In this document: in pieces, positions 1 through 10,458 of the stretch | How positions within the stretch are numbered: the first letter of the stretch is position 1 | How the letters are laid out: each line of letters opens with the position of its first letter | Virus record (IMG/VR): IMGVR_UViG_2700989286_000012 | Source: a virus | Lineage: Duplodnaviria > Heunggongvirae > Uroviricota > Caudoviricetes | Reading direction: 5' to 3' (one strand) | Length of the DNA stretch: 10,458 nucleotides | Position numbers and translations under genes: made by a program | Notes under the pieces: model-generated | The model's input: the letters and a program-made list of their open reading frames with translations, nothing else | Databases searched by the model: none | Told to the model about the DNA's origin: nothing

Positions 1-516
1 CTAAAAAATATAACCCGTTATTATCCTGAAAATATGCCATATGGTAATAATGTTCAGTATTTCCAGAGTGAAGATGGTAAGGATTTCTACGAATCCCTGC
101 CATTATTCACCAAAAAATATAAACTTTGCATAACACCTGACAGCGGCGTTATCTGCTCAATATCACAGGACGCCTCGGCGCTGTATCCTGCGGGGTTTTC
201 TGTGGTTGAGGTCGATGAACTCCCTGAAGGCACGGATATTTCAGGAAACTGGAAGTTTGATAATGGCATAATCTCCCGTATTCCGGTTAACTACGCAAGA
301 AAACTGGAAGCAATGCGCCAGTCATATCTTAATCAGGCATATGAAAAAATTAATGACTGGAGAACGGAGCTACAACTGGGCACCATCAGCGATGAAGACA
401 GAGCAGCACTTACCCAATGGATGGCATACATCAGTCAGGTGAAGAAAATGGAACTACCCGCCATTAAAACAGAAGCTGAATTTAACGCCATTAAATGGCC
501 TGAGCAGCCACAGTAA
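1..516 (+). CDS. Tail fiber assembly protein (Tfa / Mu U-like chaperone), probably 5'-partial at the window edge
   Basis: The C-terminal half (...ISDEDRAALTQWMAYISQVKKMELPAIKTEAEFNAIKWPEQPQ) has the conserved Tfa C-terminal pattern ending WPEQP. The first in-window ATG is at 34, but the frame stays open from 34 back to position 1 with no in-frame stop, and no Shine-Dalgarno precedes ATG-34, so the true start is probably upstream of the window. Stop codon TAA at 514..516. Confidence 0.75.
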   Translation, partial: LKNITRYYPENMPYGNNVQYFQSEDGKDFYESLPLFTKKYKLCITPDSGVICSISQDASALYPAGFSVVEVDELPEGTDISGNWKFDNGIISRIPVNYARKLEAMRQSYLNQAYEKINDWRTELQLGTISDEDRAALTQWMAYISQVKKMELPAIKTEAEFNAIKWPEQPQ

Positions 517-519
517 TAA

Positions 520-539
520 AGAAGGCCGGAAGGCCTTCT
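520..539. terminator. Candidate bidirectional intrinsic terminator hairpin between the convergent Tfa and tail fiber genes
   Basis: Perfect 8-bp stem AGAAGGCC (520..527) / GGCCTTCT (532..539) with a GGAA loop, 4 nt after the Tfa stop and 9 nt after the tail fiber stop. On the - strand it is followed by TTATTA, which is only moderately T-rich; there is no clean T-run on the + strand. Confidence 0.5.
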
Positions 540-547
540 GAATATCA

Positions 548-1429
548 TTATATACTTGCAGCCGTCACCCATGCTCCATTTAACAGATACTGCAACGGCC
601 GGTAATACACGCCGCCGACGTTATCTGCCGTATTCTTACCGACATCCTGTACTTTAATTCCGGTAAGAACATTGCCGCCCCCCAGATTCAGATCCCAGCT
701 TTCCCATGTTCCGGGCATATGTGCGGTCACCGACCCCAGTCTTATGGCGGTTACTGTTCCTGATGAGATAGTGATATCCTGCGTCCCGTCAAAGGGAACA
801 CCATTAATTGTGTGGGCATTTGCCAGCCTGTTCGCGGCAACGGCGGTGCCGTCCGATGGCAGGGCATTCGCCGCCCTGTTTACCGTTTCCCGTAAACCGA
901 CGTTATCGATAAAAGCCCCTTTATCCGGAATGTCTGCGCCGTTCTGCTCCCTGCGCAGGTAACGGTTATCACCTTCGCTTTTGCTGTAAACATCCAGATT
1001 ATTACGGGCGGTTCCCTTATTCTCCAGGTCGGCGAGATTCTGATCCTTCGCCAGGGCATTAACGTCACCGGGACCAAGACTGTTTTTTGTGGCAAGCGTC
1101 CCCAGACCAAGATAACCACGGGCCAGACGCTGGGCCTCCGCACCGGCATCAGCAATTTCTTTCAGGTTATTTTTCCGGGAAAAGGCATTCGCAGCGATAA
1201 TGGCTTTAATGGACAGCGTAAGCTGGTTTAACTGCGCCTTATCCGGCTGAATACTGGCTTCAGCCAGAATATTCAGCAGTTCGGCCTGGAGAATATTCAG
1301 CCAGTCCTGACCAATCCAGCTGATACCTTTTTGTCCGTCACCTTCGGTAAACCAGGTTGTGGTATTACTCTGCGCCGGTGCCAGCGCAGGCATATTCGCC
1401 ACGCCGGAATTATTATCAACATGAAACAT
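548..1429 (-). CDS. Phage tail fiber protein (Mu S-like), with a constant N-terminal part and a short variable C-terminal part
   Basis: 293-aa ORF. The ATG overlaps the upstream stop as TAATG (translational coupling). The N-terminus ([14 protein letters not shown]...[10 protein letters not shown]) looks like the conserved tail-fiber N-terminal attachment region. An invertase crossover-like site falls at codons 173..181 (FIDNVGLRE), leaving about 117 aa distal to it. Confidence 0.8.
887..912. other. Putative DNA-invertase crossover site (gix/hix-like) inside the tail fiber gene
   Basis: TTCCCGTAAACC-GA-CGTTATCGATAA: two imperfect 12-bp half-sites around a 2-bp core. It matches hixL (TTCTTGAAAACCAAGGTTTTTGATAA, recalled from memory) at 18 of 26 positions and gix even more closely as I recall it. 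Its position corresponds to the constant/variable junction of Mu-type fiber genes. Confidence 0.55.
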
Positions 1430-1989
1430 TAAATAGTCTCCTCTTCATGGCTGTTTGCATAAACGTAAATAAACGTCTGCCATGCAGGCTTATAACGGTT
1501 CAGAATACATTCCAGCGCACCGCCTTCATAAATACGCAGCGGCGTGAGAATATCATCCAGCACATTCATATTCCGGTAGCCGGTTTCACTGTTAATCGTG
1601 ACAATACTGACCCACTGCGAATCCGGTGAGGGCTGAATGTCAATCTGATAACCAAACTCCGCCGCAAACCGGATATAAAATTCACGGTTCAGCGAGGGCT
1701 TCATCCGGTATTTATTTCCGGCATAACGCTGTCGCTCCGTGAGGGTGGCTCCGGCCATATCACACTCGGGAAGCCCGAGATAACGCTCCCAGTCTTCCAG
1801 CAGCAGGCGCGACGTGTCAGGGAAACGCTCGGCAAGCAGCTGTTTACCCGTCCAGGATACACGCGCTGTCGAATGACTGAGGCCCAGACATAATGATGCC
1901 AGTACGGATGACGGACGCTTGTCCCATGCCAGCCCGTCAGGCAGTAACTGCAACAGGGCGCGCTGATGCGGGGTCAGGGTTACAGCCAT
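1429..1989 (-). CDS. Baseplate protein, DUF2313 family (Mu gp48-like)
   Basis: 186-aa ORF placed between the J-like baseplate gene and the tail fiber, as in Mu. The start ATG at 1989 overlaps the upstream gene's end by 10 nt; its stop overlaps the fiber start. Confidence 0.75.
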
Positions 1990-3062
1990 GTGATTTCTCC
2001 TACCGTCAGCAGCTCACTGTCTCCCGCCTGAACTGACGTCAGCGGACTGCGCACTTCAAAATCCTCCAGATTTTTCACCCCTGCCACCGCCCGCCAGAAA
2101 GACGACGGCAGAACCAGACCGCCGGGCCGGGATTCGTTATACAACAGGTCGGTCAGCGCCTGTTTTACGGCCGCCTGATTCTCCGGTGTTTTCGGGATGA
2201 TCCTGATGCTGAAGGGCACCGGCTTATTGGTCAGTTTAAACACGGTCACCGTCGGCCCCAGAGGCTGTCCGACAGGCTGGCCGGTCGCCGGATCATCATG
2301 ACTGCGGATATAATCCGCCACCCGCTGAACATCACCGTCACCGGGGAAAATATCCGGGTTATTATCCTGAACAAACGTTACCCCCACGCTGCCCGCCTGC
2401 GGCCATTCCGGGCGGCACCATGCCCGCGTCACGCCCGGCACTTCACGCGCCCAGCGTTCAAAATCATACTGCGTGCCGCCGGACGGTGGATTCTGCACCC
2501 GGAAAACCAGACGGGAAAGCAGCTCCGGCACGGTTTCCACATCCGCACCACCGGTGATCCCCGTTCCGGTCACCGTGGCCGTCTGGTTGATCCCCGCCTG
2601 CGGTGTGATAAATGTCAGTTTTGTCCCTGCCGGGGCATTCCCCGCACGACCGGCACTTTCGGCTTCCACACTGACATTCAGCGTACCGGCCTTACCGGTC
2701 AGGGAGGTGGTGATACGGTAAACCACGCCATCACTTCGCTGGAGAAGCACACCTTCCTTGATCCCCGCATCCGTGGTCAGCATCAGCTGAACCGGCCCGT
2801 CCCCCCGAGAGGCAGGCTTACGCATGACGCCCCAGAATGCACAGTGTTTCAGCAGTTCGGCTTCATCGGCTTCGGTCGGGATGATCTGACGCGCAATCCA
2901 GGCCAGATGCTCATGCTCCTGAGCAGATAACCCTGCCTGAGCGTAAGCAATGGCATTCAGGGTGGTTTCATTCACACCCGGCTGCGAGCCGGGCAGGCGC
3001 TGGCTGATATCCTGCTGTGTCTGCGTGATTAACTGTGCCAGCGGTAAAGGCTGATAAGGCAT
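1980..3062 (-). CDS. Baseplate J-like protein (Mu gp47-like)
   Basis: 360-aa ORF of the size and position expected for the J-family baseplate wedge. Its start at 3062 overlaps the upstream stop as TAATG. Confidence 0.8.
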   Translation of the reverse strand: MPYQPLPLAQLITQTQQDISQRLPGSQPGVNETTLNAIAYAQAGLSAQEHEHLAWIARQIIPTEADEAELLKHCAFWGVMRKPASRGDGPVQLMLTTDAGIKEGVLLQRSDGVVYRITTSLTGKAGTLNVSVEAESAGRAGNAPAGTKLTFITPQAGINQTATVTGTGITGGADVETVPELLSRLVFRVQNPPSGGTQYDFERWAREVPGVTRAWCRPEWPQAGSVGVTFVQDNNPDIFPGDGDVQRVADYIRSHDDPATGQPVGQPLGPTVTVFKLTNKPVPFSIRIIPKTPENQAAVKQALTDLLYNESRPGGLVLPSSFWRAVAGVKNLEDFEVRSPLTSVQAGDSELLTVGEITWL

Positions 3063-3499
3063 TACTCCCCCTTAAGATCAGCATAAAAAATCATGGGCCT
3101 CACTGAACCATCAGGCAGGGTTATGCGCACCGAAAGCGCCAGCCGCGCGTGTCCCACACGTTCTGCATGACAGACCACGGATGACGCCACGCCATCCTGA
3201 CTGAGCCAGCCCAGCGCCTCATCCGCGTAAGCACGGGCACGGCTTATCACCGAGGCCAGCGTTTTTTCCCGGCTGAGAAGCCACAGACGGGAGCCAATGG
3301 GGCGCGGGCGAAAACTGTCTCCCCACCATCCCCGGCGGTCGCGCGTACCGTCAGGGATTTCATCCGATGCCAGCGCCCGGCGGTCAGTAAACAGCGAAAT
3401 CAGAACGGCCGTCAGCAGACTGTCATCCGTCAGCAGGTCGGCACCGTTCAGTTGCAGCGAACCGCATCCCTGATCCCACACAATTGCAATATCAGCCAT
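3062..3499 (-). CDS. Baseplate protein, GP46 family (Mu gp46-like)
   Basis: I place the start at the ATG at 3499 (MADIAIVWDQG...), preceded by an AGGAG Shine-Dalgarno about 9 nt upstream and overlapping the gp45 stop in the ATGGCTGA arrangement. The longer ORF-track version (to 3643) would overlap gp45 in another frame and is rejected. Confidence 0.75.
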   Translation of the reverse strand: MADIAIVWDQGCGSLQLNGADLLTDDSLLTAVLISLFTDRRALASDEIPDGTRDRRGWWGDSFRPRPIGSRLWLLSREKTLASVISRARAYADEALGWLSQDGVASSVVCHAERVGHARLALSVRITLPDGSVRPMIFYADLKGE

Positions 3500-4103
3500 T
3501 CTCCGGCACTCCTGTCTTACTGCCTTCGCCGTTATCATGATGCACATGGCCGGAATACCGTATCCCTGCAATAACGGCATCCGACATTGTGAACAGTCCC
3601 TGAGATTTCCCCGTACCCTCAAGCGCGAAATTACCCTTAACATGCAGGTTCTTATCCACCGTCACATTGCCCGTAAAGGTGGCTTCCGGCGTATCCACCC
3701 GCATCCCCTCGTCGGCGTAAATCTCCAGCATTTTGCATGTCACAATAATGCGGCCATCCTTTGTTAACCGTATCCGGTGCCCCTCATGGTGATACACCCC
3801 CGTATCTCCGGCTGTGAGTCCGGTCGGGCGGCTGCGCCGGTCTTCCACCACAAGCACCACAGTCTGATCCCGCTGTCCGCCCAGACAGGCAAAAAAGGTT
3901 TCCGCACCCGGCAGGGGAACGCTGATCTGCCCGTACTGCTGGGGACGCTCCACATCATCAAAGGTTTCGCCGTCCATGCCGGTGAGCTGCACATTCTGCA
4001 TTTTCAGTTCGTCATGTGTGCCGGTCAGAACGCCCCGGCCAAACAACAGGCGAATACCGCGCGTTACCGGGGCAATCAGGCGGCTGAACACTTCATCATT
4101 CAT
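3492..4103 (-). CDS. Baseplate central spike protein (gpV / Mu gp45-like)
   Basis: The ORF track starts at a TTG at 4106; the adjacent ATG at 4103 (MNDEVF...) is the more likely start. It overlaps the P-like gene's stop by 8 nt. The C-terminus carries a His cluster (SGHVHHDNGEG) of the kind seen at metal-binding spike apices. Confidence 0.8.
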   Translation of the reverse strand: MNDEVFSRLIAPVTRGIRLLFGRGVLTGTHDELKMQNVQLTGMDGETFDDVERPQQYGQISVPLPGAETFFACLGGQRDQTVVLVVEDRRSRPTGLTAGDTGVYHHEGHRIRLTKDGRIIVTCKMLEIYADEGMRVDTPEATFTGNVTVDKNLHVKGNFALEGTGKSQGLFTMSDAVIAGIRYSGHVHHDNGEGSKTGVPENG

Positions 4104-5220
4104 CAAAGCTGATCCCCTGTTTTTTCATCTGCTGGCGAATAAAGGCATCAACATCGTCACCGGAACCACCCCGGCCCTTACTGTCCGGCTCTGCCGGAAC
4201 GATAAAGCCGTCACGCGGTGCCAGTACCAGCCGGGTGACTTCCCCGTTATGCTCATCAAGTAAAAACTCCACCTGACAGACCAGCAGTTCAGTCTGTTCT
4301 ATACCGAAACGCAGGGCTGAAACACCGGTCAGCAGATTGACATCCCATAACCGGCCATCATCCCGGAACCAGCCACGCACGGTGGCAGAAAACCGTTCTG
4401 AACGGGCAATCGCACGGCGCATTTCACGCAGGGCACGCTGCCGTGCACCGGTGATGTCTGTCTGTTGATCGGCGAGGATGATTTTCGGCCGGTAGCGGCC
4501 GATCTGCTCATCACTGATGACGCCCACAGGTGCTGCCAGACGGGCGGCGGATTCGCTGTCTCCCCGTTTGCCACCACCGCGCCCGTGTCCCCGGACACGG
4601 TATTCGCTGTATCGTCCTCGCCAGTCCGTGTTGTAATCGGCATCAAGCAGGTTATCTCCCAGCACCAGTCTGTCCGTCTGCTGGCTTCCTGCCTGGGTGA
4701 ACACCAGATCGCCGTCAGCATTACTGGTCACCAGCACCCCGCGATGCCGGGCAGCACGGGTCAGCGCATCCGCCACGGTTTCTGAGTTTTCCAGCGTAAA
4801 AGAGCTGAAGGGGCGTGCAGCCGTGTCGTCGTTAACCTGCCAGCGCACGGCTATCCCGAAGGGCGCACATAAATCTGCGGCAATCTGTGCCAGCGTCCGG
4901 TTGCGCCACTGGCTGCCGGGATGGATGGCGGCACAGTCCACCAGGTCGCCGGTTTTATCCCGACCGCTGATGCTGATCTGATGACGGGTTGCACTGATCC
5001 GCTGACTGACCTGATCCAGCCAGCCACTGATGACCGTCTGCCCGTTAATTCTGAGCGTCAGGGGCTGACCGGTCCGCAGGGCTGAGGGGATGCGCTCACC
5101 GGGCAGCATCAGCCCCAGTTCAAACGACCCGGCCAGATGCTCCAGCGAGCGACGGACGCTGACCGTCAGCCAGCCGGAAAAAATACTGCCGCCGATATAC
5201 AGTTCAATCCTGCTGCTCAC
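4096..5220 (-). CDS. Mu P-like tail/baseplate protein (late control D family)
   Basis: 374-aa ORF. The start is a GTG at 5220, preceded by a strong GGAGG Shine-Dalgarno 6-7 nt upstream, and overlaps the 3' end of the N-like gene by 17 nt. Position and size fit Mu P. Confidence 0.75.
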   Translation of the reverse strand: MSSRIELYIGGSIFSGWLTVSVRRSLEHLAGSFELGLMLPGERIPSALRTGQPLTLRINGQTVISGWLDQVSQRISATRHQISISGRDKTGDLVDCAAIHPGSQWRNRTLAQIAADLCAPFGIAVRWQVNDDTAARPFSSFTLENSETVADALTRAARHRGVLVTSNADGDLVFTQAGSQQTDRLVLGDNLLDADYNTDWRGRYSEYRVRGHGRGGGKRGDSESAARLAAPVGVISDEQIGRYRPKIILADQQTDITGARQRALREMRRAIARSERFSATVRGWFRDDGRLWDVNLLTGVSALRFGIEQTELLVCQVEFLLDEHNGEVTRLVLAPRDGFIVPAEPDSKGRGGSGDDVDAFIRQQMKKQGISFDE

Positions 5221-6562
5221 TGATCACCTCCACGCGGCGGCCACCCGGAACAAAAACCGGATCGGGGATATTGTTTCTGCGGACAAAATACTGCCAGCGG
5301 CGGCTGTTACCGGTGGCACGGTACAGCGTGACCAGTGCCGGTTCGGTGGTTCGCACCATGACCTGAAAAGCACCGGGAAGATGCACGCTCCGCGTGGTTA
5401 AATCTTCTGTCAGCGCAAGCCCTGCATCACGTAATGTAAGGGCGGTGCCGGTATGGCCCTGTGCGGACAGATCCAGCACCTGTTGTTCCATGACATCGCT
5501 CAAATCCCGGTTGATACGCTGCACATCAGCAGAACTTTCCAGCCAGGCCAGTCCGCCCGCACGGTCAGTATCCTGAACGTGCGTCGTATTCTGCCGGATG
5601 ACCTGATCCAGCAGTTTTCCGACCGTCTGCGCCTGCGACACCAGGGCTGCACTCTGCATGACGCTCCGCAGCAGACGGATATTGTTCTGTGCCGCAGGCG
5701 TCAGACCAATCAGGCGCTGTGGATCATCCTGTTCGCTGAGGGTGTAACGCAGGGAGGAAAGTGTGCGGTACAGCTGCGGCATGGCCTGCTCTGCTATGCT
5801 GTCACGGTTTGTGGTCAGGCTGCCGGACGGCGTTCCGGCTTTTCCGGTCAGAGACAGGGAAGGATCGCCGGGCAGCCCGGTCAGCACGGCAAACATTCCG
5901 GCCAGCGATTCAGCCATGCGACGGGGCGCATTAATCAGGGCGGCGGCATTGCCTTTCAGGGCAGTAAAACTGGCCGTAAAGGCACTGATATCCTGCACAA
6001 TCCCCATCCCCGAAACGGCATTCTCCAGTGCATCAATCTTATCGCTGATGGTGTCGGTCATGGCCTGTACATCATGCAGACCGTCTGAAATCACCGTCCA
6101 GCCGTCTGAAAGCGTGTTAAACAGCTGATTCATTGCTGAGCCGCTTTTCTGCTCCAGCGCAGCTGCCGTATCTTCTGCCACCGCAGGGGCGGTATCGTCA
6201 CTGGCGGGGATCACGTTGATCGTGAACTCAACCGTTCCCTGCTCGCTGGCGTTATAACGGCTTTCAAAGCTGTTTATCAGCACGTTTAACGTGCCGTAAT
6301 CCGGGTGCATCAGTTCACCGGCACCGGGTGCACGCAGCGCATCACGCAGGCGGCTTCGCTGTGTCTGAAGATCGTCTCCGGTCACCAGAACCGTGAATGT
6401 GAACTCCGGGAGTTTTGGCCCCAGATCATCCGCACCGCCGCTTTCACGCAGTGGGTATTCACGGCGCACAATGTTACGTCCGCCCCGTTCCCGCTGCTCC
6501 TGATAAACCAGGAACGGTACGCCACGAAAGGAGCCACGCCCCGGCGTGTCAGTAGAGGCCAT
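5204..6562 (-). CDS. Mu N-like DNA circulation protein
   Basis: 452-aa ORF immediately downstream of the tape-measure gene, as Mu N is. The start ATG at 6562 has a GGAGG Shine-Dalgarno 5 nt upstream and overlaps the tape-measure 3' end by 14 nt. Confidence 0.8.
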   Translation of the reverse strand: MASTDTPGRGSFRGVPFLVYQEQRERGGRNIVRREYPLRESGGADDLGPKLPEFTFTVLVTGDDLQTQRSRLRDALRAPGAGELMHPDYGTLNVLINSFESRYNASEQGTVEFTINVIPASDDTAPAVAEDTAAALEQKSGSAMNQLFNTLSDGWTVISDGLHDVQAMTDTISDKIDALENAVSGMGIVQDISAFTASFTALKGNAAALINAPRRMAESLAGMFAVLTGLPGDPSLSLTGKAGTPSGSLTTNRDSIAEQAMPQLYRTLSSLRYTLSEQDDPQRLIGLTPAAQNNIRLLRSVMQSAALVSQAQTVGKLLDQVIRQNTTHVQDTDRAGGLAWLESSADVQRINRDLSDVMEQQVLDLSAQGHTGTALTLRDAGLALTEDLTTRSVHLPGAFQVMVRTTEPALVTLYRATGNSRRWQYFVRRNNIPDPVFVPGGRRVEVISEQQD

Positions 6563-8327
6563 AGTTCCCTCCGTTCCAGACGTTCACATCCAGGCCATGC
6601 TGTGCGGTATCATCCACATCAATACTGCGCGCCCGCCAGCCTTCAGGGGCCACAAGCTCCACCCGTGCGGCGGTTTTCGCGGTGGCCTGTCCGCCGTTTT
6701 CGTCACTGCCGCCACGCAGTTTCTGCCAGGCCTGCGTCAGCCAGCCCCCCAGATAATCACCGAGATAGCTGCCCACCGTGGAACCAATGGCAACCCCGAC
6801 CGGACCAGCAGCCGCCCCCAGCGCGCCACCGGCGATACTTCCGGCAAGGGAACCCACGGCACCGGCTTTATCGGCTGCACTGGCGCTGCTGTCCAGCAGT
6901 ACAGGAGCCGCCATGGCACCGGCCCACAGGGCACCACCACCCAGCCGACCGGCACCACGGAACAGCCCGGCAAAACGCCCCAGCCCCATGCGGTTTCCGG
7001 CCGCCGTTAGCAGACCACCGGCACGGCTCATCATACGACCGAAGAAGCCCTGTTTACCGGCACTCTCCGCCAGTTGCTCACCGGCAGTCACGACGGTCGT
7101 GACACCCCGTCCACGTCCGGGGCCGCGTTTTTTACGGCCGCGCACGGTTTTGCCGTCACCGCTGACCACCACATCCCCGCCACCTGAGGCCAGGCCACCC
7201 GCAGGCCAGTTGGTGACCAGCACGGGCTGAACGGCAGCCGGATTTACCCCGGTAAGGAAATTCAGGAACCGGCCAGCGCGTCCGGGCTGCGTTCCCGGTA
7301 CAGTGGTCTGCGGTTTGCGGAAGGGCGACGTCAGCACGGAGGTCATCGCCATGCCATAGCGTAAGGGGGTTGCGCCGAGACGTAATGCTCCCGTCCCCGC
7401 AAACCTGAGCACCTTCAGCGCACGGGAGGCGAGATACATATACATCAGGTACTTTGCGGCGGTCTGCGCACCCTGACCAATGCGATCCAGCGCATCGCCA
7501 TAACCGGCGTCGCGCAGTGCCTGAAGCGTTTCCCTGACTTTCTGAATGACCCGGTAAAAGCCGGTCGCAGCGTCTCTGGCATACTCAAATCCCTGATTCA
7601 GGGCTGAGGCCGTCTGTGTGGCCAGCTTATCCTGTAAGCCGCTTTTCTGTGCCGCATCAGCATAATCCAGAAAGCCTTTCAGGCTCTTTTTCAGGCTGTC
7701 AAACGGTCCCTTTGCCATCACCTCGCGGGCAAATCCGTCCCAGACATCGCCCATCATGGACGTCATTCCCGTCCAGGAATTCATGGCGTTTTTCTGGGCA
7801 CCTTTTGCCTGTTCGGCCATCACCTGAAATAACAGGCGAATGCTGTCCGGTCCCAGTTTTCCTTTCTCGCCTTTCTCACGGATGATCTTCTGGTTTACAC
7901 CCAGCTTATCGGCCAGCAACTGGTAAACGTTAATCCCGTATCCGGTCAGAATATTGGCGTCCGCTGCCTGGATACTCTGGCGGGCAAACATCTGTTTGAG
8001 TTGCAGGGACGCACCCTGTGCATCTGACAGTGACCAGCCGTGATAGCCGCCCTGATCCTGAAGCATGGTAATAAAGCGACGGGCTTCCCTGTCACTCATA
8101 CCGAACCCGCGACTGGAGGCGTATTCCTGCATAACCCCCGCCAGCCCCCAGGTGGTGTCTTTGGCGTTCTGTACCGCCCAGGCTTTCACTGCTTCCGTTT
8201 TTGCCGTATCGCCATGATTAATGGCGTTGAGACGCAGAATATAGTTCTCCATCTCTGCGGCCGGGCGGATAAAGGCTTTATTAAACCCGTAGACCGCAGC
8301 CCCTCCCGCCAGCATCCCGTAAAGGTT
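6549..8327 (-). pseudogene. Tail tape-measure protein, 5'-truncated remnant
   Basis: Long ORF with a Gly/Ala-rich C-terminal region (GGALGAAAGPVGVAIGSTVGSYLGDYLGG) and an RGRKKRGPGRGRG stretch typical of tape-measure proteins. The frame is open up to 8387, but sequence above about 8330 is transposase coding DNA read in another frame. Neither the GTG at 8387 nor the ATG at 8315 has a recognisable Shine-Dalgarno. How much of the N-terminus is missing is unknown. Confidence 0.65.
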
Positions 8328-9456
8328 GCTTATCCGAGTAATACAGAAACGGTTTGCCGTGATGGCGAATGCCGTGCTGTATGGCACCGGCTACGGCGAA
8401 AACATTTTCAGCCAGGTCAAGGCTCCAGCCCACCACAAAGCGCGTGCCACCGTCGATAACAAAGGTCACTTCCGGTGCAAATGGCCGACCGTGAACCGGG
8501 TGTGCGCATTTCAGCTTCATGCCGTGACCGTCACCAATCCAGACATAATTCACCGGCATTTTTGACCAGTCGCGGCGCGTGAATCCCTCAAGCTGGCGGT
8601 ATTCACTGCCGGTCACCCGGCCTTTTTGTTTCACCACTTCCGGCAGTTTCTTCATTGCGCGGCGAATGGTGTCATAAGACGGCATGATATCGAGCATATA
8701 AGGCTCATCAGCGTGCCGGTGCTGCCATTCAGCGACAAAATCCTCGTAAGCCTCGGTCATTGGTCGGCCGTTTGACTGGCGATACTGCGCCAGAAATTCG
8801 GGCAGCCAGTTAATATCTTCGGCTTTTATTTCCTGGCGCTTACCCGGTGCCAGTAAAAGCAGGCGTTCAGCGGCGTTCTGCGCCTTGTTAAAGGCCGCAA
8901 TCCAGCGTTTCAGCGTGATTTCACTTAACGCGCGGCTGTTTCCCTTTTTGGCGTTCGCCGTCTCAACCATTGCCACAATGCGCTCGTCCAGCTGCGAACG
9001 TGCCAGGTTGTCAACGATAAACCGGATAGCCTTCGCACAGCTGAAACCAGGTTGTTGCGCGACTTTCAGAACTTCGCTGACGATCGCGATTCGTGCATCA
9101 GCCACCTGGCGCTGGTTTTCAGTCAGGGCATTAAGGCGTTCGACCATCAGTTGTGGTGATCCGCGATATGCCTCCACCGCATCAACCACGGCAGGCGAGC
9201 GTCTGGCCTTTGTCACCACTGGAGCCGGTGATTCATCGACTTTTTGAGTCATCAGTTGCAGGGCGTAGCGTTCACGTAATGCCTGCTGCGTCACTTCAGG
9301 TAAACAGTCGATGCTGTATTCAGTTGCTTTAGAGCCTGAGCGACGACGGGAACAACAGCTTTTCCCTTGTACGTAACGTTGTAATGCCTGGCGAATACCT
9401 TTTGTTGTAGCAGGCATTCCGGGCGCGCCAATCAGTTCTTTTGCAATGACATACAT
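8281..9456 (-). pseudogene. Mu A-type DDE transposase, N-terminal 391 codons only
   Basis: The N-terminus (MYVIAKELIGAPGMPATTKGI...SGSKATEYSIDCLPEVTQQAL) parallels the MuA enhancer-binding domain as I recall it. WIGDGHG aligns with the MuA first catalytic Asp region (INGDGY) and FLYYSD with the second Asp region. The frame then runs 14 unrelated codons to a stop at 8281, so the catalytic Glu and the C-terminal domain are missing. The start ATG at 9456 sits 1 nt after the ner stop. Confidence 0.8.
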
Positions 9457-9457
9457 A

Positions 9458-9706
9458 TCATGACGCCTTTCTCATATAGCTCTTAACCTGGTATCGACTG
9501 GGCCAGATTTCTTCAGGCGATACCCCAAGAGCATCAGCAATTATTTGCTGATACGGTCGGCAAGGAGTACGTAATACGCTTTTCAGCGAATCCCTGCTGT
9601 AACCAGCCTTTAAAGATAAAGAGCGCAGTGATAAGCCAGCCATGTGTAAGCGCGCCTTGATGATTTCAGGCGGCCAATCGTGATCTGAAACTTCTCTTCT
9701 ACTCAT
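9458..9706 (-). CDS. ner: Ner-like DNA-binding protein (Ner/Nlp family)
   Basis: 82-aa ORF with the DW...GLSLRSLS...QQIIADALGVSPEEIWPSRYQ pattern, which closely resembles Mu Ner and E. coli Nlp as recalled. It lies immediately upstream of the transposase gene and divergent from the repressor. A GAGGA Shine-Dalgarno precedes the ATG at 9706. Confidence 0.85.
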   Translation of the reverse strand: MSRREVSDHDWPPEIIKARLHMAGLSLRSLSLKAGYSRDSLKSVLRTPCRPYQQIIADALGVSPEEIWPSRYQVKSYMRKAS

Positions 9707-9726
9707 ACTTCCTCTATTCTAAAAAG

Positions 9727-9765
9727 TTACCCGCGCGGATATTCGTGCGGATATCTGTACGGGTA
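9727..9765. promoter_or_regulatory. Candidate operator cluster in the ner/repressor intergenic region
   Basis: Inverted repeat TTACCCG (9727..9733) / CGGGTAA (9759..9765) enclosing two direct copies of GCGGATAT (9736..9743 and 9748..9755) at a 12-bp period. It lies just downstream of the candidate early promoter -10 element. Confidence 0.4.
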
Positions 9766-9766
9766 A

Positions 9767-9796
9767 ATAATAGAACAAACAAAAGAACCAAATCAA
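9767..9796 (-). promoter_or_regulatory. Candidate early promoter (Pe-like) driving ner and the transposase
   Basis: On the - strand, -35 TTGATT (9791..9796), an 18-nt spacer and -10 TATTAT (9767..9772), with a predicted start near 9760. Identified by eye only. Confidence 0.3.
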
Positions 9797-9873
9797 GGTA
9801 TTTTGTTCTTTTTATTCTTTGCGGTGTTTTTGTTATTAATATCAATAAGATAAATAAAAAGGAACCTGAGAGC

Positions 9874-10458
9874 ATGAACATGAAAAACAGTTCTTTTCTC
9901 GACGAAGGAAAAGAACCAGTGATCGAACGGATTTTTCGTCTTGCAGAGCGTTACAAATCGAGAAGTGAGGCGGCTAGAGCATGGGGAATAAACGTTCAGA
10001 CATTGCAGAACTACTACAAAAGGAGAAACAATCAGCCGCCACCACAACCAAGAAAGCACCATCTCCAGAACATTGCAGAAAGAGAACATGTATCTATGGA
10101 GTGGCTGGTCAATGGTTATTGTGATGAGCCAAGCATGAAAAAAGAACCAATTGAACAAACAAAAAGAACAAAAAAACAAAGAATTGATGATAGTGATTCC
10201 ATCATCATGAGGGCGTGGGACTCGCTAACTTCATCTGAACAAGAGATTTTGTCCAACTTATTGATCAGAAAAGGGGCCGAACTACTAACCGTTTTGCTTG
10301 ATACAGATATTCAAAAACTGCACTCATTGAGCGGAGTCAAAAGAGCACTAGCATTGAGTCTACAAGAGTTACCCGATGATACTGTAAGAGAGATTTATGA
10401 AGAATGTGAAGCTAAGGTTAATCATTTAAATGTAACCCAGAAAAAGGCTGGTGCGTAA
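9874..10458 (+). CDS. Putative prophage repressor, positional equivalent of Mu c (HTH DNA-binding protein)
   Basis: Transcribed divergently from ner across an AT-rich control region, as Mu c is. Likely start is ATG 9874 (MNMKNSS...) with AAGGA about 10 nt upstream; ATG 9880 is an alternative. The N-terminal segment SRSEAARAWGINVQTLQNYYKRR looks like a helix-turn-helix. The upstream in-frame extension to 9745 runs through the operator region and is rejected. The family is uncertain; it does not obviously resemble Mu c. Confidence 0.65.
   Translation: MNMKNSSFLDEGKEPVIERIFRLAERYKSRSEAARAWGINVQTLQNYYKRRNNQPPPQPRKHHLQNIAEREHVSMEWLVNGYCDEPSMKKEPIEQTKRTKKQRIDDSDSIIMRAWDSLTSSEQEILSNLLIRKGAELLTVLLDTDIQKLHSLSGVKRALALSLQELPDDTVREIYEECEAKVNHLNVTQKKAGA

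Follow-up and report, generated by a model that had tools for sequence, protein, structure and literature searches.

A conserved variant of the Mu-like tail-fibre switch in which two alternative fibre tips are encoded with a single assembly gene

Tail fibre assembly (Tfa) proteins are usually regarded as dedicated partners of the fibre that is encoded immediately upstream, an assumption that steers both the annotation of phage genomes and the engineering of phage host range. In the classical layout of the invertible segments Mu G, P1 C and e14 P, four genes are found, each variable fibre tip being followed by its own co-directional Tfa gene. The G segment of Mu reads Sc / gix / Sv-U / U'-S'v / gix / gin, and a FIS-dependent recombinational enhancer (sis) lies within the start of gin. 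The tips of this phage depend on U or U', and the S tip, which has been crystallised with U, is reported to require that protein. The segment described here departs from the four-gene layout, as it holds one Tfa gene for two tips. It is a conserved, apparently undescribed variant of this well-known host-range switch, and no description of the single-Tfa asymmetry was found in the literature searched.

The window, that is, the whole stretch of 10,458 nucleotides that was analysed, is part of a Mu-like prophage according to ORF and Pfam annotation. Its minus strand encodes the tape measure protein, gp43-48-like baseplate proteins and the tail fibre, with the late tail operon leading into the fibre gene, while positions 8281-10458 hold a repressor-like gene, ner and the N-terminus of the Mu transposase; the GC content of the whole window is 55.3%. 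Bases 1-1500 match complete E. coli genomes at 99.9% identity, and intact relatives align collinearly with the stretch from 1 to 8336 (99.1% identity). The remainder (8337-10458) is the left end of the prophage. The points joined at 8336/8337 stand ~22.8 kb apart in an intact relative, and this junction was found in no complete genome searched. The break in collinearity and the absence of the junction from complete genomes indicate that this copy is a deletion derivative or an assembly chimera, and virions cannot be made by the window copy itself. What lies to the left of the window is described from L001, a near-identical locus of E. coli strain JE86-ST05, in which the window coordinate equals the locus coordinate minus 12000. 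The features located in the window are collected in Table 1.

Table 1. Features at the fibre end of the window, with positions counted from its first base
Feature	Position	Strand	Evidence and remarks
Tail fibre assembly protein (Tfa) gene, the only Tfa of the segment	1..516	+	Pfam Caudo_TAP (PF02413) E 4e-19; PHROG 136 E 5e-56
Hairpin, 8-bp G+C-rich stem and 4-nt loop, AGAAGGCC-GGAA-GGCCTTCT	520..539	.	Palindrome between two convergent stop codons
Tail fibre gene, constant part and currently expressed variable tip, 293 aa	548..1429	-	ORF; PHROG 1833 tail fibre E 7e-141
Variable fibre tip, 116 aa (aa 178-293), signature SADN-GGVYYRP	548..898	-	Begins at the gix half-site encoding GLRE; without a co-directional Tfa
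Inverted-repeat arms, encoding the shared start of both tips	759..907	.	822-907 93% and 759-808 84% complementary to their partners
gix-like 26-bp crossover site, TTCCCGTAAACC-GA-CGTTATCGATAA	887..912	.	Within the fibre ORF; 22/26 bases as in Mu gixR
Mu gp48-like baseplate wedge gene	1429..1989	-	Pfam Phage_Mu_Gp48 E 7.5e-22; just upstream of the fibre gene

The N-terminal ~190 aa of the fibre match Mu S and S' (5yvq_A and 8ju3_A, E ~1e-45). The preliminary description, which was drawn from the window alone, had the fibre gene ending at 548 and followed by a hairpin and a convergent Tfa gene, and in this it was right. However, what was taken for the 3' end of the Tfa gene is nearly the whole of it, since 171 of the 173 codons lie in the window and only the first two are beyond its edge. 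The complete gene occupies L001 11995-12516 and truly begins 6 nt beyond the left edge of the window; position 34 holds an ATG that encodes an internal Met of the protein and is not its start. The product scores 69.5 bits against PF02413, for which the cut-off is 22.1, and is thus a member of Caudo_TAP; it also matches Mu U (5yvq_B) at E 4e-16. The variable part of the fibre, given before as about 117 aa, measures 116 aa, and the first ~28 aa of this part are encoded within an 86-nt inverted repeat common to the alternative tip.

Extension to the left in near-identical E. coli prophages revealed an alternative tip, a second gix site and a gin-like invertase, and no further Tfa gene. The early suspicion of an invertible fibre segment with a missing second Tfa is therefore borne out, and the contrary case, a second Tfa on the strand of the fibre just outside the window, is not what the neighbouring sequence contains. 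In L001, the order is gin / gix / alternative tip / 51-nt spacer / Tfa / hairpin / expressed tip / gix / constant fibre part. The gin-like recombinase (190 aa) is encoded directly left of the segment and outside the window, the alternative tip is present as an N-terminally incomplete "tail protein" fragment, and the spacer upstream of Tfa is AT-rich (21.6% GC). The Tfa gene runs in the same direction as the alternative tip, which is not expressed, and converges on the expressed fibre. Hereafter, the tip convergent with Tfa, which is the one expressed in the window, is called the trans tip, and the tip co-directional with Tfa is called the cis tip.

This arrangement bears on the idea that the Tfa gene of the window comes from an unrelated neighbouring element, and that the fibre has a Tfa of its own beyond the window. 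The GC content of the gene could be taken to suggest such an origin, because it is indeed lower than that of the constant fibre part, as had been noticed from the start (42.6% against 51.5%). Nevertheless, Mu U and U' have values of 44.3% and 42.5%, and a low GC content is thus typical of Tfa genes and no sign of foreign origin. Moreover, the gene is located inside the same gix-bounded segment as the fibre tip, between both tips, with no second Tfa leftward. The leftward extension in near-identical genomes refutes the neighbouring-element origin, to which practically no credence can be given. A DUF6645 neighbour was also considered as a second client of Tfa, and was rejected because it is a NanS-p-type sialate O-acetylesterase and no fibre.

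The inverted partner of the crossover site listed in Table 1 is found at L001 11570-11595, outside the window and adjoining gin, and the core dinucleotides of the two sites match (TC/GA). The repeat arms correspond to L001 11575-11660 and 12822-12907 (86 nt), and to 11674-11723 and 12759-12808. When the 1319 bp that separate the cores are inverted in silico, the fibre remains in frame and becomes a protein of 296 aa, of which the first 203 aa are shared and the last ~93 aa are different, so that flipping joins the constant part (aa 1-177) to either of two tips of ~116-119 aa. Only two full gix-like sites appear in 25.5 kb, together with two tips, which makes the element a two-state switch and not a shufflon; the multi-cassette arrangement that had also been entertained is abandoned on these grounds. 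According to this anatomy, the segment is a Gin/gix-type invertible tail-fibre switch of ~1.3 kb in an Sp18-like, Mu-like E. coli prophage, and the window holds its right-hand two thirds.

Inversion of the segment occurs in nature. When complete E. coli genomes were searched with the native and the in-silico flipped arrangements, near-identical prophages were found in the window orientation 19 times and in the flipped orientation 6 times, and three genomes (DLI.5a, TOE17 and AST46) carry one copy in each. Both orientations are likewise seen among IMG/VR loci, and about ten IMG/VR contigs break off no more than ~130 nt from the crossover site, which is expected when mixed orientations are assembled.

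The one-Tfa layout is not a peculiarity of this copy. IMG/VR loci were retrieved in two independent ways, with the Tfa (80 loci) and with the constant fibre part (58 loci) as queries. Exactly one Tfa is present in all 36 Sp18-like loci obtained with the first query, and the same holds for every Sp18-like locus obtained with the second that reaches far enough. The layout is maintained with Tfa alleles that are 60-100% identical and with several tip types, and it is found in O157:H7 genomes as well as in prophages with all structural genes intact. Some 230-240 of the 5426 complete E. coli genomes (about 4%) carry relatives of the region. In the phage collection, no isolated phage with the one-Tfa architecture was found, save Mu-like insertions inside Stx phages, and a Tfa scan of species-representative genomes gave 93 pattern matches, none of which was confirmed. 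The presence of the layout in every Sp18-like locus examined and in structurally intact prophages marks it as a stable design and not a recent defect. The earlier proposal that the cognate chaperone was lost thus holds as a description of the architecture, but not as a recent loss. A single convergent Tfa is also encoded in a more distant Mu-like lineage (L130), where it is of an unrelated type (Caudo_TAP plus DUF4376).

The classical layout with two Tfas is found in another Mu-like lineage, L123, whose relation to the Sp18-like one shows in gp48 (76% identity) and in the constant fibre part (65%). This makes the loss of one Tfa a plausible origin for the segment, and it could be thought that in the window orientation the system is "off" or crippled, with the fibre misfolding for want of a co-transcribed Tfa and infectious particles arising from the flipped orientation only, the whole being a degenerate two-Tfa segment that is tolerated. 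In line with this, many copies of the element, the window and L001 among them, reside in decayed prophages. Contrary to what a crippled state would predict, however, trans-tip ORFs are intact in practically all loci, and purifying selection on the trans tip is strong, with dN/dS values of 0.04-0.16 among relatives whose dS reaches above 1. The window orientation is also commoner than the flipped one in genomes, and a lineage locked in it persists with all its structural genes intact. A crippled state is consequently regarded as quite improbable.

The locked lineage has undergone a deletion of gin, one gix site and the cis tip, and has retained the spacer and Tfa, so that its fibre is permanently the Tfa-less one and its Tfa permanently convergent. 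It was found in 7 complete E. coli genomes, and in the prophage of this type of E. coli M18 every structural gene is annotated as intact. Tfa is under purifying selection. In the gin-less lineage, the gene is intact in 7 of 7 IMG/VR loci, with dN/dS values of 0.10-0.23 among five alleles, and its maintenance under selection where inversion has ended argues that Tfa would be used, and hence expressed, in the window orientation. Some of these alleles may nevertheless have been imported by recombination, because the synonymous divergence of Tfa exceeds that of the adjacent non-coding DNA, and such import could partly account for the signal of purifying selection.

Whether the trans tip is a client of Tfa can be approached through its relatives. 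A distal domain of ~70 aa is common to all tips, of both the cis and the trans types, and its profile matches residues 437-503 of Mu S (E 2e-15), the short tail fibre of phiTE (E 2e-18) and Mu S' (E 4e-5). The comparison with chaperone-dependent fibres that had been called for therefore places the trans tip among tips of the same kind as those of Mu. In 11 non-invertible IMG/VR loci with the same trans-tip family, a Tfa 58-62% identical to that of the window is encoded 14 nt downstream, and relatives of the tip in Cronobacter phage CR8, in a P2-like phage and in a P1-like phage are followed by a Tfa at 5, 1 and -1 nt, respectively. Furthermore, in non-invertible loci, Tfas that are 94-99% identical sit either after the "ADN" tip type or after a different one, and one Tfa type can thus partner both tip classes.

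An alternative reading is that the trans tip folds independently of a chaperone or relies on one of the host, in which case inversion would toggle between a Tfa-free fibre and one that depends on Tfa and perhaps also bears it, and Tfa would serve the cis tip only. The usual guide to Tfa partnership is gene order, and here Tfa follows the cis tip only. This reading would also suit the asymmetry between the two sides, which is systematic across loci: the Tfa-less side always bears one tip family, ...SADN(I/V)GGVYYRP.Q..., with two subtypes of 116 and 126 aa, whereas three other tip types are found on the Tfa-linked side. Nonetheless, a Tfa comes directly after the trans-tip family in each of the 11 non-invertible loci as well as in CR8 and the P2-like and P1-like phages, and the U-requiring tip of Mu S is a homologue of this tip. 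An intramolecular chaperone domain (of the autoproteolytic Peptidase_S74 type) was not detected in the fibre, where the Pfam search yields no family, and in the gin-less lineage a Tfa restricted to the cis tip would be useless, yet it is intact in all copies and shows the low dN/dS values mentioned above. The suggestion made in the preliminary description that such a short tip needs no chaperone is disfavoured by the homology to the Mu S tip and by the Tfa found downstream in every non-invertible or isolated-phage relative, and this alternative is considered unlikely.

Expression of Tfa in the window orientation is the other side of the problem. Across loci, 28-35 nt separate the stop codon of the expressed tip from that of the convergent Tfa, which leaves no room for a second gene. 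The hairpin in this interval scores as terminator-like on the minus (fibre-sense) strand, with a folding energy of about -17 kcal/mol in context, and in relatives with the other trans-tip subtype its place is taken by a different hairpin, which has the canonical form of a terminator for Tfa-sense transcription. The hairpin exists, then, in two forms, each of which travels with its trans tip, and it is likely to terminate transcription in both directions and thereby to keep that of the fibre apart from that of Tfa.

On the other side of Tfa, the length of the spacer correlates with the architecture. The gap between the cis tip and Tfa is 51, 79 or about 120 nt in the one-Tfa Sp18-like segments and 69 nt in L130, whereas relatives that have two Tfas or are non-invertible show anything between an overlap of 8 nt and a gap of 14 nt (2 nt in Mu, 1 nt in L123 with an 8-nt overlap in its second pair, and 14 nt in the non-invertible group). 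The long spacers may in part be recombination scars, because the 120-nt family opens with a relic of the C-terminus of another tip (INGSWRTAGSA*). Consensus scans for a sigma-70 promoter upstream of Tfa in L001, L002 and L003, which represent the three spacer families, and in the gin-less L086 gave nothing consistent or above chance. No motif common to the three families of Tfa-upstream spacers and to the regions upstream of protease (I) and com, where late promoters of this phage family are presumed to lie, was found beyond shuffled controls, and a check of the spacers by eye for a TTAT-N6-ATAA site of the Mu C type gave no match. In L130, the only two promoter-like matches in 2.6 kb are both in the spacer and in the Tfa sense, and the only other suggestive signal is at the deletion junction of the gin-less lineage; in both places the similarity is within chance expectation. 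That no promoter for orientation-independent expression of Tfa was detected is a point in favour of a trans tip that does without it.

Taking these data together, it is postulated, with about an even chance of being right, that both tips are served by one generalist Tfa, whose expression does not depend on the orientation of the segment. The Gin-like invertase flips the DNA between the two gix-like sites and exchanges the tips; in this proposal, the single Tfa would be a generalist that recognises the conserved C-terminal domain common to both. With the cis tip expressed, Tfa would be made by read-through from the late operon; with the trans tip expressed, it would be made from a signal of its own in the unusually long AT-rich spacer (51-121 nt), and the hairpin would keep the two converging transcription units apart. 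Both the action of Tfa on the trans tip and its orientation-independent expression are deduced from the comparisons above and are to be understood conditionally.

Two more specific formulations can be considered jointly: either inversion toggles between a fibre made with Tfa (perhaps capped by it) and a Tfa-free one, or a dedicated orientation-independent promoter supplies a generalist Tfa to both tips. This pair is put forward only tentatively. If either were true, the segment would represent a natural minimal module of two tips and one chaperone that has arisen at least twice (in the Sp18-like lineage and in L130), and if the toggle were true, the chaperone/adhesin itself would be a phase-variable component. 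One Tfa for both tips, the best-supported reading, was absent from the three explanations of the preliminary description.

The segment offers a widespread natural switch in which two tips share one Tfa, or in which one tip does without, and the promiscuity and expression of Tfa become directly testable in a simple system. At ~1.3 kb, it is a compact module for switching host range as well. Its lesson for annotation is that a convergent Tfa beside a fibre gene need not mean a broken or foreign cassette.

Among the known systems, the Min segment of p15B and the R64 shufflon resemble the element in that C-terminal cassettes are swapped by site-specific inversion, but the element has two crossover sites and two cassettes and is no member of that group. 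The P1 C, e14 P and P2-like segments (Cin/Pin family) work on the same principle, as a serine invertase swaps fibre C-termini in them, and the tip of a P1-like phage shares 52% identity with that of the window; they differ in having one Tfa per tip, placed 0-6 nt downstream. The Mu-like prophage Sp18 of E. coli O157:H7 Sakai is another close relative: the O157:H7 locus L002 shares the architecture, and its constant fibre part and gp48 are 99% identical to those of the window. The alleles of the window are nonetheless distinct, with Tfa 61% and the tips 47-51% identical to the O157 copy.

A further close system is the G segment of Mu, which belongs to the same phage family, as indicated by the gp44-48 baseplate genes, the c/ner/A left end and com/mom. 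The invertase is 74% identical to Gin, the gix-like sites share 22 of 26 bases with gixR, and the site is found at the same place in the fibre ORF, within GL(R/Q)ETVN codons. The constant part of the fibre is homologous to residues 1-190 of Mu S and the distal tip domain to the S and S' tips, while the Tfa of the window is homologous to U and U' (28-32% identity). In contrast, the Mu segment comprises two Tfas in 3 kb and the Sp18-like segment one in 1.3 kb; the tips of Mu have ~320-335 aa and the Sp18-like ones ~116-126 aa; and the 2-nt gap between tip and Tfa in Mu is replaced in Sp18-like segments by a spacer of 51-121 nt. Finally, where Mu encodes a second Tfa, the converging genes of the Sp18-like segment are separated by a hairpin.

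The 120 nt upstream of the single Tfa gene (in the relatives' loci L003, L004, L017 and others) form a spacer that opens with the C-terminus of another fibre tip (…INGSWRTAGSA*), a relic which is the scar of a cassette replacement. Three modules appear to recombine independently: the cis tip (the tip co-directional with Tfa) plus spacer, the Tfa gene, and the hairpin plus the convergent trans tip. One example is L037, in which a tip and spacer of the L003 type occur together with a Tfa of the type found at the O157:H7 locus (L002).

A "locked" lineage (L017 and L021-L026 in IMG/VR, and L086 from E. coli M18) has a single deletion in common. Gone are the cis tip, one of the gix sites and all of gin except its last ~20 codons, and the remaining Tfa is permanently convergent with the fibre. 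It is present in seven complete E. coli genomes, and the structural genes of the M18 prophage are all intact. This prophage also carries a RefSeq 'tRNA-OTHER' feature between the virion morphogenesis and minor head genes.

The prophage nearest to the window, that of E. coli JE86-ST05 (L001), shows frameshifts in the genes for the circularisation protein, the tape measure, the tube and the sheath, and is therefore decayed; the same genome also harbours a second Mu-like prophage, which is gin-less (H115). Among the loci examined, the sole disrupted tip is the cis tip of one IMG/VR copy (L007), which is frameshifted, measures 99 aa and has an aberrant C-terminus.

The window lacks the first 6 nt of the Tfa gene, and its position 1 is exactly the base at which another, independent IMG/VR contig (L014/L094, IMGVR_UViG_2663762945_000008) stops. 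Some ten others stop just beyond the crossover site; assembly breaks in and around the invertible segment seem reproducible. Elsewhere in the window, the Mu transposase gene breaks off after ~370 codons, where it runs straight into internal sequence of the tape measure gene. The two points joined are separated by ~22.8 kb in an intact relative (NZ_OZ547136.1), and the junction is absent from complete E. coli genomes (0/5426). It arose either through a large deletion within the prophage or as a chimera of the assembly.

Coordinates of features in the window and in related loci
Feature	Sequence	Position	Strand
Transposase/tape measure junction (ORFs 6549-8387 and 8281-9456)	window	8336/8337	minus
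'DUF6645' gene, between gin and com/mom, just past gin	L001	8792-10846	minus
Frameshifted genes	L001	17204-23106	
Frameshifted cis tip	L007	3591-3890	
Locked lineage (M18 copy)	L086	20048-20351	
'tRNA-OTHER'	L086	35858-35937	opposite
More distant Mu-like locus	L130	3501-7371	
Gix-like sites (apparently three)	L130	about 4320, 6345, 6710	

Past gin, the Mu-like prophage of JE86-ST05 encodes a 'DUF6645' product that is a 9-O-acetyl-sialic acid esterase of the NanS-p type (matching PDB 3pt5, E 2e-117, and 6yp6, E 7e-98), a cargo gene known from EHEC Stx phages.

A more distant Mu-like lineage (L130, IMGVR_UViG_2878893965_000006), whose constant fibre part is 74% identical, likewise has just one Tfa; it lies beyond the fibre and a perfect 17-bp palindrome, is convergent with the fibre and belongs to another type (Caudo_TAP + DUF4376). 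Since three gix-like sites are apparently present, cassettes may outnumber Tfas in this locus; its sister, L123, has the classical layout with two Tfas.

Follow-up and report, generated by a model that had tools for sequence, protein, structure and literature searches.

The stretch of viral DNA considered here (10,458 nucleotides, IMG/VR record IMGVR_UViG_2700989286_000012; 'the window' below) carries a 26-bp sequence within a tail fiber gene, and that sequence raises the question of whether the distal part of the fiber is exchanged by site-specific DNA inversion, or whether the sequence is nothing other than a conserved piece of fiber coding DNA. The original prediction, which had been drawn from the letters of the window, proposed that the sequence was a crossover site of the gix/hix type, that it marked the junction between a constant and a variable part of the fiber, and that a partner site and an invertase gene would lie to the left of position 1. 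Comparison of the window with related genomes leads us to regard it as very probable that the locus is a Gin/gix-type inversion switch in a Mu-like transposable Escherichia coli prophage, with a partner site approximately 0.4 kb to the left and an invertase gene beyond it.

The crossover site and the fiber gene that contains it

The 26-mer TTCCCGTAAACC-GA-CGTTATCGATAA occurs once in the window, at positions 887 to 912, and is located within a minus-strand open reading frame of 293 codons (548 to 1429), where it spans codons 173 to 181 (FIDNVGLRE). Read in the sense of the fiber gene it is TTATCGATAACG-TC-GGTTTACGGGAA, that is, two half-sites flanking a core dinucleotide at 899-900; its position, structure and codons are thereby exactly those originally described. 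A loose two-half-site consensus (up to three mismatches) was not significant alone, with 0.34 matches expected per window and at least one match in 56 of 200 shuffles, and for that reason the significance of the site was judged instead by its distance to the gix sites of Mu. Measured in this way, the site is identical to Mu gixL (TTATCCAAAACC-TC-GGTTTACAGGAA) at 22 of 26 positions, with four mismatches and the same TC/GA core, and 1000 shuffles of the window yielded no sequence within four mismatches of either Mu gix site. The site also falls on the same motif as the boundary of the Mu G segment (the Mu version is FIQNLGLQETVN), at a homologous codon of a Mu S-like fiber (about codon 170 in Mu). 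The proposed gix/hix-like identity was upheld by these comparisons, and the sequence at 887-912 (minus strand) is a genuine crossover site of a phage-Mu-type (Gin/gix-type) inversion system that swaps the fiber tip; it is the fiber-proximal site, equivalent to Mu gixL, and its crossover was mapped by genome comparison as described below.

The fiber gene itself, which stands in the window in what is termed here the 'A' orientation, is a homologue of Mu S. Its constant N-terminal part (Sc, codons 1-172; 913 to 1429, minus strand) lies outside the invertible segment and is 47% identical to Mu S residues 1-191, and the first 191 residues of the fiber can be aligned with 5yvq and 8ju3, the solved structures of Mu S and S' (E about 1e-46). 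The variable tip A (548 to 886, minus strand) lies within the segment, is followed by no tail fiber assembly gene on its own strand, and displays a dN/dS of 0.09-0.15 between diverged alleles. Such an assembly gene (tfa, Caudo_TAP) is instead found on the plus strand at 1 to 516, its first two codons falling outside the window, and converges on the fiber gene. Between the two convergent genes is a GC-rich hairpin (520 to 539, minus strand). Read in the fiber sense, but not in the other, it leads into a T-rich tract, and in that direction only it looks like the terminator of the A-state transcript. With the T-rich tract on one side only of this hairpin, termination downstream of the segment may vary with orientation.

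The partner site, the invertase and the segment between

Positions 1-3000 of the window are 99.9% identical to several complete genomes, and its first 5 kb differ from strain HH35 at only two positions, which allowed the left flank to be read in that strain (L001; window position p equals L001 position p + 9000). Proceeding leftward, HH35 contains tfa, a 124-codon fiber frame, a 190-aa recombinase, a SASA/DUF6645 protein, DUF1378 and DUF826 proteins, com and mom. A partner site, TTCCTGAAAACC-TC-GGTTTACGGGAA, is present at L001 8570-8595, or 406-431 bp to the left of window position 1. It is inverted with respect to its counterpart in the window, with which it shares the core dinucleotide (TC/GA) and the whole inner half-site (GGTTTACGGGAA), and it matches Mu gixR at 21 of 26 positions; an inverted copy is found about 0.4 kb left of window position 1 in every close relative, as had been anticipated.

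The predicted invertase was likewise located in the close relatives. Its gene extends from 497 to 1069 bp left of window position 1, with a start codon 65 bp from the partner site in HH35, and encodes a Gin-like serine invertase of 190 residues with Resolvase (E 1.6e-51) and HTH_7 domains. The protein has 74% identity to Mu Gin, gives an E-value of 2.5e-88 against the Gin crystal structure (4m6f), and conserves the Ser9 catalytic motif (RVSTNDQ). Fis-like 15-mers are present within the gene (a full-consensus one at nucleotide 78 and a weaker one at 132), at the same positions as in Mu gin, a conservation that is inseparable from coding constraint; they are at most candidates for an enhancer.

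The same layout of partner site and invertase is found in all 10 contigs that encode the exact window fiber protein, and both the partner site and an intact invertase are present in all 18 complete genomes that match an invertase-to-fiber query end to end (98-100% covered, 98.7-100% identity). The pair of sites is further conserved in relatives at 83-92% identity (L007, L008, L010), in which the dyad structure and identical cores are kept. The whole window was found in no complete E. coli genome, and on the pattern of its relatives the partner site and invertase are predicted to be present in the genome from which it derives.

In these close relatives, the segment between the two sites encodes an alternative fiber C-terminus together with tfa, bearing out the proposed junction between constant and variable fiber. 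The constant part, codons 1-177, is fused in frame either to tip A (116 aa past the core) or to tip B (119 aa), such that the A state produces a fiber of 293 residues and the B state one of 296. The two fibers, both intact and with residues 1-177 in common, are annotated in different genomes, and tips A and B are intact in all relatives. Expression of tfa in the sense direction would occur only after inversion, along with tip B. Tip A shares with the silent tip B an inverted-repeat arm (759 to 907; 822-907 at 93% and 759-808 at 84%), and this arm reflects the first 45 or so codons, which are common to the two tips. For that reason the inverted repeats reach approximately 136 bp into the segment, as one block of 86 nt (93%) and another of 50 nt (84%), and they contain a stretch of 32 bp without any difference.

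Additional differences among relatives were noted in this flank. In the mouse isolates M3 (L009 3218-4440), M18 and M1, a deletion has removed the invertase and tip B, and only one crossover site is left; the fiber is locked in state A, and the antisense tfa is intact. The cargo between the invertase and com-mom in HH35 (L001 5175-7846) consists of a 684-aa SASA (sialate O-acetylesterase-type) + DUF6645 protein, DUF1378 and DUF826; the esterase gene of this region is truncated in the O157-type copy (L007). In another relative (L012 15716-16922), the place of Mom after a Com-like gene is taken by a 350-aa protein of the DNA_methylase family (PF00145), which suggests that the DNA-modification module has been swapped there.

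Inversion of the segment and competing explanations

Both orientations of the segment are present in public genomes. In FORC_043 and NCCP 13983 the segment is flipped, which places tfa downstream of the gene for the 296-aa fiber and in the same orientation. The most informative pair consists of FORC_069 (state A, as in the window) and NCCP 13983 (state B), in which the prophage occupies the same host site, within a fimbrial usher gene, and which are identical over 20,498 bp apart from a 1,319-bp inversion. Inversion of the FORC_069 sequence in silico at both core dinucleotides reproduced that of NCCP 13983 with no mismatches. An assumed crossover placed 1 bp further out introduced mismatches, as did one displaced inward by 20 bp or more, and the exchange must therefore have fallen within 20 bp whose outer limit is exactly the core dinucleotide. 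At a coverage of at least 80%, the A-state query is matched by 26 records among complete genomes and the B-state query by six places. These observations, with the breakpoint at the core dinucleotide, agree with the proposal of a host-range switching segment. Because otherwise identical 20.5-kb loci differ by an inversion that begins at the core, the switch is, on this comparison of genomes, active in this prophage family. Three E. coli strains (DLI.5a, TOE17 and AST46) each carry two related Mu-like prophages whose fiber segments are in opposite orientations.

The switch, as read from the window and its relatives, comprises four parts: the constant fiber region Sc (913-1429); an invertible segment of 1.32 kb, with tip A on one strand and tip B plus tfa on the other; the second crossover site; and the gene for the 190-aa serine invertase. 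The invertase would bind and pair both 26-bp sites, cut at their identical 2-bp cores (TC/GA) and rotate the strands, and the resulting flip of the segment would fuse Sc in frame either to tip A, as in the window, or to tip B followed by tfa. The receptor-binding end of the fiber, and with it the host range, would thus be altered. Catalysis by the invertase, a requirement for Fis and an enhancer, and a difference in host range between tips A and B are all suggested by analogy to Mu Gin.

The genome around the switch bears on whether it still matters where it was found. The window represents the tail module of a Mu-like E. coli prophage, and its right-hand part (8281-10458) corresponds to the left end of a Mu-type genome, with a repressor-like open reading frame, a gene for a Ner-like HTH_35 protein, and the beginning of a gene for a MuA-type transposase (HTH_Tnp_Mu_1; N-terminal 391 residues). 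The features of a Mu-like transposable phage were all found in the window and its relatives: a repressor, ner and a MuA-type transposase at one end, com-mom at the other, and varied insertion sites. Prophages with an identical fiber (L011-L020) adjoin different host genes, including those for a PapC-type usher, LysR, ETF and fumC/Ter, among others; such varied host flanks beyond mom appear as expected for Mu-style transposition, rather than for site-specific integration.

The intact relative AF39 (L021) contains a full gene set, in which the transposase-end genes are separated from the tape-measure gene by 22,792 bp. In the window, the transposase end is joined at 8330-8336 to a tape-measure gene that lacks its 5' part, and the joint carries 7 bp of microhomology (TTATCCG). 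An artefact of window cutting at 8336 was considered and rejected, since the same junction is contained in an independent IMG/VR record, contig UViG_2671180828_000011, that is 100% identical to window 766 to 9812. Relative to AF39, the early, lysis, head, sheath and tube genes (22.8 kb) are lost, and the prophage of the window is, as judged from its gene content, defective. With head, sheath, tube and other genes lost, the fiber switch cannot matter for virions made by the window copy alone. In AF39, RefSeq annotates a 'tRNA-OTHER' at L021 23517-23596, flanked by the virion morphogenesis and minor head genes but encoded on the other strand; this region is deleted in the window copy.

Three other explanations of the locus can be weighed against a Gin/gix-type switch. 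The site is coding, its motif is conserved in both Mu S and S', and the loose half-site consensus is by itself statistically non-significant, all of which would be in keeping with a match that reflects merely a stretch of fiber coding sequence shared with Mu S, and no recombination; that explanation is contradicted by the 20.5-kb identical loci that differ only by an inversion with a crossover starting at the core, and an inverted partner with the same core adjoins a Gin-like gene, so that we regard it as almost certainly wrong. A further possibility is that the inversions were made not by the invertase, but by RecA-dependent homologous recombination between the inverted repeats, for which the two blocks of homology in the arms, with their 32-bp identical stretch, would be enough to allow rare exchange. 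The exchange, however, took place within the outermost 20 bp of the repeat, its outer bound coincides exactly with the core dinucleotide, and not one arm polymorphism was swapped; the location of the exchange at the core, and not in the longer identical stretch deeper in the repeat, favours the invertase over general homologous recombination. The persistence of gix-like dyads with identical cores across the relatives at 83-92% identity, next to an intact Gin homologue, argues in the same direction, and recombination between the repeats is in our estimation highly improbable as the source of the inversions.

The explanation to which we give somewhat more weight, while still considering it unlikely, concerns only the window's own genome, in which the switch could be a frozen relic, either through loss of the partner site or invertase or through the irrelevance of its state in a deletion derivative. 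The absence of 22,792 bp between the transposase and tape-measure genes of the window prophage, and the loss of invertase and tip B in the related M3, M18 and M1 lineage, both point that way. Against it stand the retention of the partner site and an intact invertase in 10 of 10 exact-fiber contigs and 18 of 18 end-to-end complete genomes, and the near identity of the first 5 kb of the window to HH35 (two differing positions). The switch in the window's genome can probably still flip.

One assembly gene for two tips, and relation to known inversion systems

The paired assembly genes that characterize the Mu G segment (S-U and S'-U') were not found at this locus, where the segment holds a single tfa, linked to tip B, and where tip A is followed by the hairpin and a convergent, antisense tfa. 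Relatives at 83-92% identity keep this one-tfa layout. The prophage group has no fewer than five tip alleles, and the tfa-less slot is always occupied by an A- or C-type tip with a common motif, ...VQDxGKxxADNxGGVYYRPxQ.... The closest homologues of these tips belong to P2-like, P1-like and SfMu phages, where a tfa in the same orientation follows each tip within 0-2 nt. Tips A and C are under strong purifying selection (dN/dS 0.06-0.15 at dS 0.3-2), for which reason the tfa-less tips are no relics, and the idea that tip A has been decaying since its tfa was lost was rejected. A scan for sigma-70-type promoters, a class that excludes the late promoters of Mu type, found none on the relevant strand able to drive tfa in the A orientation. 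Fiber A may fold without Tfa, with Tfa supplied in trans, or with Tfa expressed from a promoter missed by that scan. One tentative interpretation, which we hold to be possible but to have less than even chances, is that of a Mu-type G segment that is asymmetric and has one chaperone, in which the A and C tips, although homologous to the chaperone-dependent tips of Mu S', P1 and P2, are independent of Tfa or borrow it from other resident prophages.

The resemblance to the G segment and Gin of Mu is otherwise close, and includes the same gene order (baseplate, S, invertible segment, gin, com, mom). The Mu segment measures 3 kb versus 1.32 kb here, its variable tips are approximately 330 aa in length as compared to the 116-119 aa of tips A and B, and it contains both U and U' where this segment has one tfa; unlike in Mu, moreover, the inverted repeats reach about 136 bp into the segment, and extra cargo is inserted between gin and com. 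The invertases of the P1 C segment (Cin/cix), the e14 P segment (Pin) and P2-like phages belong to the same Din family, are about 74-78% identical to the enzyme described here, and also flip fiber C-termini. In P1-like phages and SfMu, each of the alternative tips is directly followed by a co-oriented tfa of its own, as is the homologous tip in P2-like phages, the backbones of these phages being different. The Hin/hix system of Salmonella involves the same recombinase family and a 26-bp site with a 2-bp core, and the helix-turn-helix domain of the invertase here matches Hin structures; what Hin inverts, though, is a promoter (in flagellar phase variation) rather than a coding segment, and no phage fiber is involved.

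Programmed inversions in the fiber genes of Mu-like phages have been catalogued systematically (PMC9881135). Within E. coli, the Mu-like prophage Sp18 of the O157:H7 strain Sakai was reported to be intact and packaged, and to possess an invertible host-specificity region with genes that differ from those of Mu (Asadulghani et al., PMC2669165). Prophages of O157:H7 and other STEC strains match the tail and inversion module of the window at about 84-88% identity, with the same single-tfa layout, and we infer that the O157:H7 matches correspond to Sp18. In the O157-type copy (L007, strain 2014C-3011) the tip without a tfa is a different one, of type C; the window copy has the 22.8-kb deletion. 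The inversion switch is thus already known in kind, given the region reported for Sp18 and the membership of that prophage in what appears to be the same group, and the one-tfa asymmetry is the sole aspect of the locus for which no discussion was found in the literature.

Recognition of the switch has consequences for how this prophage family is annotated and interpreted. RefSeq lists the invertase only as a 'recombinase family protein', takes the silent tip for a pseudogene ('missing N-terminus') and gives the fiber as a 'hypothetical protein', and all three labels are corrected once the switch is recognized; the silent tip is a functional alternative cassette, comparable to an exon, and not a decayed gene. 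A gix-type call made from sequence only was in this case verified, including the partner site and invertase that it placed outside of the window. That five or more tip alleles are shuffled through a single conserved crossover site is relevant to the prediction of host range for phages of E. coli and STEC. Finally, the asymmetry in assembly genes poses a small and testable question about the dependence of these fibers on Tfa: if the one-chaperone interpretation were true, inversion would toggle co-expression of the chaperone in addition to receptor specificity.

Follow-up and report, generated by a model that had tools for sequence, protein, structure and literature searches.

The window analysed here is a stretch of Caudoviricetes DNA of 10,458 nucleotides (IMG/VR record IMGVR_UViG_2700989286_000012), and its features are collected in Table 1. 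In its last part a repressor, ner and the transposase gene A follow one another in Mu order as a left-end module, A being reduced to its N-terminal half. B belongs to the deleted interval described below and is therefore missing; the module (repressor, ner, A, B) is ancestral and now incomplete. The tail genes follow the Mu-type contractile-tail and baseplate order (gp42-gp49), with matches in turn to TMP_3, DNA_circ_N, GpP-like families, Phage_Mu_Gp45, GP46, Baseplate_J and Phage_Mu_Gp48; the sheath and tube genes are deleted. An inverted-repeat arm at 822-907 and a gix-like site at 887-912 are signs of an invertible segment.

Table 1. Features of the window, in order of position. AF39 denotes the intact Mu-like prophage of E. 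coli AF39 (L008).
Feature	Position	Strand	Remarks
Tail-fibre assembly gene, first 6 nt cut by window/contig end	1..516	+	AF39 CDS L008 7981-8502, annotated tail fiber assembly protein; window position 1 = L008 7987
Tail fibre gene, 293 aa, 3' part within invertible segment	548..1429	-	1 aa difference from AF39
gp48-like baseplate wedge, intact	1429..1989	-	Protein identical to AF39; Pfam Phage_Mu_Gp48
Baseplate J / gp47-like, intact	1980..3062	-	Protein identical to AF39; Pfam Baseplate_J
Baseplate wedge, gp46-like, intact	3062..3499	-	Protein identical to AF39; Pfam GP46
Baseplate spike (Mu gp45-like), intact	3492..4106	-	Protein identical to AF39; Pfam Phage_Mu_Gp45
Baseplate hub protein (Mu P/gp44-like), 374 aa, intact	4096..5220	-	1 aa difference from AF39; GpP-like Pfam families
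DNA circularization protein (Mu N/gp43-like), 452 aa, intact	5204..6562	-	Length equal in AF39, 6 aa differences; Pfam DNA_circ_N
5'-truncated tape-measure gene, residues ~91-685 of 685	6549..8336	-	Native start lost; gene callers take ATG at 8315
Deletion junction, sole remaining TTATCCG copy (7-bp microhomology)	8330..8336	.	Homology to each parent stops exactly at the heptamer
Truncated Mu-type transposase A', 391 aa	8281..9456	-	Native residues 1-375 = 9456-8332; 16 out-of-frame codons = 8331-8284; stop = 8283-8281
ner-like early regulator, intact	9458..9706	-	Pfam HTH_35, E=2.5e-19; 43% identical to Mu Ner, E=3e-14
AT-rich divergent control region, repressor/ner	9707..9873	.	Sigma-70-like site 9796-9767 (-), positioned like Mu early promoter
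Putative immunity repressor, 194 aa, intact, divergent from ner and A'	9874..10458	+	Full-length PHROG 3037 'transcriptional repressor', E=1.5e-58; region 99.9% identical to AF39

The original prediction held that a single deletion had joined a truncated Mu-type transposase directly to an internal fragment of a tape-measure gene. The ORF at 8281..9456 (minus strand) encodes 391 aa; its translation runs ...HGKPFLYYSD and continues with KQPLRDAGGRGCGLRV to a stop. The end of recognizable transposase had been placed at about 8332, and this is exact to the base, as the last native codon, D375, occupies 8334-8332; the unrelated codons before the stop number 16 rather than the 14 first counted. Residues 1-375 are identical to the same residues of the 696-aa transposase of our intact relative, the Mu-like prophage of E. 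coli AF39 (NZ_OZ547136.1; L008). The product, A', retains 375 of the 696 native residues and half of the PHROG 310 transposase profile, matching profile positions 8-350 of 696 only.

The intact AF39 transposase matches Pfam HTH_Tnp_Mu_1 and Mu-transpos_C, and it aligns end to end with MuA (the A protein of the Mu genome, AF083977, aligned directly) at only 22% identity. In that alignment, the motifs WIGDG and YYSDNG stand opposite WINGDG and TIDNTRG of MuA. The N-terminal Mu DNA-binding domain HTH_Tnp_Mu_1 (PF02316) is present in A' at residues 6-143 (28.6 bits against a cutoff of 23.3); PF09299, the C-terminal domain of Mu transposase, spans residues 533-593 in the AF39 protein and is missing from the window ORF. 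The D-D-E triad is incomplete, with D309 and D375 kept and E415 beyond the truncation. Of the triad residues, the second aspartate (query position 375) is aligned with the DNG motif of RSV/ASV integrase, and the glutamate (query position 415) with its catalytic ER motif; a phmmer search of PDB sequences matched retroviral integrase cores only and did not reach MuA. Having lost the catalytic glutamate, the rest of the core and the C-terminal domain, A' is predicted from its sequence to be a catalytically dead fragment. We rejected a natural short-transposase design, as all 248 complete genomes with this A region (248/248) continue past the breakpoint and the annotated relatives encode 696 aa.

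The tape-measure frame had been described as open over the same bases in another frame, and the ORF at 6549..8387 (minus strand; 612 aa) is indeed so. Alignment with AF39 covers 594 codons with six amino acid differences and no stops. The Pfam TMP_3 match is retained, and the PHROG 973 match begins at profile position 113. The N terminus is incomplete, the first ~90 of 685 residues having gone and no native start codon being left, in keeping with the internal fragment that had been proposed. The tape measure of the intact relative is 35% identical to Mu gp42. In none of the genomes searched is a transposase of ~390 aa naturally followed by a tape-measure gene, and neither of the two ORFs is full length.

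Four independent searches agree on a homology break at window 8330-8336. A megablast search of window 7900-8800 against complete E. coli genomes gave only half-matches, starting at window 8330, and the matches from the phage collection are split at the same base. Local BLAST against the intact AF39 prophage placed window 1-8336 at L008 7987-16322 and window 8330-10458 at L008 39108-41236. In AF39, TTATCCG is found at both parental sites (L008 16316-16322 and 39108-39114), and both copies are also found in L003. There are no filler bases at the junction, and the flanks match each parent exactly. The presence of the heptamer at both parents, together with the single copy left, points to a microhomology-mediated (illegitimate) deletion, of which a short direct repeat at both breakpoints, one retained copy and the absence of filler are the pattern. 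The computed probability of at least 7 bp of microhomology at a random junction is ~3.8e-4. The intact prophage region has seven TTATCCG copies on this strand, so the repeat is sufficient for the event but not unique.

The AF39 prophage holds both halves, collinear and on one strand, at ~99.4% and 99.9% identity. The two halves lie 22,792 bp apart in this one collinear intact prophage, which gives the deletion size and agrees with the single deletion of 20-25 kb that had been proposed. As an intact progenitor at ybfP was absent from every complete genome searched, this size comes from a relative that is 99% identical and has another insertion site. The missing span runs from A codon 376 to tape-measure codon ~90, and in annotated AF39 it comprises 37 CDSs, with the tail assembly chaperone at one end and the AAA ATPase B at the other. 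The losses are B, kil, gam and other early genes, the Mor-family activator, lysis, terminase, portal, head, sheath, tube and tail chaperone genes. All of the functions originally listed as missing (B, early genes, late activator, lysis, head, sheath and tube) are thus located in the deleted interval of AF39. The repressor, ner, the left end and eight baseplate/fibre-module genes are kept intact, and the kept tail genes differ from those of AF39 by 0-6 amino acids and have no stops. Two apparent indels in the tail region relative to AF39 are 4 nt apart and mutually compensating, and we rejected a frameshift there since they cancel out.

The window covers the left and middle portions of a defective Sp18/AF39-type prophage. 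We consider it very probable (around 0.93) that it was formed by one internal deletion of ~22.8 kb between two 7-bp direct repeats in a Mu-like prophage resident in E. coli ybfP. One repeat would be that at codons 374-376 of the transposase gene A, and the other that situated ~90 codons into the tape-measure gene; the deletion would have removed the interval between the two TTATCCG copies, leaving one copy. Seven base pairs are far under the length required for RecA-mediated recombination. The pathway was most likely RecA-independent illegitimate recombination, which the anatomy fits, and may have proceeded through replication strand slippage or misalignment, or through microhomology-guided end joining after a double-strand break; the sequence fits both.

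An exchange between two Mu-like prophages, or between a superinfecting phage and a resident one, could also have brought together a left end from one and a tail module from the other, although we regard this as improbable. The best relatives of the two halves do differ in most genomes: the transposase side has 100% identity with O157/E2855-type prophages and only 93% with the JE86-ST05 prophage, and the tape-measure stretch 7400-8335 is 100% identical to JE86-ST05. However, mosaicism among Mu-like prophages accounts for these differing best matches, and AF39 alone carries both halves, in the right order and orientation and at the identities given above, so a second element is unneeded. Had two elements recombined at a 7-bp homology, the chromosomal stretch between them would also have been deleted or inverted.

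Still less probable is an assembly artefact, in which a chimeric contig would falsely link the transposase gene and the tape-measure gene of a prophage that is in fact intact. Contig numbers run above 1000 in the source assemblies, which are fragmented drafts, and in one of them two redundant contigs carry the region. The chimeric ORF of 391 aa, with an identical junction, was nevertheless assembled on four contigs from three separate draft assemblies, GCA_000945895.1, GCA_000938575.1 and GCA_000939695.1, one contig having two SNPs elsewhere, which makes misassembly unlikely. A 7-bp overlap is far below any assembler k-mer, so that a false join is not expected, and on an 18.6-kb contig the two ends are 8.3 kb and 10.3 kb away from the junction. 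The junction was found in 0 of 5,426 complete E. coli genomes, and in none of the 248 carrying this transposase region; scans of species-representative genomes and metagenome contigs for it gave no match, and a scan of viral contigs returned only the IMG/VR copy of one NCBI contig.

Site-specific deletion by the element's own Gin-type invertase at pseudo-gix sites is the least credible of these alternatives. The Mu gix site begins TTATCCAAAACC, the motif TTATCC is common to the junction and the Mu gix half-site, and the tape-measure breakpoint is preceded by TCCCGTAAA, a 9-nt match to the gix-like site of this phage. The breakpoints nevertheless match gix at best at 12/26 positions, which is background level, compared with 21-22/26 for real sites, and the half-site spacing of the transposase-side pseudo-gix is wrong. 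Serine invertases cut at the central dinucleotide, and in a register-by-register comparison the crossover heptamer would fall outside it; wild-type Gin, moreover, strongly prefers inversion between inverted sites. We rejected a Gin/gix-mediated deletion on the 12/26 match and the wrong crossover register. Adjacent deletion mediated by Mu transposase was rejected on anatomy, as neither endpoint is at a Mu end and the left end is intact.

That left end, TGTAACCAGG..., starts with 5'-TG and over 261 nt shows 100% identity with the end of the AF39 prophage. On the source contig ~2.4 kb separate it from the junction, and the chromosomal flank there matches K-12 at 100% identity as far as a point inside ybfP. 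Insertion sites are non-att and differ among relatives, being ybfP here, dcyD in AF39 and citF in JE86-ST05. The source contig stops inside the invertible fibre segment, short of the element's right end and of the 5-bp target duplication; further rearrangements may lie beyond window position 1. The putative repressor has no detectable similarity to Mu c, so its role is assigned from its position and the PHROG 3037 label. In the control region, TTGATT-18-TATTAT is a promoter-like match to consensus only. Terminator and promoter scans gave counts not above shuffled-sequence controls, so read-through from the early promoter is something that we infer.

The single internal deletion would have placed the eight baseplate/fibre-module genes directly downstream of the early operon, without their late activator. 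Judging from the genes kept and lost, the element is predicted to be no longer able to transpose, replicate, lyse the cell or form particles; repressor expression and immunity to homoimmune phages should persist. One clean event with no further pseudogenes suggests that the deletion is recent.

The closest known systems are the Sp18-type Mu-like prophages (O157 Sakai Sp18, E2855, JE86-ST05 and AF39), of which Sp18 is described as an intact Mu-like prophage (PMC2669165). They share the gene order of repressor, ner and A, then tape measure, circularization protein, gp44-48, fibre and invertible segment, and have 99-100% nucleotide identity to the retained parts, whereas the window lacks 22.8 kb. 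Bacteriophage Mu (AF083977) has the left-end layout, the tail gene synteny and a TG-starting end in common with the window, and its gix matches the gix-like site here at 22/26 positions; the invertible segment of the window is smaller and has a different content. Laboratory mini-Mu and Mud elements (reviewed in PMC3145075) are likewise internally deleted Mu types that keep the left end and repressor region and have lost lytic and morphogenetic functions. By comparison, ours is natural, has a dead A fragment and no B, and keeps baseplate and fibre genes. The cryptic ('grounded') E. coli prophages Rac, DLP12, e14 and Qin (PMC6379469) have also lost mobility and lysis genes by deletion while keeping regulatory and some structural genes. 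Unlike them, the prophage in the window is transposable (Mu-type) rather than lambdoid and shows a single clean event and no other pseudogenes.

This decayed Mu-like prophage is ordinary, and its history is one of routine prophage decay. We give only a slight chance to the idea that the remnant may be a natural mini-Mu-like immunity island, more than debris. If it were, the repressor would exclude homoimmune Mu-like phages, and A', with its end- and enhancer-binding domains, could block incoming related transposases in a dominant-negative manner. Brought under early-promoter control by the deletion, the baseplate and fibre genes could be expressed on derepression or donated by recombination to other Mu-like phages. 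The 16-kb element could also be mobilised by a helper Mu-like phage, provided that its right end is intact.

Beyond correct annotation, the importance of the finding is small. In annotation, the two ORFs of 391 aa ('transposase') and 588-612 aa ('tape measure') are better flagged as pseudogene fragments of one scar than as genes, and the junction sequence is a handy lineage marker for the few carrier isolates. The locus offers a clean natural 22.8-kb deletion between 7-bp repeats, a case, resolved to the base pair, of the one-step disabling of a transposable prophage.

Direct reading of the sequence around the proposed junction, together with the six-frame ORF list, gives a 391-aa transposase frame ending ...HGKPFLYYSD-KQPLRDAGGRGCGLRV-stop and, across the same bases, a 612-aa frame that is open in a different reading frame. 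These ORFs are as the original prediction described them, apart from its count of 14 unrelated codons before the transposase stop: 16 follow D375. Megablast of window 7900-8800 matched 248 of 5,426 complete E. coli genomes, none with at least 80% query coverage, and the matches listed all begin at query base 431 (window 8330), in genes annotated as 'Mu transposase C-terminal domain-containing protein'. For window 7400-8335, identity to annotated 'tape measure protein' genes reaches 100%. The phage collection breaks at the same base: similarity to the Mu-like inserts of two Stx phages runs up to window 8330, and similarity to Yersinia Mu-like phages runs from 8330 onward. Aligned by local BLAST with the intact E2855 and JE86-ST05 prophages, the window yielded two blocks overlapping by seven bases; in the three-way alignment this overlap is TTATCCG, present in both parental sequences, and beyond it each parent is wholly divergent on the far side.

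We searched the two halves of the window separately, and the best match to either half was E. coli AF39 (NZ_OZ547136.1), whose annotated prophage sits in dcyD and carries both blocks in the same strand and order. The interval missing from the window is 22,792 bp long, with 37 CDSs and a single tRNA-like feature annotated in it. By the AF39 annotation it includes the tail assembly chaperone, tube and sheath, head-tail connector proteins, the major head protein and protease, virion and head morphogenesis proteins, a DUF935 protein and a Gp27-family protein (the portal and small terminase subunit, going by the gene order of Mu), the lysis genes, the Mor-family activator and gp16, an early-gene run including Gam and Kil, and the AAA ATPase B. 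The original prediction, a single deletion of roughly 20-25 kb joining a truncated Mu-type transposase to an internal tape-measure fragment, is confirmed as an observation and supported as an interpretation, and all the gene content that it listed as missing lies in this interval. The tRNA-like feature, an 80-nt 'tRNA-OTHER' also found in other intact relatives, is encoded on the opposite strand and is flanked by the virion-morphogenesis and head-morphogenesis genes.

Coordinates of features in the window and in related loci (L008, AF39 prophage; L001 and L003, other intact related prophages; L004, draft contig of GCA_000945895.1)
Feature	Window	Other locus	Remark
AF39 block, left	1-8336	L008 7987-16322	99.45% identity
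AF39 block, right	8330-10458	L008 39108-41236	99.9% identity
E2855/JE86-ST05 blocks	774-8336; 8330-10041		
TTATCCG	8330-8336	L008 16316 and 39108	one copy left
Truncated transposase A'	8281..9456 (-)		391 aa
Tape-measure frame	6549..8387 (-)		612 aa; called from ATG at 8315
194-aa putative repressor	9874-10458		PHROG 3037
Early-promoter-like site	9796-9767		
Terminator-like hairpin	539-520		
Inverted-repeat arm	822-907	L008 7561-7646 / 8808-8893 (pair)	86 nt, 94% complementary
gix-like 26-mer	887-912		22/26 to Mu gix
'tRNA-OTHER'		L001 4122-4201; L003 22298-22377; L008 23517-23596	
Interrupted lipoprotein gene		L004 7572-7925	outside window

Both genes at the junction are incomplete. The window transposase is identical to the 696-aa AF39 protein up to residue 375 and out of frame thereafter; both carry the Pfam domain HTH_Tnp_Mu_1, Mu-transpos_C (residues 533-593) is found only in the intact protein, and the window copy covers only positions 8-350 of PHROG 310 (transposase, profile length 696). 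The intact transposase aligns over its full length with MuA (22% identity, E=5e-11), with WIGDGH opposite WINGDGY and YYSDNGSG opposite TIDNTRG. In a PDB sequence search, its residues 363-426 align with the RSV/ASV integrase core, D375 pairing with the aspartate of DNG and E415 with the glutamate of ER; we take the aligned integrase and MuA residues to be the DDE triad. On these alignments A' retains two of the three catalytic residues and lacks the glutamate with everything downstream, and so is predicted to be incapable of acting as a transposase. The tape measure keeps residues ~91-685 of 685, with six substitutions and no stops relative to AF39; it retains the TMP_3 domain, lacks its native start and matches PHROG 973 from profile position 113.

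Downstream lie eight genes, encoding a circularization protein, gp44- to gp48-like baseplate proteins, a fibre and a fibre assembly protein. All have the AF39 lengths, differ from AF39 at 0-6 amino acids and are free of stops; the window edge truncates the fibre assembly gene. Decay thus stops at the single deletion, which suggests that the deletion is recent. The 86-nt inverted repeat bounds a ~1.2-kb invertible tail-fibre segment; an alternate fibre C-terminus and a Gin-type recombinase lie just outside the window in the intact relative. Contig CCCJ01000160.1 ends at window position 1, inside this segment and 6 nt into the tail-fibre assembly gene. The contig end would be explained by a sequenced culture of mixed segment orientation, which, if true, would imply an active invertase.

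The deletion has a 7-bp direct repeat at both breakpoints, of which one copy is left, with no inserted bases, and both endpoints are intragenic and lie at a distance from the Mu ends. At a random junction, a repeat this long has a computed chance of ~4e-4, so microhomology took part in the joining. The route was probably RecA-independent illegitimate recombination, through either misalignment during replication or end joining guided by microhomology once the DNA had broken. The deletion most likely arose within an already resident prophage rather than before integration, because a genome without functional A and B could not integrate unaided. The intact prophage has seven copies of TTATCCG on that strand, so nothing in particular accounts for the use of these two. 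Gin/gix-mediated deletion, suggested by the resemblance of the heptamer to the beginning of a Mu gix half-site, was rejected, as the breakpoints match Mu gix at only 12/26 positions, the genuine gix-like sites of the phage reaching 21-22/26, and as the crossover is in the wrong register.

An exact-protein look-up placed the chimeric ORF in three NCBI draft assemblies, on four contigs altogether. Positions 8174-18631 of CCCJ01000160.1 (GCA_000945895.1), reverse-complemented, match the window at 100% identity, and the remaining junction contigs are also 100% identical, save one with two SNPs (window 5881 and 5892). GCA_000945895.1 carries the junction on two contigs (L004 and L007, 100% identical over 2,964 nt), a sign that this draft of >1,000 contigs is redundant or mixed. 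The 7.9-kb chromosomal part of CCCJ01000160.1 contains chiP, fur, fldA, seqA and pgm. L004 5000-7912 (seqA, pgm and a lipoprotein gene, presumably ybfP) equals K-12 at 100% until the match ends inside the lipoprotein gene, which lies downstream of pgm and is interrupted by the prophage; from the next base, 261 nt starting TGTAACC... are 100% identical to the AF39 prophage left end. The element is thus a Mu-type insertion whose site is lineage-specific and whose left end is intact. The complete E. coli genome collection contained no Mu-like prophage at this site, the junction was absent from the species-representative genomes and metagenome contigs searched, and in IMG/VR it was found only as a copy of one NCBI contig; this makes the scar a rare one, limited to a few related isolates.

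Among the Mu-like prophages known from E. coli, the remnant is of the Sp18 type; Sp18 itself is described as intact and Mu-like (PMC2669165). Prophage 'grounding' and decay through deletion are well documented (PMC6379469), and the kind of event is ordinary; the literature searched contained no account of this particular scar. As an internally deleted Mu-type element it resembles laboratory mini-Mu derivatives, and it is unlikely to be a mobilisable mini-Mu or a functional immunity and anti-transposition island.

In the immunity region, Ner has an HTH_35 match and 43% identity to Mu Ner, and the 194-aa gene divergent from it matches PHROG 3037 'transcriptional repressor' over its full length. 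Because this protein has no detectable similarity to Mu c, we infer its immunity role from position and family label. The region is mosaic: homology to JE86-ST05 and E2855 ends at window 10041, and AF39 matches to the end (10458).

As a result of the deletion, ner, A', the tape-measure fragment and the baseplate and fibre genes all lie downstream of the early-promoter-like site and make up, together with it, a single unbroken same-strand (-) array, in which a consensus-only scan, with counts not above shuffled controls, found the hairpin to be the sole convincing terminator-like site and none upstream of it. Mu late promoters need a Mor-type activator (Mu genome annotation); with the Mor-family gene deleted, the baseplate genes would be silent. 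Judged from gene content, transposition and replicative transposition should be impossible (A dead, B absent), host killing and lysis would be gone with kil and the lysis genes, and particles could not form without head, sheath and tube genes. With the putative repressor and Ner kept, the remnant would be expected to confer homoimmune superinfection immunity.

Follow-up and report, generated by a model that had tools for sequence, protein, structure and literature searches.

The stretch of DNA analyzed here (the window, 10,458 nt; all coordinates and strands are those of the window) covers the left end of a Mu-like prophage of the Sp18 type. This prophage is defective and lies next to pgm in the E. 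coli chromosome. On contig CCCJ01000160.1, which is identical in sequence to the window, the host genes fur-fldA-seqA-pgm adjoin the c end. This contig belongs to a short-read draft assembly and terminates inside the invertible tail-fibre segment. The gene order attL, c (divergent), ner and A, combined with tail and baseplate genes of Mu type, is that of Sp18-type Mu-like prophages, and the host flanks varied between copies, indicative of a non-fixed chromosomal insertion site. The attL and attR repeats were TTTGATACC sites. The closest systems are Sp18 of E. coli O157:H7 Sakai and its intact kin, e.g., NZ_OZ547136.1 (4891 to 4925 kb) and Phi804-3 of FRIK804, with which the window shares its gene order and 99.4 to 99.9% DNA identity in c, ner, the N-terminal part of A and the tail genes, but from which it differs in lacking 22.8 kb and in its insertion site. 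Sp18 has been described as intact and spontaneously inducible (PMC2669165), and an intact relative, L002, carries the full Mu gene order. The remnant comprises attL, c, the operator region, ner and codons 1 to 375 of A with 16 junk codons, fused to tail and baseplate genes (Table 1). Its late genes are deprived of their activators (Mor and the upstream late region).

Table 1. Features of the prophage remnant in order of their position in the window
Feature	Position	Strand	Description and basis
Remaining late genes of the same prophage	1..6562	-	DNA-circularisation gpN-like, baseplate gp44-48-like, tail fibre, part of invertible tail-fibre segment; Pfam; 99.4% identical to L002 2987-11322; L002 annotation
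Tape-measure gene without first 90 of 685 codons	6549..8336	-	Pfam TMP_3
ORF of 391 aa (A')	8281-9456	-	Transposase A codons 1-375 plus 16 out-of-frame tape-measure codons
Foreign codons 376-391 (KQPLRDAGGRGCGLRV) and TAA stop	8281..8331 (codons 8284-8331)	-	Wrong-frame tape-measure DNA
Deletion junction	8330..8336	-	7-bp microhomology CGGATAA, common to A and tape-measure genes
Transposase A codons 1-375	8332..9456	-	Equivalent to MuA residues 1-336 (BLASTP, hhalign, PHROG, Pfam)
ner, intact	9458..9706	-	82 aa; Pfam HTH_35 (Ner type), E 2.5e-19
Divergent c-ner regulatory region	9707..9873		Base-for-base identical to intact prophage L002
ner RBS AGAGGAAG	9715-9708		In c-ner region
Tandem ATATCCGC repeat	9754-9747 and 9742-9735		Possible Ner or operator site, by analogy
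Candidate early promoter	-35 TTGATT 9796-9791; -10 TATTAT 9772-9767	-	Promoter scan
c-type immunity repressor, intact	9874..10458	+	194 aa; PHROG 3037 'transcriptional repressor', E 1.5e-58, full length

A first-pass annotation, made from the letters alone, had reported a retained ner and an intact early promoter region, and both were confirmed. The ner product has the properties of a Ner-type early regulator, an HTH_35 protein of ~75 to 90 aa encoded just upstream of A; it is 43% identical to Mu Ner and identical to that of L002, and the same 82-aa allele was present on about 1000 contigs. The ner stop codon lies 1 nt before the ATG of the transposase fragment, termed A', a spacing like that in Mu (AF083977). 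For c, RefSeq annotates the identical gene in L001 and L002 from the ATG at 9874 (a CDS of 585 nt), the ORF from the GTG at 9745 being longer. The exact c protein was found on at least 1000 contigs, complete genomes among them. A G83C change in c was considered as a private mutation linked to the deletion and was rejected, the C83 allele being present on at least 1000 contigs. No similarity was found between this repressor and Mu c, the two being unrelated in the N-terminal part; hence, the sharing of operator/enhancer binding by c and A that is the rule in Mu may not extend to this phage. A promoter scan of the c-ner region detected one site, no more than in shuffled sequences, which is, therefore, a candidate only. 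The roles of the sites in this region were assigned by analogy with Mu (annotation of AF083977), and on the same basis the early promoter for ner and A' should be shut by the intact c repressor.

The first-pass annotation also described a 391-codon transposase fragment. The length of the ORF was correct, but its last 16 codons are foreign and only 375 derive from the transposase. The intact parent transposase (L001, L002) has 696 aa and clusters with A0A0H3JJZ5 of Sakai, and A' fell in the same 90% cluster as the Sakai protein. PHROG 310 ('transposase') matched the 391-aa ORF with an E value of 1e-115 at profile positions 8 to 350 of 696, and Pfam HTH_Tnp_Mu_1 matched residues 6 to 143 with 28.6 bits (cut-off, 23.3). 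Homology to MuA was detected only by BLASTP or hhalign using the Mu sequence itself; when the parent was run with phmmer against PDB sequences, retroviral integrases were recovered and MuA was not. The parent was collinear with MuA (AF083977 gene A) over 585 columns, with an hhalign probability of 97.9% and about 22 to 27% identity, and resembles it in the Mu-type N-terminal DNA-binding domain, the equivalent D-D-E positions, the Mu-transpos_C domain and the location of ner 1 nt before A. With the MuA domain boundaries of PMC3362531, A(1-375) extends through domains I-alpha, I-beta and I-gamma into the RNase-H-like core, of which it covers the first third. As judged by the Pfam match and the collinearity with MuA domain I, the N-terminal DNA-binding region has been kept, as had been proposed.

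The accompanying proposal of a partial DDE core with an incomplete catalytic triad was also upheld. D309 pairs with MuA D269 and D375 with MuA D336 (BLASTP and hhalign), and the catalytic glutamate was placed at E415 (motif GRGIIERLNR), equivalent to MuA E392, by phmmer alignment to E157 of RSV integrase. As E415 lies beyond the junction, A' keeps two of the three catalytic residues present in the intact parent. Unlike MuA, the ORF in the window stops at the equivalent of D336 and so loses E392 with the remainder of domain II and the whole of domain III; Mu-transpos_C, located at residues 533 to 593 of the 696-aa parent, was absent from the 391-aa ORF (Pfam). Nor is A' followed by a gene for a MuB-like ATPase. 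This gene (an 'AAA family ATPase' in intact relatives) is deleted in the window, where the next gene is the truncated tape measure. In a structural model of the fragment, residues 1 to 70 and 100 to 270 were predicted with a pLDDT of 70 to 89 and residues 273 to 391 with one of 24 to 40; a full-length control built on the same shallow alignment was equally poor over the core. A Foldseek search of the PDB returned only noise. Termination inside the RNase-H fold may make A' unstable.

The CGGATAA at the junction corresponds to codons S374-D375-N376 of A and to tape-measure codons 91 to 93. The window reads ...tattactCGGATAAgcaacc at this point, where intact A reads ...tattactCGGATAAcggctcc and the intact tape-measure gene reads ...atcgggCGGATAAgcaacc. 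In BLAST, segments 1-8336 and 8330-10458 had 7 nt in common, position 8336 is equivalent to L002 11322 (intact tape-measure gene, L002 9535-11592), and the internal deletion amounts to 22,792 bp. A single illegitimate-recombination event across CGGATAA would have removed the DNA from A codon 376 to tape-measure codon 90 and, with it, the rest of A, the MuB-like ATPase, kil, gam, other early genes, Mor, the lysis genes and all head, sheath and tube genes. The element can no longer transpose, replicate or kill its host, and survivors of prophage derepression would be the expected setting for deletions of this kind.

The deletion is very recent. The window and L002 differed at 2 positions in 2,129 nt, one of them synonymous in A' and the other a common allele of c, and A' differed from intact relatives by 0 to 1 substitutions. 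Carriers of the junction were confined to three clonal draft assemblies, GCA_000945895.1, GCA_000938575.1 and GCA_000939695.1 (four contigs), and one IMG/VR entry; the other carriers were 100% identical over up to 9 kb, the sole 2 mismatches falling outside A'. As A' was invariant across the three carrier assemblies, a dN/dS ratio was not computable. Among 5,426 complete E. coli genomes, not one had the junction and 248 had an uninterrupted copy of this phage type; GTDB representative genomes produced no matches either. When GTDB genomes, JGI metagenomes and IMG/VR were scanned by pattern for more junctions, only L030 (the event in the window) and L031 (a new event) emerged, apart from 18- to 20-mer matches in unrelated genomes that were due to chance. 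An assembly chimera, i.e., a molecule that does not exist, might be suspected from the short-read source and the ending of the contig within an invertible segment. This explanation can be dismissed with near certainty: the three assemblies supplied four contigs with the same junction, which the IMG/VR entry also has, an overlap of 7 bp is much shorter than the k-mers used by assemblers, and analogous junctions occurred in assemblies produced independently (NCBI, ENA, Logan and IMG/VR).

These analogous junctions formed a set of at least six independent deletions, including that in the window, with exactly the same left breakpoint. They involved two phage lineages and different chromosomal sites and were found in E. 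coli and perhaps Salmonella. The five further deletions had their left end in CGGATA(A) and were joined to DUF6645 (L007), the start of Mor (L008-L010), DUF2730 (L011), a protease/scaffold gene (L031) and the host gene lsrC (L032). All junctions were clean (CGGATAA, tGGATA, CGGcTAA, CGGgTA, CGG-TAA and ccTTA), and the partner sites had 2 to 7 nt in common with the site in A. While the left end was nucleotide-identical in the six events, the right ends were spread over distances of 7.6 kb to >34 kb, and one lay within a host gene. Four further draft contigs, from four other insertion sites (assemblies GCA_034218795.1, GCA_025428535.1, GCA_033743635.1 and GCA_011951265.1), ended exactly at ...CGGATAA. 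The tails added to the fragment also differed across the six events, ranging from junk peptides of 16 and 33 aa to in-frame fusions of 132 to 203 aa. The break position is non-random, and its recurrence in this gene family suggests that the shape of the fragment stems from a mutational hot spot rather than from selection for its product; the differing tails speak against selection for one particular product. The A(1-375) endpoint might, in principle, recur exactly as a result of selection instead. The breakpoint falls in the codons of the second catalytic aspartate.

A specific event at CGGATAA that fixes the left end has a chance of being correct that is only somewhat short of even; it would alter the account of the origin only. 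An IS might target the site and subsequently be excised together with adjacent DNA through a microhomology search of the IEE type; alternatively, a nick or break at the site might be protected by a protein. Under both scenarios, a 3' end in ...CGGATA(A) would anneal to similar short sequences downstream. The contrast between an invariant left end and scattered right ends, the clean junctions with short partner similarity and the draft contigs stopping at the same nucleotide speak for such an event. IEE-promoted IS excision with extended microhomology deletions has been documented in EHEC (PMC9943667; bioRxiv 10.1101/2023.06.07.543989), and this system resembles the A-gene deletions in having one fixed end, variable far ends, microhomologies of 2 to 6 nt and the same host group. 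Unlike in that system, no IS was observed at the site in any sequence examined, and an uninterrupted copy was present in all 248 complete genomes with this phage type. IEE is no more than a candidate mechanism for the hot spot.

Other properties of the site were likewise against a specific event. A pseudo-site for the phage's own invertase was rejected, as the crossover is off the predicted centre: the gix-like sites are TTCCTGAAAACC-TC-GGTTTACGGGAA and TTATCGATAACG-TC-GGTTTACGGGAA, with which the hot spot shares only GATAACG and on which it is not centred. A DNA hairpin at the hot spot was not notable (z-scores of -0.5 to -1.7). An adjacent deletion of the transposition type from a pseudo-end was judged unlikely; similarity of the site to the real phage ends (TGTAACCAGG..., ...CGCCGCGCTATA) was at chance level, and at five of the six partner sites there was a resemblance to the A site on the upstream side of the join, for which transposition has no need. 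A mosaic boundary between the two phage lineages was also rejected, identity being 0.83 to 0.88 on either side. A literature search on deletion hot spots in Mu-like prophages found nothing relevant.

With respect to function, A' is most likely a silent by-product. If regulation resembles that in Mu, A' would be transcribed solely from the early promoter, which intact c should hold off, and the protein would be without the catalytic glutamate and the C-terminal domains. In MuA, assembly of the tetramer and contacts with MuB and ClpX depend on these domains, while the N-terminal domain alone binds the phage ends and the enhancer. We infer that the promoter is repressed, that A' is neither expressed nor functional and that the deletion arose in a survivor. 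The only phenotype of the remnant is likely to be repressor-mediated immunity to homoimmune phages. Overall, we consider it probable that A' is a repressed by-product of a microhomology deletion and that the remnant is active at most through this immunity.

The first-pass annotation had raised the alternative of a trans-dominant inhibitor alongside that of inert debris, and the latter fits the data better. If expressed, A(1-375) would bind to Sp18-type phages, whether incoming or resident, at their ends and perhaps also at their enhancer but would not catalyse; it would poison transpososome assembly in the manner of KP (P elements) or Inh (Tn5) and be retained for the added immunity. The P-element KP repressor, Tn5 Inh, IS1 InsA and IS911 OrfA are truncated-transposase inhibitors that keep the DNA-binding or multimerisation part of the transposase without catalysis; they are demonstrably expressed and inhibitory and are encoded by design or have spread in populations. 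A' appears to share the retention of DNA binding and the loss of catalysis and, like KP, derives from an internally deleted element; unlike these proteins, it has a promoter under an intact repressor. Since ner, its promoter and RBS and the ner-A coupling are intact, a lapse of repression would yield A', and since the N-terminal domain of MuA binds ends alone, a stable A' could compete for them. Nothing of the region collinear with MuA domains I-alpha to I-gamma has been lost, and most of it is modelled with a pLDDT of 70 to 89, the endpoint recurs in at least six remnants, and targets exist, as genomes often contain several Mu-like prophages (up to 8 to 9 matching places each). We nevertheless regard such inhibition as very unlikely. 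There was no sign of retention, the carriers being clonal, recent and rare. With c intact, the promoter should, by analogy, be off in the very cells needing an inhibitor, and a heteroimmune incoming phage would not displace the resident repressor, so that A' would still not be made. The event-specific tails and the nucleotide-precise breakpoint point to a mutational mechanism, and a fragment ending in the middle of the RNase-H fold may not persist. PADLOC gave no match to known defence-system models, an Rfam search was negative, and no report of a dominant-negative truncated MuA, or of such inhibition in Mu, was found in the literature. It is similarly improbable that the deletions represent a recurrent route turning Mu-like prophages into immobile c-ner-A' modules, with the stump kept for interfering with related phages; its being, in that reading, a bacterial counterpart of the KP repressor seems a distant prospect. 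An active stump would constitute a new kind of superinfection interference.

The part that could matter is the nucleotide-precise recurrence of the breakpoint. If a specific mechanism generates it, this mechanism would explain the disarming and fixing of transposable prophages in enterobacterial genomes, and the breakpoint would provide a simple sequence marker for such events. The remnant itself is an ordinary defective prophage that mainly wants a corrected annotation, namely, a transposase pseudogene joined, in the wrong frame, to a truncated tape-measure gene. Gene callers place the start of the latter at an internal ATG (8315), and it was called as a protein of 588 aa in L003.

Gene content was established from six-frame open reading frames and Pfam matches, and the genes of the window are listed from right to left in the table, together with the breakpoints described below. 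Their order is that of a Mu-like phage without its middle. A megablast search of 5,426 complete E. coli genomes divided the window into two blocks, 1-8336 (tail genes) and 8330-10458 (early genes), which were contiguous in none of these genomes; in the reference prophage L002 (NZ_OZ547136.1), an apparently intact element of 34 kb, the blocks stand 22.8 kb apart. The junction reads ...TATTACTCGGATAACGGCTCC in the intact transposase gene A, ...ATCGGGCGGATAAGCAACC in the intact tape-measure gene and ...TATTACTCGGATAAGCAACC in the window, which arose by the clean loss of 22,792 bp, with a 7-bp microhomology, CGGATAA (8330-8336), at the join. The deletion took codons 376-696 of A and codons 1-90 of the tape-measure gene. 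Gone with them are the early genes, among them kil, gam and that for the MuB-like ATPase, as well as Mor, the lysis genes and every head, sheath and tube gene. After the junction, the A frame reads 16 codons of the tape-measure gene out of frame (KQPLRDAGGRGCGLRV) and then a stop. The first-pass annotation had described a 391-codon transposase fragment; the truncated reading frame, A', does have this length, but 16 of the codons are foreign, being tape-measure DNA. The locus represents a new allele within a familiar class, defective transposable prophages that carry a transposase pseudogene.

Features of the window and left breakpoints of deletions at the CGGATA(A) site (coordinates are those of the sequence named)
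Sequence	Feature	Coordinates	Strand	Match or right partner	Size
Window	Repressor-like gene (c)	9874-10458	+	PHROG 3037	
Window	Divergent control region between c and ner				167 bp
Window	ner	9458-9706	-	HTH_35, E 2.5e-19	
Window	A', ORF with Mu N-terminal DNA-binding domain	8281-9456	-		391 codons
Window	Directly after A': tape-measure gene, gpN-like DNA-circularisation gene, baseplate genes, tail-fibre gene, partial invertible tail-fibre segment				
Window	Breakpoint	8330-8336		Tape-measure gene	
L007	Breakpoint	~7125		DUF6645 gene near prophage right end	about 34 kb
L008-L010	Breakpoint	~7125 (L008)		Mor start codon	about 7.6 kb
L011	Breakpoint	~7122		DUF2730 gene	
L031	Breakpoint	~1403		Protease/scaffold gene	about 17 kb
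L032	Breakpoint	~7122		Host gene lsrC, past prophage end	

The 696-aa parent of A' clustered with the Sakai Sp18 transposase and was collinear from end to end with MuA, the transposase of phage Mu (BLASTP E 5e-11; hhalign probability 97.9%, 585 columns). Residues D309 (WIGDGHG) and D375 (YYSDNG) of the parent pair with D269 and D336 of MuA, and the third catalytic residue, E415, lies in GRGIIERLNR, a stretch paired by phmmer with the RSV integrase motif VERANR (E157); the gap placement of hhalign near E415 differs, and under any placement the Glu lies beyond residue 375. On the published MuA domain map (PMC3362531), A' corresponds to MuA 1-336, and Mu-transpos_C (parent residues 533-593) is absent. 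It had been correctly noted from the sequence that ner and the DNA-binding N-terminus are retained and the full catalytic triad lost, D309 and D375 being present and E415 gone. Structure models gave no verdict on folding of the truncated core, for which the full-length control was just as poor.

In reverse complement, contig CCCJ01000160.1 (assembly GCA_000945895.1) matched the window exactly, and on that contig the host genes fur-fldA-seqA-pgm adjoin the c end of the prophage. The exact 391-aa protein was found on four contigs from three NCBI draft assemblies and in one IMG/VR entry, whose 9,047-nt sequence (L030) is identical to one of the carrier contigs (L004). Identity among the carriers was 100% for as much as 9 kb, and the sole two mismatches lay near a contig end and outside A'. 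The early region differed from that of L002 at 2 of 2,129 nt, one of them synonymous, in codon 10 of A', and the other a polymorphism in c. The junction occurred in none of the 5,426 complete genomes of E. coli; 248 of these have the phage type, and in all 248 a copy runs uninterrupted through the site. Nor was the junction found among the GTDB species representatives. The window deletion happened once, recently, in a single clone, and nothing indicates that selection has retained A'.

In the protein-search alignment, the transposase part of several truncated relatives ended exactly at ...FLYYSD375. Retrieval of the DNA revealed five further deletions whose left breakpoint matches that of the window, CGGATA(A) in A codons 374-376 (the second catalytic Asp), at five different chromosomal sites, making six independent deletions with the window. 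They span two lineages whose A' proteins are about 68-70% identical. The partner sites in intact DNA were CGGATAA, tGGATA, CGGcTAA, CGGgTA, CGG-TAA and ccTTA; all joins were clean, with 2-7 nt of similarity to the A site. The C-terminal tails differed in every event, comprising junk peptides of 16 and 33 aa and in-frame fusions to fragments of Mor, DUF6645, the protease and LsrC. Contig ends left out, truncations were otherwise seen at only about four or five positions (codons 284, 406, 514 and 628 and one frameshift), so that 5-6 of ~11 events fall at 1 codon of ~430, by our own estimate far beyond chance. Four further draft contigs, ending at 4127 in L043 and at 2624 in L045, L046 and L047, stop exactly after ...TATTACTCGGATAA (...CGGATAA); one of the four is from Salmonella and three are from E. 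coli. Each has a distinct insertion site and host flank, indicating that the left part is single-copy in each genome and its continuation repeated or heterogeneous. In IMG/VR, 39 copies were intact across the site versus 2 with hot-spot deletions.

Protein-level selection cannot position a breakpoint with single-nucleotide precision, and a mutational hot spot is the simplest reading of the recurrence; it is this hot spot that may be new. A DNA end would be repeatedly created or exposed at CGGATA(A) and would then join short similar sequences downstream. There was no support for a pseudo-site for the phage-encoded invertase, a hairpin, likeness to the phage ends or a mosaic boundary between the two lineages as the cause. 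Insertion of an IS at the hot spot, with later IEE-type excision taking flanking DNA, would be consistent with one constant end combined with microhomology, and EHEC provides documented cases of such excision accompanied by flanking deletions (PMC9943667; bioRxiv 10.1101/2023.06.07.543989); however, no IS was seen at the A-gene site. Exact copies of TTCTGTATTACTCGGATA(AT), 18-20 nt, in unrelated marine, Flavobacteria and phage contigs (L015, L036-L042) were judged chance matches, since, on a rough estimate, an 18-mer should have about 17 hits in a genome collection of 596 Gb; in L015 and L037 the string encodes ILYYSDN within an unrelated protein.

Additional differences from intact relatives were observed in three of the remnants: a second deletion, of about 5.2 kb and with 11 nt of overlap (~5931-5941), in L031, a 244-bp gap against L044 in L011 (7123-7722) and, at ~13294-13306 of L008, a further break in collinearity, which may reflect deletion or phage mosaicism and beyond which the segment is only 76% identical. 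The remnants may, therefore, still be losing DNA. IMG/VR genome 2585427751 contained a hot-spot derivative (L031) and two copies intact across the site (L051, L053), showing that remnants co-reside with potentially active relatives.

The first-pass annotation had proposed that A' is a trans-dominant inhibitor of incoming Mu-like phage or, alternatively, inert debris. The N-terminal domain of MuA alone binds the ends and enhancer, and KP and Inh are precedents for transposase-stump inhibitors in other systems. Competitive inhibition by a DNA-binding stump is thus mechanistically conceivable, but every computable indicator was neutral or negative: A' is recent, clonal and rare, is truncated in mid-fold and sits under an intact repressor; its locus matched no defence-system model, and a literature search found no support for such inhibition. 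An inhibitory role is accordingly very improbable, and A' is probably a silent by-product of the hot-spot deletion, with repressor immunity the only likely activity of the remnant. The ner gene is the common allele, the control region does not differ from the one in L002 and the 1-nt spacing from the ner stop to the A' ATG is the same as in Mu. A candidate sigma-70-like promoter facing ner (TTGATT-18-TATTAT, 9796-9767), which matches no better than expected by chance, is followed downstream by two ATATCCGC repeats. No truncation affects the repressor gene, and its single difference from L002 is G83C, which was rejected as a lesion since the same allele is carried on at least 1000 contigs, complete genomes included. 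By analogy with Mu, the intact c repressor would keep the early promoter off, in which case ner-A' should be silent in the very cells where A' would have to act; nor would the repressor be expected to be displaced by a heteroimmune phage.

The N-terminal part of this repressor is unrelated to Mu c and not homologous to it. Repressor residues 94-191, in the C-terminal part, match the Mu-c-like PHROG 7148, as do residues 3-76 at the transposase N-terminus, suggesting that the shared c-A operator/enhancer-binding domain of Mu may not hold in Sp18-type phages. The left prophage end reads 5'-TGTAACCAGG... and the right end ...CGCCGCGCTATA-3' (L035 ~1425-1440; L007 ~9880-9900; L003 ~7920), the right terminus apparently being TA, where Mu has CA; in the two cases examined (CTAA, TACA) the flanking duplication was unambiguous for only 4 bp. 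The window and CCCJ01000160.1 both start within the invertible tail-fibre segment (window 1-1430), where a tail-fibre-assembly gene (34-516, +) is convergent with the tail-fibre gene (548-1429, -). In intact L002, this segment is bordered by the gix-like sites TTCCTGAAAACC-TC-GGTTTACGGGAA and TTATCGATAACG-TC-GGTTTACGGGAA (2556-2581 and ~3873-3898).

Follow-up and report, generated by a model that had tools for sequence, protein, structure and literature searches.

A probable Mu/D108-like switch with candidate operators of its own between the divergent ner and repressor genes of an Escherichia coli prophage

The 167-bp spacer between a ner-like gene and a divergent repressor gene of an E. coli Mu-like prophage is probably a switch of the Mu/D108 kind with operators of its own, in which the Ner-like protein would act on a 40-bp dyad and the repressor on an array of GAAC-containing half-sites. 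The spacer occupies positions 9707-9873 of the window, the whole stretch of 10,458 nt that was analysed, with the repressor gene on its plus strand and ner on its minus strand. We observed that the anatomy of the spacer and its repeats are conserved in related prophages and that each set of repeats is linked to one of the two proteins. A first-pass annotation had already described a compact divergent region in which Ner sites, possibly with a specificity of their own, accompany repressor operators, and in outline our reading agrees with it; the IHF site and the operator unit that it proposed have to be revised.

The window belongs to an E. coli Mu-like prophage that carries an internal deletion. 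Its minus strand encodes a tape measure protein, a DNA circularisation protein, gp44/P, gp46, baseplate J and gp48, all of Mu tail and baseplate type, and a Mu-type transposase of which the window holds an N-terminal fragment only. The Ner-like protein matches Pfam HTH_35 at 2.5e-19 and, among PDB sequences, 1NEQ/1NER (1NEQ being Mu Ner) at 9.4e-9 and EnrR (7F9H) at 1.6e-8; it is 40% identical to Mu Ner and 39% to D108 Ner. The open reading frame directly after ner matches HTH_Tnp_Mu_1 and the phrog_310 transposase family (1.2e-115). The repressor matches phrog_3037, ‘transcriptional repressor’, at 1.5e-58, its C-terminal half matches phrog_7148, the Mu c family, and its RefSeq names include ‘phage repressor protein’, while a search against PDB sequences returned no useful match. 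The HTH_35, 1NEQ/1NER and phrog_3037 matches thus bear out the initial description of the spacer as the divergent control region of a Ner homologue and a phage repressor in a Mu-like prophage. In an intact relative the ner-repressor region is followed by the transposase gene and then by B ATPase, kil, gam and mor; in the relative L001 a host gene begins about 260 bp past the repressor gene, so that the switch stands near the left end of the prophage.

Among complete E. coli genomes, 89 carry the ner-repressor region with an identity of at least 99% and about 100 others carry it in diverged form; a related region was counted in 194-195 of 5426 complete genomes (about 3.6%). Searching phage genomes with the region by blastn recovered Mu-like inserts in Stx phages and weak matches in Pseudomonas and Yersinia phages; Mu and D108 were not matched, and direct DNA homology to the characterised Mu/D108 operators was thereby excluded. 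Two Stx phage records, LC727881 and LC727895, bear the annotation ‘inserted Bacteriophage Mu-like phage’. The features discussed below are collected in Table 1.

Table 1. Genes, promoter elements and candidate protein sites of the ner-repressor region, in window coordinates
Feature	Position	Strand	Sequence	Basis or remark
ner-like gene	9458..9706	-		82 aa; product WP_001310454.1
Distal repressor promoter candidate	-35 9692-9697; -10 9715-9720	+	TTCTCT, 17 bp, TATTCT	weak, putative
ner Shine-Dalgarno	9709..9714	-	GAGGAA	read from sequence; position kept in alignment
Conserved block	9715..9726	.	TATTCTAAAAAG	most conserved non-coding block, 1.72 bits/column (19 types)
40-bp dyad, candidate Ner operator	9727..9766	.		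conservation, symmetry, module swaps
Dyad hexamers	9727-9732; 9737-9742; 9749-9754; 9761-9766		TTACCC; GGATAT; GGATAT; GGGTAA	
Pe -10	9767..9772	-	TATTAT	promoter scan; -10-like hexamer adjoins dyad in 19/19 types
Left repressor half-sites	9772..9789 (9772-9776; 9781-9789)	+	AGAAC; AAAAGAACC	within Pe spacer
Pe -35	9791..9796	-	TTGATT	promoter scan; conserved position in types
Other-type half-site	9797..9804	-	GGTATTTT (reverse complement of AAAATACC)	partner position of 9781-9789
Right repressor half-sites, tandem	9805-9812; 9814-9821	-	GTTCTTTT; ATTCTTTG	inverted-repeat search, alignment
Proximal repressor promoter candidate	-35 9815-9820; -10 9838-9843	+	TTCTTT, 17 bp, TAATAT	alignment
Second IHF-like block	9840..9852	+	TATCAATAAGATA	one mismatch to WATCAANNNNTTR; between half-site clusters
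Repressor Shine-Dalgarno	9858..9864	+	AAAGGAA	AAAGGAAC conserved ~9 nt before ATG in most types
Repressor gene	9874..10458	+		194 aa; product WP_001056416.1
Second half-site cluster	9890..9916	.	GTTCTTTTC-N9-GAAAAGAAC	perfect 9-bp inverted repeat; 5′ end of repressor gene

A repressor alignment served to fetch related loci, which came from viral contigs, from diverged E. coli prophages and from a single Cedecea genome; scanning genome contigs with the same alignment gave the Cedecea locus only, and the diversity of the set came from viral contigs. The comparison rests on 24 distinct ner-repressor intergenic regions, with 19 non-redundant types used for per-column and promoter analyses, and their proteins are 52-100% (Ner) and 35-99% (repressor) identical to those of this prophage. 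In 24/24 distinct types the ner ATG and the GKEP codons of the repressor gene stand 219-223 bp apart, and the 24 spacers align nearly gap-free, which indicates a rigid architecture. Across these relatives the repeats proved to be conserved and their positions fixed. A comparison of this kind had been suggested in the first-pass annotation, and its result is the opposite of the non-conserved, randomly placed repeats that would have told against the proposal. A five-sequence alignment had suggested an invariant AAATCAAGGTATTTT block with clean co-variation of two arms; this reading was dropped, since the block varies in the larger set and several types, including this prophage, have mixed arms.

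The sole promoter-like site found by our scan, which we take as the early promoter Pe, lies on the ner strand, with an 18-bp spacer in this prophage. All 19 non-redundant types have their best -35/-10 pair at this place, with matches at 7-10 of 12 consensus positions; the -35 hexamers were TTGATT, TTGACA, TTGACT, TTGAAT and TTTACG, and of the other 18 types 17 have a 17-bp spacer and one has a 16-bp spacer. Across types TTAYCCG follows directly after the -10. From this position Pe would start near 9760 and read leftward into ner and the transposase gene. On the plus strand, no match for a repressor promoter reached the scan threshold, and a consensus search yielded only two weak candidates, each matching 6-7 of 12 positions. 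The distal one, as TTCTYT-17-TATYCT, keeps a fixed position in 15/19 types, and the conserved TATTCTAAAAAG block may contain its -10 and/or be the translation initiation region of ner. Such a promoter would face Pe across the dyad, with an overlap of about 33 bp. The proximal one is hinted at, weakly, by a TAWWWT hexamer that stands ahead of TCAAT in about half of the types and scores below the scan threshold.

This promoter-like site, conserved in 19/19 types, is flanked by half-sites specific to the repressor type, and in the present prophage the half-site array (9772-9821) brackets the Pe -35. The operator unit of the family is an arm-7 bp-arm arrangement centred on the -35, as in ATCACGAAAAATACC-AATTCAA-GGTATTTTTCGTGAT of L027 or AACATAAAAAGAACC-TGTCAAA-CGTTCTTTTTATGTT of L013. 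The first-pass annotation had instead singled out the 8-bp inverted repeat AAAAGAAC/GTTCTTTT, and it located both arms (9781-9788 and 9805-9812) and the 16-bp spacer correctly. Its arms are indeed repressor-type-specific half-sites, but they do not form the unit of the family: GTTCTTTT at 9805-9812 is the next half-site in a tandem array, not the symmetric partner. The arm symmetric to 9781-9789 is of another class, the half-site at 9797-9804 being the cognate arm in L003-, L005- and L027-type relatives, and the operator of this prophage is in this sense a ‘hybrid’. Type L009 carries GTTCTTTT-T-GTTCTTTA where this prophage has its right tandem half-sites, and CCAAATCAAGGTATTTT is identical between this prophage and the ACC-type L003.

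The half-sites vary with the repressor. Ten types whose repressor helix reads TL[QN]NYYKR[RK], this prophage among them, carry 2-4 AGAAC/GTTCT pentamers; seven types with TL[NK]SYF[KR] carry none, with AAWACC/GGTWTT and GATCAC instead, and three types with intermediate helices show mixed sites. Half-site class thus tracks the predicted recognition helix in 17/17 types, a count that overstates independence as the types share phylogeny. The GAAC half-site array is most likely the repressor operator. By analogy with Mu, the second cluster, in the 5′ end of the repressor gene, is a candidate equivalent of Mu O1: GTTCTTT occurs at its position in 10/10 GAAC-type versus 1/5 distinct ACC-type relatives, and in L003 the position is non-coding and carries GGTATCTTT. 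In this prophage the cluster is coding, and its right arm coincides with the universally conserved GKEP codons, conserved for protein reasons. The repressor would then bind the GAAC array over the Pe spacer and on both sides of the -35, switching Pe off, and would also bind the second cluster within its own gene. A resemblance of TTATCCACT in L005 and L022 to a DnaA box was set aside, as it is not conserved in the family.

The spacer of the 8-bp inverted repeat had also been credited with an IHF-like core, and we weighed a reading in which this repeat is the repressor operator unit and a functional IHF site at 9791-9803 bends the DNA between its arms. The Mu operator does use IHF, AATCAAGGTATTT at 9791-9803 differs from the IHF consensus WATCAANNNNTTR at one position, and a block AATCAAGGTRTTT, flanked on the 5′ side by an A-rich tract, is kept in 12/19 types. 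We nevertheless regard this arrangement as unlikely. The same bases form the best Pe -35 in 19/19 types, AATCAAGGTATTT overlapping both TTGATT and the other-type half-site. The match to the IHF consensus has at most one mismatch in 12/19 types and at least three in 6/19, and it is the latter that have the better -35: in L013, L022, L024, L025 and L026 the hexamer is TTGACA or TTGACT and the IHF match is lost. In the whole window, matches with at most one mismatch number 9 against 6.2 expected, which is not significant. Inverted repeats that are perfect over 8 bp or more, with no more than 30 bp between the arms, arose in 252/2000 dinucleotide-preserving shuffles of 9707-9873, so the right-hand repeat alone is not beyond chance, and the family unit is in any case arm-N7-arm. 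Promoter function would explain the conserved TCAA core more simply than IHF.

A better candidate for IHF is the second block, at 9840-9852. Its family pattern is TWTCAATNNNWTR; at most one mismatch to the IHF consensus was found in 9/19 types, and the match is perfect in L011, L026 and L030. Conservation reaches 1.13 bits/column against 0.66-0.71 in the flanks, for a motif that is itself low in information. The operator/enhancer of Mu consists of two site clusters with an IHF site between them (PMC3145075), not on the -35, and in the Mu sequence TATCAACGCGTTA lies at 947-959, its centre some 75 bp upstream of where Pe starts. The 9840-9852 block is preferred on these grounds: its distance upstream from the predicted start of Pe is about 87 bp, and it may bend the DNA between the two half-site clusters as in Mu.

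We then turn to the repeats on the ner side of Pe. All the repeat elements that had been claimed between ner and the repressor gene are present with the sequences given for them, three of five coordinates being off by one base. TTACCCG lies at 9727-9733 as described; the two copies of GCGGATAT are 12 bp apart start-to-start, again as described, and stand at 9735-9742 and 9747-9754 (given as 9736-9743 and 9748-9755), and CGGGTAA stands at 9760-9766 (given as 9759-9765). Together they make up a 40-bp dyad with 15/20 symmetric pairs in this prophage. The dyad occurs at the same position in 24/24 related types, with the family pattern TTAYCC-N4-GGATAW-N6-GGWTATC-N5-GGRTAA and in each type 12-17 of the 20 symmetric pairs are of Watson-Crick form. 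Seven of its pairs are altered on both sides across types, for example TTATCC...GGATAA versus TTACCC...GGGTAA and GGATAA...TTATCC versus GGATAT...ATATCC. The phased direct repeats of the first-pass annotation are real in this sequence, but across most of the family the inner elements are inverted (GGATAA...TTATCC), with a perfect 20-bp palindrome, GGATAACCGCGCGGTTATCC, as the form seen in L005; the elements look like direct repeats here because the GATATY core is nearly self-complementary.

Three independent natural module swaps, between the window type and L003, L005 and L022, and L013 and L027, separate the dyad from the half-sites. In each pair Ner is identical and the dyad is identical or differs by one base, and the repressor group and the half-site type switch together, with the breakpoint at the Pe -10. 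Since the dyad stays with Ner across repressor swaps, it belongs to the ner module and not to the repressor module, a linkage that could arise from physical adjacency alone. The dyad is most likely the Ner operator. The left repeat cluster thus remains, as first proposed, a conserved candidate Ner operator unlike the Mu and D108 sites, and its sequence fits a distinct Ner specificity: the Mu motif ANYTARCTAAGT and the D108 motif CCGTGAGCTAC are both absent from 9707-9873, the conserved hexamer being GGATAW. Comparison of single Ner residues with the hexamer variants GGATAT and GGATAA gave no clean rule. Two dimers of the Ner-like protein, packed closely, would occupy the dyad, which spans about +1 to +34 of Pe, and would there throttle Pe and block any rightward transcription to the repressor gene. 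Which protein binds where, like the promoter starts and the part played by IHF, we infer from sequence comparison.

The corresponding place in Mu is taken by O3 and the Ner site, which overlap, and the dyad is well placed to block both promoters; it could on these grounds be a third repressor operator equivalent to O3, or a site shared by both proteins. We consider this improbable. No GAAC or ACC-type half-site is present inside the dyad, the dyad is identical or nearly so between prophages whose repressors are about 43% identical and use different half-sites, and it changes when Ner changes.

Symmetry and paired changes would also be seen if the palindromes were not protein-binding DNA and acted as RNA hairpins in the repressor or ner leader (stability, processing or attenuation). 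For the plus-strand RNA 9722-9880 a fold with three hairpins was obtained, with -43.4 kcal/mol and z = -5.1; 87.5% of the symmetric cells pair if G-U is allowed, pairs altered on both sides exceed those in shuffles, and G:T mismatches outnumber A:C mismatches by 43 to 25. RNA folding is however expected of any DNA palindrome, and a dimeric protein site equally predicts symmetric co-variation. The arms are kept as sequence (GGATAW hexamers), beyond mere pairing. Transcription from Pe is predicted to begin within the right arm, leaving the ner leader without the full hairpin, and the fold of that leader is weaker (z = -2.35); upstream of the dyad, the scan found no plus-strand promoter above its threshold. 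Searching Rfam returned nothing above the gathering score, only trpB and CrcZ below threshold. Hairpins as the reason for the palindromes therefore appear very improbable to us, and we retain the dyad as a putative Ner site.

In the shuffles of 9707-9873, exact direct repeats of 8 nt or longer, spaced 10-13 bp apart, were uncommon (38/2000) and a 40-bp palindrome with at least 15/20 pairs was rare (4/2000). The AAAAGAAC octamer occurs seven times in the window, all inside 9435-10169; at least three of these copies fall in Lys-Glu codons. The case against chance rests mainly on fixed-position conservation in the 24 distinct related intergenic regions. That the repeats arose by chance in a spacer rich in A and T is for practical purposes refuted by these comparative data and has next to no probability left: neither the 8-bp inverted repeat nor the IHF match is significant in this stretch, but every element is position-fixed in 24 distinct relatives, the dyad is matched in those few shuffles only, and 0.23 copies of AAAAGAAC were expected.

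In Mu, the repressor c competes with MuA for the operator/enhancer, and a winged-helix domain at the N-terminus is common to both proteins. This prophage differs from Mu in that the N-terminal domain of its repressor is a classical helix-turn-helix unrelated to the Mu c/MuA winged helix. The N-terminus of Mu c matches the phrog_310 transposase family in PHROGs, whereas that of the present repressor does not and gave weak HTH_23/psq matches only; BLASTP of the repressor against the prophage's own transposase returned E = 2.5, which amounts to no similarity. The transposase keeps a MuA-type domain (PF02316, with a phrog_7148 match at residues 3-76), and no I-alpha-type domain shared by the two proteins was found. 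Between the partners of the three swaps in operator type, the N-termini of the transposases keep 93-99% identity. Sharing of sites by repressor and transposase in the manner of Mu is probably uncoupled in this family, as judged from the sequences. That the competition of the two proteins, through homologous domains, for one shared operator/enhancer may be broken here is a suggestion in which we place rather little confidence. If uncoupling holds and an enhancer exists, it must lie in elements that are not type-specific, namely the dyad, the CCAAATCAAGGTATTTT block or the AAAA-NN-ACC frame, and the ‘hybrid’ operator could superpose repressor and transposase sites.

The present map covers the immunity switch of Mu-like prophages in about 3.6% of complete E. 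coli genomes. Carriers include many O157:H7 and other Shiga-toxin strains, and some copies lie inside Stx phages. In the literature searched, we found no published operator analysis of the GAAC- or ACC-type immunity module. The map contains a candidate Ner operator whose specificity (GGATAW) would be new, and it distinguishes two or more specificity classes of repressor and operator, which are exchanged as modules with breakpoints at the Pe -10; heteroimmune prophages are predicted from this exchange. These natural chimeras could serve for studying how Ner-family proteins and Mu-type repressors read DNA.

The closest known systems include Sp18-type E. coli Mu-like prophages (LC727881/LC727895), in which ner, the dyad and the Pe -10 are identical to those of this prophage; together with about 100 of the genomes they carry the other immunity module, with a repressor about 43% identical and ACC-type half-sites. 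EnrR (7F9H/7F9I) is of the same fold family as the Ner-like protein. Its crystal structure has two closely packed monomers on the 6-bp palindrome CTATAG (PMC9023278), which resembles the GATATC/GATATT of the inner hexamers and suggests, by analogy, that each GATATY core could take one EnrR-like dimer. EnrR differs in being a global xenogeneic binder of AT-rich DNA that counters H-NS, not a phage switch, and in the sequence it recognises.

Another close system is the c-ner control region of Mu, with operators O1-O3, an IHF site, promoters Pe and Pc and a Ner site. In both, repressor and ner genes diverge and the transposase gene follows, repressor sites (here predicted) cover the early promoter, and the Ner site (here a candidate) lies between Pe and the ner start codon. 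Both have two clusters of half-sites containing A4G/CTTTT (TTGAAAAGTAAC...TAGAAAAG in Mu), one of which extends into the beginning of the repressor gene, with an IHF-consensus site (here a candidate) between the clusters, and the C-terminal halves of the two repressors are related. The facing arrangement of Pe and the distal candidate likewise has a parallel in the promoter regions annotated at 991-1028 and 1063-1101 of the Mu record. In contrast, the candidate IHF site is oppositely oriented here and about 12 bp further from Pe. The Ner sites of Mu and D108 were read from GenBank sequences. That of Mu, AGCTAGCTAAGT-N6-ACTTAGTTAAAT just downstream of the annotated Pe, is made of 12-bp units that are 18 bp apart, contrary to the 12-bp phasing first ascribed to it, and the present dyad is built of GGATAW hexamers over 40 bp, not of two AGCTAGCTAAGT-type units. 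The D108 site, CCGTGAGCTAC-N8-GTAGCTCACGG, spans 30 bp with two perfect 11-bp arms and an 8-bp spacer; it begins 23 nt before the ner ATG and the dyad 21 nt before it, so that in position the dyad agrees with the known Ner operators, but it differs in its four hexamers over 40 bp and in its unrelated sequence. D108 is itself heteroimmune to Mu, with a different Ner site in the same architecture. The prophage switch described here is an ordinary, not yet described relative of the Mu/D108 switch, and it leaves the known picture of the Mu switch unchanged.

In a sequence comparison of related ner-repressor loci, recombination between the ner and immunity modules was traced to three independent breakpoints, all at the −10 element and spacer of Pe, the proposed leftward early promoter: one between the window (9767-9790) and locus L003, one between L005 and L022 and one between L013 and L027. 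That all three coincide at this place suggests an exchange of whole immunity modules, with this place as their boundary. The transposase N-termini of elements differing in operator type are 93-99% identical. In the ACC-type immunity module of L003 (1900-1945, E. coli JE86-ST05), the ancestral start codon of the repressor is lost and the annotated start is an ATG further downstream, which leaves the first half-site cluster outside the coding sequence. The position is nevertheless still occupied by the type-specific half-site GGTATCTTT.

Among the non-coding sequences of the ner-repressor spacer, TATTCTAAAAAG is the most conserved. It may represent the −10 element and start site of a repressor promoter that reads rightward, towards Pe, or alternatively belong to the region where ner translation is initiated. 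Two further copies of AAAAGAAC were observed within the Lys/Glu-rich linker of the repressor (KKEPIEQTKRTKKQR), a linker missing or different in other repressor types; this pair is probably a codon effect.

Positions of sequence features in the window
Feature	Sequence	Position	Remark
Conserved spacer stretch	TATTCTAAAAAG	9715-9726	1.72 bits per column
IHF-like conserved block	TATCAATAAGATA	9840-9852	family form TWTCAATNNNWTR
Repeat pair in repressor linker	AAAAGAAC	10140-10169	copies 22 bp apart

Homology to the early region of an intact relative ends at 8330, around codon 375 of the transposase gene (junction within 8281-8390), and the next gene, immediately adjacent, is that for the tape measure. 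The element has thus lost everything from the transposase C-terminus through the tail tube region. A search of 5426 complete E. coli genomes gave separate matches to each half but none to the junction, which is therefore either a deletion of rare occurrence or a join made during assembly. At the other side, the repressor stop codon is the exact end of the window (10458), hence the left prophage end (attL) lies outside it. An IMG/VR contig with a 99% identical repressor, IMGVR_UViG_2609459799_000018, likewise ends at this codon.

The first-pass annotation had proposed an IHF-like site at 9791-9803. By analogy with Mu, the IHF-like block listed in the table is a better positional counterpart of the Mu IHF site: it is placed between the two candidate repressor half-site clusters, and is a perfect IHF consensus in three related loci (L011, L026 and L030). 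Compared with Mu c, the window repressor (9874-10458) is chimeric: its C-terminal half resembles Mu c (phrog_7148) but its N-terminus is a classical helix-turn-helix, whereas the Mu c/MuA-type N-terminal domain is retained by the transposase (8281-9456).
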